In this document: positions 1-64,000 of the stretch, piece after piece | How the letters are laid out: each line of letters starts with the position of its first letter | Position numbering within the stretch: position 1 is the first letter of the stretch | DNA from: Bacillota bacterium | Lineage (GTDB): Bacteria > Bacillota > Dehalobacteriia > UBA4068 > UBA4997 | Direction of reading: 5' to 3' | Assembly (NCBI GenBank): GCA_021769035.1 | Contig: JAETTP010000001.1 | Location: forward strand, 35,408 to 99,407 | Length of the DNA: 64,000 bases | Made by a program: the position numbers and the translations under genes | Notes under the pieces: model-generated | Told to the model about the DNA's origin: nothing | What the model saw: the letters and a program-made list of their open reading frames with translations, nothing else | Database searches by the model: none

Positions 1-412
1 CCCAGTTTCTCAGTAGTGGTTGCTTTCAAGCCCACCGCGGCGGCTTCTATTCCCAGAGCCGCCGCCAAATTTTGCCGCATAGCCATAATATGCGGGGCCA
101 TTTTGGGCCGCTCCGCCATAATCACCGCGTCCACATTGGCAATCTGCCAGCCCTCGCCGCGCACCATTGCCGCCACCCGGGCCAGTAGCTGCAAGCTGTC
201 CGCTCCGGCATATTGCGGGTCAGTATCCGGAAACAGCCGGCCAATATCCGGCAGGGCAGCCGCGCCCAGCAGCGCGTCCATCAGGGCGTGGCAAAGCACG
301 TCCGCGTCGGAATGGCCCAGCAAACCCAGCGGGTGCGCCAGTTGCACGCCGCCCAAAATCAGCGGCCGGCCGGCCACCAAACGGTGAACATCATATCCCA
401 AACCAACGCGCA
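1..412 (-). CDS. ispF: 2-C-methyl-D-erythritol 2,4-cyclodiphosphate synthase, truncated by window edge
   Basis: Reverse-complement translation starts GTG at 410-412 ([23 protein letters not shown]...[19 protein letters not shown]...). Classic IspF motifs. Overlaps ispD stop. Not in ORF track because it runs off the edge. Confidence 0.85.
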
Positions 413-1171
413 CTAGCAATCGCCTCCCGTCTTCTCCGCCAAAATCAACTCCGCCAGCTGCAAATCCCGCGGCGTGGTGATTTTAATATTATCCGCACTG
501 CCAGAAACCAAAGCCACCTGCCCGCGCACACTGGCCGCCAGCAGGGCGGCGTCATCGGTGAAATCCTTATCCAGGGTGGAGTAGGCCTCGATAAAAGGCT
601 CAATGGCAAAAACCTGCGGCGTTAAGGCCCGCCAAAGCAGCTCCCGCGGGGGGCTGCCCTCAATCGGCCCCACCAGCTGGCCGGGAGCGGAGGCAACCGC
701 CGCCTTGGGCAGCAGCTTGATGGTGTCCGTCACCGGGGCCGCCAAAATAGCCCCCAGATATTCCGGCTGGGCCGCCGCCGCCAAAACCGCCTGCCAATCC
801 GCCTGAGAAAGCAGGGGCCGGGCGGCGTCGTGCACTGCCACCAAGTCCGCCGTGCAGCTGATATATGGCAGGGCCGCCGCCACGGAGCGCAGCCTGGTGC
901 TGCCGCCCTCCACCACCAGGCCGGCCTTGCCCTGCAAATTTATGTCCGCCCCGCAAAGCGGAGCCGATAGGTCTGCAATCAACCGCTCAATCTGCGCCAG
1001 CTCCCCGGCGTGGGCCACCACAATAATCTGGCTCACCTGCGGGGCGCGCGCAAAAAACTCCAACGAATGTTGCAGCAGCGGCTTGCCAGCCAGCGGCAGC
1101 CAAATTTTGTTCACCGCCGCCCCCATACGCTGCCCAAGGCCGGCGGCCAGTAAGATAACCGAAACCTGCAT
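413..1171 (-). CDS. ispD: 2-C-methyl-D-erythritol 4-phosphate cytidylyltransferase
   Basis: [12 protein letters not shown]...[13 protein letters not shown] motif. Start moved to internal ATG ([11 protein letters not shown]) with AGGGG RBS; ORF-track start 1204 is a TTG without RBS. Confidence 0.85.
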
Positions 1172-1233
1172 AAGAACCCCTAACTTTTCTGTAACACCAA
1201 ACAACCCTGATTTTCTACAGTCGATTTACCGGC

Positions 1234-2382
1234 CTACTGGGCTACTGGTCGTACAAATATCATGCGGCCGGTGGCGGTTTGCAACACGCTGCTGACCTCC
1301 GCCTTAATTTTGTGGCCAATATGCGGCCGGCCGTTTTCCACCACAATCATCGTGCCGTCCGGCAGATAAGCCAAGCCCTGGTTGGGCTCCTTGCCCTGGT
1401 GGATAACCTCAATGCTGATAATCTCGCCGGGCAGCCAAACCGCTTTTAGGGCGTTGGCCAGCTCGTTGACGTTCAAAATGCGCACGCCCTGCACCTGGGC
1501 CACCTTGGCCAAATTGAAATCGTTGGTGAGCACGGCGCCTTTCAAATCCTGCGCCAAACGCAGCAGCTTGTTGTCCACCTCCGCAATGTCCGGATAGTCC
1601 ACTTCCATAATCAGCACCCGGCCGGGCAGCTCCTTTTGCAGACGGTTTAAAATATCCAGCCCGCGGCGGCCCCGGTTGCGCTTCAGCACGTCCGGCAAAT
1701 CAGCCAAGTGCCGCAGTTCGTCCAACACAAAGCTGGCCACCACCAGCTGCCCCTCCAAAAAGCCCAGCCGGCAAACGTCGGCCATGCGGCCGTCGATGAT
1801 GGCGCTGGTGTCCACCACTTTCATCTCCGCCAACTGACCGGGGCTGTGCGCCGCCCGCCCCGCCCCGCCGCCCCGCCAGTTCAGCAGGCTGGCCAGCTCG
1901 CCCCGCTTACGGTGTGCCACCAACATGCCCAAATAGGCGAAAAACAGCAGCGAAACCATTGAGATATAAGGCCCGATAACGGATATTTTGCCCACCACGG
2001 TGTTTAACAGGCTGGCGATAATCAAGCCGATAATCAGCCCCAGCACCATGGCGCTAATATCCAGCACCGGCATTTTGAAAATGTAATTAATAAAGCGCCT
2101 AAACTGGCTGGAAATCATATTAAACAGCGGGGTCAGCAGCAAGGCGGCAATCATCACCCCCAGGGAGGTGGTGGCAAAAATCGCAATGGAACGCTCGCCC
2201 CAATCCATACCGTCGGAAAATTTGTAAACCAACCAAAAAACGGCGCAGCCAACAGCAAGATAAACCACCGCATTAAACAAAAGGGTTAAACGACGCAGCC
2301 AAACCGGCTGCTTGGGTTGGTCGCCCTCGCCTTTGGCCTCAAATTTACCGTCCGTTTTTTTAAGCTCCGCCTTAGTTTCCAT
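1234..2382 (-). CDS. yacL: PIN/TRAM-domain membrane protein (YacL-like)
   Basis: Four N-terminal TM helices then PIN and TRAM-like C-terminus. Conserved yacL-ispD-ispF synteny as in Bacillus. GGAGGTG RBS before ATG. Confidence 0.75.
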   Translation of the reverse strand: METKAELKKTDGKFEAKGEGDQPKQPVWLRRLTLLFNAVVYLAVGCAVFWLVYKFSDGMDWGERSIAIFATTSLGVMIAALLLTPLFNMISSQFRRFINYIFKMPVLDISAMVLGLIIGLIIASLLNTVVGKISVIGPYISMVSLLFFAYLGMLVAHRKRGELASLLNWRGGGAGRAAHSPGQLAEMKVVDTSAIIDGRMADVCRLGFLEGQLVVASFVLDELRHLADLPDVLKRNRGRRGLDILNRLQKELPGRVLIMEVDYPDIAEVDNKLLRLAQDLKGAVLTNDFNLAKVAQVQGVRILNVNELANALKAVWLPGEIISIEVIHQGKEPNQGLAYLPDGTMIVVENGRPHIGHKIKAEVSSVLQTATGRMIFVRPVAQ

Positions 2383-2600
2383 AAGTCACCTCCAAAACTA
2401 TACCACTAAAACCATAGCCCTATCCCCAATCAGGGCTGTTAAAAGGTTATTCTATAACCGCTTGGCAAAATCCTGCTGCGGCGGCAAACAATCGTTAATC
2501 AGCCCCGCTGCAACCACTGGTTGACAGATTGCCAGCCCCGGCAGGTTGCCTGGCAACCGGCTTTTCTGTTAAAATTAAACGCAAAGGAGTGATGCAAACA

Positions 2601-3281
2601 ATGATAAACGACCAAAACAATCCGTTAGATTTAGCCGGCCGCCTGCAACAGCTACGCAAACAGCGGGGCCTTTCCCAGGAGGAGCTGGCCGGACGGCTGG
2701 GCGTTTCCCGGCAGGCCGTTTCCAAATGGGAAAGCGCGCAGGCCCAGCCGGAGCTAGAAAAACTGCTTGCCCTCAGCGACTTTTTCGCCGTCAGCTGCGA
2801 TTATCTGTTAAAAGGAGAAGAGGCGGCCCCCCTCCCTTTACAACCGCCGGCTCCGCCGGCCGCACCGCCGCAGCCAAGCAAGACTAACCGCCTGGCCTAT
2901 GTGATAAACGCCAGCCTTTGGGCCTGGCTGGGCCTGCTGATTAGCTGGGCCCTTTGGAGCTACTATTACTATTCCTGGTGCGCCATGCTGGGCGTGGGCT
3001 TTGTGATGATAGGCGTCGCCGTGCTGGCAATGGGCCTGGCCGGCTGCCCGGCGGAACAGCAGCCCGGCCTGCTGCGCCGCTTTTGGCGCTGGAGCATTTG
3101 GCCCATCTGCCAAATAGGCTTGGGCATAGCTTGCAGTTGGCTGGCCAGCCACGGCGCGCTTTTGTCCCCCGTCATCTCTTTTTGGGCTGTCGAATTTGGC
3201 GGCCCCGGCATTTTCGCCGCCTCCTGGGGCGTTTGGCTAATTATCTGCCTGGGCGTTTGGCGTTGGAGCCGGCGGGCATAA
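2601..3281 (+). CDS. membrane-anchored XRE-family HTH transcriptional regulator
   Basis: LRKQRGLSQEELAGRLGVSRQAVSKWE HTH. C-terminal multi-TM region. Start chosen at ATG with AAGGAG RBS 10 nt upstream. Confidence 0.6.
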   Translation: MINDQNNPLDLAGRLQQLRKQRGLSQEELAGRLGVSRQAVSKWESAQAQPELEKLLALSDFFAVSCDYLLKGEEAAPLPLQPPAPPAAPPQPSKTNRLAYVINASLWAWLGLLISWALWSYYYYSWCAMLGVGFVMIGVAVLAMGLAGCPAEQQPGLLRRFWRWSIWPICQIGLGIACSWLASHGALLSPVISFWAVEFGGPGIFAASWGVWLIICLGVWRWSRRA

Positions 3282-3355
3282 AAGCAAGGGCGGCGGCATA
3301 TATATAGCTGCTACTATATTAATCAGCTTTATATATAATAGAAAAGAGGAGAAAA

Positions 3356-4111
3356 ATGCCGCCAACGATCTGGCTAGTAGGCCTGCAACCCGCCGGAAGC
3401 AAACCGCTCCCCTGGTGGAAGCGTATCTGGCAGAAAATCCGCCCCCAAACCCTGCCCGTCGGCACGCTGCCCGACGGCCGGCCGGTGCGCCTGCTGCAAC
3501 TGCCGCTAAGCCGGGCGGCCTTTCAGGCTTTGCCATTGCACCGCCAAAGGGAGGAGCTGCGGCGCGCCCTGCGTTGGCTGCAAAAGCCGGCCCGGCAAAT
3601 GCAGCGTTTGGGCCTGCCCCTGCATTTGCAGCTTTTGCTAAACCGAGCCGAAAGGCCGCCGGCTGCCCAGCTGCCTGACTGCCGCCCTTTGGCGGCGCGG
3701 GAGTTTGTGCGCCAAACGGCGGCCAGCCTGCCCGGCGGTTTAGCCGGCCGGCAAGTGGCCGTTTTGGGCGTGCGGCGGCCCTGGCACCGCCACATTTGCA
3801 GCGCGCTTTTGCAGGCGGAGGCCCAACCGATTTTATACGGCCCGCGCGCCCTTAGCCTGGCGGAATATTACTATCAACGCCTGGGTATAGCCATCCCGGT
3901 TTTTGGCGCGCGCAAGGCTATCCGTAGCAGCGACGTTATTTTGTTGCTGCCGGAGGAGGCGGCTCCCAAACAGGAACAATGCGGCGCGGTTTTCAGCAGC
4001 AAGCCGGTTTTCTGCTTTGCCGAGCCAATGGTGCAGGTTCCGGGCAATTTTGGCGGCCGTTTCAGCTTTGGCGCTTTTCCCGCCGGCCAGGCCGCGGCGC
4101 TGTTGGATTAA
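3356..4111 (+). CDS. hypothetical protein
   Basis: 251-aa ORF with strong RBS AAAGAGGAG. No recognisable motif. Confidence 0.45.
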   Translation: MPPTIWLVGLQPAGSKPLPWWKRIWQKIRPQTLPVGTLPDGRPVRLLQLPLSRAAFQALPLHRQREELRRALRWLQKPARQMQRLGLPLHLQLLLNRAERPPAAQLPDCRPLAAREFVRQTAASLPGGLAGRQVAVLGVRRPWHRHICSALLQAEAQPILYGPRALSLAEYYYQRLGIAIPVFGARKAIRSSDVILLLPEEAAPKQEQCGAVFSSKPVFCFAEPMVQVPGNFGGRFSFGAFPAGQAAALLD

Positions 4112-4285
4112 ACATTTAACCCCTTGGAGAAGTTAAACTCCAGGGGGTTTTGCTTATCTTACAATAATGTAAGATTGCAAGCCAAAATGCAAGCTAAAAT
4201 CTCTGGCAGCGGGCCGCCGCCTGTGCTAAAATATAACCAGAACTAAATGTTCACGTATAGTTGTTTTAGAAAGGAGCAAAAACAA

Positions 4286-5134
4286 ATGGCAATTTTAGAA
4301 GTACAGGATTTACAAAAAATTTACACCACGCGCTTTGGCGGCCAAAAAGTGCAGGCTCTGCAAAGCGTCAGCTTCAGCGTGGAAAAAGGCGAATGGGTGG
4401 CGATTATGGGCGAATCCGGCAGCGGCAAAACCACCCTGCTGAACCTGGTAGCCGCGCTGGATCGGCCCACCGGCGGCCAAATCCTGCTGGAGGGGCAAAA
4501 CCTGGCCCAAATCAAGGAAAGCCGCCTGGCCGCCTTCCGGCGGGACAACCTGGGCTTTGTCTTTCAGGATTGCAACCTGCTGGACACCTTTTCCCTGGCG
4601 GATAACATCTACCTGCCGCTGGTGCTGGCCGCAACCCCCTACAAGGAAATGGCTGCCCGCCTGCACCCGCTGGCCCAGCAACTGGGCATCAGCAGCTTGC
4701 TGGCCAAATACCCCTACGAGGTTTCCGGCGGGCAAAAGCAGCGGGCCGCCGTGGCCCGCGCCCTGATAACCAACCCCCGGCTGGTGCTGGCCGACGAGCC
4801 CACCGGCGCGCTGGATTCCCGCTCCTCCGACGAGCTTTTGGAGCTTTTCCGCCAGATTAACGAAAACGGCCAAACTATCCTGCTGGTGACGCATTCCGTC
4901 AAGGCCGCCAGCTACGCCGGGCGGGTGCTGTTCATTAAGGACGGGCGGGTTTTCCACCAGCTTTACCGGGCGGAACAGCCCCAGCAGCAATTCTATCAAA
5001 GGATTGCCGAGGCCCTGACCCTGCTTGCCGGCGGCGAGGCTTCGGCCCCGGCGCAGCCTCAGCCCGCCGGCGCGCCGCTGGCCCAATCAATGAGCGCGGC
5101 CATGCAAACCGCAATGCCGGGAGGTGTGGACTAA
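4286..5134 (+). CDS. ABC transporter ATP-binding protein (BceA/MacB-type)
   Basis: Walker A GESGSGKTT, signature LSGGQKQR, Walker B LVLADEPT. Start at internal ATG with AAAGGAG RBS. Confidence 0.85.
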   Translation: MAILEVQDLQKIYTTRFGGQKVQALQSVSFSVEKGEWVAIMGESGSGKTTLLNLVAALDRPTGGQILLEGQNLAQIKESRLAAFRRDNLGFVFQDCNLLDTFSLADNIYLPLVLAATPYKEMAARLHPLAQQLGISSLLAKYPYEVSGGQKQRAAVARALITNPRLVLADEPTGALDSRSSDELLELFRQINENGQTILLVTHSVKAASYAGRVLFIKDGRVFHQLYRAEQPQQQFYQRIAEALTLLAGGEASAPAQPQPAGAPLAQSMSAAMQTAMPGGVD

Positions 5135-7239
5135 TGCGCAGCTTTGGCTTTTACACCCGGCTAGCCTGGCAGGGCATGCTGAAAAACGGCCGCGTTTATC
5201 TTCCTTATATCTTAACCTGCGTCGGCATGGTGATGATGTATTACATTGTGTGCGCGCTGCAACTCAGCACCGCCGTGGAAACTATGCGCGGCGGCAGCAC
5301 AGTGCAGGAAATTCTCTCCCTGGGGCAAATCGTTATCGGCTTTTTCTCCCTGCTGTTTCTGCTTTACACCAACTCTTTCCTGCTGAAGCGGCGCAAAAAA
5401 GAGTTCGGTCTCTACAACGTTTTGGGTATGAGCAAGCTGAACCTAGCCCGCGTGCTGCTGCTGGAAACAATCCTCACCGCGGTGATAGCCGCAGTCGGCG
5501 GGCTAGGCCTGGGGCTGCTTTTCAGCAAGCTGGCGGAGCTCTCCCTCAGCCGGTTGCTTTCCGCCGGCCCCAGCCTGGTTTTTGAAATCTCCCTGCCGGC
5601 CATCATCTCCAGCCTAAGGCTTTTTGGCCTGATTTTCCTGCTGCTGCTGGCCAACGCCCTGCGTCAGGTGCACATGGCCCGGCCGGTGGAGCTGCTGCGG
5701 GCCCCCAATTTTGGCGAGCGCCCGCCCAAAGCCAACTGGCTGCCGGCGCTGCTGGGCCTGATTTTGCTGGTCGCGGCCTACTTCCTGGCCGTCACTATTC
5801 AAGACCCGGTTGCCGCGCTGGGCCTGTTCTTTGTGGCGGTGATTATGGTTATCATTGCCACTTATCTGCTGTTCGTCACCGGCTCCGTGGCTTTGTGCCG
5901 CTTGCTGCAAAAAAACCCACGCTTCTATTACCAAACCAAGCATTTTGTGTCCACCGGCAACATGCTCTTCCGCATGCGCCGCAACGGGGCCGGCCTGGCC
6001 AGCATTTGTATCCTCTCCACCATGGTGCTGGTAATGCTCTCCACCACCAGCTGCCTGTTTTGGGGCAAGGAGGCCGCCCTGCGCCAGCGTTACCCGCAGG
6101 ACATTACTTTTCACATCGACAATTTATATTATCCGCCGGACGCGGCCGCCGCGGCGGAGCACCCGGATTTGGCCCAGCGGCAGCTTTATGTGCCGGCTTA
6201 TCGGGAGCTAATTGAGGCGGAGCTGGCCCGGCGCGGCTGGGAAAATCAACCGCGGCTGGATTTCCGGCATCTTTCCACGGTGGCCAGCGTGGAGGGCAAC
6301 CAGCTGCTTTTTGACGAGGCCAAAATGAAGCAGGCCGAGCGAGTGATGCAGCTTAAAGGCTTCTACTACGCCCATTTCCTGCCGCTGGAGGACTACAACC
6401 GCAGCCAGGGGGCCGCGCTGGAGCTGCAAGCGGACGAGGTTTTCATCTGTGAGAACCCGGCCGTGCCCTACACCTGGAACACTTTGAGCCTGCCCCAGGC
6501 CGCCGGGCTGCCGGAGTTTAAGGTGAAAAGCCTGCTGCCGGAGTTTCCACAGGTGGGCGTTTCCAACTCGGAAATTATGGCGGATTTGTGGGTGGTGGTG
6601 CCGGACGTGGCAACCTTGCAGGAAATCTGCACCGTGCAGCAGCAGGCCTACGAGTACGCCTCCGTTTTGCAATGGTACTTTGGCTTTAACCTGCCGGAAA
6701 ACGCCGACCCCGCGGAGGGCGACGAGTTTGTGCGGGCGGTTTGGAATCAGTATGACCAGCTGGCCCAGCAAGCCAAGGCCAACGGGGAGTTTGAGCCGCC
6801 TTACCTGCATTATGCCGACGTCAACAACGAACGCGATTGGTATTACAGCATGAACAGCGGGCTTTTCTTCCTGGCCATCGTGTTGGCCCTGGTTTTCGTG
6901 GCCGGCGCGCTGCTGATTATGTATTACAAGCAGCTGGTGGAGGGCTACGAGGATCAGTCCGGCTTTGGCATTTTGCGCAAGGTGGGCATGACCGACCGGG
7001 AAATCCGCAGCAGCGTCAACTGGCAAACCCTGGTCTTGTTTTTCCTGCCGCTGCTCATTGCCGGCGTGCACCTGGCCTTTGCCTTTAATATGCTGCTGAA
7101 ACTGCTGCTGGCCTTTGGCCTCTCCAACGCGGTTATGCTGGCCCAGATCTGCGGCGTTTGCTATCTGATTTTCGCCCTGTTCTACATCGCGGCTTATCTG
7201 GTGACCTCCCGCGTTTACTATCGAATTGTGGCGAATTAA
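5134..7239 (+). CDS. ABC transporter permease, FtsX-like 10-TM (BceB-type) with large extracellular domain
   Basis: 701 aa. TM clusters flank a ~230-aa hydrophilic loop. Overlapping start with upstream ATPase (GGAGGTG RBS). Confidence 0.8.
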   Translation: MRSFGFYTRLAWQGMLKNGRVYLPYILTCVGMVMMYYIVCALQLSTAVETMRGGSTVQEILSLGQIVIGFFSLLFLLYTNSFLLKRRKKEFGLYNVLGMSKLNLARVLLLETILTAVIAAVGGLGLGLLFSKLAELSLSRLLSAGPSLVFEISLPAIISSLRLFGLIFLLLLANALRQVHMARPVELLRAPNFGERPPKANWLPALLGLILLVAAYFLAVTIQDPVAALGLFFVAVIMVIIATYLLFVTGSVALCRLLQKNPRFYYQTKHFVSTGNMLFRMRRNGAGLASICILSTMVLVMLSTTSCLFWGKEAALRQRYPQDITFHIDNLYYPPDAAAAAEHPDLAQRQLYVPAYRELIEAELARRGWENQPRLDFRHLSTVASVEGNQLLFDEAKMKQAERVMQLKGFYYAHFLPLEDYNRSQGAALELQADEVFICENPAVPYTWNTLSLPQAAGLPEFKVKSLLPEFPQVGVSNSEIMADLWVVVPDVATLQEICTVQQQAYEYASVLQWYFGFNLPENADPAEGDEFVRAVWNQYDQLAQQAKANGEFEPPYLHYADVNNERDWYYSMNSGLFFLAIVLALVFVAGALLIMYYKQLVEGYEDQSGFGILRKVGMTDREIRSSVNWQTLVLFFLPLLIAGVHLAFAFNMLLKLLLAFGLSNAVMLAQICGVCYLIFALFYIAAYLVTSRVYYRIVAN

Positions 7240-7454
7240 TTGGGCGAACAAAATGCAAATTTTTTTTGAAAAAGCTGCAAGTTTTTGTGGTAAAAAACGG
7301 TATTTATGATAGAGAATTAAATACCACGTCAAAATGGATAGTTAAAATAAATCGTTAAGAAAAACTTAATAATTCAGCTTATAATTAATGTTAAAATAAT
7401 AATGTTAAAATAAAAATGTGATATAAATAGTTGTGAATTTGGAGGTGAATTTTT

Positions 7455-8195
7455 ATGAAAAAGATTTGGCGAGCGATACGGATTTTGTTGGGCACGGTTT
7501 TGTGCCTGGGGCTGCTGGTAGCCGGCGGCCTCACCTGGCAAGGCTGGCAGCTTTACAAGGAGGCTGTGGAGGCCCGGCCGCTGGAGCAGGTGCTGGCGGA
7601 GGCCCGCGCGGCGGAAAATTACACCCCGCTGGCGGAACTGCCTCAGTTTTATCTGGACGCAGTGGTGGCCGTGGAGGATCAGCGTTTTTACAAGCACGGC
7701 GGCATAGACCCCATTTCCATCGCGCGGGCGGTGGCGGTGGATTTGCAGGCCGGCGCACTGGTGGAGGGCGGCAGCACCATCACCCAACAGCTGGCGAAAA
7801 ATCTTTACTTCACGCAGGAAAAGAAATTTGAGCGCAAAATTGCCGAGGTTTTTGTGGCCTGGGATATTGAAAAAATGTGCGATAAAGACGAAATTTTGGA
7901 GCTTTACGTAAATGATATTTACTTCGGCGCGGGCTACTACAACATACACGACGCCGCCTGGGGCTACTTCGGCAAGCAGCCGGCGGATTTAAGCGCGGCG
8001 GAAAGCGCTCTGCTGGCCGGGCTGCCCAACGCGCCCAGCGCCTACAACCCCAAAGCCAACCCGGAGCTGGCCGTGCAACGGCAGCGGCAGGTGCTGCGCC
8101 GCATGGTGGATTGCGATATGCTCACCAGCGAGGAGGCCGGCGGCCTGGTTTTTATAGCGCAGGCTCTGGCTTCGGAAACTGAACCAGTAACCTAA
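7455..8195 (+). CDS. monofunctional peptidoglycan glycosyltransferase (GT51)
   Basis: EDQRFYKHGGID and GGSTITQQLAKN GT51 motifs. N-terminal signal anchor. Confidence 0.8.
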   Translation: MKKIWRAIRILLGTVLCLGLLVAGGLTWQGWQLYKEAVEARPLEQVLAEARAAENYTPLAELPQFYLDAVVAVEDQRFYKHGGIDPISIARAVAVDLQAGALVEGGSTITQQLAKNLYFTQEKKFERKIAEVFVAWDIEKMCDKDEILELYVNDIYFGAGYYNIHDAAWGYFGKQPADLSAAESALLAGLPNAPSAYNPKANPELAVQRQRQVLRRMVDCDMLTSEEAGGLVFIAQALASETEPVT

Positions 8196-8231
8196 AAGCC
8201 TGCTAAAATTAAAGGAGATTTTACCATAAAA

Positions 8232-8275
8232 CATATCAAAACGGCGTTCCCGATAATCAGGAGCGCCGTTTTAAT
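8232..8275. terminator. bidirectional intrinsic terminator
   Basis: aacggcgttcc...ggagcgccgtt hairpin with flanking T/A runs between convergent genes. Confidence 0.5.
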
Positions 8276-8281
8276 ATTTCC

Positions 8282-8647
8282 TTACATATCCGCGCTGACG
8301 TCGCCGGTGCCGCCGGTGGCCATATCCGCGCCGTTCAGATAACCGGTGTTCGGCGTGGTTCTGGTGCCGCCGTTGCTGCGGTAACTGCTGTTGGTGGCTC
8401 CATTGTAACCGGCGCCGTTGTAACCGGTGCCGCCAAAGTTATCCAACCCATAGCCGACGCCATAACCCACCCCGGTGTAAGTGGTGCCGTTGCCACCGTT
8501 GTAACTGGTGGGAGTGCCCGTTGTCCCGGAACCGGAGCCCATGCCGGTGCTACCGGTTTTGCTGTTGCTGCAACCGGCCAATGCCGCCAAAAGCAGCAGG
8601 CAGGCCGCTAAAAGACAAGCCAATCTTTTCATTTTAAGTTTAGCCAT
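8282..8647 (-). CDS. Gly/Thr/Asn-rich lipoprotein
   Basis: Signal peptide with lipobox LAGC. Low-complexity GTG/YNG repeats. Start at MAKLK with GGAGG RBS. Confidence 0.6.
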   Translation of the reverse strand: MAKLKMKRLACLLAACLLLLAALAGCSNSKTGSTGMGSGSGTTGTPTSYNGGNGTTYTGVGYGVGYGLDNFGGTGYNGAGYNGATNSSYRSNGGTRTTPNTGYLNGADMATGGTGDVSADM

Positions 8648-8896
8648 TGTTTTATCCTCCATACTAATTTTTTATAACTGCGTTTTTAGTATGTGGTTTT
8701 GCGGCCAAACTATTAGCTCAAATTCTGGCAAATTTTTAAGATATTGACAACCAAAAGCAAAACGAAAACCCCCGCGGCAACAGGGGGCTTTCGCTGTGCA
8801 TTTTGTGTTAAGATGAATACACATTTTGTTCAATATTATTATAGCACTTAAACCAAATCGTTGTCGAGATGCAAACGATATTAAGAAGGTGCAAAA

Positions 8897-8938
8897 ATGC
8901 TTGATTTCTCCATTTTAAAATTGAACAAACAAAAATAG
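8897..8938 (+). other. decayed 13-codon peptide ORF (MLDFSILKLNKQK) at the toxin position of a type I TA-like module
   Basis: ATG after AAGAAGGTG. Ends in the shared aatagccgcc...ggcggctatt terminator as the full-length copies do. Confidence 0.25.
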
Positions 8939-9023
8939 CCGCCCAGTTTCGCGATTGTCGCGGCTATTTTTATTATAGAAGCAAAATCGAGGGCTGACCC
9001 GGTTTAAGGGATCCGCTCTTTGT
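8928..9023 (-). ncRNA. antisense sRNA, family 1 (orphan/decayed-toxin copy)
   Basis: Minus-strand TTGACA(9058-9053)-17-TATACT(9035-9030). Body aaatacaaagagcggatcccttaaaccgggtcagccctc... homologous to copies at 11.5, 22.3 and 53.3 kb. Ends in hairpin plus U-run. Confidence 0.4.
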
Positions 9024-9712
9024 ATTTATAGTATAACAAGAAAAATTTGATTTGTCAACTGGTTTTTTGCCAAATTCATACAAAACAGCTAGGCTTACTA
9101 GGCAAGTATTTTGAAGACCAGGTGAAGAATTTGTGAAAAAAAATTAAAAATAATCTGTATTTTAAACACAAAACCCCTTTACGGATTGCAAAGGATGTGG
9201 TATAATCAGCTAAGATAAACTCTGTGTAAACTGATTTGGTTGTGTCAGGTGATGAGGCACAGGGTTTGGGGCCGCAAAAAACGGCCTGGGAGGAGGTTAT
9301 AATTAACGTTCCTTATGTGCTGAAAAGCGCTCCGCCAAAGCTTGCCGGCTTTGGGCAGCTGTTACAGGGGCAGCCCGCCAAAGGCCAACTGCCAAAAGCG
9401 GCCGCGCAACCCAGCATTACATATAGGAAAGCATTTGAAAATGCGCCGTGCCAAAACGTCGGCTGAAGCTAGCAGCCGGCCCCTTGGCCGAAGAACGTTC
9501 ATTCAGCCGCTGGCACGGGCAAAATTACGCAAACAGCAAAAAGGTTCCGTTTGCCCAATTTGGTAGAAGCAATATAAAAGAGGACAGCTAAAAACAGCAA
9601 TTATTTTTTCTTCTCCTCTTTTTGCCGGCTGTTGCCGGTTTTGCTAAAAACAAACGCAGCTTGCCTTGCTTTTTGCTAACAAATGCAAAAAAGAAAAAAG
9701 GAGGAACAAAAC

Positions 9713-11140
9713 ATGAAAGACAAAAAGTTAGTCAGAATCATTGGCATTGTGCTTTTTGCGGCGTTGATCATCTGGACTGTTTCCACAATCATGGGCCAGC
9801 CCGCGGCTCCGAGTGCAGACGCATTGGGCGGCGCTGACTCAGAAGCGTACAAAACCGCTAAAGCAGCCTATGATGCTGAGATCCTGCAGGGCCAGGCTTA
9901 TCTGACCTTGGGCGTTTTGGTAGTAATCGCTTACTTCTTCATCACTGAAGCATTCCCGATTGCTATCAGCGCAATGGTTATTCCTTGTTATTACTCTGCT
10001 TTCGGCTTTATGCCCTTTAAGACGGCATTCGGCGGCTTGGTTGATAGCTCGGTTATCCTGTTCGCCGGCATGTTCCTGGTTGGCGGCGCAATGTTCCAAA
10101 CCGGTTTGGCGCAGAAGATTGGTATCACCTGCGTTAAGGCGGCCGGCGGTTCCGAAACCAAATTGATCCTGTTCATCATGATCATCACCGGTATTCTGTC
10201 CGCATTCCTGTCCAACACCGGTACGGTTGCCTGCTTGCTGCCCGTTTGCTTGGGTATTGCTGATTCCCAGGGTATGAACCGCCCGAAGCTGTTGATGCCT
10301 TTGGCAATGATGGCTTCCTCCGGTGGTATGATTACCATGGCTGGTACCCCTCCGAATATGTCCGCTGCCGCTACCTTGACTAACAGCGGCATTGACATCG
10401 GCTTCTTCGATTTCGCTTGGGCTGGTATCCCGATTGCTATCCTGTCCATCATCTATATGATGTTCGTTGGCAACCGCCTGATCCCGGAGCGTCATTCCGA
10501 CGTGCAAATGGCTGACGATGAAGAGGGCAAAGTTTATGACGTTAAGAAACAGATCATTTCCGGCGTTGTGCTGGTTGCTGTGGTTGCTGTTATGGCTACC
10601 GGCGTTATCGGCTTGGAAACTGCAGCTGTTATCGGCGGCTTGATTTGCGTATTCACCGGCTGCTTGACTGAAAAAGAAGCTTACCAGTCTATCGACTGGA
10701 CCACCATCTTCCTGTTTGCCGGTGCTTTGGGCTTGGCAAACGCTATGAAGACCACTGGCGCTGGCGCTTTGTTGGCTGACAAGGTTATCGGCATGCTGGG
10801 TGGTTCTCCGAACCCCTACGTTCTGATGATCGTTCTGTTCTTGCTGGCTGGCGGCCTGACCCAGTTCATGTCCAACACCGCTGCTGCGGCTCTGCTCTGC
10901 CCCATCGGCTTGTCTATTGCTGAGGGCTTGGGCGCTGACCCGACCGGCGTTGTTTTGGCCATTGGCTTCTCCTGCTCCGCTGCTTACTGCACACCTGTAG
11001 CAACTCCTCCGAACACCATGGTTTACGGTCCTGGCGGCTTGACCTTCATGGATTACGTAAAAGTCGGCGTTCCGCTGTTCTTGCTGGTTGGCGTAGCCTG
11101 CGTAGCTATTATCCCGATTATCTGGCCTTTCTTCCCGTGA
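9713..11140 (+). CDS. SLC13/DASS-family anion:Na+ symporter
   Basis: Two FLSNT-type hairpin motifs, ~13 TM. AAAGGAGGAAC RBS before ATG 9713. Confidence 0.8.
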   Translation: MKDKKLVRIIGIVLFAALIIWTVSTIMGQPAAPSADALGGADSEAYKTAKAAYDAEILQGQAYLTLGVLVVIAYFFITEAFPIAISAMVIPCYYSAFGFMPFKTAFGGLVDSSVILFAGMFLVGGAMFQTGLAQKIGITCVKAAGGSETKLILFIMIITGILSAFLSNTGTVACLLPVCLGIADSQGMNRPKLLMPLAMMASSGGMITMAGTPPNMSAAATLTNSGIDIGFFDFAWAGIPIAILSIIYMMFVGNRLIPERHSDVQMADDEEGKVYDVKKQIISGVVLVAVVAVMATGVIGLETAAVIGGLICVFTGCLTEKEAYQSIDWTTIFLFAGALGLANAMKTTGAGALLADKVIGMLGGSPNPYVLMIVLFLLAGGLTQFMSNTAAAALLCPIGLSIAEGLGADPTGVVLAIGFSCSAAYCTPVATPPNTMVYGPGGLTFMDYVKVGVPLFLLVGVACVAIIPIIWPFFP

Positions 11141-11198
11141 TAAATGGGTGAAAAATAAAAAGTTGGTACTCCCCTGTTCATAATTCTTTAGTACTGAC

Positions 11199-11238
11199 TT
11201 AACATAAAAAGGAGCGGCTTCCTGGAGGCCGCTCCTTT
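11199..11238 (+). terminator. intrinsic terminator
   Basis: aaaaaggagcggcttcctggaggccgctccttttttat. Confidence 0.6.
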
Positions 11239-11255
11239 TTTATGATTATTAAAGC

Positions 11256-11284
11256 TTGCTATTTAGCAAAAACTATAGTATAAT
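11256..11284 (+). promoter_or_regulatory. sigma-A type promoter of peptide A mRNA
   Basis: TTGCTA-17-TATAAT. Gives a ~130-nt 5' UTR. Confidence 0.5.
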
Positions 11285-11419
11285 ATTAATTACAAAGAGT
11301 TGAAACCTTAAACAGGCGGTTAGCCCTCGGACGCAAAGCAATACATTCGTGAAAAATGTATGGTTGAACGAAAGAGGGATTGGGGCCCTCCTCACAAAAA
11401 CAACGAGGAGGTGATGTTA

Positions 11420-11503
11420 ATGAGTTTTATGGAAGTCGCAACGTTTTTATTAGTACTTATAGCGTTTGCCGATGTGATATTAACCCATTGCAAAAAGAAA
11501 TAG
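11420..11503 (+). CDS. 27-aa hydrophobic Lys-tailed peptide (MSFMEVATFLLVLIAFADVILTHCKKK), putative type I toxin
   Basis: GAGGAGG SD 7 nt before ATG. That SD is perfectly complementary to an upstream CCTCCTC (SD-sequestering hairpin). Stop lies inside the terminator hairpin shared with the convergent sRNA. Confidence 0.55.
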   Translation: MSFMEVATFLLVLIAFADVILTHCKKK

Positions 11504-11584
11504 CCGCCCAGTTTCGCAGACTCGCGGCTATTCTTTTTAGCTAGCATCTGAGGGCTGACCCAGTTTAAGGGATCGGCTCTTTGT
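11492..11584 (-). ncRNA. antisense sRNA, family 1, putative type I antitoxin
   Basis: Minus-strand TTGACA(11619-11614)-17-TATAAT(11596-11591). Terminator is the same hairpin (11499-11532) followed by U-run. Overlaps peptide A 3' end by ~45 nt. Confidence 0.5.
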
Positions 11585-11760
11585 ACTTATATTATAGCAT
11601 TTGTTTTTGTTGTTGTCAATATGCCAAAAGCGGTTGAATAGAAAGTTTATGTTGTAATTTGTTGGTAAATATGCTATAATGGGACAGAAAAGAGTTGATT
11701 CTTTGGATGGCGGCCAACCTTACTCGTAAACTTTCGTTAAGCGAGGAAGGGGGTGAGCTC

Positions 11761-11844
11761 ATGAGTTTTGTTGAAGTAATTCTTTTACTTAGCTTTCTCA
11801 TTGAGGTTGTGGATTTTGTTTACCGAATCACAACAAAAAAATAG
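11761..11844 (+). CDS. 27-aa hydrophobic peptide variant (MSFVEVILLLSFLIEVVDFVYRITTKK), putative type I toxin
   Basis: Own promoter TTGTAA(11652)-17-TATAAT(11675). [13 protein letters not shown] sequestered by upstream ccttactcg. Stop sits in the atagccg...cggctat terminator. Confidence 0.5.
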   Translation: MSFVEVILLLSFLIEVVDFVYRITTKK

Positions 11845-11930
11845 CCGACCCGACCAAAGGCTGCGGCTATTTTTTGTACAAAATAGTTGAGTTAAGGTTG
11901 ATTGCTTGAAAATGCAGTCAACTCTTTTCA
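11836..11930 (-). ncRNA. antisense sRNA, divergent body, putative antitoxin of peptide B
   Basis: Minus-strand TTGACA(11965-11960)-17-TATAAT(11942-11937). Shared bidirectional terminator with peptide B. Confidence 0.45.
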
Positions 11931-12249
11931 TCTATTATTATAGCATTTGTTTTTGTTGTTGTCAATGCCCTTTTGCCGCCCAAACTCTTTAATGCCTAAT
12001 TTTTACCTAACCGCACCAGCAATACCTTTTCTCAATCGCTAAGTGTTCATAGAGGATTACATTTGCCTAAAGTCAAATGTATGCGTGAACACTAAGCTCT
12101 TGCTACGCCTTACAGGCTAAGCACTCGCTAAGTGTTCACGCAAAAAAACAGTAGACTTTTTGAGCTTGTGGGTGTAAAATATATTTATAAAAATTGTTAA
12201 AGCTTTCAGAAATCGACTTTGCTAACTTGCTCGATTGGAGGAATCAGCG

Positions 12250-14604
12250 GTGATTAAAGATTATATCGCCCCGGCTGCGGCACAACGCAAATTAAAAAGC
12301 GCCCACACGCAAAGGCAAAACGTTTATATATACGGCGCCAGCGGCTACGGCAAAACAGAGCTTGTTCAGCAATTTTTAGCCACTCGCCCGCACAAATATT
12401 TTTCCTTCAGCGATTTGGCTGGTAATATTGACAAACTGCCTGCCAGCGACGAGGATATAACCCTGGTGCTGGACCATTTGCAGCTGCTCAGCAGTGAATT
12501 ACTGCGGGAAAAAATCTTGGATTTATGCTATCATCAAAAGGTGTGGTTAATTTTAATCAGCCGCAGCGCCCTGCCCCATTGGTTGCGCCCCAGCTATGTA
12601 AACCAGGGCTTCACCATCATCCACGAGGAGGACTTGCACCTGCGCGGTGCGGAGATGGCCGCTTATCTGCAAACCCAACAGCTATCCCTTTCCGAGGCAG
12701 AGCTGATGCACCTGGAGGGAGCCACCGACGGCAACCCCTACGCGCTACGCTATGCGACCCTGCTTTTGCAGCAAGGCCACAAAATCAACCCGGAATTTTA
12801 TTCGCAAGTTTGGGACGCTTACGCCGATTATCTGGAAAAATTTGTTTTCCCCAGCTGGGACAGCAGCCTGCTGGAATTTCTTATGCAGCTAAGCGTCACC
12901 AATGATTTTGATTTGGAGCTGGCCAAAATGATTTCCGGCAACAGCCGCGCCGCCGTCCTGCTGGAACGCGCCCTGGAAACCGACAATCTGCTGCGCCAAA
13001 AGGGCGGAGTCTACCACCTTTCACCCATCGCCCAGCAAGCCCTACGCAGTCTGAGTGAAAAAAAGCTAGGCACAGAGCGAATCATCGATTATGCCTCCCA
13101 CGCCGCCCTCTATTACGAAATGCACGAGCAATTTTTGCCCGCTCTGCGGATTTTGAACCGCTGCGGCAAGACGGAGCAAATTAAAAGCCTGCTCATTCGC
13201 AACGCCCACTTAACGCCCGGCAGCGGCTACTACTTTGAAATGCGCCATTTTTACCTACGCCTGACCCCGGAAGAAATCAACGGCAACGTGGTGCTGATGG
13301 CCGGCATGAGTATGCTTTTTTCCCTGTTGCTACAGCCGGAGGAAAGCGAAATTTGGTATAAACGCCTGCGTCAGCTGGCCGCCAGCGCCGTAAACGGCCA
13401 AAAAAGGGAAGTCCTAAGCCGTCTGGCTTATCTGGATATTTGCCTGCCCCACCGCGACAGCGCTGATTTGCTGGAAATTTTTGAACGGGTGCCTACCCTA
13501 CAGGAAAAGGGCATTACTCTGCCCGAGGTTTCCCTCACCGATAACCTGCCCAGCGTACTAAACGGAGCCAAGGATTTCTGCTGGATGACCAAACAAACCC
13601 AAAATATCTTAACCTCCCACAGTCATCTGATCGAGCAGGTTCTGGGGCCAACTGCCAAAGGCCTGGTTGAAGCCACCCTGGGCGAAACTATCTATGAAAA
13701 AGGCGGCGACACCTACGAGGTGCTGCGCCTGCTGAGCCGCTCCCGCCTGGAAAGCAACCGCGACAACAGCCTGATGCTGGCTTTTGTCACCATCGGCTTG
13801 CAAATACGTCTAAATTTGCTGCATGGCGACGTGCAGGCCGCCATAGATATTTTAAAACCCTTTGAACAACAGGTGCACGAGCAAGCCGCCAGCCACTTGT
13901 TGCCCAATATCCGCGCCCTGTACTGCCGCATTGCTCTCTATACCGGTAATAAGGCGATAATCAATCGCTGGCTCACCGAAGCGCCCACTGAAAGCAAGGA
14001 CTTCAACACCCTGGAGCGTTACCGTTATTTAACCAAGGTGCGCTGCTATATCTCCTGCGGAGATTATCTGCAAGCCCAAGCCCTGCTAGAAAAACTGCGC
14101 TACTACGCCGAGGAGTACCACCGGCCTTATATTCAAATGGAGGTTGGCCTGCTTTCTGCTATCATCAAGGAGCGATTGGACGGCGATTGGCAGGAGGAGC
14201 TGCTACGAGCCCTGCGTCTGGCCAGCAATTTCGGTTTTATCCGTCTGGTTAGCGAGGAGGGCGCGGCTATCAACCCCCTGCTGCAGGCCGCCCGCAAGGA
14301 ATGTGCGGCAGACCCGGAAATTGACCAGGACTGGCTGCGCACCTTGCTTGCCGAAACCGCCGCCGTGGCGGTGCGCTACCCGGTTTATCTGAAAAAACAG
14401 CTGGCCGAGATGCCGGATTTCAGCCCCACAGCCCTCACCATTCTGCGCTTGCAGGCCGACGGTCTTTCCGTCAACAAAATTGCCGACCAGCTGGGTATGA
14501 AAGCCGTCACCGTCAAATCCCACACCCGCGAAAATTACCGCAAGCTGGGCGTGGCCGGCAACACCGACGCCGTGCTGGCTGCCCGCAACCTGGGCCTGCT
14601 TTAA
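12250..14604 (+). CDS. LAL/MalT-type large ATP-binding LuxR-family transcriptional regulator
   Basis: N-terminal P-loop YIYGASGYGKTE. C-terminal LuxR HTH LSVNKIADQLGMKAVTVKSHTRENYRKLGV. GTG start after GGAGGA. Confidence 0.8.
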   Translation: MIKDYIAPAAAQRKLKSAHTQRQNVYIYGASGYGKTELVQQFLATRPHKYFSFSDLAGNIDKLPASDEDITLVLDHLQLLSSELLREKILDLCYHQKVWLILISRSALPHWLRPSYVNQGFTIIHEEDLHLRGAEMAAYLQTQQLSLSEAELMHLEGATDGNPYALRYATLLLQQGHKINPEFYSQVWDAYADYLEKFVFPSWDSSLLEFLMQLSVTNDFDLELAKMISGNSRAAVLLERALETDNLLRQKGGVYHLSPIAQQALRSLSEKKLGTERIIDYASHAALYYEMHEQFLPALRILNRCGKTEQIKSLLIRNAHLTPGSGYYFEMRHFYLRLTPEEINGNVVLMAGMSMLFSLLLQPEESEIWYKRLRQLAASAVNGQKREVLSRLAYLDICLPHRDSADLLEIFERVPTLQEKGITLPEVSLTDNLPSVLNGAKDFCWMTKQTQNILTSHSHLIEQVLGPTAKGLVEATLGETIYEKGGDTYEVLRLLSRSRLESNRDNSLMLAFVTIGLQIRLNLLHGDVQAAIDILKPFEQQVHEQAASHLLPNIRALYCRIALYTGNKAIINRWLTEAPTESKDFNTLERYRYLTKVRCYISCGDYLQAQALLEKLRYYAEEYHRPYIQMEVGLLSAIIKERLDGDWQEELLRALRLASNFGFIRLVSEEGAAINPLLQAARKECAADPEIDQDWLRTLLAETAAVAVRYPVYLKKQLAEMPDFSPTALTILRLQADGLSVNKIADQLGMKAVTVKSHTRENYRKLGVAGNTDAVLAARNLGLL

Positions 14605-14610
14605 TCCCTT

Positions 14611-14895
14611 TTACTTCCGCACGATATACAAATTGTGATAGCCCAAACGCCGCAAAACCTGGGCGGCCATTTGGCTGCGTCCACCCGTGCTGCAAAACAG
14701 CAGCAAAGCCTGATTTCGGCCGCCCAACCGGCCGATTTCATCGGCCAGCCGTTCCACCGGCAAGGAAACACTGCCGGCAGGGTGCCATTCCTGATATTCC
14801 TCCGGGGAGCGCACATCCAGCAGCAACGCGCCTCGCTCCTGCCGCTCCTGCGCCTGAATTAAGGTAATAAGCGGAGCCTTTGTCATCAAAATCAC
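14611..14895 (-). CDS. rhodanese-domain protein
   Basis: Active-site loop CSTGGRS. Confidence 0.75.
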   Translation of the reverse strand: MILMTKAPLITLIQAQERQERGALLLDVRSPEEYQEWHPAGSVSLPVERLADEIGRLGGRNQALLLFCSTGGRSQMAAQVLRRLGYHNLYIVRK

Positions 14896-14931
14896 CCCAA
14901 AATTTTTTCTTTATTATATGCAAAAAAACTC

Positions 14932-14960
14932 TTGACAGACCGTTATTTTATTGGTATAAT
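14932..14960 (+). promoter_or_regulatory. promoter for tRNA genes
   Basis: TTGACA-17-TATAAT about 55 nt upstream of tRNA-Thr. Confidence 0.5.
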
Positions 14961-15017
14961 CTTAGGTAGCGTTTAACGCTGATGCCGGATGCTGCGCGAA
15001 AAGGCGTCCTAAAAAAT

Positions 15018-15093
15018 GCCGGAGTAGCTCAACTGGCAGAGCAACTGATTTGTAATCAGTAGGTTGCGGGTTCAAGTCCCATCTCCGGCTCCA
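15018..15093 (+). tRNA. tRNA-Thr (anticodon TGT)
   Basis: GCCGGAGTAGCTCAACTGG...GGTTCAAGTCC cloverleaf. Anticodon loop ttTGTaa. CCA encoded. Confidence 0.85.
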
Positions 15094-15098
15094 GACTT

Positions 15099-15173
15099 GG
15101 AGGGGTTCCCGAGTGGCCAAAGGGGGCAGACTGTAAATCTGTTGTCTACGACTTCGATGGTTCGAATCCATCT
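15099..15173 (+). tRNA. tRNA-Tyr (anticodon GTA), long variable arm
   Basis: GGAGGGGTTCCCGAGTGG...ctGTAaa...GGTTCGAATCC. Followed by hairpin terminator 15185-15228. Confidence 0.85.
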
Positions 15174-15328
15174 CCCTCCACCAAAACATTACAATCCGAA
15201 CCTAACGCCAATCGGTGATAGGTTCGGATTTTACTTTATCTGGAAAAACTGAAAATCAGGAAAATCAAAAACGGGCTTGCGGACGAAACTGCCAGTGGAT
15301 TCTGCAAGCAAAGAAAGGAGAAACTAAT

Positions 15329-15739
15329 ATGAGGATTGCAATACCCTATGAAAATGGTCAAGTGTTCCAGCATTTTGGCCACACCAAGCAAATGAAGATT
15401 TACGACGTGGCGGACGAAAAAATCATCAAAGAGCAGCTTGCCGATACCAACGGCAGCGGCCATGGCGCACTGGCGGGCTTTCTGTCCGGGCTGAAGGTGG
15501 ACGTGCTGATCTGCGGCGGAATCGGCGGCGGTGCGCAACAGGCCCTGGCCCAGGCCGGGATCAAGCTCTGCGGCGGCGTGACCGGCAGCGCTGACGACGC
15601 GGCGCGTAGCTTCCTGGCCGGAACCTTGGACTACAATGCAGACGTTCACTGCGAACATCACGATCACCACGACCACCACGGCCATTGTGGCGAGGATAAA
15701 CACGGCTGTGCCGGCAATGGAGGCGCCTGCGGTAAATAA
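15329..15739 (+). CDS. NifX/NifB-family FeMo-cofactor-like domain protein with His-rich tail
   Basis: MRIAIPYENGQVFQHFGHTKQ...VLICGGIG motif. C-terminal HHDHHDHHGH. GAAAGGAGA RBS. Confidence 0.7.
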   Translation: MRIAIPYENGQVFQHFGHTKQMKIYDVADEKIIKEQLADTNGSGHGALAGFLSGLKVDVLICGGIGGGAQQALAQAGIKLCGGVTGSADDAARSFLAGTLDYNADVHCEHHDHHDHHGHCGEDKHGCAGNGGACGK

Positions 15740-15841
15740 AAATTGTTCCCGCAAGCGTGCTATGTGAACAAGGAAGAATAACTTAATTTCAGAAAAACTG
15801 GCTGCAAGGCTTGTTTTAATCTATTACAAAGGGGGATTAAT

Positions 15842-16486
15842 ATGAAAAAGTATGTATGCAGTATCTGTGGCTACGTCTACGATGAGGCCAAAGAAGGCGT
15901 ACCTTTTGACGACCTTCCCGATGATTGGAAGTGTCCTCTGTGCGGCGCGCCAAAATCCGAATTTCAGCCAGAACGCAAAGAGGAGCCGGCTCCAAAGGTG
16001 AACGAGCTCCCCACAGAAACTGCCGATTTGCAAAAGTTATCTGCAGGGCAACTGGCAGCCGTGTGCTCCAACTTGGCCCGCGGCTGTGAAAAACAGTATA
16101 AGGAGCAGGAATCAGCCTTATTTAAGGAGCTGGCTGCTTATTTCAGCTCCATTACTCCGGCTGTGGAGGACGCAACAGTTGAAAATCTTGTCCAAATGCT
16201 ACAAAATGATGTAGACGCCTACCCCGCCGTAAGGGCGACCGTCGACGCTGCTTCTGACCGAGGAGCGGCAAGAAGCTGCGTTTGGGGTGAAAAAGTAACG
16301 AGAATGCTTTTATCTCTAGTTAAACGCTACCGAGCCGAGGGCGAGCCAATGCTGGCCGATACGGATATTTGGGTTTGCACCGCCTGCGGCTTTGTCTATA
16401 TCGGTGAACAGCCCCCGGAGCTTTGCCCGGTATGCAAGGTGCCGGCCTGGAAGTTTGAACGAGTTGAAAGGAGGGCTGCCGTATGA
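15842..16486 (+). CDS. rubredoxin-domain protein (N- and C-terminal CxxC...CxxC rubredoxin-like folds)
   Basis: CSICGYVYD...CPLCGAP at the N-terminus and CTACGFVY...CPVCKVP at the C-terminus. No rubrerythrin ExxH motifs in the middle. Confidence 0.65.
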
Positions 16487-16989
16487 AAAAGATAGCGGTT
16501 CGCAACATCCGTCTTTGCACAAAGGATTGCCTTTGCTTGTATGTCTGCCCCACAGGCGCAACCGACACAGAGAACAGCATAATTGACGCCGGCAAATGTA
16601 TTGGTTGCGGCATATGCGCGGCCTCCTGCCCCAGCGGTGCGATCAGTATGGTGCCGGTGGAGCTTCCTCCTCAGCAGAAAAAAGCCAATGAGGTGGTTTC
16701 TGTTATGCACTCCCTTGCAGAAAGCAAAGCCAACCAGGAAAAAATGGCTATGCAAATTGCTGAGGAAACAAAAAATGACGGGCTTTACCGCTTGATGCTG
16801 GCCGTGGCTAAATCGGAGCGGCTAGTGGCTGAGGATATTCTGCGAGAGTCCGGTTATATGCTCCCTCAGAGTGGTATCGTACATGAGCTTTTGCAGGAAC
16901 TGATAGAAAACCCGCCGACGAAGGCTTTTCCGACGGAAGCGGCCAAAGAATTATTAAAACGTATTCCAAATAATGAACAGAGCGAGTAA
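16483..16989 (+). CDS. 4Fe-4S ferredoxin-domain protein
   Basis: [12 protein letters not shown] cluster motif plus second Cys cluster. Confidence 0.7.
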
Positions 16990-17037
16990 CAAAAATTGTT
17001 GCTAAAGCCAAAGACGCTGAATCAGCTGGAGGGCTGA

Positions 17038-17697
17038 ATGGAATTTCAAAGCTATTTTCCGATATGGGATAAATTATCACCAGCTCAGCAAAGCCGCATT
17101 TTGGACAACCTGGTTTTACGAAAACTGGAAAAAGGGACGGTGGTCCACAATGGCAGTATGGATTGTAACGGACTGCTGTTAGTGAACTCCGGCCAGCTCC
17201 GGGCCTATATTCTGTCAGACGAGGGGCGCGAGATCACGATTTATCGCCTATTTGACCGGGATATTTGTCTGTTCTCCGCCTCCTGTATGCTGCGAAGCGC
17301 CCAGTTTAACATTACCATCGAAGCGGAAAAGGACACCAGCCTTTGGCTTATCCCGGTGAAGGTGTACCGGCATATTATGGATGAATCCGCTCCGCTCGCC
17401 AACTACACCAACGAGATTATGGCCGCCCGCTTTTCAGAAGTCATCTGGCTGATAGAGCAGGTTATGTGGCAGAGTATGGACAAGCGCGTCGCCACCTTTT
17501 TGCTGGAGGAATCCGCCATTGAGAGCTCGGCGCGGCTGTCCATCACCCACGAGATCATCGCCAACCATTTGGGAACCCACCGAGAAGTGATTACCCGAAT
17601 GCTTCGTTATTTGCAAAGTGAAGGAATGGTCAAGCTCTCCAGGGGAGTTGTGGAACTCCTGGACGAAAAAAGGCTGGCCGCTCTGCGGGATATGTAG
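17038..17697 (+). CDS. Crp/Fnr-family transcriptional regulator
   Basis: cNMP-binding-like N-domain. C-terminal HTH ITHEIIANHLGTHREVITRMLRYLQSEGMV. Confidence 0.8.
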   Translation: MEFQSYFPIWDKLSPAQQSRILDNLVLRKLEKGTVVHNGSMDCNGLLLVNSGQLRAYILSDEGREITIYRLFDRDICLFSASCMLRSAQFNITIEAEKDTSLWLIPVKVYRHIMDESAPLANYTNEIMAARFSEVIWLIEQVMWQSMDKRVATFLLEESAIESSARLSITHEIIANHLGTHREVITRMLRYLQSEGMVKLSRGVVELLDEKRLAALRDM

Positions 17698-17702
17698 TAA
17701 AT

Positions 17703-17750
17703 ACCCCTCCTCAACTCCGTCGGAGTTTGAGAAGGGGTATTTTCTGCTTA
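17703..17750. terminator. bidirectional terminator
   Basis: aatacccctcctcaactccgtcggagtttgagaaggggtatttt between convergent crp-like and trx genes. Confidence 0.55.
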
Positions 17751-17836
17751 CGGATTTCAGCGTTCATCTTTTCCTGTGTAAACGGCAATGCCGCCAATAT
17801 TTTTGGCGTTGGTATAACCCAACCGGGCCAGCGGCC

Positions 17837-18142
17837 TCACAGCATAGCCAGGATTTGAGCCTTCGGCCGCGCCCCCAGCGCCTGATTAAGCACCTTGCCC
17901 TCCCTCATCAACACCAGGGTGGGTATGCTCATAACGCCAAACTGACCGGCCAGCTCCGGCTGCTCGTCCACGTTGACCTTGCAAATTTTGACGTCGCTGC
18001 GCTCCTGGGCAATCTCTTCCAGAATAGGCCCCACCATTTGGCAAGGGCCGCACCAAGGAGCCCAAAAATCCAGCAAAACAGGGGTCTCGGCTTGCATTAC
18101 TTCGGCATAAAAATTTTGTTGAGTGATATTTGTGATAGACAT
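17837..18142 (-). CDS. trxA: thioredoxin
   Basis: WAPWCGPCQM active site. 101 aa. GGAGG RBS. Confidence 0.85.
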   Translation of the reverse strand: MSITNITQQNFYAEVMQAETPVLLDFWAPWCGPCQMVGPILEEIAQERSDVKICKVNVDEQPELAGQFGVMSIPTLVLMREGKVLNQALGARPKAQILAML

Positions 18143-18553
18143 AATTCAAACCTCCGTTATCTCTTTATGGTTCCATTATACCCGAAATTTTCTTTTGCTT
18201 CCGTGATTTTGTTACATTATGAAAAAAGGGCTTGACAAATCTACGCCAGTATGCTAAAATAAATAACGTAAAAATTATATAGCTTGAAATACAAGCAGAT
18301 GTTTTAATATCGAAAAGGACTAGGTATCTCTATAGGAGATAGTCTACCCTTTTGCAGGTATTAGAGCATCGGCTTTTTTGTTGTGCCGATTTCAGTTCTT
18401 TGACAGTTTAATCGCAAGCTCACCGACGGACAACCGGCTATGTATGCCACGACCTGCCAAAGGCAGCGAGCGTGCCAAGGTTGGGTGAGGCTTGCAACCC
18501 AAAACTTTAATTCAATCGACTTTTATTTAATTTAAGAAAGAGAGGCACAAATT

Positions 18554-20422
18554 ATGTCAAACTATATAATTGATTCCATTTACAACGAGATTTCTAACGT
18601 GGCGGTTTTATCGTTGACAGCGCAAGATTTAGGCTTTTATGAAACAATAGACAGGACCGCCGAAACCGCGGAAAGGTTTATGCAATCGGCAGCGCTGCTG
18701 CTGCCGGAGCAATTCCTGGCTTTACAAATTACGACAGGCAAGGGCGAAAAAAAGCAAGTTCAGACTTTTTCCAGCGCCGGCGTTGGCATAACCAAGCAAG
18801 ATTTTGGCTGGCTGTTTCAGTCTGTCGCGGATATTGCTTCCTTTTCCGCCAATGCTCCCGCCCGACAGCCCGGCAGCCGGAACAAAATTTATAAACTGTG
18901 CCCAAAGCCCCAAAATACCACTGCACAGCCTGGCAACAGAAATGACGAAAAGGAAGAAGCGGCTTCTTTGAAATATCTTTCGCAGTTGTTTGACGAAATG
19001 GCCCAAACTGCTTCGTCTATGCAAATTCAAGCCGGCGTTGCGGCGGACAATACGCCAACCGGAATGCTTACTTTGAGCTTGCCCGACAAGCTGAGCTTGA
19101 AAATGCGCACCTTGCTCTCCCTGGCTTTTCCTAAAAACCAAGTGGAAAGGCTGGATTCGTCCGCTGCCGACAATGAGCTTCCGCTGGCATTTCTGCAAAG
19201 GATTATGTCGGACGTATTAATAACCCTGTTGAACGATTCCCACCGGCAAAAACCTACCAGCAATTATTATGATTATGATGATGATGCTTTTGAATATGTT
19301 GACGAGCACGATGACGAGGAGCCTCTGGAATACACGGAGCCGGAGCCCGCTTGCCAGCCGCAAAACGACGACACGCTCATTGATGAACTGGATTTGAGCG
19401 TCCGCTCCTATAACTGCCTGAAACGGGCCGGGATTAATACAGTTGGCGAACTCCGACGCTTACAAGACAAGGATTACCGTAATATCCGCAACCTGGGCCG
19501 GAAGAGCATTGAAGAAATCGAATACAAGCTGGCTGAAATTAGTCGGCAGACCGCGCCAGCCCAGCTGACCGCACGCAGCTATCTGGATATGCTGGATGAA
19601 CTGATCGGCCTCCAGGAAGTGAAGGAGCAGGTTCGGAAAATAACCGCCTTTGTTAAAATGAAGCAGGATATGGCAAAGCTCGGCAAGGATAACGTTCCGA
19701 TGGTTCTAAATATGGAGTTTGTCGGCAACCCCGGCACGGCCAAAACCACGGTGGCCCGGATCCTGGCCGGCATTTTGAATGAAATCGGCTTGCTTAAAAG
19801 CAATGAAATTGTGGAAGTGGGCCGGGCGGATTTGGTGGCCCAATACGTGGGGCAAACTGCCGACAGGGTGAAATCGGTGTTTAAACGGGCCAAGGGCAAG
19901 CTGCTTTTTATCGACGAGGCCTACTCCCTGCTGGAAAACAGCGAGGGCGACTTTGGGGACGAGGCGATAAACACCATTGTGCAGGAGATGGAGAACAACC
20001 GCAATGATACGGTGGTGATTTTTGCGGGCTATCCTGACAAAATGCGGGCCTTTTTAGCCAGAAACCCCGGCTTGCGCTCTCGCATTCCTTTCCACATCAA
20101 TTTCGCCGATTACTCCGCGCAGGAAATGACCTCGATTATGCTGCTGGAAGCTGACAAACGGGGCTTCGCCTTTGATAACTCGGCCGTGTTTGATCGGGCG
20201 CTGAGCCTTTGTGAAAGGGCGGTCGGCAACCCGGAAATGGGCAACGGGCGTTTCTGCCGCAATCTGGTGGAAAATGCCATACTCAACTACGCCCTCCGTA
20301 ACTACGGCGCCGAAGCTGAGGCGGAGCCCAACCACAAATTCAGTCTGGTCGCGGCGGATTTTGTCCTGCCGGAGAATGTGCGGGAGGAAAAAGCGGCAGC
20401 GCCCATTGGCTTTAGGGCCTAA
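18554..20422 (+). CDS. AAA+ ATPase of SpoVK/CbbX type fused to RpoA alpha-CTD-like HhH domain and novel N-terminal domain
   Basis: C-terminal Walker [10 protein letters not shown], Walker [18 protein letters not shown] typical of SpoVK. Residues ~275-330 match [20 protein letters not shown] alpha-CTD. 300-nt structured leader from TTGACA-17-TAAAAT at 18229. Confidence 0.75.
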
Positions 20423-20439
20423 GCGCGCCGCCTTTGTCC

Positions 20440-22158
20440 TTAGGCAGCCATCTCCACGGCCCGCTCCAAGGCGGCGTCAATATTCGGGCGGAAATTTTCC
20501 GCCCCCACCAAATCATACATGCCCGATTTTTGGAAAACCGACATCGGCTGCTCGTTCACATGCGAAAAGACCATTTGAATACCCTTGCTTTTGCACTCGT
20601 CGTAAAGGCGGTGCAGGCTGTTAATTGCCGTGATGTCCATGGCCGGCACGGCCCGCATGCGCAATATCAGCACCCGGCGGCCGGTGTTGCGTTCAATATG
20701 GGGAATTTTATCGGCCGCGCCGAAAAAGATGGGGCCGGTCAACTCATATACCATAACATGCGCCGGCACCGGCTTCATGCGGCCCTGTTCGTCGTTGCTA
20801 TCTTCCACGTATTCCCATTCCTTAACCTCGGTGACGTCGGCCATACGCTTCATAAACAGCAGACAAGCCAAGGAAAGGCCAACCACAATGGCTACAACCA
20901 GATCGAAAACCACGGTCAGCAAAAAGGTAACCAGCAAAACCGCCGCGTCGCTCAGCGGAGAGTGTTGGGCAACCTGCACCACGGTGCGCCAACCGCTCAT
21001 ATTGTAGGCCACCTGAAACAAAATGGCCGCAATGCAAGGCATCGGGATCAGCGCGGCATAGGGCATCAGCAGCACCAGCACCAAAAGCAGAACCACGGCG
21101 TGCACCATACCGGCCACCGGTGAACTGCCGCCGTTTTTAATGTTGGCCGCCGTGCGGGCAATCGCGCCAGTGGCCGGTATGCCGCCAAACAGGGCGGAGC
21201 CGGCATTGCCCACCCCCTGCGCCACCAGCTCCATGTTGGAGTTGTGGCGGGCGCCAATCATCTCGTCGGCCACCACGGCGGAAAGCAGCGATTCAATGGC
21301 CGCCAGCACCGCAATAGTGAAAGCGTCCGGCAGAACCGCCGCCACTGTTTCATAGGAAAAATTAGGCAGTGTTAAATGCGGCAGCGCGCTGGAGATGCTA
21401 TACAAATCGCCAATGGTGTTCACCGGCAAATCCAGCAGCTTCACCGCCCCGGCCGTCACCAGCACGGCAATCAGGGAGGCCGGGATTTTTTTCAGCACCA
21501 GCGGCCCTAAAAACAAGATCAGCAGGGCCAAAACGCCGATTCCCACCGCCGCCAAATTGAAAGTGGGAAAACAGCGCACCGCCTCCTCCAGCTTCCCCAT
21601 TGTGGCCACGGGGGATTGGCTGAACGTTAGGCCAAAAAAATCCTTCAGCTGGCCAATAATAATCGTGACCGCAATGCCGGCGGTGAAGCCCAGCGTGATG
21701 GTGTAGGGGATAAATTTAATCATGCTACCCATACGCAAAAGGCCCATTAAAATCAGCATGCCGCCGGCCAAAATGGTGGCCACAGCCAGCCCCTCCATAC
21801 CGTTTTTCGCCACAATGCCAGCCACAATGGTGGCAAAGGCGGCGGTGGGGCCGGCAATCTGCACCTTGCTGCCGCCCAGGGCGGAAATCAAAAAACCCGC
21901 CACAATGGCAGTGTAAAGCCCCTGTTCCGGGGACACGCCGGAGGCCAGAGCCAGGGCGATGGACAGGGGCAGGGCGATGATCGCAACAATCAAACCGGAA
22001 ATTAAATCCTTAACCAGAGTTTCCCGGGAATAATGCTTCAGGGAATGAATCAGTTGCGGGGTTAGTTCTCTCAATTTAATCTCTCCTTGCAATATCTGCT
22101 TAAACAGCAGTTTTAAAACACAATTTATAATTATACTCGCCGGCAAGGGAGATTTCAA
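20440..22158 (-). CDS. SulP-family anion transporter with C-terminal STAS domain
   Basis: SulP TM core and STAS domain. Confidence 0.85.
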   Translation of the reverse strand: MKSPLPASIIINCVLKLLFKQILQGEIKLRELTPQLIHSLKHYSRETLVKDLISGLIVAIIALPLSIALALASGVSPEQGLYTAIVAGFLISALGGSKVQIAGPTAAFATIVAGIVAKNGMEGLAVATILAGGMLILMGLLRMGSMIKFIPYTITLGFTAGIAVTIIIGQLKDFFGLTFSQSPVATMGKLEEAVRCFPTFNLAAVGIGVLALLILFLGPLVLKKIPASLIAVLVTAGAVKLLDLPVNTIGDLYSISSALPHLTLPNFSYETVAAVLPDAFTIAVLAAIESLLSAVVADEMIGARHNSNMELVAQGVGNAGSALFGGIPATGAIARTAANIKNGGSSPVAGMVHAVVLLLVLVLLMPYAALIPMPCIAAILFQVAYNMSGWRTVVQVAQHSPLSDAAVLLVTFLLTVVFDLVVAIVVGLSLACLLFMKRMADVTEVKEWEYVEDSNDEQGRMKPVPAHVMVYELTGPIFFGAADKIPHIERNTGRRVLILRMRAVPAMDITAINSLHRLYDECKSKGIQMVFSHVNEQPMSVFQKSGMYDLVGAENFRPNIDAALERAVEMAA

Positions 22159-22277
22159 GTATTTTGGCGTATTTTTTAGTAAAATAATACTGTATTATTA
22201 AGCCTCGGTTCGCCAGCTCAAAAGTTTTTAACGGTTCTGCGATTGACAAAAACAATTTTCAATGCTATAATATAAAT

Positions 22278-22370
22278 ATAAAGAGCCGACCCCTCAAACC
22301 GGGTCAGCCCTCAAAAGCTTCAGTTAAAAATAGCCGTTACCTTTGGAGCAGGGCGGCTATTTCTTTTTGC
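22278..22370 (+). ncRNA. antisense sRNA, family 1, putative type I antitoxin (copy C)
   Basis: TTGACA(22243)-17-TATAAT(22266). Body aaagagccgacccctcaaaccgggtcagccctc. Terminator aatagccg...cggctatttcttttt shared with convergent peptide C. Confidence 0.5.
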
Positions 22371-22440
22371 AATGGGTTAATATCACATCTGCCAACGCTA
22401 TAAGTACTAATAAAAACGTTGCGACCTCCATAAAACTCAT
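22357..22440 (-). CDS. 27-aa hydrophobic peptide (MSFMEVATFLLVLIALADVILTHCKKK), putative type I toxin copy C
   Basis: One residue different from copy A. Same GAGGAGG SD with CCTCCTC anti-SD. Minus-strand promoter TTGCAT(22602-22597)-17-TATAAT(22579-22574). Homologous ~130-nt 5' UTR. Confidence 0.55.
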   Translation of the reverse strand: MSFMEVATFLLVLIALADVILTHCKKK

Positions 22441-22682
22441 CAACATCACCTCCTCTCCTTGCGTTGAGGAGGGCCCCAATCCCTCAGTCAGCCAACTGTA
22501 CATTTTTCACCAATGCACCGTTTAACTTCCAAGGGCTAACCGCCTGTCTGAATTTTCAGCTCTTTGTATTTATATTATACAACCTTTTAGTTTTGTATGC
22601 AAGCTTATTTTAAAGTTGCCAAATCCTCCCTGCTTGTGCTATAATATATATTTAATAACCAGCACAAGCGAGGGATTTTTTT

Positions 22683-23933
22683 ATGCAAACTAAGGAACTT
22701 TATCAGATAAAAATTTACCAAAACCAGCCGGCGAAGACCCCAGCCGCTTTCGCGGACTGGCTAAACCCGCAGCAAACCGCCCCGGTGCAGCGTTTTCACC
22801 AAACCCTGCCGGATTATCAGCCCACGCCGCTTTTGGCCCTGCCCAATTTAGCGGCGGCCGGCGGCGTGCGGCAAGTGCTCGTTAAGGACGAGGCCAAACG
22901 CTTCGGCCTGAACGCTTTCAAAGCCCTGGGCAGCAGCTGGGCCATGGCCAGCCTGCTGGCTGACCGCATCCGGGTGCAGGCCGCTTTCCAAAACGAGGGG
23001 CTGGCCGCCCTGCAAACCCCGGCCGCCCGACAAGCCTTGCAGCAGCAGCAAATCGCTTTTTGCACCGCCACCGACGGCAACCACGGCCGCGGCGTGGCCT
23101 GGGCCGCCCGGCTTTTCGGCTGCCCAGCGCACGTGTATATGCCCGCCGGCACGGAGCCGGAGCGTCTGCAAAACATCGCCGCGCTGGGGGCGCAGGTTTG
23201 CAACACCGGCCTTTCCTATGACGAAACCGTGGCCGTGGCCGCCAGCCAGGCCCAGGCTAACGGTTGGCTGCTGGTGCAGGACACCAGCCTGCCCGATTAC
23301 ACGGCAATCCCCCAGCTAATCATTCAGGGCTATTCCACTATCGCGGCAGAATTATTAGAGCAACTCCACGCCCAGGGCGGCCCTGCGCCCACGCACGTTT
23401 TTTTGCAAGCCGGAGTAGGCTCCATGGCCGGCGGCATGCTGGCTTTTCTGGCCCAGGCCTTTGCCGCCCAGGGTTGGCCGCCGCCTGCTTTCATCATCGT
23501 GGAACCGACGGCGGTGGCCTGCTGTGCGCTGGCCGCCCAAACCGGGAATATGCAGGCCCAAATTGCCGGCGTGCAGCAAACAATTATGGCCGGGCTAAAC
23601 TGCGGCACGCCTTGCTCTGTGGTTATGCCGCTGTTGGCGGAGCGGGCCGCCGTTTTTGCCGCCTGCCCGGACTTTGTGGCAGCCCACGGCATGCGGCTGG
23701 CTGCCAACCCTCTGCCGGGCGACCCGGCCTTTGTGGCGGGCGAATCCGGCGCGCCGGGCCTGGGCCTGGCCGCCCTGCTGCTGCAAAAACCCCGGCTGCA
23801 ACCACTGCGCCAAATGCTAAACCTAAACGCCGCCTCCGTGCTGCTCTGCCTGAACACCGAGGGCGACACCGTGCCGCGGATTTGGCGGCAGGCGCAGGCC
23901 GGCGGCTGGCCTCTGCCCCCGGAATTAAGCTGA
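22683..23933 (+). CDS. PLP-dependent enzyme, Trp-synthase-beta fold (diaminopropionate ammonia-lyase-like)
   Basis: NAFKALG PLP-lysine motif. ~416 aa. Subfamily assignment is tentative. Confidence 0.6.
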   Translation: MQTKELYQIKIYQNQPAKTPAAFADWLNPQQTAPVQRFHQTLPDYQPTPLLALPNLAAAGGVRQVLVKDEAKRFGLNAFKALGSSWAMASLLADRIRVQAAFQNEGLAALQTPAARQALQQQQIAFCTATDGNHGRGVAWAARLFGCPAHVYMPAGTEPERLQNIAALGAQVCNTGLSYDETVAVAASQAQANGWLLVQDTSLPDYTAIPQLIIQGYSTIAAELLEQLHAQGGPAPTHVFLQAGVGSMAGGMLAFLAQAFAAQGWPPPAFIIVEPTAVACCALAAQTGNMQAQIAGVQQTIMAGLNCGTPCSVVMPLLAERAAVFAACPDFVAAHGMRLAANPLPGDPAFVAGESGAPGLGLAALLLQKPRLQPLRQMLNLNAASVLLCLNTEGDTVPRIWRQAQAGGWPLPPELS

Positions 23934-24001
23934 AAATAGCCAATTAAATATGGAAGTAACTGAAAATATATTTAAATGAATAAATAGGAGTAAATGACAC
24001 A

Positions 24002-24616
24002 TTGCTACAACTAATCAACGCTTTGGAAGCGGAAAACCCGAAATATTTACGCCTGCTGAAACGCCTGTTCAAGCAGGCCTTTCCCCGTTTTGAGCGCAAG
24101 CCCTGGCGGCTGCTCTGCCAAAAGGCGGCCGCCGGCCAGGCGGAGCTGCTGGCTGTTTACGACCGCCAACAGCCCGGCCGTTTTTGCGGTCTGGCCATTT
24201 GCCTGTTCTGGCGGGATTTGGTACTGCTGGATTATCTAGCCGTCTGCCCACAGCTGCGAAACCTTGGACTGGGCCGGCAAATTTTGCCGCTGCTGCGCCA
24301 ACGCTACGCCGGCCGCCGTCTGCTGCTGGAAACTGAACGCCCCGGCAGCCCGCACACCAACTATGCTAATTGCTGCCGCCGCCTGCGCTTTTACGCGGCT
24401 TGCGGCCTGCAAGATACTGGCGTGGCCGTGCGCCTGTATATCAGCGAGTATCTGCTGCTTTGGACGCCGGGCGAGGCTCTGGCCGGCCAGCCAACCGCGC
24501 CGCCGCCCGGCTTTGCCGATTACTGCGGGCTTTACAACAGCCTGTTCGGCGAGCTCACCGCCTGGCGGCTACATATCCAAGAATTAAGCGGAAACGGAGG
24601 AAATTATTTTGCTTAG
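24002..24616 (+). CDS. GNAT-family N-acetyltransferase
   Basis: GNAT motif A region LGLGRQIL. Confidence 0.6.
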   Translation: MLQLINALEAENPKYLRLLKRLFKQAFPRFERKPWRLLCQKAAAGQAELLAVYDRQQPGRFCGLAICLFWRDLVLLDYLAVCPQLRNLGLGRQILPLLRQRYAGRRLLLETERPGSPHTNYANCCRRLRFYAACGLQDTGVAVRLYISEYLLLWTPGEALAGQPTAPPPGFADYCGLYNSLFGELTAWRLHIQELSGNGGNYFA

Positions 24617-25580
24617 AACTCTGCCCAATGCCTCGGCCAATCAAATACTGGACTTTAAGCCGGTCACCCTGGCCGATAAGCCGGAGCTGACGGCCTTGCT
24701 TAGCCAAATCCGCCCCACCATCGTGGAGCAATCCTTTAACACCCTGTTCCCCTGGCAACAGCCCCACGCCTATCATTGGGCGCGGCTGGCCGATTGGCTG
24801 CTCATCCGCACCACCTATCAGGGGCGCACCTCATTTTTGCCGCCGCTGGGGCCCAGCCAAAACTACGGCCGGCCCTTGGCCGCTCTGGAGGCCTACGCCG
24901 CCGCGCTGGAGCTGCCACTGGTCTTTTCGGAAGTCACCCTGCCCTGGCGGGAGCTGATTTTGCAGGAGCGGCCGGGCCAATTCCAAATGTTTAGCGACCG
25001 CAACGCCGCCAATTATGTCTATCGCATTGCCGACCTTACCAATTTAAGCGGCAAAAAATATCACGCTCAAAAAAATATGCTGAACCACTTTAAACGCAGC
25101 TATCCGGAATATCAGTTCCGGCCACTGACCCCGGCCCTGCTGCCGGCCTGCAACGACGCGCTGGAGCGTTGGTGCGCGGAGCACCAAAACAACTGCACCA
25201 ATTTCCCCACCCTGCGCCAGGAAAGCCAAGCTATCCGCTGCATGTTTGACCACTGGGGCCAGCTGGAGCTTTTCGGCGCCTGCATTTTGTTGCAGGGCCA
25301 GGTGCAGGCCTTTGCCATTGCCGAGATTTTGAACGACGATACTGTGGCCGTGCTGATTGAAAAGGCCAACAGTGAAATCAAAGGGCTTTATTCCGCCATC
25401 AATCAGATGTTTTTGGCAGAATATTGGCAGGATTTCACCTACGTCAATCGGGCGGAGGATTTGGGCCTGGCCAATCTGCGCCGCACCAAGCTGGCCTATC
25501 TGCCGGCCCGGCTGGAAATGAAATATATTCTTTATCCCAGCGGTTGGCGGCAGAGCCGGAAAGGAGCCGCCCATGCCTAA
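24609..25580 (+). CDS. DUF2156 (MprF C-terminal lysyl-PG-synthase-like) domain protein
   Basis: Family resemblance to LPG_synthase_C domain. TTG start after GGAGGA. Confidence 0.5.
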   Translation: MLRTLPNASANQILDFKPVTLADKPELTALLSQIRPTIVEQSFNTLFPWQQPHAYHWARLADWLLIRTTYQGRTSFLPPLGPSQNYGRPLAALEAYAAALELPLVFSEVTLPWRELILQERPGQFQMFSDRNAANYVYRIADLTNLSGKKYHAQKNMLNHFKRSYPEYQFRPLTPALLPACNDALERWCAEHQNNCTNFPTLRQESQAIRCMFDHWGQLELFGACILLQGQVQAFAIAEILNDDTVAVLIEKANSEIKGLYSAINQMFLAEYWQDFTYVNRAEDLGLANLRRTKLAYLPARLEMKYILYPSGWRQSRKGAAHA

Positions 25581-26541
25581 GCCAGCTTATCTTCTGCGCC
25601 AAGCTGCCGCCGCTGATATTCCGGCCTTGCAACAGCTTTGGCGCGCCAGCTTTGCCGAGGATCGCGAGGGGCCTTTTGTGGAGTGGTACTTCCGCAAGCG
25701 TTTTCAACCCCAAAACTGCTGGCTACTAACAACCCAGCAGGGGGAGGTTGCCGCTATGTGCCACGCTCCACTGGTAACTATTCAGCAACGGGAAGCAGGC
25801 AAAATAAGCGTGCCTTATATTCAGGGCGTAGCCACGACGGAGGCGCACCGGGGGCGCGGCCTCTGCCATCGGCTGCTGGCCGCGGCGGAGACGGAGCTGA
25901 CCGGCCGGGGCTTTCCCTTTTGTCTGCTCAAGCCGTTTGACCCAGCTTTTTATGAGCCGCAGGGCTATCGCTTTTGCACCTATCTGCGCCAATACAATAT
26001 TGACCTAAACCAACATTTTTTGGAGCGTTTGCCGGCTTATGAGCTGAATTTTCGGCTGGAATTTTATCTGAACCCAGCAACCGGGGCGGCGGCCAGCGAG
26101 GTAGCGGCGGTTTATCGGCAATGGTGCCGGCAGCCGGGCGGGCCGGCGGCTTTCGGCTTCCGCACAGCGACGGAGGCATCCTTGCTGTTGCAGGACCACG
26201 GGCAAGACGGCGGCCAACTGCTTTTGGCCCGCGCCGCCGACGGGCAGCCGTTGGCCTACGCGCTTTACACCGCCACCGCAAACGGCCTTTTTGTGCGGGA
26301 GCTGGCTTTTGAGCAACCGCAGTTTGCAGAAAAATTGCTGCGGGCCCTGGCTGCCGATTACCGAGAGGACACCCCGGCGGCCGTAATCATCACCCCGGAC
26401 AATGCCGCCTGCGCCCAGCCCCTGCCGCAAAACCTGGCCGGCTGGCAGGTTTTGCCCTTTGCGATGCTAAAACCCTTGACTAAACCCGCGCCGGAGTGCT
26501 ACAATATGATGAGAGGAGCGCACTTCTACGAATACTTTTAA
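25573..26541 (+). CDS. GNAT acetyltransferase, Eis-like
   Basis: N-terminal GNAT fold (VATTEAHRGRGLCHRLL) with extended C-terminal domain. Confidence 0.6.
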   Translation: MPKPAYLLRQAAAADIPALQQLWRASFAEDREGPFVEWYFRKRFQPQNCWLLTTQQGEVAAMCHAPLVTIQQREAGKISVPYIQGVATTEAHRGRGLCHRLLAAAETELTGRGFPFCLLKPFDPAFYEPQGYRFCTYLRQYNIDLNQHFLERLPAYELNFRLEFYLNPATGAAASEVAAVYRQWCRQPGGPAAFGFRTATEASLLLQDHGQDGGQLLLARAADGQPLAYALYTATANGLFVRELAFEQPQFAEKLLRALAADYREDTPAAVIITPDNAACAQPLPQNLAGWQVLPFAMLKPLTKPAPECYNMMRGAHFYEYF

Positions 26542-26624
26542 TGAATACATTTATTAATAAATTCCTTTATTAATAAAGTTTCTGCAAAGCTCCAGCCACT
26601 CACAGGCAAATGAAAGGAGAAAAT

Positions 26625-27287
26625 ATGCCCCGAAAAAAACGCAATCGTCCCCGCAAACCGCCGCGCCGGCTGCGCGAGGAGATTGTTTTACTGTTTTGTC
26701 TGCTGTTGATCTTTCTCTGCGGCAGTATTCTGGTGGGGCCGACCCTGCTAAGCAACCCCCAAAAGGAAATTGAGAATGTTTACATTTACCAGCGCATGGT
26801 AAACACCAGCAATATCAGTGAGCTTTTGGCGCAAAAAAATATCAACCTGGGCGAATCCGCCAAAATCAAAGCTCTGTTGCGCGATTCCCTGCCGGCCGGC
26901 AATTATCTGAAAAGCTTCGACATCACCCTGAACAAGCTAACCGTCACCTATGACCTCACCGAAGCTTCCGGCAGCACCCAAGAAAGCTACGATGAATTTT
27001 GGACGGCAGACAACACGGAGCAAATCATTATGTATAACACCGCCGCCTTGTTTGTGTTGGTGCGCAATCTGGAGGTGGTGGAAATTAACGTGACGGGCTA
27101 CAACTTCCCCACCTGCATTTTCACGGCGGAGCAGGCCGCCAGCATCTTCAAGCTGGAAACGCTTTCGCAAATTGACACCTCGGTGGAGTGGCAGCAAGCG
27201 TTGATTATGCAAGGCGTTTACGACGCTGAAACCCGCGCTGCTTTTTTTGAAATTTATCCACTGGAACGCCCCGGCGGCGCCATATAA
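26625..27287 (+). CDS. hypothetical membrane-anchored protein
   Basis: Arg/Lys-rich N-terminus, single TM. GAAAGGAGAAAAT RBS. Confidence 0.5.
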   Translation: MPRKKRNRPRKPPRRLREEIVLLFCLLLIFLCGSILVGPTLLSNPQKEIENVYIYQRMVNTSNISELLAQKNINLGESAKIKALLRDSLPAGNYLKSFDITLNKLTVTYDLTEASGSTQESYDEFWTADNTEQIIMYNTAALFVLVRNLEVVEINVTGYNFPTCIFTAEQAASIFKLETLSQIDTSVEWQQALIMQGVYDAETRAAFFEIYPLERPGGAI

Positions 27288-27309
27288 TTTAACTACAAGG
27301 AGGTAAGCC

Positions 27310-27675
27310 ATGACCATTAATTCCAAGGGCCTGTTCTTCACTGACTTGCTGGCCGCTCAGCCAGCCGACGCCTTTGCCGTCAACTTTCGGCGCACCGTCA
27401 GCCGCGAGCTTTTAAAACGCTGCGGCGAGCTGGAGCTGACCCCCGGCAAATTGGCCAAAAAAGCCAATATACCGTTAAGCACCCTGAACAACGTGTTAAA
27501 CGGCATCAGCATTAACCCCGGCATACTCACGCTGCTTTCCGTCTGCGAGGGGCTGGAGCTGCGCCTGGACGATGTTGTGCATACCGCATTTGAGGCGGCC
27601 GCCCAAGCCCAGGAAGCTTTGGCAGCGGCGCAAACTCCCTCGGCAGAAGCCCAAACCACAGGAGGCGATTTATAA
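27310..27675 (+). CDS. HTH (XRE-like) domain protein
   Basis: LTPGKLAKKANIPLSTLNNVLNG HTH. Confidence 0.6.
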   Translation: MTINSKGLFFTDLLAAQPADAFAVNFRRTVSRELLKRCGELELTPGKLAKKANIPLSTLNNVLNGISINPGILTLLSVCEGLELRLDDVVHTAFEAAAQAQEALAAAQTPSAEAQTTGGDL

Positions 27676-28586
27676 TGACCAACAACTTTCCCGCCAGTCT
27701 GCGTTTTTGCAAAATGCAAGGCTGCGGCAACGATTTCATTTTGTTAAACGGCTTCAAGCAAAAGCTGCCCACCGACGGCTCTTTGATGGGCCTGCTGGCC
27801 CAGCGGTTTTGCCACCGCCGCTTTGGCGTGGGAGCGGACGGCGTTTTGGCTCTTTATCCGGCCAGCCAGCCGAATTGCGATTTTGAAATGCGCCTTTTCC
27901 AGCCGGATTGCTCCGAGGCGGAAATGTGCGGCAACGGCATCCGCTGCGCCGCTGTTTTTGCCATTGAGCAGGGCATTGTTCCTGCCGACAAGCGCGATTT
28001 AGCAGTGCAAACGCTGGCCGGGCGTATCCTGCCCAGCGTCAGCCCGGATTTACAACAGGTGCGGGTGGATATGGGCCTGCCGCGCCTGGCCCCGGCCGCC
28101 ATACCCTGCACCCTGCCAGCCGGCCCCAACGAGCGGCTTTTGGAGCAGCCTTTGGAGGTTATGGGCCGGGAATTCAAATTCTCCGCCGTATCCATGGGCA
28201 ACCCCCACGCGGTAATCTTTATGGACTCGCCCGTGCAAAGCGCCGTGGTGGAACAATTCGGCCCGCTACTGGAAAAACATAGCTGTTTTCCGGCCCGCGC
28301 CAATATTGAGTTTGTACAGGTACAGGATGAGCACAATCTCCAGGCCCAAGTTTGGGAGCGAGGCGTGGGGCCAACCCTGGCCTGCGGCACCGGGGCCTGC
28401 GCTATTGCCGTGGCGGCGGTGCTGACCGGCCGCGGCCAAAGCCCGCTGAACATTCATCTGCCCGGCGGCACCCTGCAAATTGACTGGGCTGGCGAGGGCC
28501 ACCCGGTTTATATGACCGGCCCCGCGCAGGTGGTTTTCAGTGGCCAAATTGAGCTGGCCCAAGTCCTCAAGGAGGCCGCCCTTTGA
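27675..28586 (+). CDS. dapF: diaminopimelate epimerase
   Basis: FCKMQGCGNDFIL and CGNGIRC active-site motifs. Confidence 0.9.
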   Translation: MTNNFPASLRFCKMQGCGNDFILLNGFKQKLPTDGSLMGLLAQRFCHRRFGVGADGVLALYPASQPNCDFEMRLFQPDCSEAEMCGNGIRCAAVFAIEQGIVPADKRDLAVQTLAGRILPSVSPDLQQVRVDMGLPRLAPAAIPCTLPAGPNERLLEQPLEVMGREFKFSAVSMGNPHAVIFMDSPVQSAVVEQFGPLLEKHSCFPARANIEFVQVQDEHNLQAQVWERGVGPTLACGTGACAIAVAAVLTGRGQSPLNIHLPGGTLQIDWAGEGHPVYMTGPAQVVFSGQIELAQVLKEAAL

Positions 28587-29389
28587 GCGGCCAGGCCCGT
28601 CCCCGCTTGGGGTTGGCCTTTGGCGGCGGCGGCATCCGGGGCATGGCCCACATCGGCCTGATTGAACAGTTGGATAAACACGGCGTCCGGGCTGATTTGG
28701 TTTCCGGCACCTCAATCGGCTCCTGCATTGCCGCGCTTTATGCCTGCGGCTACAAGGGCAAGTTTATGGCCGATTTTATGCAAAATATTAATCTGAAGCT
28801 GATTTTGCCGATTTCCCCCTCCCTGGGCGGCCTGATGAACGGCAAAAATTACGCCGAATTTGTGCGCCTGATGACGCGCGGCCGCAATATTGAGGAAACG
28901 GAAATCCCCCTGCGCATTGTGGCCACCGATTTGGAAGGCAGCAAAATGGAGGTTTTCAGCGATGGGCCAATTTGGCGCGCCGTGCACGCTTCCTCCGCCG
29001 TGCCGGGCGTTTTCACCCCGGTTGCTTACCGCGATAAGCTTTACGTTGACGGCTGCCTGGTGGATAACTGCCCCTGCCAGGTGCTGCGCGAGCTGGGGGC
29101 GGATATTGTGGTGGCCGTGGATTTGGACGTTCTGCGCACCGACGAGCCCACACCTGTGGCCAGGCCCAACCTGCTGAATGTGCTGCAACGCTCCATCAAT
29201 GTGATGGGCCGCAAAAACAGCAGCGTGGAGCAAGCGGATTTGGTGCTGCGGCCAATGGATTCTTACATCTATTCTATGGATTTAGGCAAGGCCAATTACG
29301 CTTTGGAGGCTGGCCGCACCGAAGCAGCCGCCCGGATTGAAGAGATTTTGCAGCTGCTGGCTGATTTTCCCCAGTCGACGGACAATTAG
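28583..29389 (+). CDS. patatin-like phospholipase
   Basis: GGGGIRG oxyanion loop. GTSIG nucleophile elbow. Catalytic Asp region. Confidence 0.8.
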   Translation: MSGQARPRLGLAFGGGGIRGMAHIGLIEQLDKHGVRADLVSGTSIGSCIAALYACGYKGKFMADFMQNINLKLILPISPSLGGLMNGKNYAEFVRLMTRGRNIEETEIPLRIVATDLEGSKMEVFSDGPIWRAVHASSAVPGVFTPVAYRDKLYVDGCLVDNCPCQVLRELGADIVVAVDLDVLRTDEPTPVARPNLLNVLQRSINVMGRKNSSVEQADLVLRPMDSYIYSMDLGKANYALEAGRTEAAARIEEILQLLADFPQSTDN

Positions 29390-29451
29390 AGATATAAGCA
29401 AAATTAAGGCGACGCTCCGCTCGGAACGCCGCCTTTGCTGTTATTCTTAAT

Positions 29452-30849
29452 TTAAATTAATCCCTGCACCAATATCACCAAAATAAACGCGGGCAGAAAA
29501 AATTGCAGATAGACCTTGAAGCGGCGCGGTATTTTCAGGCCGTCGCCGGTGTTGGCCTCGGCCAGATACTTGTCAAAACCCCAGCCCCATTTGCTGACGC
29601 AGAACAGCAGATATACCAGGGAGCCCAACGGCAACAGCAAATTGCTGACTAAAAAGTCCTCGCTGTCCAGCACGTCGCGGCTGCCAATCAGGTGCACGTC
29701 GCTCCAGAGGTTGTAGCCCAAAACGCAGGGCAGGCTGGCCAGCAGAATAAACAGACAGTTAACAACAACCGCTTTGCCGCGGCTCCAGCCGAAGTTATCC
29801 TGGGCGCTGGCCAACAGGTTCTCAAACACGGCAATCACCGTGGAGAAGCTGGCGAACGTCATAAACAGGAAGAACAGCGCGCCCCACAGGCGGCCGCCGA
29901 CCATATTAACAAAAATCTGGGGCAGAGTAATAAAAATCAGCGAGGGGCCCGCGTCCGGCTGCACGCCAAAGCTGAAACAGGCCGGAAAGATGATCAGTCC
30001 GGCCATCAGGGCCACAAAGGTATCCAGGCCGCAAATGCGCACCGCCTCGCTGGCCAGGGTGTGCTGCTTGGACATATAGCTGCCGAAGATTTCCATCGCG
30101 GCAATGCCCAGGCTCAGCGTGAAAAAGGCTTGGTTCATCGCCGCCGTGATTACCTTGCCCAGGCCCACTGCCTGCGCCCGCGCCAAATCCGGCAGCAGAT
30201 AAAAGCCCACGCCCTCCGCCGCGCCGGGCAACAGCAAGCTGTGCACTGCCAGCACCACAATCAGCCCCAAAAGGCCCAGCATCATCACCTTAGTAATCCG
30301 CTCCAATCCCTTTTGCAGGCCAAAGCTGCACACCAAAAAGCCCAACAGCACCGTGAGCATCATCCAGCCGGCCATCTCCACCGGGCTGGCCAACAGAGCG
30401 CCAAATTGTTCGCTCACCTGCGTGCCGTCCAGGCCGCTAAACTGGCCGCTGGCGAATTTATAAAAGTAGCCTAACATCCAGCCGGAAACAGTGGTGTAAT
30501 ACATCATCAGCAAATAGCAGCCGGCAATGCAAAACCAGCCGTGCAGGTGCCATTTGCTGCCGGACGGCTCCAGCGCCTGATAGCCCAGCACCGCGCTTTT
30601 GCGGCTGGCCCGGCCCACGGCCAGCTCCATTGTCAGCACCGGCACGCCCATAATCAGCAAAAACAGTAGATAAAACAGCACAAACACGCCGCCGCCGTTT
30701 TGCCCTGCCACATAGGGAAATTTCCACACGTTGCCAATGCCAATAGCGCAGCCGGCGCTGACCAGCAAAAAACCCAATCGGGATTGAAAGTTCTCTCTTT
30801 TCATAATTTGATAACCACTCTCTTTTAACAACCTATAATTATTCTTCAT
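29452..30849 (-). CDS. neurotransmitter:sodium symporter (NSS/SNF) family transporter
   Basis: GNVWKFPY motif. 12 TM. True start may be the internal MKRENF. Confidence 0.8.
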   Translation of the reverse strand: MKNNYRLLKESGYQIMKRENFQSRLGFLLVSAGCAIGIGNVWKFPYVAGQNGGGVFVLFYLLFLLIMGVPVLTMELAVGRASRKSAVLGYQALEPSGSKWHLHGWFCIAGCYLLMMYYTTVSGWMLGYFYKFASGQFSGLDGTQVSEQFGALLASPVEMAGWMMLTVLLGFLVCSFGLQKGLERITKVMMLGLLGLIVVLAVHSLLLPGAAEGVGFYLLPDLARAQAVGLGKVITAAMNQAFFTLSLGIAAMEIFGSYMSKQHTLASEAVRICGLDTFVALMAGLIIFPACFSFGVQPDAGPSLIFITLPQIFVNMVGGRLWGALFFLFMTFASFSTVIAVFENLLASAQDNFGWSRGKAVVVNCLFILLASLPCVLGYNLWSDVHLIGSRDVLDSEDFLVSNLLLPLGSLVYLLFCVSKWGWGFDKYLAEANTGDGLKIPRRFKVYLQFFLPAFILVILVQGLI

Positions 30850-30992
30850 TTTATTTTGGTTTAAATATGTTTAATTCTATCATAAATGAGCAATTTTAGC
30901 AATAGCCTATAAAAATTTTTTCAATTCCGGCAAACTTTTTAAGCATCTTCACCGTCTAATAATATAGAAACCGTGAGAGAGGAGGTGTTCGA

Positions 30993-31481
30993 TTGACGTC
31001 TTTTGTCAAAGAGCTGGAGGCTTATCTGATTGCTGAACAGGCCGGTTTTTATCGCCTGGCGTACAGCTATCTGCACAATGAGGACGAGGCTTTGGACGCG
31101 GTGCAGAGCGCTATCTGCCGGGCCCTAGAAAAACACGGCAGCCTGCGCGACAAGGCCCAGTTTAAAAGCTGGTTTAAGCGGATTTTGATTAACTGCTGCC
31201 TGGATATTCTCCGGCAAAAGCAGCACGTGAGCCCAACCGCAGCCGAGAATTTGGAAAATATCGGCTATGAGGACCCCTTGCCGGAGGACGATCTGCTGGT
31301 CAATCGGATAAACAGGCTTTCATTGGAAGAGCAAACCGTCATAAAACTTCGTTTTTACGAGGATTTGAGCCTCAAGGAAATCAGCCTGATTACGGAAACC
31401 AACTTGAGCACTGTGAAAAGCCGGCTTTACAGCGCCCTAAAAAAACTGCGTATATCATTGGAAGGAGCGATTACCGAATGA
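30993..31481 (+). CDS. ECF-type RNA polymerase sigma factor
   Basis: Sigma-70 region 2 (FYRLAYSYL) and region 4 (LSLKEISLITETNLSTVKSRLYSALKKLR). TTG start. Confidence 0.8.
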   Translation: MTSFVKELEAYLIAEQAGFYRLAYSYLHNEDEALDAVQSAICRALEKHGSLRDKAQFKSWFKRILINCCLDILRQKQHVSPTAAENLENIGYEDPLPEDDLLVNRINRLSLEEQTVIKLRFYEDLSLKEISLITETNLSTVKSRLYSALKKLRISLEGAITE

Positions 31482-32326
31482 ATGAATTCAAACAAGCTAA
31501 GGAAGATTACAACGCCATAGCCATCCCAGAGCAGCTGGATGGCCTGACGCGCGCCGCCATCCGCCAGGGAAAAAGAAAATATCGGCAGCGGCGCTTTAGG
31601 CAGAGCTTTACCGCTTTGGCCGCCTGCTTCGCCGTGCTTTTTGGCGTGCTAAACCTTTCGCCCACAGCGGCCGCAGTGGCTGCGGATATTCCTATCCTGA
31701 ACGGTTTATTCAAAATTATGACTATTCAGAATTATACCCAAAAGGAAAACGGCATTGACTACCAGGTAAGCGTGCCGGAAATAGAGGCGGCGGGGCCGTT
31801 GGCTCAGCAAATTAACGCGGCCATACAGGAAAAGGTGGACGCGCACCTGGCAAAGACCCGGCAGGATTGGGCGGATTATCAGGAGGCCTTTTTGGCCACC
31901 GGCGGCACGCAGGCCGAGCTGGCCGAACGGGAAATGAATGTGATAGTGGATTACGAAATTAAAAGTCAAACCGACACCCGCGTTTCCTTTGTGGTGACAT
32001 TGGCTGAAGGCTGGGTTGCGGCCTTTGAGGAACGTTATTACTACAACTTGGATTTGGCAAATAATCAGCCCCTCACCTTGGAAATGCTGCTGGGTGAAAA
32101 CTGGGTGCAAATCTGCAATGAAAGCATTCAACGCGATATTGCCGCCAGCGCCGATGAAACCGGCTTTTCCTACTTCTTCCCGCCGGAGGAGGGCGGCTTT
32201 AGCACGGTGGACGCCGACACCACCTTTTATATCCGGGCCGACGGCGTTCCGGTGGTAACCTTTGCGAAATATGAAATTGCCGCCGGCGCAGCCGGTATTC
32301 CGGAATTTCCGATTACAGCTGAATAA
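31478..32326 (+). CDS. anti-sigma factor, RsiV-like (DUF4163/DUF3298)
   Basis: Overlapping start with the sigma gene. Single TM after cytoplasmic N-domain. Extracellular domain of RsiV type. Confidence 0.6.
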   Translation: MNEFKQAKEDYNAIAIPEQLDGLTRAAIRQGKRKYRQRRFRQSFTALAACFAVLFGVLNLSPTAAAVAADIPILNGLFKIMTIQNYTQKENGIDYQVSVPEIEAAGPLAQQINAAIQEKVDAHLAKTRQDWADYQEAFLATGGTQAELAEREMNVIVDYEIKSQTDTRVSFVVTLAEGWVAAFEERYYYNLDLANNQPLTLEMLLGENWVQICNESIQRDIAASADETGFSYFFPPEEGGFSTVDADTTFYIRADGVPVVTFAKYEIAAGAAGIPEFPITAE

Positions 32327-32370
32327 CAATGCCGCTTTTTAAACAGAGCAGCTTTGTTAATTCTCCCTAA

Positions 32371-32415
32371 TAAAAACAGCGTAGCCGCCAAAAATTGCGG
32401 TTACGCTGTTTTTAT
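32371..32415 (+). terminator. intrinsic terminator
   Basis: aaaacagcgtagccgccaaaaattgcggttacgctgttttta. Confidence 0.55.
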
Positions 32416-32472
32416 CGAAATTTAAACTTCCGCAGAAGTCTCAAATAGTTCAGCAGTTTGTACCTTTAGGTT

Positions 32473-32870
32473 TTAATCGGCAATCGGCGTGCCGGCAATA
32501 AACTCTTGTAGTTGCTCAAAGGTCAGCGCAAAATCATACACATCAATATTTTCAGCAGTATGCGCTGGGTTGGAGCTGCCAGGCAGCACCGAAAAGCCCT
32601 CCTGAATATGCCAGCGGATAATTACCTGAACCGGGCTTTTGCCATGAGCCTCAGCAATCCGGACAATCTCCTGGTTTTCCCGCAAGGATTCGCCGTCCGG
32701 AGTGCGCCCACCCAGCGGGAACCAAGATTCAAACTAGATACCATTAGCTGCCGGCTTTTCCTGCCAAATCCGGCGCTGAGCCAAAGGGTGACACTCTATC
32801 TGCATAATCGCCGGCTTAATTTCCGCATTGGAGCATTTCAGCAAATAATTCCTCGCTGGCGTCAAAGTTG
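32473..32870 (-). pseudogene. aldo/keto reductase remnant (N-terminally truncated, in-frame stop)
   Basis: Reverse translation ...IKPAIMQIECHPLAQRRIWQEKPAANGI*FESWFPLGGRTPDGESLRENQEIVRIAEAHGKSPVQVIIRWHIQEG... Only ~130 of ~280 aa remain. No start or RBS. Confidence 0.6.
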
Positions 32871-33186
32871 CATTGTTTTCCTCCTATCGTTTAATAAATC
32901 CGTCTACATTATAAAACAAACTGAGCTTTAACAGTTTGGCAGCTTATACTTCAGAATTTTAATCTGAAACTGCCATTTAATACTAAAACCACCGGTTTTT
33001 AAGCCAGTAGTTTTGGTGCAAAGACATTTAATATAGAATTATACTATTATACTACTATACTGTTTTTCTGGGAATGGCTTACTAACGCCCTCTCGCCAAA
33101 TTTCCCAGCCAAATTCGCTTATTTATAAGAAAAAACCGCCGTATTCGGCGGTTTTTTCGATGTGCATCTTTTTTATATACACTAGG

Positions 33187-33263
33187 TGGTCGAGGTGACA
33201 GGATTCGAACCTGCGGCCTCTGCGTCCCGAACGCAGCGCTCTACCAAACTGAGCCACACCTCG
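33187..33263 (-). tRNA. tRNA-Pro (anticodon CGG)
   Basis: Reverse complement CGAGGTGTGGCTCAGTTTGGTAGAGC...ttCGGga...GGTTCGAATCC...CGACCA. Confidence 0.85.
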
Positions 33264-33433
33264 TCAACGAAAAACATTATACCATGGGAAGCACATTTTG
33301 TCAACTGTTTTTTTGCTGATTAAACCAGGATTTTTCCGAAAAAACACTTGACAAGCGGACCATTTTATGTTATCATCACTTTAACGCAATAAAGTAATAA
33401 CGTAAAAAACAAACAGAAAGCGAGATTATTAAA

Positions 33434-34291
33434 ATGAAGAAAAAATTATTACTACTGGCAGCTTGCCTGCTGCTGGCCCTGAGCTGCCTGGCCGGCTGTT
33501 CCACCGATGAAAAACAAGACGCTAACGCCGGAGGCGCCACTGGAGGCAGTGATCAGCAGGAGCTTTCAGGCTGGGCTTACATAGAGGATAAGGGCTCGTT
33601 GATTGTGGGCCTGGACGACACTTTCGCCCCGATGGGCTTCCGTGACGAAAGCGGCGAGCTGGTGGGCTTTGATATTGATTTAGCCAAAGCCGTTGCCGAA
33701 AAGCTGGGCATTGACGTAACTTTCCAGCCCATCGACTGGGACGCTAAGGATATGGAGCTGAAATCCAAACGGATTGACTGCATTTGGAACGGTATGTCCG
33801 CCACCCCGGAGCGCGTTGAGGCTTACTCTCTGACTAAAAAATATCTGAACAACAAAATCATCATTATGACGCTGGATCCCGAGCTGAAAATCGCCTCCGC
33901 TGACGACCTCACCGGCGTAACCCTGGCCACTCAGGCCGACAGCGCCGCGCTGGAAACCATGCAGGCCAACGAAGCTTGGGCCAACATTGCCGAAAACGTT
34001 GAGGAATACGGCACCTACGACGAAGCTATTTTGGCTATGCAGGGCGGCCGCGTGCAAGCCATTGTGGTTGACCAGGTACTGGGCGAATATAAAAACGCCA
34101 ATATGGAAACTAAAATGCAGGTTTGCGAATATGACTTTGGCGACGACTTCTATGCCATTGGCTGCCGCAAAGGCGAAACCGATTTGGCCGACAAAATCAA
34201 CGAGGCCATTCAAGCTTTGATTGACGACGGCACCGCCGCCACTATTTCCAAAAAGTGGTTCGGCACCAACATTGTTATTTTGCAGGATTAA
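33434..34291 (+). CDS. amino-acid ABC transporter substrate-binding lipoprotein
   Basis: Lipobox LAGCS. SBP family 3 fold. Confidence 0.85.
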   Translation: MKKKLLLLAACLLLALSCLAGCSTDEKQDANAGGATGGSDQQELSGWAYIEDKGSLIVGLDDTFAPMGFRDESGELVGFDIDLAKAVAEKLGIDVTFQPIDWDAKDMELKSKRIDCIWNGMSATPERVEAYSLTKKYLNNKIIIMTLDPELKIASADDLTGVTLATQADSAALETMQANEAWANIAENVEEYGTYDEAILAMQGGRVQAIVVDQVLGEYKNANMETKMQVCEYDFGDDFYAIGCRKGETDLADKINEAIQALIDDGTAATISKKWFGTNIVILQD

Positions 34292-34405
34292 ACGCCTGCC
34301 TCAAATATTTGCCCAAACTAAAGGTTCAACAACCCCTCTTCAGGGTGCTGTTGAACCTTTAGCGGCATTAATTCCGTTAGCATTAATTACAAAGGATTTT
34401 GGCAT

Positions 34406-35128
34406 ATGGACTTTAGTTTAGTCACTATTAAAATTTATATCGGAAATTGGCTTAGCAGTCTGGCCGCAAATTGGGATTACGCACAGGTGATTTTGCCATC
34501 TCTATTGCAAGGCACGGTGACAACCATTCAGGTTTTTTTTATAACCCTGCTTTTCTCCCTCCCGCTGGGCCTGCCCCTGGCCTTGGGCAGTGAAAGCCGC
34601 CTGCTGCCTATTCGCTGGTTCTGCCGGTTTTATGTTTTCGTTTTCCGCGGCACCCCGCTGATGTTGCAGCTGTTTTTTGTCTATTTCATTATTCCCATTT
34701 ACACCGGGGTTATGCTGGACGCTATGACCTCCTCTATGATTACTTTTGTGCTCAATTACGCCGCCTATCTTTCCGAGATTTACCGCGGCGGTATCAATTC
34801 CATTGACCGCGGCCAGTACGAGGCGGCCGCCTGCCTGGGCTTGAGCAAGGCCCAAACGGTACTGGGCATTGTGCTACCGCAAATGGTGCGGGTGGTGCTG
34901 CCGGCGGTGGGCAACGAGATGATTACTCTGGTTAAGGACACTTCGCTGGTTTATGCTCTGGGTGTGACGGAACTGCTGAAAGCCAGCCGCTCCGCCGTCA
35001 ACCGCGACGGCAAGCTGATGGCCTATCTGCTGGCCGCCGTCATTTATCTGATCCTAACCTTTGGCCTAACCAAACTGCAAAATTATTTGGAACGGCGGTT
35101 CTCCCGCCATGAAAAGAGGAGTGAATAG
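34406..35128 (+). CDS. amino-acid ABC transporter permease
   Basis: EAA loop region. His/Gln permease-like. Confidence 0.8.
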
Positions 35129-35130
35129 CC

Positions 35131-35895
35131 ATGGCCCCCTTACTGGAACTTAATCACATCTGCAAGCGCTTCGGCAGCCTGCAAGCCCTGGACGATGTGA
35201 CTTTGCACGTCAACAAGGGCGAAACCGTGGCGATCATCGGCCCCTCCGGCTCCGGCAAAAGCACCCTGCTGCGCTCCGTGAACTATCTGGAAAAAATCAC
35301 ATCTGGAGAAATTATTATCAAAGGCCAGCCGTTGGTGCAATCACCACAGGGTAAACCAATTTATCTGTCGGAGCGGGAAATCCGGCGTATTTGCAGTGAA
35401 ATTGGTATGATTTTTCAACACTTCAACCTGTTTCCACATATGACAACCTTGGGCAATATCACCTATGCGCCTATCAAGGTGAAAAAACAGCCGGCTGCCG
35501 AGGCAGAGGCGGAGGCCCGCCGGCTGCTGAAACTGGTGGGCCTGGAGGCCAAGGCGGATTGCTATCCCGCCCAGCTTTCCGGCGGCCAAAAGCAGCGGGT
35601 GGCTATCGCCCGCGGCCTGGCAATGCAGCCGGAATTAATGCTTTTTGACGAGCCCACCTCCGCGCTGGATCCGGAAATCACCGGCGAGGTGCTAAGCGTA
35701 ATGAAGACCCTGGCCGAGCAGCGTATGACTATGCTGGTGGTGACGCATGAGATGGGTTTTGCCCGCGAAGTAGCCGACCGGGTTATTTTTATGGCAGATG
35801 GGCATATTGTGGAGCAAGGCACGCCGCAGGATATTTTTGAAAATCCGCAGAGCGAGCGCCTACAAAACTTTTTGAAATCCATCTTGCGCAGCTAA
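35131..35895 (+). CDS. amino-acid ABC transporter ATP-binding protein
   Basis: [37 protein letters not shown]. Confidence 0.9.
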
Positions 35896-35909
35896 AGGAG
35901 GGCTGCCCG

Positions 35910-36581
35910 ATGTATAAAATTCTGCTGGTGGAAGACGACCGGGCCATTGCCCAGGCCATTTGCCGCCACGTCACCGCCTGGGGATTGCAAATCCAGGCGG
36001 CCAGCAATTTCCGGGATATTATGGCGGAATTTGCCGCTTATGACCCGCAGCTGGTGCTGCTGGACATTTCCCTGCCTTATTTCAACGGTTATCACTGGTG
36101 CCAGCAAATCCGCCAAATCTCCAAGGTGCCGATTATTTTTATCTCCTCCGCAGCAGATAATCTGAACATTGTGCTGGCTATCAACCAAGGGGCGGACGAT
36201 TTCATCGCCAAGCCGTTTGATCTGACGGTGCTGACGGCCAAAATTCAGGCGGCACTGCGTCGGGCCTACAACTTCACCGGCCAAACGGCAGTGCTGGAAC
36301 ACCGCGGCGCACTGCTGAACATCAGCAACGCCAGCCTGACCTATCAGAGCCAAAGGCTGGAGCTCAGCAAAAACGACCTGCGCATTTTACAAGTGCTGCT
36401 GGAAAATCAGGGCAGCGTGGTCAGCCGGGAAACCTTGATGCAGCGGCTTTGGGAAACCAACAGCTTTATCGACGAAAACACCCTCAGTGTCAATGTGGCC
36501 CGCCTGCGCAAAAAGCTGGACGCCCTAGGCCTGACCGATTTCATCATCACCAAAAAAGGCCTGGGCTATCTGGTGCCCTAG
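35910..36581 (+). CDS. OmpR-family response regulator
   Basis: Receiver domain (LLVEDD...D) and winged-helix trans_reg_C. Confidence 0.85.
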   Translation: MYKILLVEDDRAIAQAICRHVTAWGLQIQAASNFRDIMAEFAAYDPQLVLLDISLPYFNGYHWCQQIRQISKVPIIFISSAADNLNIVLAINQGADDFIAKPFDLTVLTAKIQAALRRAYNFTGQTAVLEHRGALLNISNASLTYQSQRLELSKNDLRILQVLLENQGSVVSRETLMQRLWETNSFIDENTLSVNVARLRKKLDALGLTDFIITKKGLGYLVP

Positions 36582-36590
36582 GAGAAAAGA

Positions 36591-37625
36591 ATGACCACCC
36601 TAATCAAATATCTGCAAGCACGCGCCCTTTGGCTGGCCCTGCCACCGCTTTGGGCAGTCTTGCTGTTTACCATTTTTTGGCTTTATGCCTTGCCCTTAAC
36701 AAGCCTTTTTTATGCGCTGGCCGTCTGCTTGGTGCTGAGCCTGCCTTGGCTGCTTTTGGATTTTTACCATTGGCGCCGCCGCCATTTGCAGCTGCAAAGT
36801 CTGGCCCCGGTGCTGCAAGTGGATTTTCACCAGCTGCCGCCGCCCCGCAGCCAAATCGACGCTGATTGGACGGAGCTTTTCCTGAGCGTCTGCCAGCATA
36901 AACAGCAGCAGCTGGAGGAGGCCCGCCAGAGCAACAAAAAATTACAGGATTACTTCATCACCTGGGGGCACCAGATTAAAACCCCTATCGCCGCCTTGCG
37001 CCTCCAACTGCAAGGCGAGCCGCTGGAGCAGGTGCAGGAAATTGAGCAATACGTGGAAATGCTGCTCACCTACCTACATTTGGAGGACCAAGCCAGCGAT
37101 TACGTTATCCGTCAATGTGATTTAGACGAGGTAGTGCAGCAGGCGGTGCGCCATTTTGCGCCCCAGTTTATCCGCCGCCGCCTGCGCCTGAACTACCAGC
37201 CGTTTGGGCAAACGGCCCTCACCGATAGGCGTTGGCTGCTTTTTGTGCTGGAACAGGTGCTCTCCAACGCCCTGAAGTATACGCCGGATTCCACCTCGGA
37301 CAAGGAAAACTCTATCAGTATCACCCTGGAAGCACCCCTCACTCTTTGCGTGGCTGATACCGGCATTGGCATCGCTCCGGAGGATTTGGCCCGTATTTTC
37401 GACCAGGGTTATACCGGAATTAATGGCCGGGCTATCAATTACTCTGCACCCTCCCTGCCCAACGCTCCCAACTCCCCCGGCTCCCAAAAGGCCAGCGGCC
37501 TGGGGCTATATCTTTGCCGATGCATTTGCGCCAATCTGGGCCATCGCATTTGGGCCAGCTCCGTACCGGATCAAGGCACCGTCATCAAAATAGACCTTTC
37601 CAACCAAGAAAGGGTTTGGGAATAG
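36591..37625 (+). CDS. intramembrane-sensing histidine kinase (BceS-like)
   Basis: Two N-terminal TM helices with no extracellular loop. H-box. HATPase GLGLYLC. Confidence 0.8.
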   Translation: MTTLIKYLQARALWLALPPLWAVLLFTIFWLYALPLTSLFYALAVCLVLSLPWLLLDFYHWRRRHLQLQSLAPVLQVDFHQLPPPRSQIDADWTELFLSVCQHKQQQLEEARQSNKKLQDYFITWGHQIKTPIAALRLQLQGEPLEQVQEIEQYVEMLLTYLHLEDQASDYVIRQCDLDEVVQQAVRHFAPQFIRRRLRLNYQPFGQTALTDRRWLLFVLEQVLSNALKYTPDSTSDKENSISITLEAPLTLCVADTGIGIAPEDLARIFDQGYTGINGRAINYSAPSLPNAPNSPGSQKASGLGLYLCRCICANLGHRIWASSVPDQGTVIKIDLSNQERVWE

Positions 37626-37664
37626 CAAAAGCCGCTTCACAAACGAAGCGGCTTTGATTTTTAC

Positions 37665-39626
37665 TTATTCTGCCTCCTCCAGAGCCAACGCCACCTGCTC
37701 CCATTCCGCCATAGCCTCGTCTAAACGCTGCTGAGCCTGTTGCAGCTGCTCATGCAAAGCGGCAGCTTGTTGATAATCGCTGGCTAATTCCGGCGCGGCC
37801 AGCTGGTTTTCCAAAGCCGCTTTTTCCGCCTCGCCCTCGGCAATCGCATTTTCCAACTTTTGCAGACGATTTTGCAAACGCCGCAGATTAGCCGCTTGCT
37901 CCTTGCGCGCCTGATAGTCCTCGCGGCCGGCCGCTTTTTTATTCGCAGAATCCAACTCCGAAGCCGGCACAGCCGTTGGGTTGATAGTCAAGCCGGCCCG
38001 GCCGGCAGCCAGCTGTTGACGCTTCTCTAAATAATACTCCCAGCCGCCGCAATATTCCGTCAGCCGGCCCTGCTCCAAGACCACCACCCGCTCCGCCAAA
38101 GCATTGATAAAATAACGGTCGTGCGAAATAGCCAAAATAGCCCCGTCGTAATTTTGCAAAGCCTGCTCCAAAGCCTCCCGGCCCGCGATGTCCAAATGGT
38201 TGGTGGGCTCGTCCAGCAGTAGCAGGTTGGGACGGCTCAGCAAAATTTTCAGCAGACCCAGCCGGGCCTTTTCCCCGCCGGAGAGCACCCGGCAAGGCTT
38301 TGCCAAATCCTCCGCAAAAAACAGAAAAGCCGCCAAAGCCGTGCGCAGCTCGGTTTCCGTCAGCTTGGGATAACAGTTGCGCAGATAGTCCAGCAAATTA
38401 TCCGACGTATCGTCCAGCTTTTGCACCTGGTCATAGTAGCCGATTCTCAGGCCGGCCCCCTGGCGCACCTCGCCGGCGTCCGGCTCCAGCCGTTGCAACA
38501 GCAGGCGGAAAAGGGTGGTTTTGCCAACACCGTTCGGCCCCAGCAGAAAAACTCGCTCGCCCCGGCGCAACGTAAAATCCAGACCGGCAAACAGCTGATT
38601 ATCGCCAAAGCGCATAGCCAGCCCCTCCGCCCGCAGCAAATCCTGCCCGGAAACCGGCGCGGCCTTAAACTGAAAATGCAGCTCCGGCATGGGCGCTTCC
38701 TCCGCCACCAACTGCTGTTGCAGCTTGGCCAGGGCCTTTTCCTTGCTGTGAGCGGCCACCAAATTCCGCTCCCGGTTCCACTGCTTTTGCTGCTTGATAA
38801 CCCCCTGCAAACGTTCAATTTCCCGATTCAAGTTGGCGTTATGCCGCCGGTCGGCCTCCAGGGCCGCCTGGCTCTGCTGTTTAAAAGCGGAAAAATTGCC
38901 TCGATAAAGCTTGATATGATGATTATACAGGTGCAAAGTTTGCTCCGTGGTACGGTCCAAAAAATAACGGTCGTGCGAAATGACAATATAGGCCTTGTTT
39001 AAGCTGCGCAGAAAATCCTCCAACCATTCCAGCGCGTCCACATCTAAATGGTTGGTGGGCTCGTCTAACAGCAGCAAATCCGCGTCAGAAAGCAACAGCT
39101 TAGCCAAGGCCAGTTTGGCCCTCTGGCCGCCGGAAAGCTCGGCCAGCTGCCGCCCAAAATCATCCTCGGCAAAGCCCAGGCCCAGCAAAGCCCCGCGGAT
39201 TCGGCTTTGATAGGTCAGCCCGCCCTGCTCCATATAATCCTCATGCAGCTGGGCCTGCTGCATAAGCAGATGCTTTTGGGCCACCTCCGAAAGTCCCTCC
39301 GCTTGTAGTTGCCTGTTCACCAGTTCCTGCTGCCGCTCCAGCTCCTGCAAAGGCGCAAACAGCGCAAAAAGCTCCTGCCAAATGGTGTTTTGGTGGTTTT
39401 TCAGCTCCTGCTCCATTTGGCCAATTCGCAGACCCCGGGCGTTCACAATTTCGCCGCCGGTGGGCTCCAGCTGCCCGCACAGCAAACGAAACAGGCTGGT
39501 TTTGCCGGCGCCATTGGCGCCAACCAGCCCGCATTTACTTTTGGCCTCCAGGCTGAAGCTGCAATCCTCCAGCACCGGCCGCTCCTGATATGCTAAAGAA
39601 ACTTTATTTAATGCTAATATTGCCAT
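37665..39626 (-). CDS. ABC-F family ATPase (tandem ABC domains, translation-factor type)
   Basis: Two Walker A (GANGAGKTS; GPNGVGKTT) and two signature motifs. Coiled-coil linker and C-terminal extension. Confidence 0.85.
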   Translation of the reverse strand: MAILALNKVSLAYQERPVLEDCSFSLEAKSKCGLVGANGAGKTSLFRLLCGQLEPTGGEIVNARGLRIGQMEQELKNHQNTIWQELFALFAPLQELERQQELVNRQLQAEGLSEVAQKHLLMQQAQLHEDYMEQGGLTYQSRIRGALLGLGFAEDDFGRQLAELSGGQRAKLALAKLLLSDADLLLLDEPTNHLDVDALEWLEDFLRSLNKAYIVISHDRYFLDRTTEQTLHLYNHHIKLYRGNFSAFKQQSQAALEADRRHNANLNREIERLQGVIKQQKQWNRERNLVAAHSKEKALAKLQQQLVAEEAPMPELHFQFKAAPVSGQDLLRAEGLAMRFGDNQLFAGLDFTLRRGERVFLLGPNGVGKTTLFRLLLQRLEPDAGEVRQGAGLRIGYYDQVQKLDDTSDNLLDYLRNCYPKLTETELRTALAAFLFFAEDLAKPCRVLSGGEKARLGLLKILLSRPNLLLLDEPTNHLDIAGREALEQALQNYDGAILAISHDRYFINALAERVVVLEQGRLTEYCGGWEYYLEKRQQLAAGRAGLTINPTAVPASELDSANKKAAGREDYQARKEQAANLRRLQNRLQKLENAIAEGEAEKAALENQLAAPELASDYQQAAALHEQLQQAQQRLDEAMAEWEQVALALEEAE

Positions 39627-39677
39627 AAATCTTTTTAAACTCCCAAATTAATCTAATCATTATTATATTGACTGAAA

Positions 39678-41078
39678 TCATTTGCCTAAACAAAAACGCT
39701 CAAAAACGCGATTAATAATCTCCTCTGAGGCCGCTTGGCCGCTGATTTCCGCCAACGCCTGCCAGGCCGTTTGCACATCAATGCTGAGCATTGCCGCATC
39801 AAAACCAAGTTGGGCCGCTTCCGCCGCACTGCTCAAGGCCTGCTCCGCCGCCAAAAGCGCCGCCTTGTGCCGATCGTTTAACAAAGCGCTCAGCGGCTCG
39901 CCGCTTTGCTGTTGCAGCAAAGCTTCGCTAAGAGCCTTTTTCAGATCCGGCAAGCCCTGGCCGCGCAAAGCAGCCAATTCCAGCAACGGCAAATCAAGCT
40001 CCTGGCAGAGCTCCCGCAATCGGGCCTGCCAAACGGCTTCCACCTCCGGCAAATCCAGCTTATTGAGAAGCACTAAAATTTTTCGGCCCGGTAAATTGGC
40101 AGCCGCTTCTGTCCGCAGCAAATCCCACCAGAAATCGTCCGGCGGCTGGCTGGCGTCTAACATCAACAGCACCAAATCGGCCTGCGCCAAAGCCTGCTTG
40201 CTGCGCTCAATCCCGGCCTGCTCCACAATATCCGTGGTTTCCCGAATGCCGGCAGTATCCACCAAACGCAAAGGCATACCGTTCAGCAAGTAGTATTCCT
40301 CCACCGTGTCGCGCGTAGTGCCGGCCTGCGGCGTCACAATGGCCCGCTCCATTTGCAGCAAGCTATTCAACAAGGTCGATTTGCCGGCGTTGGCCGGCCC
40401 CACAATCGCCACCAAAGCCCCCTCGCGATAAAAACGGCCCTCTCTGGTTTGGCTCAGCAAGCCCTGAACCTGCGCCCGCACCTCTGCCAAACGCGCCAAA
40501 ATCTGCCGCTGCAATTCGACTTCGTCTGTTTCCTCGGGATAATCTACAGCCAATTCCAGCTGAGCCAGAACATCCAACAAAGCATCGGCCATAGCAATCA
40601 GCTGCTGTTGTAAACTGCCGGCCAACTGTCGCTCGGAAATTTTCAACGCCTCCGCGCTTTTGGCCTCAATAATATCAATTACCGCCTCCGCCTGGTCCAA
40701 GGAAAGCTTGCCGTTAATAAAAGCGCGGGAGGTAAACTCGCCCGGCTCGGCCAGCTTAGCTCCGGCCTGCACCGCCGCCGCCAAAATCTCCCGGCAAACC
40801 AGATAGCCGCCGTGGCATTGCAGCTCGGCCACGTCTTCCCCGGTGTAGGAATGAGGAGCCGGCATATAAACGGCCAAAGCCTGGTCCAACAGAGCGCCCG
40901 CCGCATCGTGCACCTGGCCCAGATACAAACGCCGCGGCTCTGGTTGCAGCCGTCCGCCTTTTTGCGGCTGAAAAATCCGCTGCAAAATCGGCAGCGCCTC
41001 CGTCCCGCTAATTCTGATAATCCCTATGCCGCCGTTGCCCGGCGGGGTGGCGATTGCCGCTATAGTGTTTCCTAACAT
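39678..41078 (-). CDS. mnmE: tRNA modification GTPase MnmE
   Basis: TIAAIATPPGNGGIGIIRISG N-terminus, G-domain GPANAGKSTLLN, C-terminal CxGK-like end. Start at MLGNT with AAAAGGA RBS. Confidence 0.9.
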   Translation of the reverse strand: MLGNTIAAIATPPGNGGIGIIRISGTEALPILQRIFQPQKGGRLQPEPRRLYLGQVHDAAGALLDQALAVYMPAPHSYTGEDVAELQCHGGYLVCREILAAAVQAGAKLAEPGEFTSRAFINGKLSLDQAEAVIDIIEAKSAEALKISERQLAGSLQQQLIAMADALLDVLAQLELAVDYPEETDEVELQRQILARLAEVRAQVQGLLSQTREGRFYREGALVAIVGPANAGKSTLLNSLLQMERAIVTPQAGTTRDTVEEYYLLNGMPLRLVDTAGIRETTDIVEQAGIERSKQALAQADLVLLMLDASQPPDDFWWDLLRTEAAANLPGRKILVLLNKLDLPEVEAVWQARLRELCQELDLPLLELAALRGQGLPDLKKALSEALLQQQSGEPLSALLNDRHKAALLAAEQALSSAAEAAQLGFDAAMLSIDVQTAWQALAEISGQAASEEIINRVFERFCLGK

Positions 41079-41224
41079 AATATATCCTTTTATATCAATA
41101 ATAAAATATTTAATGCTTTTCAAAAATCATTTTTCGTTATTTATTCTAGCATATATAATAATAAATTACAACAGCAAACAGCTTAAACACTATATAAAGC
41201 ATAAACATTTCATTTCATTCCCTG

Positions 41225-41497
41225 TCAGCTTCGTGCTTTTGCAATAAGGCCTTTTGCTTCATCTTTGCTTAAAACCTTGCCATAAGATATCACCTTGCCG
41301 TCCACCACCAAAGCCGGGGTGGACATAACGCCATAAGCGGCAATTTGGGCAAAATCAGTCACATGCTCAATCTTCGTATTCATTCCCAATTCTGCCAAAG
41401 CGGACGAAACTGCTTTTTCCAAAGCCTGGCACTTGGCGCAGCCCGGCCCCAGCACTTTAACCCCATCGGCAATTTTCAGCGTTTCAGCCGCGGCCAT
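41225..41497 (-). CDS. thioredoxin-fold redox-active disulfide protein 2-like
   Basis: VLGPGCAKCQ motif. Alternative upstream start at 41563 would add a Cys-rich 22-aa extension. Confidence 0.55.
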   Translation of the reverse strand: MAAAETLKIADGVKVLGPGCAKCQALEKAVSSALAELGMNTKIEHVTDFAQIAAYGVMSTPALVVDGKVISYGKVLSKDEAKGLIAKARS

Positions 41498-41575
41498 ATT
41501 TTTAGGTTTACAACTTTCAGCACAACAGCAAGAATTGTTTCTTTTGAAAAATCTCATAATCATTACCCCCTAAAA

Positions 41576-42571
41576 TTAGATTAACATAAATTGAATTGCA
41601 TTAAACAAATAGCCCACCAATATAATGCCAACAACGCATATTCCTATAAACAGACCCAACAATTTCGGTTTAACAACCTTGCTGAGCATAACCAAAGACG
41701 GCAAACTTAAAGTGGTAACCGCCATCATAAAGGCAAGAACCCCTCCCAGCAAAGCTCCTTTGGCAAGTAAAGCCTCCGCCACCGGAATTGTTCCAAAAAT
41801 ATCGGCATAAATTGGCACGCCAATCACAGCAGCCAACACCACACCCAAGGGATTACTGCTTCCAAGGACAGCGGCAATCCAGCTTTCAGGGATCCAGTTG
41901 TGAATAAGCGCCCCAATTCCCACGCCAAGGAGAATATAAGGAAACACCTTTTGAAACGTGGAAACCAGCTGTTCCTTGGCATAAATCAATCTTTCCTTTT
42001 GGGTAAGCAATGGTGAATCAATATCCACATTACCGGCTTTAAGAATGTAATCCTCCACATAGTCTTCCATATGCAGCTTTTCAATCAGCATTCCACCCAC
42101 CACAGCAATAATAAGACCCATAACAACGTAAACAATCGCCACTTTTGCGCCAAAAATGCTCATAAGCAGCAATAAACTTGCCAAATCAACCATAGGGGAT
42201 GAAATCAAAAAGGAGAATGTCACCCCAAGCGGCAAACCGGCGCTTGTGAAACCAATAAACAACGGAATGGAAGAGCAAGAGCAAAACGGCGTCACTGTTC
42301 CCAACAAAGCGCCGATAATATTTGCCCAAACCCCTTGAAAACGCCCCAAAATTTTTTTGCTCCGCTCCGGTGGAAAATAGCTTTGAATATAGGTAATTGC
42401 AAAAATCAAAACGCACAGCAGCAGCGTTATCTTTAACGTATCGTAAATGAAAAACTGCACGCTGCCGCCCCAACGGGAAGCGCTTTCCAAACCCAGCCAG
42501 TTCAAACCTTTGCCAATAAGTTCATTAAGCCATTGCATGCCCAGCATCTGTTCCTGCACAAAGTTCCACAT
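41576..42571 (-). CDS. permease (COG0701-like), partner of redox-active disulfide protein
   Basis: ~10 TM protein in conserved pairing with the downstream thioredoxin-like gene and upstream ArsR. Confidence 0.7.
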   Translation of the reverse strand: MWNFVQEQMLGMQWLNELIGKGLNWLGLESASRWGGSVQFFIYDTLKITLLLCVLIFAITYIQSYFPPERSKKILGRFQGVWANIIGALLGTVTPFCSCSSIPLFIGFTSAGLPLGVTFSFLISSPMVDLASLLLLMSIFGAKVAIVYVVMGLIIAVVGGMLIEKLHMEDYVEDYILKAGNVDIDSPLLTQKERLIYAKEQLVSTFQKVFPYILLGVGIGALIHNWIPESWIAAVLGSSNPLGVVLAAVIGVPIYADIFGTIPVAEALLAKGALLGGVLAFMMAVTTLSLPSLVMLSKVVKPKLLGLFIGICVVGIILVGYLFNAIQFMLI

Positions 42572-42686
42572 AATATAAAATCACCTCACAATTTAATATA
42601 TCAAAAAATTTTGATGTGTTTATTAAAAGAAAAGTCATCATTTCGGATGACGTTCCTCGCGTTTCAACAATCGCAAACTCCAACGT

Positions 42687-42965
42687 TTAAGGCGTTGTTA
42701 GCTGTTTAAGCAGTTCCACAGCCTTATCCCTGCCATCAAGGCTTAAATGATAATAAGTCCATTTTCCATCCTGACGGCTTGCCACAATACCAGATTCACA
42801 AAGTATTTTCATATGATATGAAAGACCGGATTGCTTTAAGTCCAGCTGTTCCAGCAAAACGCAGGCGCATTTTTCGCCGCCTCGCAGCAATTCCAAAATG
42901 GCTAATCTGTTAGGGTCGCACAGGGCTTTAAACACCTTGGCATTTTTTTGCAGTTCGTTATTCAT
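42687..42965 (-). CDS. ArsR/SmtB-family transcriptional regulator
   Basis: LCDPNRLAILELL...CACVL HTH/metal motif. Flanked by ATATCAAAAATTTTTGATAT-type palindromes. Confidence 0.8.
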   Translation of the reverse strand: MNNELQKNAKVFKALCDPNRLAILELLRGGEKCACVLLEQLDLKQSGLSYHMKILCESGIVASRQDGKWTYYHLSLDGRDKAVELLKQLTTP

Positions 42966-43129
42966 TGACAACCTCACATCAAAAATTTTTGATATAATTA
43001 TTATATATTGATCTCGGCGATTTGTCAATAGGCTAAATCAAAATATTTTGATATATTTGTAGTGCTATAGGTTATTTCTAATCAACTGTTATTTCAAATA
43101 GCATAGCCAAGCTTGCCAATCGCTAAGTG

Positions 43130-43178
43130 TTCGCACAAAAAACCCTCGCAAGCATTTCACTCCGAGGGTTTTTATTAT
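43130..43178. terminator. bidirectional intrinsic terminator
   Basis: aaaaccctcgcaagcatttcactccgagggttttt. Confidence 0.6.
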
Positions 43179-43871
43179 TTACTGTTTATTTTCAAAATTG
43201 CGGTTGCGGTTGCGCTCGCGCCCATTGTGCAAGGATTTAATAATAATCTTGCGATAGGGCTCCTCGCCCACGCTGACGGTTTTAATCCCGGATTCATTCT
43301 GCAAAGCAATATGAATAACCCGGCGCTCGTGCGGGCTCATGGGCTCCAGCATAACGTCGCGGCCAGTGCGGCGGGCTTTATCCGCCATTTTCTTTGCCAA
43401 ATGGGTCAAGGTTTTTTCCCGCTCGGCCCGGTAACCCTCCACGTCCAGCACAATGCGGCATTTTTCTTCAAACTGACGATTTACCACCAAATTAGTCAAG
43501 TACTGCAAAGCGTCCAGGGTTTCGCCGCGGCGACCAATCACCGAACCCAAACCGTGGCCGGAGAAGGTAATCCAAAGCATATCCTCCTCCTTGTACTCGA
43601 TGGTGTAGCTGGGTTGTTCTTCAACTTTCAGCATCGTGAAAATTGGCTGCAAAAAAGCGATAGCGTCACGGCCGCGATCCTGGTCGTTGTAGCTGACGCG
43701 CACCACAGCGTCTTTGCCGCCAAACAAACCCAAAACACCCTTGGAGCCTGGGTCAACCACTTCAATTTCCACCTGGTCACGGGTCAGACCGATTTCTTGC
43801 AGGGCCAGCTCCACTGCAGCGTCTACCGTTTTGGCAGATTTTTCCAAAACTTGTTTCTCCAAAATCTTCAT
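43179..43871 (-). CDS. jag: Jag/KhpB (KH and R3H domain RNA-binding protein)
   Basis: KH-like and R3H (HERRVIH) motifs. Conserved position after yidC. Confidence 0.8.
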   Translation of the reverse strand: MKILEKQVLEKSAKTVDAAVELALQEIGLTRDQVEIEVVDPGSKGVLGLFGGKDAVVRVSYNDQDRGRDAIAFLQPIFTMLKVEEQPSYTIEYKEEDMLWITFSGHGLGSVIGRRGETLDALQYLTNLVVNRQFEEKCRIVLDVEGYRAEREKTLTHLAKKMADKARRTGRDVMLEPMSPHERRVIHIALQNESGIKTVSVGEEPYRKIIIKSLHNGRERNRNRNFENKQ

Positions 43872-43904
43872 CAGAGTATCCTCTTTTCAAATTATACTTC
43901 GTGT

Positions 43905-44753
43905 TTAACGCCGACGCCGGCGGCGTTTTTTCGGTGTTTGCTCCGAATCCTCAGCAGCAGTTTCCGCCACAGTTTCAGCTTGTTCCTCTTCCGCCGATGT
44001 TTCCTTTTTCTCAGTTTTTTTCAAATCAGACCGACGATGATTTCCCTTGCTCTTGTGGCTGCCGCGCTGCTCGTCCCGCTGGCGTTTTTCTTCGGCCAGC
44101 TCCTCAGCGCGCTGTTGTAATTTGGCCCGCATCGGCTTGTTAATAGCCAGCTGTTGCAGAATACCCACCACCGTGACGCCCAACCAGTAAATGCACAAAA
44201 AAGCCGGAAATGAAGCGGCCATCCAGCCCATCATCAAAGGCATTGCAAACAACATATATTTCTGCATCGGCTGGTTTGGTTTGCCGGTGATGATATAGCT
44301 TTGTAAAAAGGTACTGCCAGCCACTAAAACAACCATTATATAAGTGCTGTCAACCTGACTTAAATCTGAAATCCACAAAAATTTGTAAAATTCCTGGTGC
44401 AACGGCACAAACTGGCGCAGGCCGTTGTAAAGACCAATCATAATTGGAAACTGAATCAACATTGGCAGGCAACCTGCCAAAGGGTTGATGTTGTAATCCT
44501 GATAGAGTTGCATCAGCTTTTGATTCATAAGCTCTGGATTGTTGGCATAACGCTGCTGAAGCTCCTGCACTTGCGGCTGAATTGCCTGCATGGCCACGGA
44601 GGAACGCAACTGGTTGATGTTTAAGGGCATCAAAATCAGCCTGATTATCACGGCGATGGCCAAAATAGCCACCGCATAGCTGGGAAAACCCAGCGATTGC
44701 GTGATATTAAACAGAAATTCCACACAATCCGCTACAAGAGTTTGAAATGACAT
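43905..44753 (-). CDS. yidC: membrane protein insertase YidC/SpoIIIJ
   Basis: YidC 60-kDa inner membrane insertase core. Basic C-terminal tail. Confidence 0.9.
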   Translation of the reverse strand: MSFQTLVADCVEFLFNITQSLGFPSYAVAILAIAVIIRLILMPLNINQLRSSVAMQAIQPQVQELQQRYANNPELMNQKLMQLYQDYNINPLAGCLPMLIQFPIMIGLYNGLRQFVPLHQEFYKFLWISDLSQVDSTYIMVVLVAGSTFLQSYIITGKPNQPMQKYMLFAMPLMMGWMAASFPAFLCIYWLGVTVVGILQQLAINKPMRAKLQQRAEELAEEKRQRDEQRGSHKSKGNHRRSDLKKTEKKETSAEEEQAETVAETAAEDSEQTPKKRRRRRR

Positions 44754-44859
44754 TTTTCTTAATATTTACCTCTTAATCTTTTCCGCCCTCCCCAATCGGG
44801 AGGGCCCGCTGTTTAACTTTTTCTGAAATTTTAGTAAAATATGGCTTAATTTAAAAATT

Positions 44860-45078
44860 TTATTTTACCGGGTCGTAGCCGCCTTTACAAAAAGGATGGC
44901 ATCTTAAAATACGGCGAAGCGCCAGCAAACCGCCTTTCAGCGCACCATATTTTTCAATAGCCTGCATTGCATAAGCCGAGCAGGTGGGAATGTAACGGCA
45001 ATTTGCACCCAAAAGCGGTGAAATTGCAGCCCGATAAAATCGAATCAGCGCCAACAAAATTTTACTCATTGCGCTCAC
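44860..45078 (-). CDS. yidD: membrane protein insertion efficiency factor YidD
   Basis: [14 protein letters not shown]...[11 protein letters not shown] motif. Confidence 0.85.
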
Positions 45079-45503
45079 CTATCTTTTTGACCAACCGCGG
45101 ATTCGTCTATCGTTTGTACCGCGATTTTTTCCGGTTGTTTAGCGGCGGTCAACAAGCCGCCATCCTGCAAGGTTTTCAGCAGCTTTTTGCGCAAAGCCGG
45201 CACGCTTTCTGCTTTGGCGCCCTGGCGAGCAATCAGCACATAATCAAAGCCAGTTGCAAAAGCTGCCAGTTCCAAACGGCAGGCCTCGCGCAGTTTGCGG
45301 CGCACTCGGTTGCGCTCCACCGCATTGCCAATCTGTTTAGATACGGAAAAGCCCAGGCGCGGCCCGCAAGCGGTTTGCTTTTTTTTAGGCCCCGTGACAC
45401 GCCGAAAACACAGCACAAACGCCCGATTTTTCAGAGATTTACCTCTTTGATAAACCCGACGAAAGTCCTGCCTTCTTTTCAATCGAAATTGTTTTTTTAA
45501 CAT
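45075..45503 (-). CDS. rnpA: RNase P protein component
   Basis: RNR motif region and basic composition. Position after rpmH. Confidence 0.9.
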
Positions 45504-45520
45504 CTTGGCTTAACCGCAGA

Positions 45521-45655
45521 TTAAGCAGAGAGAACTTTGCGCCCTTTTGCCCGGCGGCGGGCCAAAACCTTGCGTCCGTTTTTGCTGCTCATACGCGCCA
45601 TAAAACCATGTACTCTCTTGTGTACACGTTTTTTCGGCTGATAGGTTCTTTTCAT
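45521..45655 (-). CDS. rpmH: 50S ribosomal protein L34
   Basis: [44 protein letters not shown]. Below the ORF-track length cutoff. Confidence 0.9.
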
Positions 45656-45943
45656 AGTACATTACCTCCATTCTGTTTTTGCAAGTTTAGCATTTAACTG
45701 CATTTTAAGCAGTTAAATTATATCATATACAAAACGGCGGCTTTTGTCAAGCAGTTAATTACAAAAAGATGTTTATAAAAGTTTAAACTTTTCCACAAAA
45801 TATACCTTGTAAAAGTGGAAAAAATTTGGTATTATAGATAAGCGGGATATTTTTTCGCCCAATTTGGTTGACATTTTAAATTTTGTCCCCAGTTTTCTGT
45901 TGAAAACCCCGCCGGATTTTTTTACCCTAGGAGAATTTATTTT

Positions 45944-47293
45944 ATGAAGTATGAGCTATGGCCGCAAATTTTGGCCGATTTACAACAACACCTCAGTCAG
46001 GAAACTATTGAACGTTGGTTCAACAACGTCATCGACGTTGACAAGCGCCAATCCACCCTATATATCAAAGTGCACACGGACGGACAGGCGGAATGGATGG
46101 AAAAGCACTATGCGCAAATTTTACAGGAAAGTGTAATCAAGGTAGCCGATGAAAATTTGGACGTGGTTTTCATCATCAGCGATAACCAGCCCGCCTTGGC
46201 CAATCAACAGACGCAAACCCAAGCAACTTACCAGCCGGAGGCCTACACGGCCCAAGGCAACCGTTTTAATTTCAATCCGCGTTACAACTTTGAAAGCTTT
46301 GTGGTTGGCAGCAGCAACCGTTTTGCCCACGCAGCCGCCCTGGCGGTGGCCGACCGCCCGGCCAAAAACTATAACCCGCTGTTTCTCTATGGCGGCTCCG
46401 GCCTGGGCAAAACTCATTTAATGCACGCCATCGGGCACCGGGTGCTCAGCCTGCGCCCAAACACCAATATTCTCTACATATCCACCGAAACTTTCACCAA
46501 TGAATTTATTTCCTCGGTGCGGCAGGGCTCCGCCCACAAATTTAAAAACCGTTATCGCACCGCCGACATCTTTCTAGTGGACGATATTCAGTTTTTAACC
46601 GGCAAAGAAGGAACCCAGGAGGAATTTTTCCACACCTTTAACGCGCTTTATGAGCAGGGCAAGCAAATTGTGATCAGCTCCGATCGGCACCCCAAGGACA
46701 TCGCCACTTTGGAGGAGCGTCTGCGCTCGCGCTTTGAGGGCGGTCTGATTACAGATATTCAGCCGCCGGATTTGGAAACCCGTATCGCAATTCTTCAATA
46801 TAAATCATCGGTGGAAAATTTAAAAATCACTAACGATTCGATCGCCTATATCGCTTCCAACATTCCCTCCAATATCCGCGAGCTGGAGGGCGCTCTGAAC
46901 CGAGTAAAATATTACGCCCTGGTGACTAACTCGCCGATTATTGATTTAAGCCTGACGGAAAAGGTAATGGAGGATATTTTGCCCAACAAGCAAAAGCAGG
47001 CCCTTTCCCCGGATTTAATCAAAGAATGTGTAGCCAACTACTTCAATCTGCAAAGCGCGGCCGATTTAGCCTCGCCCAGGCGCGATCAGAGTATCACCAA
47101 GCCGCGCCACATTGCGATGTATCTTTGCCAAACCCTGCTACATATGAGCCTGAACGAAATCGGCGAGCACTTTGGCAAACGCGACCACACCACGGTTTTG
47201 AACGGAACCAAGAAAATCACCAATAACCTGAAGCTGGACCTCAATTTGCAGCAATCCATTCAGGAGCTGACCGATATTATCAAACGGGCCTGA
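45944..47293 (+). CDS. dnaA: chromosomal replication initiator DnaA
   Basis: AAA+ GGSGLGKTHL. C-terminal DNA-binding domain. DnaA-box variants TTTTCCACA upstream. Confidence 0.95.
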   Translation: MKYELWPQILADLQQHLSQETIERWFNNVIDVDKRQSTLYIKVHTDGQAEWMEKHYAQILQESVIKVADENLDVVFIISDNQPALANQQTQTQATYQPEAYTAQGNRFNFNPRYNFESFVVGSSNRFAHAAALAVADRPAKNYNPLFLYGGSGLGKTHLMHAIGHRVLSLRPNTNILYISTETFTNEFISSVRQGSAHKFKNRYRTADIFLVDDIQFLTGKEGTQEEFFHTFNALYEQGKQIVISSDRHPKDIATLEERLRSRFEGGLITDIQPPDLETRIAILQYKSSVENLKITNDSIAYIASNIPSNIRELEGALNRVKYYALVTNSPIIDLSLTEKVMEDILPNKQKQALSPDLIKECVANYFNLQSAADLASPRRDQSITKPRHIAMYLCQTLLHMSLNEIGEHFGKRDHTTVLNGTKKITNNLKLDLNLQQSIQELTDIIKRA

Positions 47294-47364
47294 ACGTTTA
47301 TATTGACAACAGTACTATATTATAGTAAAATATAGGCAAATAATTTTTATAGTGAGGTATAGTT

Positions 47365-47472
47365 ATGCATCTTCCAGTTTATTCTTATGTCTTATCGGCT
47401 GTCAATGTAGTAATATTAGTTGCTATGACCTATTTGGTCTATCGAGTAGCTAAATTTTTCCTGAAAAAGTAA
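47365..47472 (+). CDS. 35-aa hydrophobic Lys-tailed membrane peptide (MHLPVYSYVLSAVNVVILVAMTYLVYRVAKFFLKK)
   Basis: Promoter TTGACA-17-TAAAAT at ~47306. SD GTGAGGT. Strong terminator gagccgcccttttcaaacaaagggcggctttttttgtg immediately after stop. Confidence 0.45.
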   Translation: MHLPVYSYVLSAVNVVILVAMTYLVYRVAKFFLKK

Positions 47473-47539
47473 AGTTTAAGAGAACGAGCCGCCCTTTTCA
47501 AACAAAGGGCGGCTTTTTTTGTGTAAACACTTAGCGATT

Positions 47540-47950
47540 GACAAGTCCACTTTTTTTAGATAACAGCTTTTCCACCTGTGCAGAAAAAAAACTTTTTCTT
47601 AAACCGAAATCTTCAAAAAAAACCTATTGTGATATTCCGTTAATTATAGTATAATATTCAGACACAGAAAAGTTTTTCCACCGAGTTTTACAGATTTTGG
47701 AAAACTTTGTGCACATTGGCTGTTATTAATCTGTGTAAAACTAATTATGCCAGTTAAAAAAAGGTTTTTTGCACAAAATTACCCCAGGCAATTAACATTT
47801 TATACCCACGCCAAAAAAGGCAGCAAAACCTTATAAAATCTGGCTGCAAAAAGTTTTCCACAAAATAAACACAGCTTATTATTATTACCACCATTTAAAT
47901 AACTATAATAATATATATGAGCCTCACAACAATAATATTACCAAAGGAGT
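47540..47950. other. oriC region (dnaA-dnaN intergenic)
   Basis: Multiple DnaA-box-like 9-mers (ttttccacc x2, gttttccaca). AT-rich unwinding stretch. Internal TTGTGA-17-TATAAT promoter. Confidence 0.5.
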
Positions 47951-47958
47951 AAAATTCA

Positions 47959-49071
47959 ATGAACATTAATTGCCAAAAGGAAGATTTACTGTATGCCGTT
48001 CAGATTATCGGCAAAGCGATTTCAGCCAAAAATACAATGCCAATCTTAAACGGTATTTTAATTATTGCTGAGGAAAATTTTATCACCCTGCGGGCCACCG
48101 ATTTGGATATTGCTATTCAGTGCAACGCTCCGGCTGATGTGGTGGAAACCGGCGAGCTGGTGATTGCCGACGGCAAGCGTTTTATTGACGTGGTACGCCA
48201 ACTGCCGGATAATAATATTAATATCAGCCTGATTAATGATTTTGATATTAATATAAATTATGGCTCTTCTTCTATTAATATGCGTGGTTTTGCCGCCGAC
48301 CAATTTCCGCAGCTGCCCAATCTGGCCGGGGATATGCAGGCCAGTGTTAAGGGCGAGGTTTTTTCCCGCATGGTTAAGCAGACGGCTATTGCTTCCGCTA
48401 ACGACGAAATTCAGCCAATCCTCACCGGTATTATGCTGGATATTAACGGCGAGCAGCTGAATTTGGTGGCTACCGATTTTCACCGGCTGACCCTTTGTCA
48501 GGGAGTTTGGCAGACTCAAAACCAACAGCAGACTCAGGTTATCGTGCCGGCTAAAACTATGTTGGACGTGGCTAATCTGGCCGATGCGGAGGAACAGGTG
48601 GAAATCAGTATCAGCCATAACAACGCTTGCTTTAAGATGGGCGCAACTATTTTTGTTTCCCGCCTAATCTCCGGCCAGTTCCCGGATTATCGGCCGATTA
48701 TTCCCAAGGAGGAAAGCTTTAAACACCAGGTTTACGTCAACAAGCAGCTGTTGGGCAGCGCGCTGCGCCGGGCCAGCCTGCTTAGCAAGGACATAAACAA
48801 CACGGTGCGCCTGAAGTTTGAGGAGGGGCAGATCGTTATGACCGCCAACACTACGGATATTGGCAATATCCGCGAGGTTATCCCGGCTGATTTTCAGGGC
48901 GAGGAGCTGATGGTGGGCTACAACCTTAAATATCTTTTGGACTTTTTGAAAGTGAGCAGCAGCGAAAATATTTATATGAAGCTTTCCGGCAATTTAACCC
49001 CCGGCGTGATGTTGGAGGAGGATAACGCCAGCTTTACTTATATCGTGCTGCCGCTGCGTTTGATTGACTAA
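47959..49071 (+). CDS. dnaN: DNA polymerase III beta sliding clamp
   Basis: Three-domain beta-clamp. Conserved position. Confidence 0.95.
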   Translation: MNINCQKEDLLYAVQIIGKAISAKNTMPILNGILIIAEENFITLRATDLDIAIQCNAPADVVETGELVIADGKRFIDVVRQLPDNNINISLINDFDININYGSSSINMRGFAADQFPQLPNLAGDMQASVKGEVFSRMVKQTAIASANDEIQPILTGIMLDINGEQLNLVATDFHRLTLCQGVWQTQNQQQTQVIVPAKTMLDVANLADAEEQVEISISHNNACFKMGATIFVSRLISGQFPDYRPIIPKEESFKHQVYVNKQLLGSALRRASLLSKDINNTVRLKFEEGQIVMTANTTDIGNIREVIPADFQGEELMVGYNLKYLLDFLKVSSSENIYMKLSGNLTPGVMLEEDNASFTYIVLPLRLID

Positions 49072-49079
49072 AAAGGCGG

Positions 49080-49316
49080 GTGAGGCAAATGCCGAGTGAA
49101 ATACAGCAGATTAGGGTGGAAAGCCTGCCGATTACGCTGGCCCAGTTTTTGAAATGGTGCGGTGCAACGCTGACCGGCGGCCAGGCTAAGGAGTTGATTC
49201 AGGCCGGCCGGGTGCAGCTGAACGGCGAGCCTTGTTTGCAGCCAGGGCGCAAGCTACAACCGGGGGATTTGATTGAATTGCAGGGGAGCCGCTGGCAGCT
49301 GGTTTTGCCTGAGTAG
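49080..49316 (+). CDS. yaaA: S4-domain RNA-binding protein YaaA
   Basis: S4 fold. Conserved dnaN-yaaA-recF order. Confidence 0.8.
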   Translation: MRQMPSEIQQIRVESLPITLAQFLKWCGATLTGGQAKELIQAGRVQLNGEPCLQPGRKLQPGDLIELQGSRWQLVLPE

Positions 49317-49352
49317 GCTTGTTGAAGCAAGGGGGAATGGCTTATCTTACGT

Positions 49353-50468
49353 TTGGACAGCCTGTTGCTGCGTAACTTCCGCAATTATGAGGAATGTTCG
49401 CTGCAATTTCATCCCAAGCTGAATGTGATAATCGGCGATAATGCGCAGGGCAAAACCAATTTGTTGGAGGCTATCTCCTATTTGAGTTTGGGCTCCTCCT
49501 TTCGTGGCCAGCCTAATGATAAGATTAAACGTTGGGACAGTGATTTCTTCTTTTTGCGGGCCAACTACCAAAACCAGCTGGGCCCGCACAGCCTTTCTGT
49601 CGGTTTTCAAAAGCGGGAACGGATTTGGAAAAAGGACGAACAGCCTTGCAGCCGGCTCAGCGAGATTGTGGGCCAGCTGCATACTGTGGTTTTTAGCCCG
49701 GAGGATTTGAAGCTGGTGCAGAGCGGGCCGGACAAGCGGCGCGCCTTTTTGGATAGGGAAATGGTGCAGCTGCTGCGCGGCTATCATATTTATTTGAATA
49801 ATTACAAAAGGGCCTTGGTGCAGCGTAATAATTTGTTGAAGCAAATGCCGCCGGATTTGCTGTTTAGCTCCGCCGGCGACGAGCAGCTGGCAATTTGGGA
49901 GGAACAGCTGGCCATCAATGGGGCAGAGATTGTGCGGCGGCGCAGTTTTACCTTGCAGGCCCTGAATGAGATTTGTCAACAACTGCATTCGGAACTGACC
50001 GGCGGCCGGGAGCGTTTGCGCCTGGCCTATAGCTGTGCCTGGGCGGAGGCGGCCGGCTTGCCGGCGGCCAAGCTGGCTGATTTGCTGCGTCAAAGCTACG
50101 TCCAGGGCCGGCGGGAGGATAAGCAACGCCGTTTAACATTGCTGGGGCCGCACCGAGATGATTTTGCTATTTATATTAACGAGGTGGACGGCCGTACCTT
50201 TGGCAGCCAGGGGCAGCAGCGCACGGCGGCCCTAGCTTTGAAGCTTTCTGAGCTGGAATTGGTGCATAAGCTTTCCGGCTACTATCCATTGCTGTTGCTG
50301 GACGATGTTTTTTCCGAGCTGGACAGCAGCCGGCGGCAGGCTTTGCTGAGCCTGATGTTGAACAAGGCGCAGATTTTCATTACTTGCACAGAAATTGCCA
50401 GTGATTTGCGTGGGCTTAATCCGGCTGATTATCAGCTTTTTAAGGTTCAGGCCGGCAGTATAAAATAA
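49353..50468 (+). CDS. recF: DNA replication and repair protein RecF
   Basis: LLLRNFRNY, GDNAQGKTNLLEA Walker A, SMC-like signature. TTG start. Confidence 0.9.
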   Translation: MDSLLLRNFRNYEECSLQFHPKLNVIIGDNAQGKTNLLEAISYLSLGSSFRGQPNDKIKRWDSDFFFLRANYQNQLGPHSLSVGFQKRERIWKKDEQPCSRLSEIVGQLHTVVFSPEDLKLVQSGPDKRRAFLDREMVQLLRGYHIYLNNYKRALVQRNNLLKQMPPDLLFSSAGDEQLAIWEEQLAINGAEIVRRRSFTLQALNEICQQLHSELTGGRERLRLAYSCAWAEAAGLPAAKLADLLRQSYVQGRREDKQRRLTLLGPHRDDFAIYINEVDGRTFGSQGQQRTAALALKLSELELVHKLSGYYPLLLLDDVFSELDSSRRQALLSLMLNKAQIFITCTEIASDLRGLNPADYQLFKVQAGSIK

Positions 50469-50514
50469 ATTTGGGCTGAAATATAATAAATAATAAAATT
50501 AAGGTAATATTGTA

Positions 50515-51309
50515 ATGCAGAATTTGGATAAGATTAAGCAGGCGGAAATTGCCGTTTACGATTCCGGCGTGGGCGGTATCAGCTTTTTGCCCACAGCTTG
50601 CAGTTTGCTGCCGGCGGAGCGTTTCGTCTACTATGGCGATTTGGCTAACGCGCCTTACGGCGACCGCAGCCAGGCTTTTATTATTAATCGGGCCAGGGAG
50701 ATTGTGGCTTTTTTCCGCCAGCGTGGGGTTAAGGCTTTGGTGATTGCCTGCAACACGGCCACCAGCGCGGCGGCGGCCACTTTGCGGGCGGAGAACCCCG
50801 ACCTGCCGATTTTTGGCATGGAGCCGGCGGTGCATTTGGCTGTTAAGCGCGGCGAAAAGAAAATTATTATGCTGGCTACGGAGTTGACAGCCAACGGTGA
50901 AAAGCTGCGCCGGCTTTTAAGCGCGGAGGCCGGGGCGGCGGAAATTGTAACCATTGCTTGCCCCGGTTTGATGGAGTTGATTGAAACCAATTTGGTTAAG
51001 GGTGAAACGGCGGCGATTAAGGAATATTTGCAGGCTAAGCTTTTGCCGCAGGTGACGGACGGCTGCGCCGTGGTGCTTGGCTGCACGCATTATATTTTTT
51101 TGCGCGGTTTGCTGCCGCGGCTTTTTCCTGGTTTGCGCCTTTACGACGGCAATTTTGGCACAGCGCAAAATTTGCGCCATCGTTTGGCGCAGGCCGGCTT
51201 GCTGTGCCCGGAGGAGGGGCAGGCTATGGTTGGGGAAATTCCCTGCTTTGGTTTGCCGCCGGAAAAGTTTGCCGCTTATCTGAAGCTGGCCAGTTCATTG
51301 GAATATTAA
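50515..51309 (+). CDS. murI: glutamate racemase
   Basis: YDSGVGGIS, VIACNTAT, LGCTHY motifs. Confidence 0.9.
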   Translation: MQNLDKIKQAEIAVYDSGVGGISFLPTACSLLPAERFVYYGDLANAPYGDRSQAFIINRAREIVAFFRQRGVKALVIACNTATSAAAATLRAENPDLPIFGMEPAVHLAVKRGEKKIIMLATELTANGEKLRRLLSAEAGAAEIVTIACPGLMELIETNLVKGETAAIKEYLQAKLLPQVTDGCAVVLGCTHYIFLRGLLPRLFPGLRLYDGNFGTAQNLRHRLAQAGLLCPEEGQAMVGEIPCFGLPPEKFAAYLKLASSLEY

Positions 51310-51315
51310 GCTAAT

Positions 51316-51347
51316 AAAGCCCTCGGAGCGTGTACTCTGAGGGCTTT
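51316..51347. terminator. bidirectional terminator at island boundary
   Basis: aaagccctcggagcgtgtactctgagggcttt. Confidence 0.55.
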
Positions 51348-51359
51348 AATTAAAGATTA

Positions 51360-51686
51360 TTATTTATTTTTTCTTTTCTTGATAATTTTTTCCAGAAAAT
51401 ATTCTGAATATTGGTTGGGATTGTTAATAATCTCGTATGCTGCGATTGCAACCTGAATCCCGTACAAAGCGGCGGTTGTGGTTTTGGCTGAAACGTGGTC
51501 ATTAAAGTTGCGACGAAGTTCCTCTATAGTTTCATTTGAAACTTCTTTTCTCAAGCTGTTTAAGATACTAATAATGTTATCTTGCGTTAAATTAATTACG
51601 GGATTGTTGATTTCAAGTTTTAACCATTCATTCGTTTCCATAATGCTGTTTACTAGGTTAAAGCAAAATTTTGGATTTGTAAGCAT
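51360..51686 (-). CDS. hypothetical 108-aa protein, AT-rich codons, helical; possible HEPN-like Rx4H (RNFNDH)
   Basis: Start at MLTNPK with AGGAGG RBS 8 nt upstream. The ORF-track N-terminal extension MPNPKIRGV... is antisense to the sRNA promoter and is rejected. Confidence 0.5.
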   Translation of the reverse strand: MLTNPKFCFNLVNSIMETNEWLKLEINNPVINLTQDNIISILNSLRKEVSNETIEELRRNFNDHVSAKTTTAALYGIQVAIAAYEIINNPNQYSEYFLEKIIKKRKNK

Positions 51687-51755
51687 AAAAAAACCTCCTA
51701 AAATTTCGTTTGTAAAAGTCTTGCCAAAACAGGAGGTATATGCTATAATATTTAC

Positions 51756-51823
51756 ACCTCTTATTTTGGGGTTGGGCACTCACATTTGCTTTTGTGGGCG
51801 TGGTGGGTGTCCTTTTTTTATTT
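51756..51823 (+). ncRNA. sRNA X1 (promoter-to-terminator unit), convergent with RHH1
   Basis: TTGCCA(51721)-17-TATAAT(51744). Hairpin gggcactcac...gtgggtgtcc plus U9. No ORF. Confidence 0.4.
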
Positions 51824-51991
51824 GCTGAGTTCTTCGTCTACTTTTTCGTTTAACCAATCAGCTTTGGTTCTACCTTGAATTCTAAGTTTTGCTTCTAATG
51901 CTTCAACTTTTTCTCTTTTAAGCATTACGTTAAACTGTTTCATAGTTTTGCGTCTTTCACGAAAATACTCAGCTCTACTTTTTACGGCCAA
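51818..51991 (-). CDS. ribbon-helix-helix (CopG/ParD-like) small DNA-binding protein RHH1
   Basis: TTG start with AAAGGAGG RBS 7 nt upstream. ...KQFNVMLKREKVEALEAKLRIQGRTKADWLNEKV has beta-strand then two helices. Own minus-strand promoter TTGACA-17-TATAAT (52048-52019). Not in ORF track. Confidence 0.5.
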   Translation of the reverse strand: MAVKSRAEYFRERRKTMKQFNVMLKREKVEALEAKLRIQGRTKADWLNEKVDEELSK

Positions 51992-52148
51992 ATCGTCGCC
52001 TCCTTTGGTTGCCTGCTACAATTATATCAAGTTGCAGGCTACTTGTCAATAGGTTTTTGAAAAATTTAGATTGTAAGCATAAAAAACATCCTAAATTTTC
52101 GTTTGTAAAAGTCTTGCCAAAACAGGAGGTATATGCTATAATATTTAC

Positions 52149-52216
52149 ACCTCTTATTTTGGGGTTGGGCACTCACGTTTGCTTTTGCGGGCTTGGTGGG
52201 TGTCCTTTTTTATTTT
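52149..52216 (+). ncRNA. sRNA X2 (near-identical duplicate of X1), convergent with RHH2
   Basis: TTGCCA(52114)-17-TATAAT(52137). Same hairpin plus U-run overlapping the RHH2 stop codon. Confidence 0.4.
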
Positions 52217-52380
52217 TTTAACCTGTTATAGACCTCTTTAATACCTTGGCGAATGATTTCAGATTTTGTCAATCCAGTTTCTTGGACACAAAATTCAAGA
52301 CGTTTTATATCTTCTTCTGATAATCTAATTCGCGTATTTAATATTTTAGGGTCATTGGTTGGACGTCCTTTTGGGGACAA
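52210..52380 (-). CDS. ribbon-helix-helix (CopG/MobC-like) small protein RHH2
   Basis: TTG start after AAAGGAGGTG. (M)SPKGRPTNDPKILNTRIRLSEEDIKRLEFCVQETGLTKSEIIRQGI. Promoter TTGACA-17-TATAAT (52457-52428) overlapped by palindrome GTATCCACA-N14-TGTGGATAC. Confidence 0.6.
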   Translation of the reverse strand: MSPKGRPTNDPKILNTRIRLSEEDIKRLEFCVQETGLTKSEIIRQGIKEVYNRLKK

Positions 52381-52523
52381 GTTTTCACCTCCTTTTAGTA
52401 TCCACAATTATTATATGATATGTGGATACATTTGTCAAGAGGTTTTTGAAAAGTTTAGATTGTAAGCATAAAAAAACCTCCTAAAGTATTGAAATAACCC
52501 TCGGAAGCTGGTATAATAGATTT

Positions 52524-52599
52524 ACCGACCTCTAAAGGTTGTGTGTAATAACAGTATTGCTTGGCTTGTTTAGGGTGTTGCAATACTGTTATTTTTTTT
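52524..52599 (+). ncRNA. sRNA X3, convergent with RHH3
   Basis: TTGAAA(52489)-17-TGgTATAAT(52512). 11-bp stem aacagtattgc/gcaatactgtt plus U8. RHH3 stop lies in the stem. Confidence 0.4.
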
Positions 52600-52762
52600 G
52601 GCTCAAAAGTAAACTTATTCCTTGCCTAATTGCTTCGCCTTTAGTTATATTATTTTCTAAACTGTAAGCTTGCAATTTTTCTTCAGTTTCTAAATCTAGT
52701 CGAATACTGTACCGAATTGTTTTTGGATTATCTACTTTTGGACGACCAGTGCGTGGACTCAA
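52589..52762 (-). CDS. ribbon-helix-helix (CopG/MobC-like) small protein RHH3
   Basis: TTG start after AGGTGA. (M)SPRTGRPKVDNPKTIRYSIRLDLETEEKLQAYSLENNITKGEAIRQGI, paralogous to RHH2. Promoter TTGACT-17-TATAAT (52820-52790). Confidence 0.6.
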   Translation of the reverse strand: MSPRTGRPKVDNPKTIRYSIRLDLETEEKLQAYSLENNITKGEAIRQGISLLLSQKK

Positions 52763-52877
52763 ATCATCACCTACTTTCTGCCACACCATAATTATATAAA
52801 AAGCGTGACAAAAAGTCAATAGTTTTTTTGAAAAAATTCAGATTGACAAAAACAATTTAAAATGCTATAATAATAAA

Positions 52878-52963
52878 AAAGGCACCGTAAGTAAGCGGTT
52901 AGCCTCATCGTTTTGGTGTTATTTTTTAACAACCGTCACTACTGACACTAGTGGCGGTTTTTG
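52878..52963 (+). ncRNA. antisense sRNA X4, putative antitoxin of peptide D2
   Basis: TTGACA(52843)-17-TATAAT(52866). Terminator ccgtcact...agtggcgg plus U5. Overlaps last codons of convergent peptide. Confidence 0.45.
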
Positions 52964-53031
52964 CTATGTCTAAACTTAATCTCAATCGAAATTTTAAAAA
53001 TTCCAATATGAAATATCAGCTTTATTGGCAT
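52948..53031 (-). CDS. 27-aa amphipathic basic-tailed peptide (MPIKLIFHIGIFKISIEIKFRHSKNRH), putative type I toxin D2
   Basis: AAGGAGGTG SD 7 nt before ATG. Anti-SD atcctcc-aaaa-ggaggtg hairpin. Minus-strand promoter TTGACA(53238-53233)-17-TATAAT(53215-53210). ~170-nt 5' UTR carrying the CGCTAAGTG hairpin motif. Confidence 0.5.
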   Translation of the reverse strand: MPIKLIFHIGIFKISIEIKFRHSKNRH

Positions 53032-53308
53032 AGGCCTCACCTCCTTTTGGAGGATATTGACTAACCGTTAAGTGAGCACTTAGCGACTGCCAAGGCCGCA
53101 GGCCGCAGACAGAGCTTAGTGCGAACAAATACCGCAGGTGCAAATAGAATTGTCTGAAAACAAAACTTTGCTCCTGCGGTGCCTACCGTTTGTTACGATG
53201 CCTGTTTAAATTATACAAATTATTGTTCTTATTGTCAAGCTGCGCATAAGTTTTTGCTAACCTAATTTTGCGATTGACAAAAGCGATTTGAAATGCTATA
53301 ATAAAAGC

Positions 53309-53403
53309 ACAAAGAGCCGACTCCTTAAACCGGGTCAGCCATCAGAATTTAACAATTACATAAGTAATAGCCGTTTTTCTTGGTCAGGGCGGCTATTTTT
53401 TTT
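53309..53403 (+). ncRNA. antisense sRNA, family 1, orphan copy D (toxin decayed)
   Basis: TTGACA(53274)-17-TATAAT(53297). Body aagcacaaagagccgactccttaaaccgggtcagcc. Terminator aatagccg...cggctat-U9. Opposite strand 53404-53440 keeps only the 3' half of the toxin ORF (…LVLITFADLILTHCKKK*) with no start. Confidence 0.45.
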
Positions 53404-53508
53404 GCAATGGGTTAATATTAAATCGGCAAACGTTATAAGAACTAATAAAACCGCTACTAAATAGCCCTTAGTAGCGGTTTAGTATTATTTTTTTTGAATG
53501 TCAATATC

Positions 53509-54552
53509 TTAAAAAAGCCAGGCGCGAGCATAGGGCTGCCAATGCCATTCATTCAACAGAGAATCCAAATAGGGGCTGGTGGCGGCTGGCGCAGGATTTG
53601 GGGCTGCCATATTTTGATTAGGCATGGCCATTCTGGAAGCCACCGGCGCATTAACAATTTCGGAAATGGCAGGTGCAGCCGGGGCTACTGGAGCCATTGG
53701 AGCAGTAGCGGCGACGGTTTCTGCTGCTACAGTTGAATTAGCCGGTTGTAGGCTTTGTAATGCCTGTTGAAGGGTTTCGGTGTTCTGCCCGGTTAAAGTG
53801 GACAATATATTCATAATTTGCGGATTGTTGCTGACGTTTTTCAGCATTTGCAGCATTTGCGGATTTTCCTGCAATTCAGCCAGGCTGGTGGGCAAGTGTT
53901 GGTTGCCCAAGCCGGCAAAACCGGCCAGGCTGCTTAAACCGCCCAAGCCGCCTAAACCACCTAAGCCGGGGAAACCGCCTAAACCGCCAAGCCCACCCAA
54001 GCCAGGCAGGCCGCCCAAACCGGGCAGGCCGTTGGCTAAATTGCCCAGGCTGCCTAAATTGCCGCTGGCCAGGCTGCTTAAAAGTTGCAGGGGATTGGTA
54101 TTGGGCTTGCTTAGCAGACTGTTCATCATTTTGGCAAAGGGATTGTTGCTTTGATTAGCCTCTGCTTTAGGCTGAGCTTCCTTTTTTTTCTCATCAGTGA
54201 CTTTATCGCTAACTTCATCACTAACTTCAATAGGGGTGGTTTCAATGATGATGGTAGCCATTTCCGATTCTGTTGGCGTGGTCGATTCAGAAATTGGCTC
54301 TTCATTTGTGGAATTGTTGTTTGCTGGGGTTTCTGCGCTTGCTTCAACCTCAACTGTGGCCTCAGCCTCAGTTTCTGCCTCGGCATTGACTTCAATTTCC
54401 GCTTCAGCGGCTTCTATTGCTTCTTCGGAATCACCAGTTTCAGCCGCTTCTGTTTTGCTGTCTTTCACTTCCAGCTCGCTTAAATGTTGGGCCAGCTGTT
54501 CAAGCGCCTGGCTGGTTTCATACAAACGACTGATTAAATCAGTGTTGCTCAT
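53509..54552 (-). CDS. acidic low-complexity protein with EA/ET-rich N-domain and GLGG-repeat core
   Basis: AAAGAGGTG RBS. Preceded by terminator of upstream gene. Repeats LGGLPGLGGLGGLGGFPGLGGLGGLGGL. Confidence 0.6.
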   Translation of the reverse strand: MSNTDLISRLYETSQALEQLAQHLSELEVKDSKTEAAETGDSEEAIEAAEAEIEVNAEAETEAEATVEVEASAETPANNNSTNEEPISESTTPTESEMATIIIETTPIEVSDEVSDKVTDEKKKEAQPKAEANQSNNPFAKMMNSLLSKPNTNPLQLLSSLASGNLGSLGNLANGLPGLGGLPGLGGLGGLGGFPGLGGLGGLGGLSSLAGFAGLGNQHLPTSLAELQENPQMLQMLKNVSNNPQIMNILSTLTGQNTETLQQALQSLQPANSTVAAETVAATAPMAPVAPAAPAISEIVNAPVASRMAMPNQNMAAPNPAPAATSPYLDSLLNEWHWQPYARAWLF

Positions 54553-54613
54553 TTCTTCACCTCTTTCTTTAATAAAAGGCCGGTCTTAAGGATAAGGCCG
54601 GCCTTAGCGGGAT

Positions 54614-54958
54614 TTAGTTGTTGTTGCAGCCGCAACCGCAGTTCCAGTTGCAAACAAGGCCCAGGATGCTTTGCAGAATGGTCAGAGTAACCACAATGTT
54701 CACCCAATCGCCAATGAAGTTGTAGGCAGCGTTGCCCAGGTTGGAACCATAGTTGTTGCCGCAGCCACAACCGCATCCACAGCCGTTCCAGTTTCCGCAG
54801 CTGTTGCAGCCATTGTTGCAACCGCAGGAATTACAGCCGCAGGTGTTGCAACCGCAGGTGCTGTTCCCACAGGTCATTGGGGTGTTGTAGGTTACGGTTG
54901 GCATTGTGCCGCAGGAATTACAACCGCAGCTGTTGCCATAGATGGAATTTAAGAGCAT
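54614..54958 (-). CDS. Cys-rich protein with CGCNSCG repeats
   Basis: AAGGAGGT RBS. ~30% Cys/Gly/Asn in C-G-C-N-x-C-G units. Hydrophobic C-terminal segment. Confidence 0.55.
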   Translation of the reverse strand: MLLNSIYGNSCGCNSCGTMPTVTYNTPMTCGNSTCGCNTCGCNSCGCNNGCNSCGNWNGCGCGCGCGNNYGSNLGNAAYNFIGDWVNIVVTLTILQSILGLVCNWNCGCGCNNN

Positions 54959-55044
54959 TTTGTTGACCTCCTTTTAATTTTGATATTTATATTTATGAAT
55001 TAACAGGGCTGGTGGTGCAAACTATTTATCAGCCCTGGTTGTTG

Positions 55045-55338
55045 TTATTGCCCGGTGCAGGGTGTGAAAGCTTCTTCATCGTCGCAGGGGCGGCAGGTGC
55101 AGCAGACGTTGCCGGTGAAGCTGACGCCGCCTAGCGGCCAACGCCGGCCAAAAATTCCCCAACCGCCCATAGGAGTGAAGCAGCGGTTATCATGGCAGGT
55201 GCAGATGAAGTTTCTTTCCTCGCCGTTACATTGGGGAACACTACAGATGAAGGTTTCTTCCTCGCTATTACACGGAGAAAAACAACAGGGGCAATTTCTC
55301 CTCCCGGAGCAATTACAAAAATTATTACAGCAGGCCAT
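55045..55338 (-). CDS. Cys-rich protein (97 aa, ~20 Cys)
   Basis: Start at MACCNNFCNC with AAGGAGGG RBS 7 nt upstream. Terminator hairpin cagggctg...cagccctg follows. Confidence 0.55.
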   Translation of the reverse strand: MACCNNFCNCSGRRNCPCCFSPCNSEEETFICSVPQCNGEERNFICTCHDNRCFTPMGGWGIFGRRWPLGGVSFTGNVCCTCRPCDDEEAFTPCTGQ

Positions 55339-55487
55339 ATTAAGCCCTCCTTTTTTATGTTCAGCTTTGCGCTTTACATTTGTTTTATAGTACAAGATAT
55401 GCAGTTGTAACGGGGGCGGTGCTTGTCTGCCGGATTTGGCTTGTTTTGTTTTAAATTTTTCCTTAGGTATTGAAGCGAGAAAAAAAA

Positions 55488-55845
55488 TGTGGTATAATGT
55501 GAGTACTCAGTGAAATCAAGCCGCAGGCGATGATTGAACTGTAGTCGAACAAATACCATAGTGCAATCTGTTGTGATAAGGTGAGATAACCTTGTTTCTA
55601 TGGTATAATGTGAGTACTCAGTGAAATCAAGCCGCAGGCGATGATTGAACTGTAGTCGAACAAATACCATAGTGCAATCTGTTGTGATAAGGTGAGATAA
55701 CCTTGTTCCTATGGTATAATGTGAGTACTCAGTGAAATCAAGCCGCAGGCGATGATTGAACTGTAGTTGAACAAATACCATAGTGCAATCTGTTGTGATA
55801 AGGTGAGATAACCTTGTTCCTATGGTATAATAATATAATATTAAG
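55488..55845 (+). repeat. 111-bp tandem direct repeat, 3 full and 1 partial copies, each with an extended -10 promoter and a TGAGTACTCA palindrome
   Basis: TATAAT at 55493, 55604, 55715 and 55826 (period exactly 111). Copies differ at 1-2 positions. First copy has -35 TTGAAG. Confidence 0.9.
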
Positions 55846-55886
55846 GAAATAAAAGCTCGATTTGATTAATTTAAGGAGGCATAACC

Positions 55887-56024
55887 ATGAAGCATATTCA
55901 AGTTGTAATTGCCGGGAAATTGCAGGAAACTGCTAAAAACGGCGGCTGCGGCAGCTGCCAAAGCTCCTGTCAGTCGGCATGCAAGACCTCTTGCACTGTT
56001 GGCAATCAGGCCTGCGAGAAATAA
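55887..56024 (+). CDS. SCIFF (six-Cys-in-forty-five) ranthipeptide precursor
   Basis: 45 aa MKHIQVVIAGKLQETAKNGGCGSCQSSCQSACKTSCTVGNQACEK with exactly six Cys in the canonical spacing. GGAGG RBS. Confidence 0.85.
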   Translation: MKHIQVVIAGKLQETAKNGGCGSCQSSCQSACKTSCTVGNQACEK

Positions 56025-56034
56025 TCGCTGGCTA

Positions 56035-56075
56035 TTCCGCAAAAAGGGGCGCTTTTGAACAGCGCCCCTTTCTTA
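56035..56075 (+). terminator. attenuator/terminator hairpin between precursor and maturase
   Basis: aaaaaggggcgcttttgaacagcgcccctttctt. Weak U-run. Confidence 0.4.
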
Positions 56076-56112
56076 TCGGATTAAATTTTGTTTATAAAAG
56101 GAAGTTGATTTT

Positions 56113-57477
56113 ATGGAGCAAATAACAGCTGCCGATTTGGCAAAGCTGCATTGGTTTGCAGTGCCGGACGGCTTTTTGCTTTTGGACATAAACAGCGGCT
56201 CCGTGCTGCGTATTGACGAAGCCACCGCCGCTTGCTTGGACAAGCTACAAAACGGCGAGGCTGTGGCCGAGGGCAGCGCCGAGGCGGAAATTTTGGCGGA
56301 GCTGGCCCAGCTGCGGGCTGACGGCCTGCTTTTTACAGAGGACGCCTACCAGGATAAATATCAGCCGCCGGCGCCGGTGTTGAAATCCCTGTGCTTGAAC
56401 GTTTCCCACGACTGCGATTTGCGCTGTCGCTACTGTTTTGCTTCCACCGGCAGCTTTGGCGGCAAACGGGCCCGCATGAGTTTTGAGGTGGGCGCGGCGG
56501 CTCTGGATTATCTGCTGGAACATTCCGGCAGCCGTAAATTTTTGGAAGTGGATTTTTTTGGCGGCGAACCGCTTTTGAATATCGACGTGGTAAAACGGCT
56601 GGTGGCTTACGGCCGGAAGCGGGAAAAGTATTTTGGCAAAACCCTGCGCTTCACCTTTACCACCAACTGCGTGGGCCTGACCCCGGAAATTTCCGCTTGG
56701 GCAGAGGAAAATAATATCAGCGTGGTTTTAAGCCACGACGGCCGGCCGGAAATGCACGACCGGCAGCGGGTTTTTCCAAATGGCAAGGGCAGCTATGAAA
56801 TTGTAACGGAGCGGATTAAGCAGTTTTTGGCCCAAAACAGCCGGGGCAACGCCATTGTGCGCGGCACCTATACGGCTTTTAATAAGGATTTTACAGAGGA
56901 TATTAAGCATTGGCTGGATTTGGGCTTTCCTCGGCTTTCTATGGAGCCGGCGGTGGAGCTGCCGGACGGCCCCGGCAGTGAGCGCTGCCTGCGGGAGGAG
57001 GATTTGCCGGCCCTGCGGCAGGAATATTGGCGCTTGGCCGATTTGTTCCAGCAGCGGCGCGAGGAGGGCCGGCCCTTTGAATTTTTCCATTTTAAACTGG
57101 ATTTGCGGCATGGCCCCTGCCTGCCTAAGCGGCTGACCGGCTGCGGTGCGGGCTATGAATATCTGGTGGTGACGCCGGAGGGGGATTTTTACCCTTGTCA
57201 TCAGTTTGTCGGCCGGGAGGGCTTCCGTCTGGGCAGCCTCAGCGAGGGTATCACCGAGGCCGGACGAGAGCTTGGCGAGCAATTCCGCCAGGCCCACGTT
57301 TACAACAAGCCCAAATGTCGGGCCTGTTGGGCGCGCTTTTTCTGTAGCGGCGGCTGCCACGCCAACGCGGAGCTTTTTCATCACGATATTTTGCAGCCTT
57401 ATGAATTGGGTTGTTCAATCAGTCAAATGCGCCTGGAGTGTGCGATTTGGCTGGCTGTTAAGGAGGTTGAAGCATGA
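56113..57477 (+). CDS. radical SAM/SPASM-domain SCIFF maturase (thioether-forming)
   Basis: CDLRCRYC radical SAM cluster motif. C-terminal SPASM Cys clusters (CGAG...CHQF...CRAC...CSGGCHA). Confidence 0.85.
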   Translation: MEQITAADLAKLHWFAVPDGFLLLDINSGSVLRIDEATAACLDKLQNGEAVAEGSAEAEILAELAQLRADGLLFTEDAYQDKYQPPAPVLKSLCLNVSHDCDLRCRYCFASTGSFGGKRARMSFEVGAAALDYLLEHSGSRKFLEVDFFGGEPLLNIDVVKRLVAYGRKREKYFGKTLRFTFTTNCVGLTPEISAWAEENNISVVLSHDGRPEMHDRQRVFPNGKGSYEIVTERIKQFLAQNSRGNAIVRGTYTAFNKDFTEDIKHWLDLGFPRLSMEPAVELPDGPGSERCLREEDLPALRQEYWRLADLFQQRREEGRPFEFFHFKLDLRHGPCLPKRLTGCGAGYEYLVVTPEGDFYPCHQFVGREGFRLGSLSEGITEAGRELGEQFRQAHVYNKPKCRACWARFFCSGGCHANAELFHHDILQPYELGCSISQMRLECAIWLAVKEVEA

Positions 57478-59183
57478 AGCTGAACGGTGCAAGGATGGTT
57501 GTGGAGGCCATCAAAGCGGAGGGTATCAAAACAATTTTTGGTTATCCGGGCGGCCAGGCGCTGCCCCTTTACGATGCGATTTATGATAGTGGGCTGCGCC
57601 ACGTGCTGACCCGGCACGAGCAAGGCGCGGTGCACGCGGCGGACGGTTTTGCCCGGCGTAGTGGGCAGGTGGGGGTTTGCGTTTCCACCAGCGGGCCTGG
57701 CGCTACCAATTTAGTAACCGGTATTGCCACGGCTAATATGGATTCCATTCCGCTGGTCTGCATTACCTGCCAGGTGACGCGGCCGGCTATTGGTAAGGAT
57801 TCCTTTCAGGAAGCGGATATGATAGGCATTACCACGCCGATTACCAAGCATAATTTTTTGGTGCAGGACGTACAGGATTTGCCGCTGATTTTGAAGAAAG
57901 CTTTTCATATTGCCCGCACCGGCCGGCCGGGCCCGGTGGTGGTGGATATTCCTAAAGATGTTTTGACAGACGAGGGCGAATGGGCCTATCCCGATAATCT
58001 CGACAATTTAAAATGGAGCTATCGGCCTAAAAGTGAGGGTGAAACCGACGATTTGCAGGCTATCTGCGACGCGCTGGGCCGTAGCCATAGCCCGGTGCTG
58101 TTTGTGGGCGGCGGTTTGGTTAGCAGTAACGCTGCGCCTGAGCTGGCCCGTTTTGTGGAGCTGACGGGGATTCCGCTCTGCACCAGTTTGATGGGCCTTT
58201 CCGCTTATCCGACGGACGCGCCGCTGCATTTGGGTATGCCCGGTATGCACGGCACCTATGCGGCTAATATGGCCATTCAGCATGCGGATTTGCTGCTGGG
58301 CCTGGGCGTGCGCTTTGACGACCGGGTGACCGGCAGCCTGCAAACGTTTGCGCCGGGGGCTCGGATTGTTCATCTGGATATTGATCCGGCGGAGTTTAAC
58401 AAAAACGTGCGGGTGGATTGGCGCTTGCAGGGCGATTTGAAGTGGTCGTTGGGCTTGCTGATTGAGCAGGCCGAGGCCGGCGCCTTTGCGCCTAATATTG
58501 CCGACTGGCAGGAAAGCTGCCGCCGCTGGAAAGCGGAGCGGCCTTTGACCTATCAAAATTCGACAGAGGTTATCAAGCCAGAGGCCGCCATTGAAGCTTT
58601 ATATCAGTTGACTAAAGGCGAGGCGGTTATCTGCACCGACGTGGGCCAGCACCAGATGTGGACGGCGCAGTATATGGGCTTTAAGCACCCGCGCACCTTT
58701 TTAACCAGCGGCGGCCTGGGCACCATGGGCTACGGCTTGCCGGCGGCTTTGGGCGCGGCCATTGTGGAGGAGGCTGCGGAAACGCCGCGCGAGGTTTGGC
58801 TGGTTACCAGCGACGGTAGCATTATGATGAATTGCCAGGAGCTGGCTACGCTGGCCGAGGAGGGCCTGCCGGTGAAGGTGTTGGTGCTGAACAACCGCGG
58901 CCTGGGTATGGTGCGGCAATGGCAACGAATGTTTTACGAGCGGCGAATGTCGGCTTCTAAACACGAATTTAAGCTGAGCTTTGCCAGGCTGGGCGAGGTT
59001 ATGGGCTGCTTGGGCCTGACTGTGGAGAAGCCGGAGCAGCTGCCGGCGGCTTTGCAGCAGGCACGGGATTACGCCGGACCGGTGGTGTTGGAGGTTATGG
59101 TGGACGAGGCCGAGGACGTTATGCCGATGGTGGCTCCCGGAAAGTCCCTTTCAGATATGGTTTTTGAAGGAGGCGATTGCTGA
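57474..59183 (+). CDS. ilvB: acetolactate synthase large subunit
   Basis: ThDP-binding GDG...N motif, FAD domain. Overlapping stop/start with small subunit. Confidence 0.9.
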   Translation: MKLNGARMVVEAIKAEGIKTIFGYPGGQALPLYDAIYDSGLRHVLTRHEQGAVHAADGFARRSGQVGVCVSTSGPGATNLVTGIATANMDSIPLVCITCQVTRPAIGKDSFQEADMIGITTPITKHNFLVQDVQDLPLILKKAFHIARTGRPGPVVVDIPKDVLTDEGEWAYPDNLDNLKWSYRPKSEGETDDLQAICDALGRSHSPVLFVGGGLVSSNAAPELARFVELTGIPLCTSLMGLSAYPTDAPLHLGMPGMHGTYAANMAIQHADLLLGLGVRFDDRVTGSLQTFAPGARIVHLDIDPAEFNKNVRVDWRLQGDLKWSLGLLIEQAEAGAFAPNIADWQESCRRWKAERPLTYQNSTEVIKPEAAIEALYQLTKGEAVICTDVGQHQMWTAQYMGFKHPRTFLTSGGLGTMGYGLPAALGAAIVEEAAETPREVWLVTSDGSIMMNCQELATLAEEGLPVKVLVLNNRGLGMVRQWQRMFYERRMSASKHEFKLSFARLGEVMGCLGLTVEKPEQLPAALQQARDYAGPVVLEVMVDEAEDVMPMVAPGKSLSDMVFEGGDC

Positions 59184-59698
59184 TGGAAAAGCGTGTGAAG
59201 AGAAAGCAGTTGGCGGTGTTGGTTGAGGATAGCCCTGGCGTTTTGACCCATGTTTCCGGCTTGATTTCCCGCCGCGGTTACAATATCGAGTCTATTGCCG
59301 CCTCCAAAACCGAAAAGGATAACGTCACCCGTATATCTTTGGTGGTGCAGGTGACAGACGATTGGCAGCTGGAGCAGATTATGGCCCAGATTGAAAAGCT
59401 AGTGCAGGTTTATCGAGTGGTTCACCTTTCCAAAGCCGGTTCTATGAGCAGGGAATTGGCTCTGGTGAAAATTAAGTCCTCTGATGAAATGCGTCAGGAG
59501 ATTATGAGCGTGGTGGAGGTTTTCCACGGCCATATTATTGATTTCAACGCGGTTTCGATGGTTATTGAGGTAACAAATGACAGCCGCAAAATAGATTCTT
59601 TTTGCGATATTATGCAAAAATACGGGATTATTGAGATTATCCGTACCGGTGAGATTTCTCTTTCGGTTGAGCCAATCAGCTTTACGGAGTTTATTTGA
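59183..59698 (+). CDS. ilvN: acetolactate synthase small (regulatory) subunit
   Basis: ACT domain LAVLVEDSPGVLTHVSGLISRRGYNIESI. Confidence 0.85.
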   Translation: MEKRVKRKQLAVLVEDSPGVLTHVSGLISRRGYNIESIAASKTEKDNVTRISLVVQVTDDWQLEQIMAQIEKLVQVYRVVHLSKAGSMSRELALVKIKSSDEMRQEIMSVVEVFHGHIIDFNAVSMVIEVTNDSRKIDSFCDIMQKYGIIEIIRTGEISLSVEPISFTEFI

Positions 59699-59802
59699 TT
59701 GGGAGCAAGAAAGCAGCAGAAATAATTGGCATGGTTTGGCAATATTATTAGATAATCTGTAAGCGATTATCGCTTGGTTATTTTATAATATACGAAAGGA
59801 AA

Positions 59803-60681
59803 ATGGCAGAACTAATTAACATAGTCTGTCAATATTATAAAAAGATGAATTATACGCAAGGACATGTGGATTTGATTAAGGCTCCGGATGACCTTAAAGG
59901 TTTGCTGGAGCTGCGCAAAAAGCTGAATTTAACAATTCCTATTGGCCAGCTGAAAGAGATTGTTAAAGAGCTACCTTGCACCATAATCGACAAAATGACC
60001 GACGTGCAGTTTGTGCAGCTGCTGATGACTAGCGGCTTGCAGGGTTATCTGCTGTTTGTTGGTGATAAAAAGGTGGACACCAGCTTTGCGGCTTGGTGCG
60101 CGCATAAGGGAGCGGCGGAAATGCGGGAGCAGGGCGAAACTGTGCTGGAACCGCAGATTGCCGACCCGCGGCCATTTTATCGGCTTGCTCGGCTGCTTTC
60201 CGATAATGACGCAACGGTGATGGAGGAAATTCGTTTTGCCGGCGGACAGGCTGCGGCGGAATATTTTGCAGCCCGCAGAGAGCAGTTTATGGAGCGGGGA
60301 ATTCAGACGATGACCCAGTTGGCTGCTTTCAGCAGTGGTGAGATTTGGCTGCTTGGTCTGGTGGACGTGTTGATTAAGCAGCATTATGCTTGCGAACTGG
60401 ATTGGAAAGAGCCGATTGAGGAGTTTGCCGGAATGGTTTCCCAGCTGTTTGTGGTGCGAACGGAGGGCTTGCCGGTGAATAATTTTGGTCTGTTTGAGGA
60501 TGACGACGTTGAAATTTGGATTGAGCGGGTTAATCAGGCCTGGCGGCCGTTGGACTTTGTTCTGCTGACTATTGATATAGACAGTGATTCATACGTGCTG
60601 GCGCCGGCGCGCAGGCAATTTTTAACGGATATACAGGAAATTGCGCTGGAAGCCGGTATTAAAGTTTCGGTGTGTGGATAG
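59803..60681 (+). CDS. hypothetical protein
   Basis: 292-aa ORF followed by hairpin terminator 60706-60750. Confidence 0.5.
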   Translation: MAELINIVCQYYKKMNYTQGHVDLIKAPDDLKGLLELRKKLNLTIPIGQLKEIVKELPCTIIDKMTDVQFVQLLMTSGLQGYLLFVGDKKVDTSFAAWCAHKGAAEMREQGETVLEPQIADPRPFYRLARLLSDNDATVMEEIRFAGGQAAAEYFAARREQFMERGIQTMTQLAAFSSGEIWLLGLVDVLIKQHYACELDWKEPIEEFAGMVSQLFVVRTEGLPVNNFGLFEDDDVEIWIERVNQAWRPLDFVLLTIDIDSDSYVLAPARRQFLTDIQEIALEAGIKVSVCG

Positions 60682-60811
60682 ATTTATTTTTGAGTATTAA
60701 TATTAAAAGGGCGGCGTTCTGTGTAAAGAATGCCGCCTTAATTGTTTTTTTGAAAAATGGGTGTCCGTTTTCTATTTAAAAGTTGTGTATATAGGTGAAA
60801 GGAGGATTTGT

Positions 60812-61372
60812 ATGGAGGACAATGAGATTATTCAGCTATATTGGGAACGCAATGATTTGGCTATTAAAGCTACCGCAGATAAATACGGTCATTATTGCAG
60901 AACCATTGCCAAAAATATTCTGAATAATGACGAGGACGCGGAGGAATGCGTAAACGATACTTACTTAAATGCTTGGAACGCTATGCCAACGCATTGGCCG
61001 GAGCAATTAGCGACGTTTCTTGGTAAAATTACACGTAACTTGTCTTTTAATGAGTATAAGCGTGTTCATAGCCAAAAAAGAGGCGGCGGTGAAATGGCGC
61101 TGGTTTTAGATGAATTGGCCGATTGTGTGGCTGATAGCGACGATGTGGAGCAGCTGATTGACCGGCAGGAACTGATAAAGGCAATTAATCTGTTTGTAAA
61201 AAATCTTGTCGCAGACAAACAGAAGATATTTGTTCGCCGTTACTGGTATGCCGATTCGGTTTCTGCTATTGCTAAAGACGGAGGTATGCTGCCGGGAACC
61301 GTATCAAAGAGGCTGGCGCGAATGCGAAAACAGTTAAAAGCATATTTGACGGAAAGGGGCTTTGAGTTATGA
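60812..61372 (+). CDS. sigma-70 family (ECF-like) sigma factor
   Basis: Region 2 (IIQLYWERNDLAIKATADKY) and region 4 HTH (SVSAIAKDGGMLPGTVSKRLARMRKQL). GGAGGA RBS before ATG 60812. Confidence 0.75.
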   Translation: MEDNEIIQLYWERNDLAIKATADKYGHYCRTIAKNILNNDEDAEECVNDTYLNAWNAMPTHWPEQLATFLGKITRNLSFNEYKRVHSQKRGGGEMALVLDELADCVADSDDVEQLIDRQELIKAINLFVKNLVADKQKIFVRRYWYADSVSAIAKDGGMLPGTVSKRLARMRKQLKAYLTERGFEL

Positions 61373-61830
61373 GAAAAGAGGATTTTTTTGAAGTCCTGGG
61401 CGAATTGGACGACGATGTTGTGAAAGGAGCGGCTGCACCAATGAGGCGGCAGATTAATTGGCGGGTTTGGGGGGCTATGGCGGCTTGTTTTGCTCTGGTG
61501 GCCGTTCTTAGTTTGGCTGTGCTGCAAAACGGCCTTGACCTGATTTCGGATGATGACGCTAATCCCCCTGGCGGTAATGTCAGCATAAATAATAACCCGT
61601 CCGGCGGCGGTAAGCTGGTTGTAAACTTTGAGGGCCGGGTTAGTGAAGCGGAGCAGGGCATGATTACTTTGGAAAACGGAAAGATTGTTAAGATTACCGA
61701 AGATACCAATATTTTCTTACCTGACGGCAGCGCCGGCCAGATTGCCGTGGGAGATTATATTCAGGGTTATGCAGAAAACCCGGAGAGCGATGAGATTAAG
61801 GCAATATCTATCTTGATTACACCGCTTTAA
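61369..61830 (+). CDS. single-TM membrane protein, putative anti-sigma factor
   Basis: Overlapping start with sigma gene. Cytoplasmic N-domain, one TM, extracellular domain. Confidence 0.5.
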   Translation: MRKEDFFEVLGELDDDVVKGAAAPMRRQINWRVWGAMAACFALVAVLSLAVLQNGLDLISDDDANPPGGNVSINNNPSGGGKLVVNFEGRVSEAEQGMITLENGKIVKITEDTNIFLPDGSAGQIAVGDYIQGYAENPESDEIKAISILITPL

Positions 61831-61908
61831 TTTGTAAATGAGTTTTTGTAATATTAAAAGGGCGACGTTTCTGACCGTATGGAATGAGAAATGTCGCCCT
61901 TAGGTTTT

Positions 61909-62766
61909 TTAATGTTTAATATTCTGTTCCTGTAATTTGTTTATTTCCGCGATGGATAAGCCGGATATTTTGGAAATTTCCTCAATATCGTATTTAGCTA
62001 AAAGAAGCATACTTTTGGCAATAGCCGTCATTGTTTCCAAACGGCCCTCTTGTTGGCCAATTTTTCGGCCCTCTTGCTGGCCTTGTTGCCAGCCTTTTTG
62101 CATTCCTTCTTGAATGCCTTCTTGCCAGAATTTTTCCAAAGCTTGATTCATATCTTTAACCCCCTCTTTACTTTCCTTAAAGAAGCTTATTCTTTTTGCC
62201 AGTGTGCTATAATACATTTCTGCCGGATTTGAGCAAGAAAAATCATGCATTAATTTACCTAGCGGCGTATCATCCTGCCAGGAACCATTAACGTAAATAA
62301 TATGGGATCCGTCGCCAAAGTTACTATTAGTATCAATAATATAGCGTTCAATTCGGTAGATTGGCCGGCCGGCTTTCAAAACGTCGTGTTCGGTTATAAA
62401 TATTACATAAGTTTCCGGTAAGTTGCTAAAATCGTCGCCCTTAGGCAACAGGCTTGCGTCTAACATACTGCTATTGTAACGGGCTCTTTGCGGCGCTGCA
62501 CCGCTATCGGAGCGTTGGATTTCAATGTTATATTTTTTACCCTGACTATCTGTGGCCAGAATATCCAGCTGAACGGAGCGGTTTAACAAATTGGTCATAA
62601 AAACTTGCGTATTTACATTTGTGACCTGTAAATCTGGTTTTTCCAACACAATACGCAGCACCAACTCTGCGCATTCAAGGTTATTTTCAAAGCATTTGCT
62701 CAGTAAAATATCGTCCATAAGGCGCAGACTTTGCAGCAGTTCCCGTCTTTTTTCAGTCATTTCCAA
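61909..62766 (-). CDS. Rpn/YhgA-like PD-(D/E)XK nuclease family protein
   Basis: N-terminal PD-(D/E)XK core. C-terminal QEG/QQG repeat helix typical of the family. Confidence 0.7.
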   Translation of the reverse strand: MEMTEKRRELLQSLRLMDDILLSKCFENNLECAELVLRIVLEKPDLQVTNVNTQVFMTNLLNRSVQLDILATDSQGKKYNIEIQRSDSGAAPQRARYNSSMLDASLLPKGDDFSNLPETYVIFITEHDVLKAGRPIYRIERYIIDTNSNFGDGSHIIYVNGSWQDDTPLGKLMHDFSCSNPAEMYYSTLAKRISFFKESKEGVKDMNQALEKFWQEGIQEGMQKGWQQGQQEGRKIGQQEGRLETMTAIAKSMLLLAKYDIEEISKISGLSIAEINKLQEQNIKH

Positions 62767-62947
62767 AATTTCATCACCTATTTATATAATAGCATAAATA
62801 CTTACTTTTTGCAATAGCTGACTTATTGCATTTTCTTCATATAAATGGTATAATTTAAGAACGATTATAACAGCTTTATTTGGAAAAGGTTGTTATGGTT
62901 AAAAATGTGTTTCACGTGAAACGTTTTTTTTGAGAGAGGGTTAGATT

Positions 62948-64000
62948 TTGGCAGGCTTGAGTGATAAAAATGTAAATGATTGTTTTGTGGCTGGAGAATA
63001 TGATGTGGTGGTGATTGGTGCTGGCCATGCCGGCTGCGAGGCTGCCTTGGCGGCGGCTCGTTTGGGCGTCAGCACTTTGTTGATTACGCTTTCTATGGAT
63101 AGCGTGGCTTTGGCGCCCTGCAACCCCTCAATCGGCGGACCGGCAAAGGGTGTGATTGTGCGGGAGGTTGACGCAATGGGTGGCGCGATGGGCAAAATAA
63201 CTGACCTGACGCAAATCCAAATCCGCTTGCTGAACACCAGTAAAGGGGCGGCCGTGCAGGCTTTACGGGCCCAGATTGATAAAAAGGCTTATCAGCAAAC
63301 CATGCTGGCTTATTTGCAGGCCCAGCCGGGACTGGATATTAAACAGGGCGAGGCAGTTGATATTCTGACTAAGCCAGGGCCGGAGCGGCCTTTAGTTTGC
63401 GGTGTTCGTTTGCGAACGGGTGCAACCTATCGCTGCCGCCGTTTGGTTATTACCAGCGGCACTTATATGAAAGGCAGTGTGATTATGGGCAGCTGCGCTT
63501 ATCCCTCCGGGCCGGCTGGTTATCCGCCCTCCGTTTATCTATCCGACAGTTTACGTGCTCTTGGTTTTGAGTTGGGGCGTTTTAAGACTGGCACCCCAGC
63601 GCGTGTGGATAAAAACACCCTGGATTTTAGCCGTATGGAGGAGCAGCCCGGAGATACTAGCGGTTTGCATTTTTCCTATCAGCCATTGCCGGCCGGTTTG
63701 CAGAGGCCGAGCATTTCCTGTTGGCTGACTTACACCAATCAGGCGACGCACGAGGCCATTTTGCAGAATATGCACCGCTGCCCACTTTATAGCGGTTTGA
63801 TTAAGGGTATTGGGCCGCGCTATTGTCCCTCGATTGAGGACAAGCTGCGCCGTTTTCCTGGCCGGGAACATCACCAGCTTTTTTTGGAGCCGGAGGGCTT
63901 AAACACAAATGAGTATTATGTGCAGGGAATGTCCACCAGTTTGCCCGAAGATGTTCAGTATGCTTTTATGCGTACTATTCCGGGCTTGGAGAAGGTGAAG
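62948..64000 (+). CDS. mnmG: tRNA uridine 5-carboxymethylaminomethyl modification enzyme MnmG, 3' truncated by window
   Basis: YDVVVIGAGHAGCEAA FAD motif, GPRYCPSIEDK motif. TTG start. Confidence 0.9.
   Translation, partial: MAGLSDKNVNDCFVAGEYDVVVIGAGHAGCEAALAAARLGVSTLLITLSMDSVALAPCNPSIGGPAKGVIVREVDAMGGAMGKITDLTQIQIRLLNTSKGAAVQALRAQIDKKAYQQTMLAYLQAQPGLDIKQGEAVDILTKPGPERPLVCGVRLRTGATYRCRRLVITSGTYMKGSVIMGSCAYPSGPAGYPPSVYLSDSLRALGFELGRFKTGTPARVDKNTLDFSRMEEQPGDTSGLHFSYQPLPAGLQRPSISCWLTYTNQATHEAILQNMHRCPLYSGLIKGIGPRYCPSIEDKLRRFPGREHHQLFLEPEGLNTNEYYVQGMSTSLPEDVQYAFMRTIPGLEKVK

Follow-up and report, generated by a model that had tools for sequence, protein, structure and literature searches.

A Probable Relic of Two Adjacent Type I Toxin-Antitoxin Modules with Two Surviving Antitoxin-Type Small RNA Genes

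Introduction

Among type I toxin-antitoxin systems, RatA and SR4 are 3'-overlapping antitoxins, and the par genes share one terminator (PMC8167048). The TxpA family extends to Clostridiales (PMC2887945). Orphan antitoxins, which an earlier note on the present locus had invoked for type I systems, are documented elsewhere, for example in E. coli, where orz-only loci exist and orphan antitoxins are expressed (PMC11264685).

Here an interval with two small RNA genes, sRNA-F and X3, and the stub of a toxin gene is described. It lies in a 64-kb stretch of DNA, the whole of which was analysed and is called the window. The toxins of the family to which sRNA-F belongs resemble those of TxpA/RatA and BsrG/SR4 (Bacillus subtilis), SprG/SprF (Staphylococcus aureus), and EF3263 (Enterococcus faecalis) in being small and hydrophobic with a charged tail. 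As in the TxpA/Hol_Tox class, there are multiple paralogous copies per genome, and the L008 and L013 toxins, which accompany a distant member of the family, match Pfam Hol_Tox. In contrast to this class, the overlap between the genes is the shared terminator only (~45–50 nt) and not a long 3' UTR. The toxins of the window and those of the F type match neither Hol_Tox nor NCBIfam models, and the sRNA has no Rfam match. The toxin mRNA and the sRNA of the family have similar, paralogous 5' domains, and the F toxin is gone.

The par system of pAD1 (Fst RNA I/RNA II) is similar in that the genes are convergent and one bidirectional terminator is the interaction site (PMC8167048). Like the par repeats DRa/DRb, the 5' region of the second antitoxin family discussed below (family X) is complementary to the toxin start region. 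Unlike in par, the 5' ends in the sRNA-F family are alike rather than complementary, no Fst-type model of Pfam or NCBIfam is matched by the toxins, and X3 has no partner toxin.

OrzP, of the zor-orz system of E. coli, is similar in that the antitoxin gene persists without a toxin ORF while other strains carry the pair (PMC11264685). The orphan OrzP is expressed in E. coli and its pairing region is missing too (PMC11264685), whereas sRNA-F is predicted from sequence. The two also differ in family, phylum, and pairing site, the site of OrzP being in the 5' UTR. In SprA1/SprA1AS of S. aureus, the sRNA is encoded at the 3' end and its 5' domain acts on the toxin RBS (PMC8167048). This layout is the same as that of the antitoxins X1 and X2 at the related locus L019, whereas X3 shows no such target.

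The sRNA-F Gene

The sRNA-F gene is predicted to have its own promoter (9058–9030) and an intrinsic terminator, to be convergent to the toxin stub, and to overlap the 3' end of the stub. The promoter (9024–9058, minus strand) consists of the -35 hexamer TTGACA (9058–9053), a 17-nt spacer, TG, and the -10 hexamer TATACT (9035–9030). It scored 11/12 in the consensus scan, which bears out the TTGACA-17-TATACT promoter of the earlier note. It aligns with the TTGACA-17-TGnTATAAT promoters of its paralogues, and both hexamers are retained in the related loci L033 and L017. The consensus scan found six promoter-like sites between 8200 and 9700, compared with 2.2 ± 1.5 in shuffled sequences. The best two are the promoters of sRNA-F and X3, both on the minus strand and with TG before the -10 hexamer. 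The promoters and terminators of these two genes are consensus matches only, read from the sequence.

The putative transcript (8927–9023, minus strand) is ~97 nt long, with deduced ends. From 5' to 3', it is composed of ACAAAGAG, a 5' hairpin (~9019–8990) with the apical stem GAUCC/GGGUC, an AGCCCUC motif, an A/U-rich spacer, and the terminator. As a 98-nt RNA, it folds into the 5' hairpin and a 15-bp terminator (-28.3 kcal/mol, z = -2.1). The terminator described in the earlier note could be located precisely: it is bidirectional (8931–8971, both strands), has the arms AAAAATAGCCGC (8931–8942) and GCGGCTATTTTT (8960–8971), and is common to sRNA-F and the former toxin gene. The toxin stop codon TAG (8936–8938) sits within its stem.

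The sRNA-F Family

The body of sRNA-F is conserved, as previously noted: a BLAST search of 8701–9100 against the window matched three other sites, 11491–11599 (81.6% over 114 nt, E = 5e-23; copy M1), 22369–22243 (E = 1e-18), and 53343–53294. With R1, a covariance model of the sRNA-F family built in this analysis, six copies were recognized in the window (M1, M2, M3, M4, M5, and F). Outside the window, more than 12 further copies are present in metagenomes and MAGs, including a Peptococcaceae MAG. sRNA-F, one of the 13 training sequences, scored 87.9 bits with R1, and members outside the training set scored 89.9 (L012a), 75.1 (L021), 59.8 (L019), and 41 bits (L022).

sRNA-F has all the features that define the family: ACAAAGAG, the 5' hairpin, AGCCCUC, the terminator motif AAUAGCCG...CGGCUAUU, and the TTGACA-17-TGnTATAAT promoter. 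The terminator motif is found in 19/19 members, and the L022 terminator contains one compensatory change from G-C to A-U. The family structure is paired in 94% of cells and five pairs are changed on both sides. None of 500 shuffles reaches the observed values, and slid controls are 26–49% paired. Every member folds the 5' hairpin, which is retained family-wide via compensatory changes; its stems differ in distant members.

Intact modules are M1 (11.3–11.6 kb) and M3 (22.2–22.6 kb) in the window and L017, L019, L021, L009, and L011 outside. In an intact module, a toxin mRNA of ~250 nt encodes a hydrophobic peptide of 27–31 residues with a Lys-rich tail. Such a small hydrophobic ORF with a charged tail was found in L017, L019, and the window copies M1, M2, M3, and M5. 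The toxicity of these peptides is assumed from their size, hydrophobicity, and gene layout. In the intact leaders, the MFE folds pair CCCUCCUC with GAGGAGG, and an upstream CCCUCC element is thus predicted to pair with the Shine-Dalgarno sequence of the toxin.

The toxin stop codon lies inside the terminator common to the convergent sRNA of ~95 nt. Because this terminator is shared, the toxin mRNA and the sRNA are perfectly complementary over their 3' ends of ~45–50 nt. By analogy with RatA/txpA and SR4/bsrG, the duplex of the sRNA and the toxin mRNA would lead to mRNA cleavage, a translation block, or both. Both RNAs start with paralogous 5' domains. These regions form an inverted DNA repeat (8988–9035 and 11329–11279), and the RNAs are therefore alike there, not complementary. 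A second pairing site, between the sRNA 5' hairpin and the toxin leader, amounts to 5–9 bp only and is not conserved between modules. An apparent U/C concordance between the sRNA 5' hairpin and the toxin leader could be due to gene conversion. A similarity of the M1 terminator loop to the 5' hairpin (AAACUGGG) was rejected as a coincidence; by eye, it is not conserved in M3, L017, or F.

It appears from these sequences that the sRNA-F family is an uncatalogued type I toxin-antitoxin-like family. At the gathering thresholds of Rfam 15, only three tRNAs were found in the whole window, and in a permissive scan of 8650–9250 the best scores were 13–22 bits against thresholds of 38–134 (ohsC_RNA, 17.5 against 50). 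The F-type toxins and those of the window matched no Pfam or NCBIfam model, and they had no match to PF16935 Hol_Tox at E ≤ 10. The Hol_Tox cut-off of 23.3 bits was passed only by the L008 (37 bits) and L013 (29.1 bits) toxins. The L008 and L013 modules carry distant members of the sRNA-F family. In the exact database look-up, the family toxins were unnamed or labelled as "hypothetical protein", and a query in which the tiny toxins were concatenated had no word in common with the database proteins. The family has no Rfam model. Its hosts are uncultured and related to MAGs labelled Clostridium sp. and Peptococcaceae. A scan of genome contigs with a loose sRNA pattern returned a single locus, L001, and neither the sRNA-F type nor the X type was found in two scans of viral contigs. 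Standard annotation misses these sRNA genes and the toxin genes of 27–31 codons, which could be found with R1 and with R2, the model of the X family described below.

The Toxin-Gene Stub and Related Loci

The convergent remnant ORF of 13 codons described in the earlier note is present at 8897–8938 on the plus strand and encodes the peptide MLDFSILKLNKQK followed by the stop codon. The L017 toxin gene, which ends in TIEFFLKLNKQK and the stop codon, has exactly the same last 24 nt as the stub (8915–8938). To the left of ~8913, the homology between the window and the L017 toxin gene ends; identity falls from 96% in the terminator to 39% immediately left of the stub. The consensus scan detected no plus-strand promoter in 8200–9177. 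Since no plus-strand promoter is left at F, sRNA-F is without a target in cis. Promoter and leader of the F toxin gene are gone, together with codons 2 to ~19; a drifting RBS, the ATG, and the last 8–12 codons are retained.

The loci adjoining the same permease gene support the reading of F as a decayed module. Where the window has the stub, L017 and L019 have an intact toxin gene of 31 codons with promoter and leader (L017 toxin, MFWVNIIGLVVQVVQLGLQTIEFFLKLNKQK; L019 toxin, MFWLNILSVVMQAIQLGVQLIQFISEQRKQK), and L021 has a different type of toxin at the same site. The stub and an intact sRNA-F are also observed in L032, in L034, and in the more distant L033; the sRNA-F of the window shares 100% identity with that of L032 and L034 and 87% with that of L033. 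From the toxin gene's 3' end onward, L033 is 97.3% identical to the toxin-bearing L017. As such closely related sequences (~97%) carry either the stub or the toxin gene, the toxin is polymorphic. The mosaic of L017 and L033 has a sharp boundary, which is suggestive of recombination; how long sRNA-F has been an orphan is therefore uncertain, and the test of its conservation is weak. L002 to L007, with the same permease gene, are 100% identical to the window and thus uninformative. L022 to L029, whose permease genes show 87–91% identity, have no module upstream of the permease gene; among them, an R1-family module is present only in L022 and L023, downstream of it.

sRNA-F as a Likely Orphan Antitoxin

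The interval is probably what remains of two type I toxin-antitoxin modules that lay side by side, of which only two antitoxin-type sRNA genes survive. These would lie in tandem on the minus strand, the first module retaining the 13-codon toxin stub and the second having no toxin gene. The anatomy, the family membership of sRNA-F, its orthology with the intact loci, and the indel status of X3 are seen in the sequence. sRNA-F is probably still transcribed, because it retains the hairpin and the terminator along with a promoter close to consensus. Most likely, it is an orphan left behind after the loss of its toxin, since a cell can do without the toxin before the antitoxin but not in the reverse order.

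An alternative is that selection keeps sRNA-F as a trans-acting antitoxin, either buffering paralogous toxins such as that of M1 or, in an anti-addiction role, neutralising F-type modules that re-enter the genome by recombination. A 20-nt stretch of sRNA-F matches the M1 toxin mRNA perfectly near the 3' end of the latter, across the stop codon and the terminator loop, and sRNA-F may give some cross-protection against this neighbouring toxin. However, in S. aureus, SprA1AS and SprA2AS each act on the cognate toxin only (PMC8167048), and tblastn found no F-type toxin gene elsewhere in the 64-kb window. The orphan state is common to lineages ~13–25% apart in non-coding DNA (window and L033) while the toxin is polymorphic between L017 and L033, and none of these orphan lineages has lost the promoter hexamers, the pairing of the hairpin, or the terminator. 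Three stem substitutions distinguish the window and L033, all of which preserve pairing, and both RNAs fold alike. Between these two, the sRNA body differs at 13/99 positions and the next intergenic stretch at 30/119 (Fisher p = 0.027), so that the body is more conserved than the adjacent spacer. On the other hand, at the observed divergence the 14 positions that define the promoter would show one change or none with a chance of 0.10, which is not significant, and recombination may have reset the clock. Intact sRNA genes are also found in the independent orphans M4 and L012b. Within the core clade, however, orphan copies score lowest: with R1, F, L012b, and M4 have 82–88 bits, the lowest among close training members, against 90–101 bits for the toxin-linked ones. 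The lower scores hint at relaxed constraint. On this evidence, maintenance by selection is possible but somewhat unlikely.

A still more tentative idea, which we regard as quite unlikely, is that the shared 5' domain of the family mRNAs and sRNAs is a functional mimic. In this domain, ACAAAGAG, the hairpin, CU(U/C)AAAC, and AGCCCUC follow each other in this order. The CCCUC(GG) of the mRNA is predicted to pair with (CC)GAGGG in the middle of the leader, beside the hairpin that sequesters the Shine-Dalgarno sequence, and the sRNA would compete for this mid-leader site or for a common protein or RNase. If so, the sRNA could act on every paralogous toxin mRNA, whether or not the 3' ends are complementary, and the orphans would be a pooled pan-antitoxin reserve, which would explain their persistence while the toxin comes and goes.

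Under the preferred reading of an orphan that outlived its toxin, we infer transcription and toxicity, as well as how repression works and whatever function exists at present. The family is seen here while it decays, with the toxin gone and its antitoxin RNA retained, and with near-identical strains (L017 and L033) that differ in having the toxin. The locus thus poses a choice: do orphan RNA antitoxins protect against paralogous toxins as well, or are they simply the last part of a module to disappear? For the biology of this genome, it is an ordinary locus with an ordinary kind of decay.

X3, the Second Minus-Strand Unit

The TCGACA-18 element that the earlier note placed at ~8865–8832 was recovered as the X3 promoter (8832–8867, minus strand). 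It contains the -35 hexamer TCGACA (8867–8862), an 18-nt spacer, TGC, and the -10 hexamer TATAAT (8843–8838), scored 11/12 in the scan, and is 100% identical in L032 and L034. The putative transcript (8753–8831, minus strand; ~78 nt, with deduced ends) has the 5' region GAACAAAAUGUGUAUUCAUCUUAACACAAAAUGCACAGCG. The hairpin and U-rich tract reported around 8752–8822 correspond to the X3 terminator on the minus strand, with a stem at 8787–8769 and a U tract at 8768–8753. The fold has -32 kcal/mol (z = -4.8), and none of 200 shuffles is as good. In the multiple alignment, the promoter, the body, the terminator, and most of the U tract of X3 form an indel of 122 nt (8759–8880), which the window, L032, and L034 have and L033 and L021 lack. 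An origin of the X3 promoter as an inverted copy of the L021 toxin promoter was considered, and it was unsupported by alignment in either orientation.

By sequence, X3 appears weakly related to the second antitoxin family, X. The X-family antitoxin model, R2, was constructed from L019 and L021 without X3. X3 is its best non-training match, with 31.4 bits over 8758–8837 and E = 0.0014, the calibration of E being rough. The orphan copy X2' of L019 is 79% identical to X3 over 38 nt by BLAST. The X-family sRNAs of L019 converge on toxin genes of 29–32 residues, and X1 and X2 pair with the start regions of their cognate toxins at -34.8 and -33.6 kcal/mol (z = -7.2 and -5.4). Against the known X-type toxin start regions, X3 shows no significant complementarity (z > -1.6). 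To the left of 8752, there is no toxin ORF adjoining X3; tblastn found no X-type toxin in the window, and the whole-window duplex scan for X3 targets yielded background-level matches only.

X3 could instead be unrelated to antitoxins, with a promoter-like site that is a chance match and a terminator that blocks read-through from sRNA-F and shields the lipoprotein promoter. The terminator and its A-rich flank give much of the R2 score of X3, generic terminators in L019 reach 25–27 bits with the same model, and the target searches found none. Nevertheless, the 11/12 promoter has an extended -10 element and is fully conserved in L032 and L034, and promoter, body, and terminator move together as one 122-nt stretch. 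The closest relative of X3, X2' in L019, also bears a promoter. In addition, the antisense of the 5' part of X3 (GTGTTAAGATGAATAC) resembles the start of the X-type toxin of L019 (GTGTTGAAATGGACGT) at 12/16 positions, as compared by eye and unscored. We therefore consider a plain terminator unlikely.

The earlier note had left open whether X3 is an sRNA or an attenuator in the leader of the lipoprotein gene at 8647. The indel and the R2 match favour the sRNA, and the attenuator is disfavoured. X3 shares its strand with the lipoprotein gene and lies upstream of it, with ~105 nt between the end of its terminator and the start codon, but a transcription attenuator or leader is very improbable: the unit is missing from L033 and L021 although the upstream block of the lipoprotein gene is retained (8648–8752, 84% identity in L033; 8343–8748, aligned at 68% in L021), a separate promoter-like site lies between the X3 terminator and the gene, and X3 pairs with the lipoprotein leader at -7.8 kcal/mol against a shuffle mean of -12.3. 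This promoter-like site (8722–8750, minus strand; TTGTCA-17-CAGAAT, 9/12), downstream of the X3 terminator, falls inside the block conserved with L021 and L033. X3 and sRNA-F were also considered as regulators of the lipoprotein mRNA and were rejected, as their complementarity is no better than that of shuffles.

The 13-Codon Reading Frame and a Short Match between Decayed Modules

Five nucleotides before the ATG of the stub lies the RBS relic GAAGGTG (8885–8891, plus strand), with the same spacing as in intact F-type toxin genes (GGAGGTG-5 nt-ATG). The RBS is GAAAGTG in L033, and a TTG start replaces the ATG in that locus, where two amino acids differ from the window. Because the RBS is degraded in the window and L033 and the start codon is TTG in L033, the start signals of the stub are considered to be drifting. 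The weak RBS noted previously is thus right for the window, while L032 and L034 still have AAGGAGGTG.

It is scarcely credible that the 13-codon ORF is functional, as a micropeptide or as a plus-strand RNA titrating sRNA-F: the frame is open in four lineages, the AAGGAGGTG-5 nt-ATG of L032 and L034 is canonical, and a weak plus-strand promoter-like sequence (TTAACA-18-TAAATT, read by eye) lies directly 5' of the L033 stub, but 13 codons easily stay open by chance, both internal codons that differ between the window and L033 encode another amino acid, the start signals have degenerated as described, the window has no plus-strand promoter upstream of the stub, and the hydrophobic segment that the intact toxin has is missing from the stub peptide.

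A match of 24 nt between 8733–8756 and 53515–53492 adjoins both decayed modules. It is more likely to reflect similar A/T-rich upstream-plus-TTGACA promoter sequences than to be the signature of a deletion or insertion.

The F locus as a decayed module

A consensus scan of 8200-9700 revealed two predicted minus-strand promoters, each with 11/12 matches and TG before the -10 hexamer: TTGACA-17-TATACT at 9058..9030 for the antitoxin-like RNA sRNA-F, and TCGACA-18-TATAAT at 8867..8838 for a second unit, X3. The scan and the sequence of 8000-10000 agree with the earlier note, which described both units. On the plus strand, the same scan found no promoter from 8200 to 9177. The stub ORF, MLDFSILKLNKQK*, occupies 8897-8938 on the plus strand, with GAAGGTG (8885-8891) at the position of its ribosome-binding site. 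The arms of the sRNA-F terminator lie at 8931-8942 and 8960-8971, and the RNA is predicted to fold into a 5' hairpin and a 15-bp terminator (-28.3 kcal/mol, z = -2.1).

Sequence comparison supports the view of F as a decayed toxin-antitoxin module, and the decay that the earlier note proposed is borne out by an intact toxin at the stub position in L017. This 1183-nt metagenome contig runs on into the conserved leader and SLC13 permease gene of the window. Where the window has the stub, it carries a promoter, a ~120-nt leader with a CCCTCC...GGAGG hairpin, and an intact ORF, MFWVNIIGLVVQVVQLGLQTIEFFLKLNKQK, the 3' end of which is identical to window 8915-8938. Identity between the window and L017 is 96% over the terminator and 39% immediately left of the stub. 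Two more loci, L019/L020 and L021, were reached by permease homologue search and context look-ups. L019 and L020 encode an intact F-type toxin, MFWLNILSVVMQAIQLGVQLIQFISEQRKQK, with its sRNA, and L021, with transglycosylase, lipoprotein and permease neighbours as in the window, has an intact MTFLEIS-type toxin module at the same site.

Lipoprotein homologue search and look-ups led to the L030-L035 groups. L030-L032 are 96.5% and L034 and L035 91% identical to window 8282-9720, and L033 shows 82% identity over 8894-9720 and 75% over 8285-8757. In L032 and L034, X3, the stub and sRNA-F are as in the window, with a canonical ribosome-binding site, AAGGAGGTG. L033 shares the stub, here with TTG as the start codon, GAAAGTG ahead of it and LLDFSNFKLNKQK as the peptide; sRNA-F there is intact and preceded by a predicted promoter, TTGACA-17-TATAAT. 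The GGAGGTG-5 nt-ATG spacing of the stub is that of intact F-type genes. Therefore, the stub looks like a ribosome-binding site, a start codon and the last codons, and the promoter, leader and interior of the toxin gene appear to have been lost.

L033 and L017 are 97.3% identical from the toxin 3' end through the end of L017; thus, the toxin is present or absent in near-identical backgrounds. The breakpoint at the toxin 3' end is sharp: toxin, leader and promoter are all intact in L017, and in L033 the stub abuts the lipoprotein gene. This points to recombination, or to a presence/absence polymorphism that breaks at the shared terminator.

The window contains a second decayed copy, M4, near 53.3 kb, where the start of the toxin gene is lost and what is left of it lies against a hairpin at 53452-53482. 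A 24-nt match (TTTTTAAGATATTGACA...) between 8733-8756 and 53492-53515 adjoins F and M4 and points toward the toxin stub at both. The L033 equivalent is TTAACA 18 nt ahead of TAAATT, directly upstream of the stub. The relic of a plus-strand promoter is one possibility; the other is similar A/T-rich upstream-plus-minus-35 sequence and nothing more.

In E. coli, the orz-only loci are a case of type I toxin-antitoxin decay in which the antitoxin stays behind as an orphan (PMC11264685). F resembles them in this respect, and its assignment to this already known sort of event is supported at the level of sequence.

The sRNA-F family and its predicted toxins

BLAST of 8701-9100 against the window detected paralogues at 11491-11599 (E = 5e-23), 22369-22243 and 53343-53294, as well as 11329-11279, part of a toxin leader that matches in inverted orientation. 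Read from the sequence, the paralogue sites prove to be convergent modules. Besides F, the window carries five modules of the family (11260-11960, 22240-22600, 52840-53240 and 53265-53485). Intact, putative 27-residue toxins are encoded by M1 (MSFMEVATFLLVLIAFADVILTHCKKK, 11420-11503), M2 (11761-11844), M3 (22357-22440, minus strand) and M5 (52948-53031, minus strand). Pattern scans yielded one locus in genomes, L001 in a Peptococcaceae MAG, and nine real relatives plus two chance matches in metagenomes.

Within the window, the covariance model R1, built from 13 members, gives 101.5 bits for M1, 95.1 for M3, 87.9 for F, 82.1 for M4, 35.6 for M2 and 25.7 for M5. Members outside the training set score 89.9 (L012a), 75.1 (L021), 59.8 (L019) and 41 bits (L022). 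In a 19-member alignment, which was fitted to R1 and is thereby biased in favour of the structure, 94% of cells are paired and five pairs are changed on both sides; 0/500 shuffles matched these values, and sliding the partners left 26-49% paired. The 5' hairpin is predicted to fold in every member, with other stems in distant ones (GAUCC/GGGUC, GCCG/CGGC, CUGU/ACGG and UGC/GCA across the family). The sRNA-F region matched no Rfam family.

By exact look-ups, the toxin peptides are unnamed or "hypothetical protein", and the window toxins and the F-type toxin have no match in Pfam or NCBIfam. The toxins of two distant members, L008 and L013, match Pfam Hol_Tox (37 and 29 bits; cut-off 23.3 bits) and, weakly, the NCBIfam PepG1 model, which ties the family to the TxpA/BsrG/SprG class. 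This class extends to Clostridiales, according to Fozo et al. (PMC2887945).

A short element, AACACTTAGCGA / GCTAAGTGTTCA, recurs beside several small-toxin modules, at times as an inverted pair (window 12040-12140, 47520-47545 and 53065-53130; L021 4262-4280). A lone small hydrophobic ORF, MHLPVYSYVLSAVNVVILVAMTYLVYRVAKFFLKK (47367-47474), comes with a promoter-like site of its own and a terminator that is strong. Its R1 match (29 bits) is confined to the terminator, and the exact peptide is found, unnamed, on 12 other contigs.

Predicted mechanism and cross-pairing

Cognate toxin mRNAs and sRNAs share 46-51 nt of perfect complementarity via the common terminator. In MFE folds, an upstream CCCUCC element is paired with the Shine-Dalgarno sequence in 6/6 intact toxin mRNAs. 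In the four M1-type leaders (M1, M3, L009b and L011), CCCUCCUC is paired with GAGGAGG, and the conserved 5' CCCUC(GG) is also paired with the mid-leader (CC)GAGGG. In RatA/txpA, RNase III cleaves the 3' duplex, and in SR4/bsrG, binding at the 3' end is accompanied by a structural change at the Shine-Dalgarno sequence (PMC8167048). By analogy, the sRNA would destabilise or silence the toxin mRNA; at F, there would be no toxin mRNA for sRNA-F to act upon. The 3' end of the M1 toxin mRNA, encoded 2.5 kb away, is matched perfectly by sRNA-F over 20 nt, and therefore cross-pairing is physically plausible.

The toxin mRNA and sRNA of one module start with paralogous, similar 5' domains (11286-11330 vs 11545-11590; likewise in M3, L009, L011, L017, L019 and L021). 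Their sequence variants are concordant within each module. Gene conversion or mimicry is a possible explanation.

Possible constraint on the orphan sRNA-F

Two readings of sRNA-F were compared, and a relic that outlived its toxin is modestly preferred over a maintained trans-acting antitoxin. Maintenance is favoured by the divergence between the window and L033, which is lower in the sRNA body (13/99) than in the next intergenic stretch (30/119; Fisher p = 0.027). The three stem substitutions (U-G to C-G, C-G to U-G and G-C to G-U) are all pairing-neutral, and the predicted folds are alike. The promoter hexamers and TG differ by one change, and the probability of at most one at the observed divergence is 0.10. 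However, the orphans F, L012b and M4 have the lowest R1 scores in the core clade, and the mosaic L017/L033 boundary suggests recombination, which may have reset the time that sRNA-F has been an orphan.

The X family and X3

L019 also contains a second module type, X, with the toxins MDVLFSFAIVVAGNVAFYYIIKWLDSIWR and MATLLYLVITVMGNALGITFAHFFVKWLDGDK. Both toxin genes face a convergent sRNA, and duplexes between the 5' part of this sRNA and the start region of the toxin are predicted at -34.8 and -33.6 kcal/mol (z = -7.2 and -5.4), a layout similar to par/Fst. Two promoter-bearing copies in L019, X' and X2', are without an adjacent toxin, and L021 has one more X-type module. The sites are L019 2480-2800, 3265-3390 and 5540-6010, and L021 4335-4610. 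This type I-like family is unannotated, and its toxins are 29-32 residues long. Further X sRNA copies that have no toxin stand in tandem ahead of other antitoxin genes.

X3 is most likely an orphan antitoxin relative, judging from its sequence. Its terminator (8787-8769, minus strand) is followed by a U tract (8768-8753), and the predicted fold is stable (-32 kcal/mol, z = -4.8). The best non-training match of R2, a model from five X sRNAs with X3 left out, is window 8758-8837 (31.4 bits, E = 0.0014); plain terminators score 25-27 bits. X3 is 79% identical to X2' over 38 nt (BLAST). The window has no X-type toxin, and X3 showed no significant complementarity to the known X-type start regions or the lipoprotein leader. 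In the L033 alignment, 8759-8880 is a 122-nt indel that spans X3 from promoter to terminator, with the larger part of the U tract. The block upstream of the lipoprotein gene is kept in L033 and L021, where X3 is absent, which supports X3 as a separate, dispensable unit; of the two roles the earlier note offered, this favours an sRNA and rules against a lipoprotein attenuator.

Other features of the window

The SLC13 permease gene (9713-11140) is preceded by a leader of ~500 nt (9178-9712) with its own predicted promoter, TTTACG-17-TATAAT (9178-9206). Blocks such as GCTAAGATAAACTCTGTGTAAAC, GTTCCTTATGTGCTGAAAAGCGC and CAGCATTACATATAGGAAAGC are near-invariant in L017, L021 and L019. The region matched no Rfam family and could be a cis-regulatory RNA or leader that has not been described before.

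At 55480-55835 and 55888-57477, three tandem ~119-nt repeats, each with TGGTATAAT, immediately precede a gene for a six-cysteine peptide. The peptide, MKHIQVVIAGKLQETAKNGGCGSCQSSCQSACKTSCTVGNQACEK, appears to resemble SCIFF peptides, for which a radical SAM partner would be expected. A 454-residue ORF (56113-57477) is located downstream of the peptide gene.

What the first reader, a model, noticed from the sequence alone, without database searches (positions are those of the whole stretch)
11243..11965. Tandem pair of type I toxin-antitoxin-like modules: 27-aa Lys-tailed membrane peptides with convergent ~90-nt antisense sRNAs
Seen in sequence. Two adjacent units share one architecture. Each has a sigma-A promoter with exact 17-bp spacing (TTGCTA/TATAAT at 11256; TTGTAA/TATAAT at 11652) and a structured 85-130 nt 5' UTR. 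In that UTR the SD (GAGGAGG or GAGGAAGG) is perfectly paired to an upstream anti-SD. Each unit encodes a 27-codon ORF, a hydrophobic helix ending in KKK or TTKK. Its stop codon sits inside a hairpin that also terminates a convergent transcript started from a perfect TTGACA-17-TATAAT promoter on the other strand. The mRNA and sRNA overlap only at their 3' ends (~45 nt). That is the arrangement of bsrG/SR4 and txpA/RatA type I systems, and SD sequestration is typical of type I toxin mRNAs. No protein database would show these, because every ORF is below 30 codons. Family members recur at 8.9, 22.4, 53.0 and 53.3 kb.
Basis: partly seen in the sequence, partly recalled or inferred. Interest (0 to 1): 0.85.

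Follow-up and report, generated by a model that had tools for sequence, protein, structure and literature searches.

The report
Tandem type I toxin–antitoxin modules
Two adjacent mini-genes each encode a 27-residue membrane peptide that is probably held in check by an antisense small RNA; they are real, unannotated, compact relatives of the Bacillus subtilis bsrG/SR4-type toxin–antitoxin systems, so a new member of a known kind.

Summary
The promoters, both 27-codon Lys-tailed ORFs, the SD/anti-SD hairpins, the stop-codon hairpins and the convergent perfect-consensus promoters are all at the stated coordinates, far beyond chance.

The type I toxin–antitoxin reading is supported by sequence comparison:
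- I found 22 distinct units of the same layout in relatives and phage contigs.
- Substitutions spare the second codon position, as expected for a translated hydrophobic peptide.
- All three toxin-dead copies keep the sRNA gene.
- One phage member scores above threshold against Pfam Hol_Tox, and the window peptides align to that group by profile comparison.

The first ~45 nt of each toxin mRNA are mirrored downstream of the stop-codon hairpin. This inverted repeat pairs better as toxin-sense RNA in 20 of 22 units. The hairpin carries a good U-tract only on the sRNA strand.

That is the published bsrG/SR4 layout: a long 5'–3' helix P1, the stop codon in SL3, and an antitoxin that covers SL3 plus the 3' half of P1. 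The mRNA–sRNA overlap is therefore probably ~95 nt, not ~45.

Verdict: a compact, divergent, undatabased member of a known kind. Transcripts and toxicity are untested.

The parts
11256..11284 (+). Unit 1 toxin promoter (TTGCTA-17-TATAAT)
   Evidence: homologous promoters in the 22.4 kb copy and in L002b
11292..11334 (+). Unit 1 toxin mRNA 5' domain (ACAAAGAG...GGCGGUUAGCCCUC). Proposed 5' half of a P1-like long-range helix. The sRNA 5' domain is a copy of it.
   Evidence: Inverted repeats I2/I6. Duplex with 11544-11589: -61.5 kcal/mol, z -10.8. Strand asymmetry.
11374..11411 (+). Unit 1 relay and SD-sequestering hairpin: GAGGG 11374-11378, anti-SD CCUCCUC 11387-11393, SD GAGGAGG 11405-11411
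   Evidence: Opening energy of SD..AUG is 11.9 kcal/mol.
11420..11503 (+). Unit 1 toxin ORF, 27 aa: MSFMEVATFLLVLIAFADVILTHCKKK
   Evidence: Codon-position pattern. Profile match to the Hol_Tox-like set.
11490..11541 (.). Unit 1 hairpin T1. It holds the stop codon in its 5' arm and has a 16-nt loop. It is the terminator of sRNA1 and the equivalent of bsrG SL3.
   Evidence: I4; (-22.4 kcal/mol); loop and U-tract statistics; PMC3834814
11544..11600 (+). Unit 1 'tail' on the toxin strand: proposed 3' half of the P1-like helix. Alternatively it forms a local hairpin T2 followed by a U-rich run, which is the probable 3' end of the toxin mRNA.
   Evidence: T2 fold -17.7 kcal/mol
11489..11584 (-). 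sRNA1 (putative antitoxin, ~96 nt): 5' hairpin domain plus terminator T1
   Evidence: fold; covariance model hit 92.5 bits; consensus structure with compensatory changes
11591..11619 (-). sRNA1 promoter, perfect TTGACA-17-TATAAT with TG
11652..11680 (+). Unit 2 toxin promoter (TTGTAA-17-TATAAT, TG)
11687..11750 (+). Unit 2 5' domain (GAAAAGAGUUGA...) with anti-SD CCUUACUCG (11718-11726) pairing to [11 protein letters not shown] (11742-11750)
   Evidence: (I7)
11761..11844 (+). Unit 2 toxin ORF, 27 aa: MSFVEVILLLSFLIEVVDFVYRITTKK
   Evidence: On record as a 45-aa gene call, P0001.
11832..11878 (.). Unit 2 hairpin T1 (stop codon in the 5' arm, 16-nt loop); terminator of sRNA2
   Evidence: I9
11879..11935 (+). 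Unit 2 tail: proposed P1 3' half, or T2 hairpin (11896-11923) followed by CUUUUCAUCU
   Evidence: The terminator scan flags 11896-11923 on the + strand. Fold -20.6 kcal/mol, z -4.5. Duplex with the 5' domain -37.2 kcal/mol, z -6.2.
11830..11929 (-). sRNA2 (putative antitoxin, ~100 nt)
   Evidence: z -3.75; 62 bits
11937..11965 (-). sRNA2 promoter, perfect consensus, in a 31-mer identical to that of sRNA1
22243..22603 (-). Complete paralogous unit: toxin ORF 22357-22440 (-), one residue different from unit 1; sRNA 22278-22371 (+); sRNA promoter 22243-22271 (+)
8924..9058 (-). Orphan sRNA gene (8924-9023) with promoter TTGACA-17-TATACT (9030-9058). The toxin upstream (about 8860-8935, + strand) is a pseudogene. 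The intact ortholog is in L015 8870-9245.
53274..53460 (-). Remnant unit: toxin lacking its 5' half (...LVAVLLVLITFADLILTHCKKK); intact sRNA 53309-53407 (+) and promoter 53274-53302 (+)
52843..53238 (-). Related unit with a different 27-aa peptide (MPIKLIFHIGIFKISIEIKFRHSKNRH, 52948-53031 -). Toxin promoter 53210-53238 (-); sRNA 52873-52969 (+); sRNA promoter 52843-52871 (+).
   Evidence: Relative MPIILTLHILGFVITVRIKKQNRHSGK in L025.

Best explanation
Each unit is a compact type I toxin–antitoxin module of the bsrG/SR4–bsrE/SR5 kind.

Components:
- A moderately strong promoter makes a toxin mRNA that encodes a 27-aa single-helix membrane peptide with a Lys tail.
- A cis anti-SD hairpin keeps the ribosome-binding site closed from the moment it is transcribed.
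- A perfect-consensus convergent promoter makes a ~95-nt sRNA, which ends at the hairpin (T1) holding the toxin's stop codon.

Proposed pathway:
1. On the toxin strand T1 is a poor or leaky terminator. The mRNA continues ~50 nt to a second hairpin plus U-run (T2).
2. That tail can pair with the mRNA's own first ~45 nt in a long 5'–3' helix, like P1 of bsrG mRNA.
3. The sRNA is fully complementary to T1 plus the tail. Most likely its terminator loop first kisses the large, paralogue-specific T1 loop, and the duplex then spreads over the tail.
4. This frees the mRNA 5' domain, which carries the anti-SD or a relay to it. The SD becomes more tightly closed.
5. The ~95-bp duplex is cut by RNase III, so the toxin mRNA decays.

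Shown here: the sequence features, their conservation, the strand-specific complementarity and the predicted energies.

Inferred: both transcripts and their ends, translation, toxicity, the binding pathway and the RNase.
For: Layout and chance.

Conservation: the same layout is found in 8 complete units from the window, from relatives and from one viral contig (L002, L013, L015, L019), and in 14 more from viral contigs.

Translation:
- ORF length stays at 27 codons in most of the closest relatives while DNA diverges.
- Differences by codon position are 12/3/10 (unit 1 vs L002b), 16/4/14 (L015a vs L015b) and 0/0/3 (unit 1 vs 22.4 kb).

SD closure: opening SD..AUG costs 10-17 kcal/mol in all 8 units.

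sRNA: a 5' hairpin plus terminator, with compensatory changes in 10 of 15 pairs. A covariance model recovers new copies that were not in its training set.

P1-like helix:
- The 5' domain:tail duplex is -37 to -63 kcal/mol, z -6 to -11, in all 8 units.
- It is more stable as toxin-sense RNA in 20 of 22 units. Mean difference is -9.5 kcal/mol against -2.6 from composition alone; paired Wilcoxon p = 2e-6.

Terminators:
- T1 has 3.8 of 9 U on the toxin strand against 6.6 of 9 on the sRNA strand; the sRNA strand has more U in 18 of 19 units.
- T2 hairpins of -18 to -23 kcal/mol are followed by U-rich runs.

Effect of the tail: making the tail unavailable, as sRNA binding would, raises the SD opening energy in 18 of 22 units.

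T1 loops: they are 13-19 nt in the 11 hand-delimited units. They are hypervariable between paralogues: unit 1 vs 22.4 kb is 44% identical in the loop, 96% in the ORF and 100% in the stem.

TA-like genetics:
- All three degenerate copies lost the toxin and kept the sRNA.
- The family is absent at the orthologous site of a sister species.
- It occurs in phage contigs.

Link to the known kind:
- The L037 peptide hits Pfam Hol_Tox at 37.7 bits, E 1.8e-9.
- hhalign of the window-type profile against the viral profile gives 96.9% probability.
- The published bsrG mRNA structure and SR4 mechanism match point by point (PMC3834814; PMC6562991).
- My fold of the SPbeta bsrG locus reproduces P1.
Against: - No transcript, 5'/3' end, peptide or toxicity data exist for this organism.
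- In the two window units T1 has a fairly good U-tract on the toxin strand as well (5 of 9 U, plus the UU of the stem). Much of the mRNA may stop there and never form the long helix.
- With the tail, the SD stays strongly closed (7-19 kcal/mol). The predicted effect of the tail is small and absent or reversed in 4 of 22 units.
- The window peptides themselves hit no Pfam or NCBIfam model.
- The hhalign link rests on 27-aa hydrophobic sequences, which can inflate scores.
- Neither Rfam's BsrG model (13.5 bits) nor my sRNA model run on SR4 (9 bits) shows RNA sequence homology. Common descent with the Bacillus systems is therefore not shown, only the same architecture.
- Several of the 22 units are related to each other, so the counts overstate independence.
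Confidence: 0.7

Rival explanations
1. par/Fst-style module. Both RNAs end at one shared bidirectional terminator and overlap by only ~45-50 nt. After a terminator-loop kiss, the sRNA 5' domain blocks the ribosome-binding site in trans, as with DRa/DRb of par or the 5' domain of SprA1AS.
For: - Convergent promoters and a hairpin with A/U tracts on both sides in the two window units.
- Large complementary loops.
- An SD-sequestering 5' stem-loop.
- The par layout as described in PMC7472228 and SprA1AS in PMC8167048.
Against: - The 5' domains of mRNA and sRNA are inverted repeats in the DNA, not direct repeats. The two RNAs therefore carry the same sequence, not complementary ones.
- There is no complementarity above shuffles between the sRNA 5' domain and the translation initiation region or the whole mRNA.
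- Across the family the toxin-strand U-tract of T1 is weak.
- The mirrored repeat pairs preferentially in toxin-sense RNA, which has no role in this model.
- The toxins lack the Fst PxxxG and Trp features (sequence).
Confidence: 0.15
2. These are antisense-regulated small membrane peptides with a non-addictive function, not a toxin–antitoxin pair in the strict sense. Examples would be a phage lysis or holin modulator, or a ComI-like inhibitor of a membrane machine.
For: - Two viral members lie directly after a phage holin gene; the L019 one matches the r1t-type model.
- The Hol_Tox-positive member also resembles ComI at 36.9 bits, below the cutoff of 55.
- In B. subtilis, BsrE is toxic only on overexpression (PMC6562991).
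Against: - Tight SD closure, an antitoxin promoter stronger than the toxin promoter, and multicopy patchy distribution are the hallmarks of type I TA loci.
- So is the one-sided decay pattern, in which toxins die and sRNAs persist.
- The chromosomal copies here lie between housekeeping genes, not in lysis cassettes.
Confidence: 0.1
3. A non-coding repeated element, for example a MITE-like inverted-repeat element or a pair of insulating terminators. The 27-codon ORFs would then be incidental.
For: - Flanking inverted repeats of ~45 nt.
- Multiple copies and remnants in 64 kb.
- Assembly breaks at the repeat in metagenome contigs.
Against: - Second codon positions are spared.
- Most ORFs in the window-type lineages are 27 codons, and every one has a well-spaced SD.
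- Homology ends exactly at the two -35 boxes, without target-site duplications.
- The repeat is strand-asymmetric in the way expected for RNA pairing.
Confidence: 0.03

Closest known systems
bsrG/SR4 of Bacillus subtilis prophage SPbeta (TxpA/BsrG family type I TA)
   Same: - A small hydrophobic toxin ending in KKK.
- The SD sits in a short anti-SD hairpin.
- A long helix P1 joins the first ~35 nt to a segment downstream of the ORF.
- The stop codon lies in the 5' part of stem-loop SL3, whose complement is the antitoxin's terminator.
- The antitoxin covers SL3 and the 3' half of P1.
- First contact is between the antitoxin terminator loop and L3.
- Binding frees the 5' strand of P1 and lengthens the SD helix from 4 to 8 bp.
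- RNase III then degrades the duplex.
Sources: PMC3834814, PMC6562991; locus read in L058.
   Different: - The antitoxin here is ~95 nt, not 180 nt. It starts exactly at the outer end of the P1-like helix and has no SL1/SL2.
- There is no separate mRNA terminator after P1. The tail itself can fold into a hairpin plus U-run (T2), and the sRNA promoter follows directly.
- In the window units T1 also looks like a terminator on the toxin strand.
- The toxin is 27 aa rather than 38 aa.
- No detectable RNA sequence homology.
bsrE/SR5, bsrH/as-bsrH and ComI (BsrH/BsrE family; Pfam PF16935 Hol_Tox)
   Same: - Toxins of 28-30 aa with an M-x-x-x-E/Q start, one hydrophobic helix and a basic tail.
- The antitoxin pairs at the mRNA 3' end.
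- bsrE mRNA is reported to fold like bsrG mRNA (PMC6562991).
- One family member found here (L037) scores 37.7 bits on Hol_Tox and 36.9 bits on ComI.
   Different: - The window peptides do not reach any model threshold on their own. The link is by profile comparison and by the shared RNA scaffold.
- The hosts are uncultured Clostridia-like bacteria and their phages, not Bacilli.
par (fst RNA I / RNA II) of pAD1 and the Fst/Ldr family
   Same: Convergent promoters, complementary terminator-loop hairpins as the probable first contact, a 5' stem-loop closing the SD, and a small antitoxin made of a 5' domain plus a terminator (PMC7472228).
   Different: - par uses direct repeats DRa/DRb, so the two 5' domains are complementary and the antitoxin covers the start site. 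Here the repeats are inverted and no such complementarity exists.
- The toxins lack the Fst motifs.
hok/Sok and aapA1/IsoA1 (5'–3' long-distance interaction in the toxin mRNA)
   Same: The toxin mRNA is closed by pairing of its 5' and 3' ends. T1TAdb treats such interactions as key determinants (PMC8594479).
   Different: - In those systems the long-distance helix locks the inert form and 3' trimming activates it. I state this mechanism from memory; it is not taken from a paper read here.
- Here, as in bsrG, the antitoxin is complementary to the 3' strand of the helix itself, and the helix is predicted to loosen the SD slightly rather than close it.

Membership tests
Type I toxin–antitoxin system (general) | Small (<60 aa) hydrophobic or membrane peptide gene | tested here: met
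   27-aa ORFs; mean hydropathy of the core is 1.9-2.6; Lys tail; second codon positions are spared
Type I toxin–antitoxin system (general) | Antisense RNA gene overlapping the toxin gene | tested here: met
   Met at the sequence level only. Perfect-consensus convergent promoter plus terminator. Conserved structured sRNA. Transcription was not observed.
Type I toxin–antitoxin system (general) | Peptide is toxic and the RNA neutralises it | not testable with these tools
   Indirect only: all three degenerate copies kept the sRNA and lost the toxin.
bsrG/SR4–bsrE/SR5 architecture | Long helix (P1) between the mRNA 5' end and a segment 3' of the ORF | tested here: met
   Met as a prediction. Duplex of -37 to -63 kcal/mol, z -6 to -11, in 8 of 8 units. 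It is favoured in toxin-sense RNA in 20 of 22 units, p = 2e-6 against the composition control. Whether the tail is transcribed is not known.
bsrG/SR4–bsrE/SR5 architecture | Stop codon in a stem-loop whose complement is the antitoxin's terminator, and which is not the mRNA's own terminator | tested here: inconclusive
   The stop codon lies in the 5' arm of T1 in all units. The U-tract is strong on the sRNA strand and weak on the toxin strand across the family. In the two window units, however, the toxin-strand tract is fairly good.
bsrG/SR4–bsrE/SR5 architecture | Antitoxin complementary to the 3' half of P1, with ~100-140 bp of overlap | tested here: met
   The sRNA spans T1 plus the whole tail, ~95 nt. 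This is the low end of the published range (PMC6562991) and depends on the mRNA reaching T2.
bsrG/SR4–bsrE/SR5 architecture | SD in a short helix that is reinforced when the antitoxin binds | tested here: met
   Met as a prediction. The SD is paired in all units. Opening energy is higher without the tail in 18 of 22 units. The effect is small.
Pfam PF16935 Hol_Tox / BsrE-BsrH-ComI toxins | Peptide scores above the family threshold | tested here: not met
   The window peptides get no hit at E<=10. A phage member on the same RNA scaffold scores 37.7 bits against a cutoff of 23.3. The profile–profile link is 96.9%. This makes the window peptides a remote relative, not a demonstrable member.
Rfam RNA families (BsrG RF01412 and all others) | Match at the gathering score | tested here: not met
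   Only 3 tRNAs in the window pass. The best match in 11200-12000 is far below threshold; BsrG scores 13.5 against 55 bits.
par / Fst (RNA I–RNA II) | Direct repeats DRa/DRb that make the two 5' regions complementary over the start site | tested here: not met
   The repeats are inverted. There is no complementarity above shuffles.
par / Fst (RNA I–RNA II) | Fst-type toxin (PxxxG motif, conserved Trp, charged tail) | tested here: not met
   The peptides contain no Pro or Trp. Motif as given in PMC7472228.
SprA1/SprA1AS | Antisense that overlaps at the 3' end but acts through 5'–5' pairing on the ribosome-binding site | tested here: not met

The most novel reading that the evidence does not exclude
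In this compact variant one ~50-nt tail has three jobs. It is the toxin mRNA's own terminator hairpin (T2), the 3' strand of the long 5'–3' helix, and the antisense of the antitoxin's 5' domain. The antitoxin promoter sits immediately behind it.

Toxin output would then be set by a termination choice. Transcripts that stop at T1 are permanently closed and inert. Only transcripts that read through to T2 can refold into the stable helix form with a loosened SD. The sRNA, a near-copy of the mRNA's own 5' domain, competes with that domain for the tail.

Read-through at T1, and possibly collision with polymerases at the antitoxin promoter, would be the real switch.
Probability: 0.2. Interest if true: 0.6.

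Novelty: new member of a known kind. Interest (0 to 1): 0.4.

Why it matters
This extends the bsrG/bsrE-type type I toxin–antitoxin design from Bacilli to uncultured Clostridia-like bacteria and their phages. A review of clostridial systems reports that homology searches found almost no relatives of known type I toxins in that group (PMC6563280).

The family is dense: six loci in 64 kb of this window. It is almost absent from protein and RNA databases because the ORFs fall below gene-caller length limits.

The comparative set assembled here gives independent evolutionary support for two elements so far defined mainly by probing of single Bacillus RNAs. These are the long 5'–3' helix and the antitoxin-terminator recognition loop. 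The set comprises 22 units, a working covariance model and a strand-asymmetry test.

The short 95-nt antitoxin and 27-aa toxin would also make a minimal model system, or a compact RNA control device.

Tried and rejected
- Rfam at gathering and at E<=10: nothing but tRNAs and terminator-driven noise.
- Pfam and NCBIfam on the window peptides: nothing.
- Word-indexed protein search with the 47-aa extended ORF: nothing.
- Exact look-up of the neighbouring transporter with my start codon: not on record.
- The genome and metagenome DNA scans with a 21-base sRNA motif gave only one locus each. The source genome itself is not in the genome collection.
- Peptide-pattern scan of viral contigs: 98 pattern matches, none confirmed.
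- One viral hit (L020) was a high-GC false positive.
- GenBank phages (tblastn) and PLSDB plasmids (blastn): no match.
- par-type or SprA1AS-type trans pairing of the sRNA 5' domain with the start region or the rest of the mRNA: not above shuffles.
- A relay switch in which the tail fully opens the SD: not supported. The SD stays closed by 7-19 kcal/mol.
- With only 8 units the strand-asymmetry test was marginal (Fisher p about 0.03-0.05). It became clear only with 22 units and a composition control.
- MITE or transposon reading: homology stops at the two -35 boxes and there are no target duplications.
- My sRNA covariance model does not detect SR4 in SPbeta.
Full report
**1.

- + strand: TTGCTA-17-TATAAT at 11256-11284 and TTGTAA-17-TATAAT at 11652-11680.
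- - strand: perfect TTGACA-17-TATAAT at 11619-11591 and 11965-11937.

The two - strand promoters sit in identical 31-mers. The window holds 11 perfect TTGACA-N17-TATAAT sites against 0.02 expected. Five are sRNA promoters of this family, one is the toxin promoter of the 52.9-kb unit, two precede tRNA genes, and three precede small regulator genes.

The ORFs are 11420-11503 (MSFMEVATFLLVLIAFADVILTHCKKK) and 11761-11844 (MSFVEVILLLSFLIEVVDFVYRITTKK).

Folding puts the SD in a hairpin with an upstream anti-SD, in both the MFE and the centroid structure. The pairing is a perfect 7 bp in unit 1. In unit 2 it is interrupted by an internal loop.

Both stop codons lie in the 5' arm of a hairpin, which I call T1: 11490-11541 and 11832-11878.

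**2. Copies in the window and elsewhere**

In the window:
- 22.4 kb is a complete paralogue. Its toxin differs by one residue from unit 1.
- 8.9 kb and 53.3 kb keep an intact sRNA gene and promoter but have a dead toxin.
- 52.9 kb carries another 27-aa peptide on a related scaffold.

Outside the window:
- A DNA motif from the sRNA found a Peptococcaceae MAG (L001).
- It also found a metagenome contig with another tandem pair (L002).
- The profile search of 1.84 billion protein representatives found only the unit-2 ORF itself, called as 45 aa, and one 30-aa relative. Their contigs gave strains of the same species (L003-L012) and a distant unit (L013).
- A sister species whose neighbouring transporter is 93% identical has two further units with 31-aa 'MFW' toxins (L015). 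One of them is the intact ortholog of the window's 8.9-kb remnant.
- Viral contigs gave L019. After a scan for the Lys-codon/T1 motif, filtered with a covariance model of the sRNA, they gave 14 more distinct units.

The organism is uncultured. The nearest named relatives are 'MAG: Clostridium sp.' (transporter 96% identical) and 'MAG: Peptococcaceae bacterium'.

**3. The ORFs behave as coding sequence**
- Five of the six window-type ORFs compared are 27 codons (L013 has 28), at 45-70% DNA identity.
- Differences by codon position are 12/3/10 for unit 1 against L002b, 16/4/14 for the two MFW genes, and 0/0/3 for unit 1 against the 22.4-kb copy. Sparing of the second position is what selection for a hydrophobic helix predicts.
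- Every unit has a purine-rich SD 7-10 nt before the ATG.

**4.

The first ~45 nt of each toxin mRNA recur, inverted, between T1 and the sRNA start (I2, I6, I7). The sRNA 5' domain is therefore a near-copy of the mRNA 5' domain. Equivalently, the toxin-strand 'tail' after T1 is complementary to the mRNA 5' end.

- The duplex is -37 to -63 kcal/mol (z -6 to -11) in all eight complete units then in hand.
- The sequence co-varies between lineages: ACAAAGAGCUGA, GAAAAGAGUUGA, GGUGCUAUC and AAGGUGCUAC.

If this were only a DNA repeat or shared ancestry, neither strand should pair better. Instead:
- The toxin-sense duplex is more stable in 20 of 22 units.
- The mean difference is -9.5 kcal/mol. Composition-matched shuffles give -2.6.
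- The paired Wilcoxon p is 2e-6.
- With only eight units the test was marginal.
- Some units are related, so independence is overstated, but the direction holds across all the main lineages.

Two further observations fit a toxin mRNA that runs past T1:
- The run after T1 has 3.8 of 9 U on the toxin strand against 6.6 of 9 on the sRNA strand, where the Lys codons supply it. The sRNA strand has more U in 18 of 19 units.
- The tail can alternatively fold into a stable hairpin followed by a U-rich run (T2). The energies are -17.7, -20.6 and -22.7 kcal/mol for the three window units. The terminator scan flags the unit-2 hairpin.

**5. This is the published bsrG/SR4 design**

In bsrG mRNA (PMC3834814):
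- nt 1-35 pair with nt 232-262 in helix P1.
- The SD sits in a 4-bp helix.
- The stop codon is in the 5' part of SL3.
- The first contact is between the SR4 terminator loop and L3.
- On binding, nt 1-33 become single-stranded and the SD helix grows to 8 bp.
- RNase III then cuts the duplex.

bsrE/SR5 is reported to be similar (PMC6562991).

I read the bsrG locus in SPbeta. The same folding procedure reproduces P1, and the strand difference has the same sign.

The mapping onto this window is:
- T1 = SL3.
- Tail = 3' half of P1.
- T2 = the mRNA terminator, here merged with the P1 strand.

The predicted effect of removing the tail from play, as the sRNA would, is a rise in the SD..AUG opening energy in 18 of 22 units. 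The direction is the one reported for SR4, but the size is modest. The site is closed by 10-17 kcal/mol in the eight window and relative units even before this.

T1 loops are 13-19 nt in the 11 hand-delimited units, unusually large for a terminator. They differ sharply between paralogues whose toxins are nearly identical (44% against 96%). That fits a recognition loop.

**6. Protein-level link**

The window peptides hit no Pfam or NCBIfam model. Among the viral members on the same RNA scaffold:
- One (MSVMEALILMFLFGNFILALLTYISKKK) scores 37.7 bits on Pfam Hol_Tox against a cutoff of 23.3. It also scores 36.9 bits on ComI, below that model's cutoff of 55.
- Three more are sub-threshold on Hol_Tox.
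- A profile of the window-type peptides aligns to the viral profile over all 28 columns with 96.9% probability.

For 27-residue hydrophobic peptides this is suggestive rather than proof of descent.

**7. Rival readings tested**
- The par/Fst scheme needs direct repeats that make the two 5' domains complementary over the start site (PMC7472228). The repeats here are inverted.
- Neither the start region nor the rest of the mRNA is complementary to the sRNA 5' domain above shuffles. The same result argues against a SprA1AS-type action (PMC8167048).
- A mobile-element reading fails because homology ends at the two -35 boxes.

**8. Toxin–antitoxin genetics**

All of these are typical of type I loci:
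- In all three degenerate copies (8.9 kb, 53.3 kb and strain L005) the toxin is lost and the sRNA with its promoter survives.
- The orthologous intergenic site in the sister species holds an unrelated small-peptide/antisense module instead.
- The antitoxin promoter is consensus while the toxin promoter is 10 of 12.
- Members occur in phage contigs, twice directly after a holin gene.
- Tandem pairs recur four times.

**9. Verdict and limits**

The finding is real and correctly interpreted in kind. It is a compact, divergent and essentially undatabased member of the bsrG/bsrE–SR4/SR5 type of type I toxin–antitoxin system.

The main correction concerns the extent of the toxin mRNA, and hence the overlap and the mechanism.

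Nothing here shows transcription, translation or toxicity. In the two window units T1 could terminate much of the toxin transcript. RNA-level homology to the Bacillus systems is not detectable.

Noticed in passing
L015 11540-11900 and L015 8546-8635: In the sister species, the same intergenic site (between the SLC13 transporter and the MalT-like regulator) holds a different small-peptide module: MATLLYLVITVMGNALGITFAHFFVKWLDGDK. It has a convergent TTGACA-17-TAGAAT promoter and a shared terminator. A second peptide of that type, MDVLFSFAIVVAGNVAFYYIIKWLDSIWR, lies upstream. Neither has a Pfam hit. The site looks like a hotspot for type I-like cassettes.
   Followed up: partly
L005 431-700: In another strain of the window's species, the unit-1 toxin and its 5' UTR are replaced by a different cassette. 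That cassette has its own consensus promoter, a terminator and a short repeated GCAAATGCGCACAT motif. The sRNA1 gene downstream is kept intact.
   Followed up: partly
window 12037-12050, 12085-12098(-), 12126-12139, 43121-43134, 47523-47536(-), 53072-53085(-): The motif CGCTAAGTGYTCAC occurs 6 times against 0.48 expected. The 12037 and 12085 copies form the arms of a long hairpin just downstream of unit 2. Another copy lies inside the 5' UTR of the 52.9-kb unit. Its function is unknown.
   Followed up: no
window 51800-52820 (- strand): Three small ORFs look ribbon-helix-helix-like: 52589-52819, about 52210-52380 and about 51820-51990. The latter two each sit behind a perfect TTGACA-17-TATAAT promoter and are each followed by a repeated ~55-nt element (AAAAAGGACACCCACC...GTGAGTGCCCAACCCCAAAATAAG). 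They lie next to the 52.9/53.3-kb toxin units.
   Followed up: no
window 47296-47560: A 35-aa hydrophobic KK-tailed peptide (MHLPVYSYVLSAVNVVILVAMTYLVYRVAKFFLKK, 47365-47472 +) lies behind a TTGACA promoter and ends at a strong terminator. The sRNA model gives a weak hit on the opposite strand (47477-47557, 22 bits, E 0.015). No clear convergent promoter was seen.
   Followed up: no
window 11590-11620 and 11936-11966: The sRNA promoter segments of units 1 and 2 are identical over 31 nt, although their toxins are only 41% identical. This suggests recent gene conversion or a constraint on this segment. Strain L005 differs by one base in the unit-1 copy.
   Followed up: no
L019 6146-6430 (- strand) and L035 about 9400-9600: Two phage-borne family members lie immediately downstream of a holin gene. 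The L019 gene matches the phage r1t holin model PF16945 (E 1e-16). The L035 gene was judged by eye only: its C-terminus resembles the L019 holin.
   Followed up: partly
window 52948-53031 (-) and L025 2262-2683: The non-hydrophobic 27-aa peptide of the 52.9-kb unit (MPIKLIFHIGIFKISIEIKFRHSKNRH) has a relative in a viral contig (MPIILTLHILGFVITVRIKKQNRHSGK). There too it sits in tandem with a Hol_Tox-like unit. This looks like a second conserved peptide type on the same RNA scaffold.
   Followed up: partly
window 53509-54552 (-): A 347-aa ORF has long GLGG/GGLGG repeats and no Pfam hit. Its terminator replaces the 5' half of the 53.3-kb toxin gene.
   Followed up: no

Follow-up and report, generated by a model that had tools for sequence, protein, structure and literature searches.

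What is encoded between positions 22243 and 22602 of the window, and what is the RNA on the opposite strand for? The window is the whole stretch of 64,000 nucleotides analysed here. The original prediction described this segment as the third copy of a family, with a near-identical peptide on the opposite strand, a leader conserved with few substitutions and a conserved antisense RNA, and took the conservation of the non-coding parts as evidence of selection on RNA structure and not just of recent duplication. We propose that the locus, here called copy C, is a chromosomal toxin-antitoxin module of type I with the architecture of bsrG/SR4 of Bacillus subtilis, and we regard this reading as probable.

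Layout of the locus and its copies in the window

The features of copy C and of the related loci are collected in Table 1. Window position 22243 is the start of the -35 box of the antisense promoter, and 22602 is the start of that of the toxin promoter. The toxin promoter aligns with that of copy A (TTGCTA-17-TATAAT), and in both copies it is a consensus match only. The antisense promoter is predicted to be the stronger of the two, the toxin promoter being moderately strong, and the same perfect sequence is found opposite copies A, B and D and opposite the remnant at 53 kb. The putative ends of both RNAs are placed by consensus elements. The antisense RNA is predicted to start with AUAAAGAG at 22278, to run through the complement of hairpin T2 and the spacer, and to end with hairpin T1; it overlaps the last ~4 toxin codons. 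Promoter and terminator hairpin of the antisense gene are both present and conserved. A protein gene on the opposite strand was considered and rejected: the ends of the 60-aa ORF at 22343-22525 vary between copies, it is broken in module B, and it is open because the toxin coding sequence is invariant.

Table 1. Predicted features of copy C and of related loci, in window coordinates (strand in brackets).
Feature	Position	Description	Remarks
Module copy C	22243-22602	toxin on minus strand	ends are the -35 boxes of two convergent promoters
Toxin promoter	22574..22602 (-)	-35 TTGCAT 22602..22597, 17-nt spacer, TGt-TATAAT 22579..22574	read from sequence
Antisense (antitoxin) promoter	22243..22271 (+)	TTGACA, 17 nt, TGc-TATAAT	12/12 consensus matches
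Toxin transcript, predicted	22272..22567 (-)	~296 nt	start ACAAAGAG, 7 nt past -10; end is U-rich tail after hairpin T2
5' arm of closing helix	22523..22567 (-)	first ~45 nt of toxin mRNA	near-identical to antisense RNA 5' end
Leader hairpin, GUGAA-containing loop	22498..22518 (-)	includes gtgaaaaatgta	covariation; z = -2.15
GAGGGAUUGGGGC, then anti-SD CCUCCUC (22472..22466)	22465..22485 (-)		invariant in 8/8 sequences
Shine-Dalgarno (SD) GAGGAGG	22449..22455 (-)	paired with anti-SD in 7-bp hairpin	seen in every fold
Toxin ORF	22440..22357 (-), stop included	27 aa, MSFMEVATFLLVLIALADVILTHCKKK	GGAGG 8 nt upstream
Hairpin T1	22326..22369 (both strands)	stem AAUAGCCG/CGGCUAUU, containing toxin stop codon	U-runs both sides
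Hairpin T2 and upstream toehold	22274..22319 (-)	T2 22312..22281, 12 bp including 3 G-U	U-rich tail
Antisense RNA, predicted	22278..22369 (+)	~92 nt	imperfect 5' stem-loop, A/U-rich linker, terminator T1
Copy A	11256..11619 (+)	toxin CDS 11420-11503 (F16)	antisense promoter 11619..11591
Module B	11652..11965 (+)	toxin MSFVEVILLLSFLIEVVDFVYRITTKK, 11761-11844	tandem, directly downstream of A; own closing helix
Module D	52843..53238 (-)	27-aa ORF MPIKLIFHIGIFKISIEIKFRHSKNRH, 53031..52948	CCUCC-AAAA-GGAGG anti-SD hairpin; perfect convergent promoter 52843 (+); paired ends
Remnant	8926..9058 (+)	only last ~8 toxin codons recognisable	T1, T2 and antisense promoter TTGACA-17-TATACT kept
Remnant	53266..53457 (-)	toxin ..LLVLITFADLILTHCKKN*; without promoter, leader and first ~9 codons	antisense gene kept, perfect promoter 53274 (+)

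The peptide of copy C is hydrophobic with a Lys tail, contains neither Pro nor Gly, and reaches a mean hydropathy of 2.7 in its best 15-residue window. The prediction is of a membrane peptide that has a single hydrophobic helix and ends in KKK. The word toxin denotes a putative function here, toxicity being inferred only from the character of the peptide and the pattern of loss described below. The near-identity of the peptides holds exactly as described: F16 in copy A is replaced by L in copy C, and this is the sole difference. Each of the toxins A/C, B and D has exactly 27 aa, and paralog B, diverged to 41% identity, has an ORF of unchanged length and frame. A screen of the whole 64 kb for small hydrophobic ORFs preceded by a SD sequence returned copies A and C, module B and one unrelated ORF only; module D came to light by way of its promoters and not by way of this screen. 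A small membrane ORF without an antisense promoter is present at window 47365-47472.

The description of copy C as a third copy proved to be an undercount, for the window holds two intact copies of the A/C type, two toxin-less remnants and two further modules of the same architecture, B and D. Copies A and C are 82% identical over 345 nt (blastn, E = 8e-92), with no homology beyond the borders of the module. Module B is recovered with the A/C profile (nhmmer, E = 1e-8). Module D was not detected by nhmmer with the A/C module profile; it shares the architecture, and its sequence is unrelated.

The elements singled out in the original prediction are all present, namely GAGGGATTGGGGCCCTCCTCA, gtgaaaaatgta, the CCTCCTC/GAGGAGG hairpin and the antisense body agagccgaccc...gggtcagccctc. 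The claim that the leader has few substitutions is good for these motifs, which together with the coding sequence are 92-99% identical between A and C, but not for the leader as a whole, in which 99 of 129 aligned positions are identical (77%) and ~30 differ, the differences falling in loops and linkers.

Predicted folding of the toxin mRNA and its antisense RNA

The strongest structural feature of the locus, absent from the original prediction, is the pairing of the two ends of the toxin transcript. Because toxin RNA and antisense RNA begin with ~45 nt of near-identical sequence, the 5' end of the toxin RNA is complementary to its own 3' end. The corresponding inverted repeat lies at 22266-22302 / 22543-22579 in copy C (37 nt, 78% complementary) and at 11287-11316 / 11560-11589 in copy A. 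The end-to-end helix is found in the MFE structure of every full-length transcript, both from the window (A and C) and from relatives (loci L011/L013 and L015), and also in those of modules B and D, whose sequences differ. The arm-arm duplex is calculated at -61 (A) and -51 (C) kcal/mol, as against -20 +/- 4 for shuffled arms. In the covariation alignment A2, 95.7% of the cells are paired, compared to 33-50% with slid partners.

In the long-range 5'-3' helix both partners have changed in three pairs and one partner in six. Taken together, the closing helix and the GUGAA-loop hairpin of the leader contain seven two-sided pair changes, which come from only four to five distinct, related sequences and could be mimicked by homogenisation of the DNA inverted repeat. 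The two strands fold differently. The toxin-sense RNA of copy C has an MFE of -108.9 kcal/mol (z = -6.3 against dinucleotide shuffles) and its complement one of -67.9 kcal/mol (z = -2.0), and a comparison of the arms favours the sense strand in five of the six modules, module D being the exception.

The 3' arm of the closing helix consists of T2 and its toehold, and is the complement of the 5' half of the antisense RNA. T2 is located ~15 nt beyond T1 and is the sole terminator-like site called on the toxin strand by a terminator scan. Its G-U pairs turn into A-C mismatches on the opposite strand, and the 5' stem-loop of the antisense RNA, folded alone, is therefore weak. T1 is the terminator of the antisense RNA in the predicted folds; its stem is invariant and its loop freely variable among copies, and its antisense U-tract (22360-22368) is the reverse complement of three toxin Lys codons. 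T1 is symmetrical, with U-runs on either side, in copies A, C and A' (the counterpart of A in a related genome, see below) and in module B. Since one of these U-runs lies in the direction of toxin transcription, T1 could stop many toxin transcripts, or most of them, at ~245 nt and so before the 3' arm.

The leader of copy C is ~127 nt long and contains, in this order, the GUGAA-loop hairpin, GAGGGAUUGGGGC-CCUCCUC, a variable loop of 8-12 nt and the SD sequence GAGGAGG. Within the window the 21-mer GAGGGATTGGGGCCCTCCTCA has exactly two occurrences, one in each leader, at 11374-11394 (+) and 22465-22485 (-), where chance would give 0. As regards compensatory changes in the hairpins of the leader, they are seen in the GUGAA-loop hairpin, where four of seven pairs are altered on both sides among five distinct sequences (for example UACAUU/AAUGUA versus CACGCCUG/CAGGUGUG). 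The CCTCCTC/GAGGAGG hairpin is uninformative on covariation because it is invariant, and so provides no evidence either way. Partition-function folding gives an unpaired probability for the SD of 0.01-0.04 in all of the modelled states (full-length, T1-terminated and antisense-bound), and the start codon is partially sequestered in the predicted folds. RNAalifold offers an alternative pairing, between GGCGGUUA in the leader and the 5' arm of T1 (UAGCCGCC), in which every column is invariant; module B does not keep this complementarity.

Two further modes of control were considered. A relay as in SR4, in which the 5' arm would be released once the antisense RNA has bound at the 3' end and would then tighten the SD hairpin, is not supported, the accessibility of the SD being equal in the three states. 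Pairing of the antisense RNA in trans to the ribosome-binding region, in the style of par or SprA1as, was rejected, as it gives a duplex no better than shuffles: between antisense RNA and leader z = -1.0 to -1.4 against shuffled RNAs.

We therefore hypothesise that the module works as follows. An mRNA of ~296 nt would encode the 27-aa membrane peptide, and an antisense RNA of ~92 nt would be fully complementary to the last ~95 nt of this mRNA, that is to T2, the spacer, T1 and the last codons. The free mRNA would be closed by pairing between its first and its last ~45 nt, with the 7-bp anti-SD hairpin locking the ribosome-binding site, so that it should be stable and poorly translated. T2 would have to form as a hairpin first, for termination, and later rearrange into the closing helix. 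Because the 5' half of the antisense RNA nearly equals the 5' arm of the mRNA, it would compete with that arm for the mRNA 3' end. Binding would free the mRNA 5' end and yield a long perfect duplex (~95 bp), which would most likely be subject to RNase III-type cleavage and decay. The closure of the SD in every modelled state counts against this reading, as the predicted folding offers no route to synthesis of the toxin. Further points against it are the possible end of toxin transcripts at T1, the required rearrangement of T2, the small number of related sequences behind the covariation, the exception of module D in strand stability, and the failure of the peptide to match any known toxin family in the profile searches.

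Distribution, constraint and loss of the putative toxin

A scan for the peptide in 185,579 species-representative genomes found one other genome only, the MAG 'Peptococcaceae bacterium ABMPRH_86_1' (JAAWKH01), and four additional loci come from JGI metagenomes. The module was not found in the plasmids, phages and viral contigs searched. JAAWKH01 carries copies at sites syntenic with both A and C. Its flanking genes are 73-85% identical to those of the window, while the intergenic sequence on either side of the modules can no longer be aligned. The synteny of both loci implies that the duplication is older than the split of the species and that the module is under purifying selection. Module B is missing from the syntenic locus of JAAWKH01, where copy A' has 60-nt direct repeats on both flanks. 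In ten metagenome contigs of the window's own species the leader is identical.

These comparisons bear out the view that the non-coding parts are held by selection on RNA structure and are not simply a recent duplication. Copies A and C are 82% and not 100% identical, their flanks are unrelated in pairwise alignment, both loci are present and syntenic in the related genome, pairs have changed in a compensatory way, and the strands are asymmetric in folding. Polymorphism among relatives is also seen, the toxin part being deleted or interrupted at L015 and L019/L020 with the antisense gene kept.

The coding sequence is 96-99% identical in every comparison, and the hairpin loops 20-80%. Synonymous changes affect 1-2 of 23-26 conserved codons, compared to 30-35% in the flanking genes (P = 0.0002-0.004). 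Synonymous sites are thus nearly frozen, which points to constraint at the nucleotide level on the coding region.

The toxin has been lost or broken, and the antisense gene kept, in four independent events. Two of these are the remnants in the window, at 8926-9058 and 53266-53457. The ortholog of the C locus, L015, carries an insertion ahead of the KKK codons, a palindromic repeat element of 104 nt. The closest relative (L019/L020, neighbouring gene 91% identical) has a deletion that takes out the leader and 24 codons but spares T1, T2 and the antisense promoter. This pattern fits a toxic peptide restrained by RNA. In more distant relatives, with a neighbouring gene 63% identical, the upstream gene is a different one and the 168-nt spacer contains no module. 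The window and its relatives therefore provide a decay series, comprising intact, truncated, insertion-broken and deleted toxins and an antidote gene that is always kept, and lend themselves, as a compact example, to the study of such decay. It is worth adding that short-read assemblies break within the module, and that by breaking inside the toxin gene they leave such loci under-represented in metagenome-assembled genomes.

Known systems and alternative explanations

The peptides have no match in Pfam, NCBIfam, PHROGs, PADLOC or the PDB, and a protein database search with the 48-aa extended ORF gave no matches. The RNAs have no Rfam match at the gathering score, and at E <= 10 show chance-level matches only. 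No record of the exact sequence was found in the database search, and a literature search for Peptococcaceae found no type I toxin-antitoxin system. Membership of Hol_Tox (PF16935) was rejected, there being no match at E <= 10 and an hhalign probability of 0.9% against the Hol_Tox trio, and so was membership of Fst, since there is no match to PF13955 and the PXXXG motif is absent. The positive controls behaved as they should: BsrG, TxpA and BsrE match Hol_Tox at 1e-7 to 4e-14, and Fst matches PF13955 (Fst_toxin). The control sequences of BsrG, TxpA, BsrE and Fst are validated by these Pfam matches. Judged from these searches the sequence family is new, in peptide and in RNA; the RNA design as predicted is already known and is not a new principle.

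That design is the one described for Bacillus subtilis. In Gram-positive type I families generally, the antisense RNA is 3'-sided and overlaps the ORF (T1TAdb, PMC8594479). Copy C has convergent genes, as do bsrG/SR4, bsrE/SR5 and txpA/RatA, and its predicted antisense RNA likewise covers both the 3' end of the toxin mRNA and the last part of the ORF. Structure probing of the 296-nt bsrG mRNA shows helix P1, formed by nucleotides 1-35 and 232-262, and a double-stranded SD; once SR4 has bound to the 3' part of this mRNA, nucleotides 1-33 become single-stranded (PMC3834814). Copy C resembles bsrG in having a predicted, highly structured mRNA of ~296 nt whose 5' ~35-45 nt are paired with a 3' segment that is also the target of the antisense RNA (PMC3834814), as well as a double-stranded SD and a short hydrophobic peptide with a KKK end (PMC3834814, PMC6562991). 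There are also differences. The peptide has 27 aa, without a Hol_Tox match, and BsrG 38; the antisense RNA has ~92 nt and SR4 183. The 3' arm of the closing helix is the toxin's own terminator hairpin, whereas in bsrG it is upstream of the terminator. Finally, the SD hairpin is already 7 bp long, and no tightening induced by the antitoxin is predicted.

A second system with resemblances is par (Fst/RNA II) of the Enterococcus faecalis plasmid pAD1, which has convergent promoters, a bidirectional terminator and a 5' stem-loop that sequesters the SD (PMC7472228). Copy C shares with it the convergent promoters, a two-way terminator hairpin, an intramolecular hairpin that hides the SD, and a helix in which the very 5' end of the toxin mRNA is tied up (PMC7472228). 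Copy C might accordingly be a module like par/Fst, with a toxin mRNA ending at the shared T1 (~245 nt) and two RNAs that meet through their terminator loops, the inverted repeat at the transcript starts having another use, for example as a common 5' stability element or as the site of a shared protein partner. The symmetrical T1, flanked by U-runs in A, C, A' and B alike, speaks for such a module. Nevertheless, we consider it unlikely. In par, direct repeats render the leader and the antisense RNA complementary (PMC7472228), while the repeats here are inverted, with none direct, and the 5' regions are alike and not complementary; the pairing of antisense RNA and leader is no better than shuffled (z as given above); and if the 3' arm were never transcribed, the covariation of the closing helix, its bias towards G-U and the strand asymmetry would go unexplained. 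Very unlikely, in our view, is a gene for a non-toxic small membrane protein with a regulatory cis-antisense RNA, as part of an ordinary duplicated small-protein regulon. Another small membrane ORF does exist in the window (47365-47472), one that lacks an antisense promoter, but the four losses with an intact antisense gene are the path of decay expected of a toxin and its antidote, the SD hairpin and a partly sequestered start codon are predicted to block translation twice over, the promoter of the peptide is predicted to be weaker than the antisense one, and the modules are multi-copy and in tandem.

A miniature mobile repeat with terminal inverted repeats, in which the ORF and the promoter-like hexamers are incidental, would account for the imperfect inverted repeats of ~40 nt at both ends, for the dispersed copies and fragments, for the position of A' between 60-nt direct repeats in the related MAG, and for the breaks of short-read assemblies inside the element. 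We nonetheless hold it to be extremely improbable, given that both loci are syntenic between species, that the copies are 82% and not ~100% identical, that no target-site duplication is seen around the window copies, and that paralog B keeps the length and frame of the ORF at 41% identity. In addition, where the inverted repeat is mismatched the toxin strand mostly has G-U, which with the strong folding asymmetry indicates selection at the level of RNA and not of DNA. A more elaborate form of the type I reading, which we think distinctly unlikely, is that of a lineage-restricted set of three types of 27-aa type I toxin (A/C, B and D) sharing one RNA design and having extra layers of control. 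The coding sequence could then be under selection as RNA, for example as a target for pairing in trans by the orphan antisense RNAs of toxin-less loci. The choice between T1 and T2 would be regulated, the pairing of GGCGGUUA with UAGCCGCC making the long form, closed and sensitive to the antitoxin, a controlled product, and the Lys-rich tail would in part be a by-product of encoding the U-tract of the antisense terminator.

If copy C is indeed a module of the bsrG/SR4 type, then this design, in which the closing helix doubles as the target of the antisense RNA, reaches beyond the Bacillus toxin family, which suggests a general solution and not a peculiarity of Bacillus. Closed mRNAs are also found elsewhere. 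In hok/sok and aapA1/IsoA1 the antisense RNA targets the 5' region, and 3' trimming activates the mRNA. Here, by contrast, the antisense RNA would target the 3' arm itself, and the hosts and peptides are unrelated. The feature in common is a full-length mRNA whose 5' and 3' ends pair with each other, as predicted for copy C; in those systems this closed mRNA is translationally inert (PMC3834814). The toxins of the type I modules of Clostridioides difficile differ from those described here in their length of 50-53 aa and in their association with prophages or CRISPR arrays (PMC6563280), and no sequence relation to them emerged from the database searches; CD2517.1/RCd8 and its relatives share with copy C a clostridial host, convergent overlapping genes, a hydrophobic N-terminus and a Lys-rich C-terminus (PMC6563280).

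Near-frozen coding sequence and shared 3' end of the predicted toxin gene

The synonymous sites of the toxin coding sequence are almost frozen across paralogs and species. Only one or two codons have changed in comparisons among the two intact window copies (22357-22440 in copy C and 11420-11503 in copy A), L011 (the related MAG's locus carrying A') and L015 (a metagenomic ortholog of the C locus), whereas synonymous change in neighbouring genes affects 30–35% of codons. Protein-level constraint by itself does not account for this near-freezing. The codons for the C-terminal lysines, taken as their reverse complement, form the antisense terminator's U-tract (22360-22368; also 11494-11502 and 11836-11841), and the toxin stop codon sits within the stem of the predicted terminator of the antisense RNA. 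The lysine-rich tail and the terminator therefore share the same coding bases.

Related modules, remnants and other small ORFs

Features of the window and of metagenome loci related to the toxin-antitoxin module
Feature	Position	Strand	Remark
Module B	11652-11965	+	in tandem with copy A
Module D	52843-53238	-	architecture as in copies A and C, sequence unrelated
Remnant without toxin	8926-9058	+	antisense RNA gene kept, apparently intact
Remnant without toxin	53266-53457	-	antisense RNA gene kept, apparently intact
35-aa ORF	47365-47472 (within 47303-47520)	+	membrane-like
Promoter-like site and leader	9180-9460	+	TTGCAA..TATAAT
Palindromic element	12082-12142
Palindromic element	53070-53130	-
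Palindromic half-sites	near 12037, 43121 and 47536 (-)
Palindromic element	L015, 1273-1376		outside window
Palindromic element	L016		outside window

Module B encodes a predicted 27-aa toxin, MSFVEVILLLSFLIEVVDFVYRITTKK, and has a leader and predicted closing helix (pairing of the transcript ends) separate from those of copy A. The antisense promoters of the two are identical over 31 nt (11590-11620 and 11936-11966, 100%). Module B is missing from the related MAG at the corresponding syntenic position.

Module D encodes an amphipathic peptide of 27 aa, MPIKLIFHIGIFKISIEIKFRHSKNRH. Its Shine-Dalgarno sequence is covered by a CCUCC-AAAA-GGAGG hairpin, and a perfectly matching convergent promoter and paired transcript ends are predicted.

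The T2 regions (hairpins predicted to end the long toxin transcript) of the two remnants share about 85–90% identity with the matching regions of the intact copies. The remnants could be 'orphan antitoxins' that target copies A and C in trans.

A TTGACA promoter and a strong terminator of its own are predicted for the 35-aa ORF, MHLPVYSYVLSAVNVVILVAMTYLVYRVAKFFLKK. The ORF matched no family, and no convergent promoter for an antisense RNA was visible in its region. The leader after the TTGCAA..TATAAT site contains CAGGGUUUGGGGCC, a GGCCG/CGGCC hairpin and GGGAGGAGG. It bears a loose resemblance to the leader block of the toxin, and there is no ATG downstream at the usual spacing.

Repeats and assembly breaks

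In L011, direct repeats of 60 nt with 93% identity lie on either side of the A' module. They reproduce the 3' end of the gene upstream of it, and a third, weaker copy is that gene end itself (the three stand at 1112-1171, 1253-1312 and 1770-1829). The arrangement may be a trace of the module's insertion or duplication. No such 60-nt repeat flanks the window copies.

Short-read contigs from 10 samples of the window's species, together with six contigs of relatives, stop within the toxin gene or leader (L001-L010, L012, L017-L021). This fits a repeat that breaks the assembly graph, and such modules would therefore be under-represented in MAGs.

A REP- or MITE-like palindromic element (...CACTAAGCTCT...CGCTAAGTGTTCAC...) is dispersed, with one copy inside the leader of module D. 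In two metagenome loci an insertion, a copy of about 104 nt, breaks the toxin ORF before its closing KKK codons.
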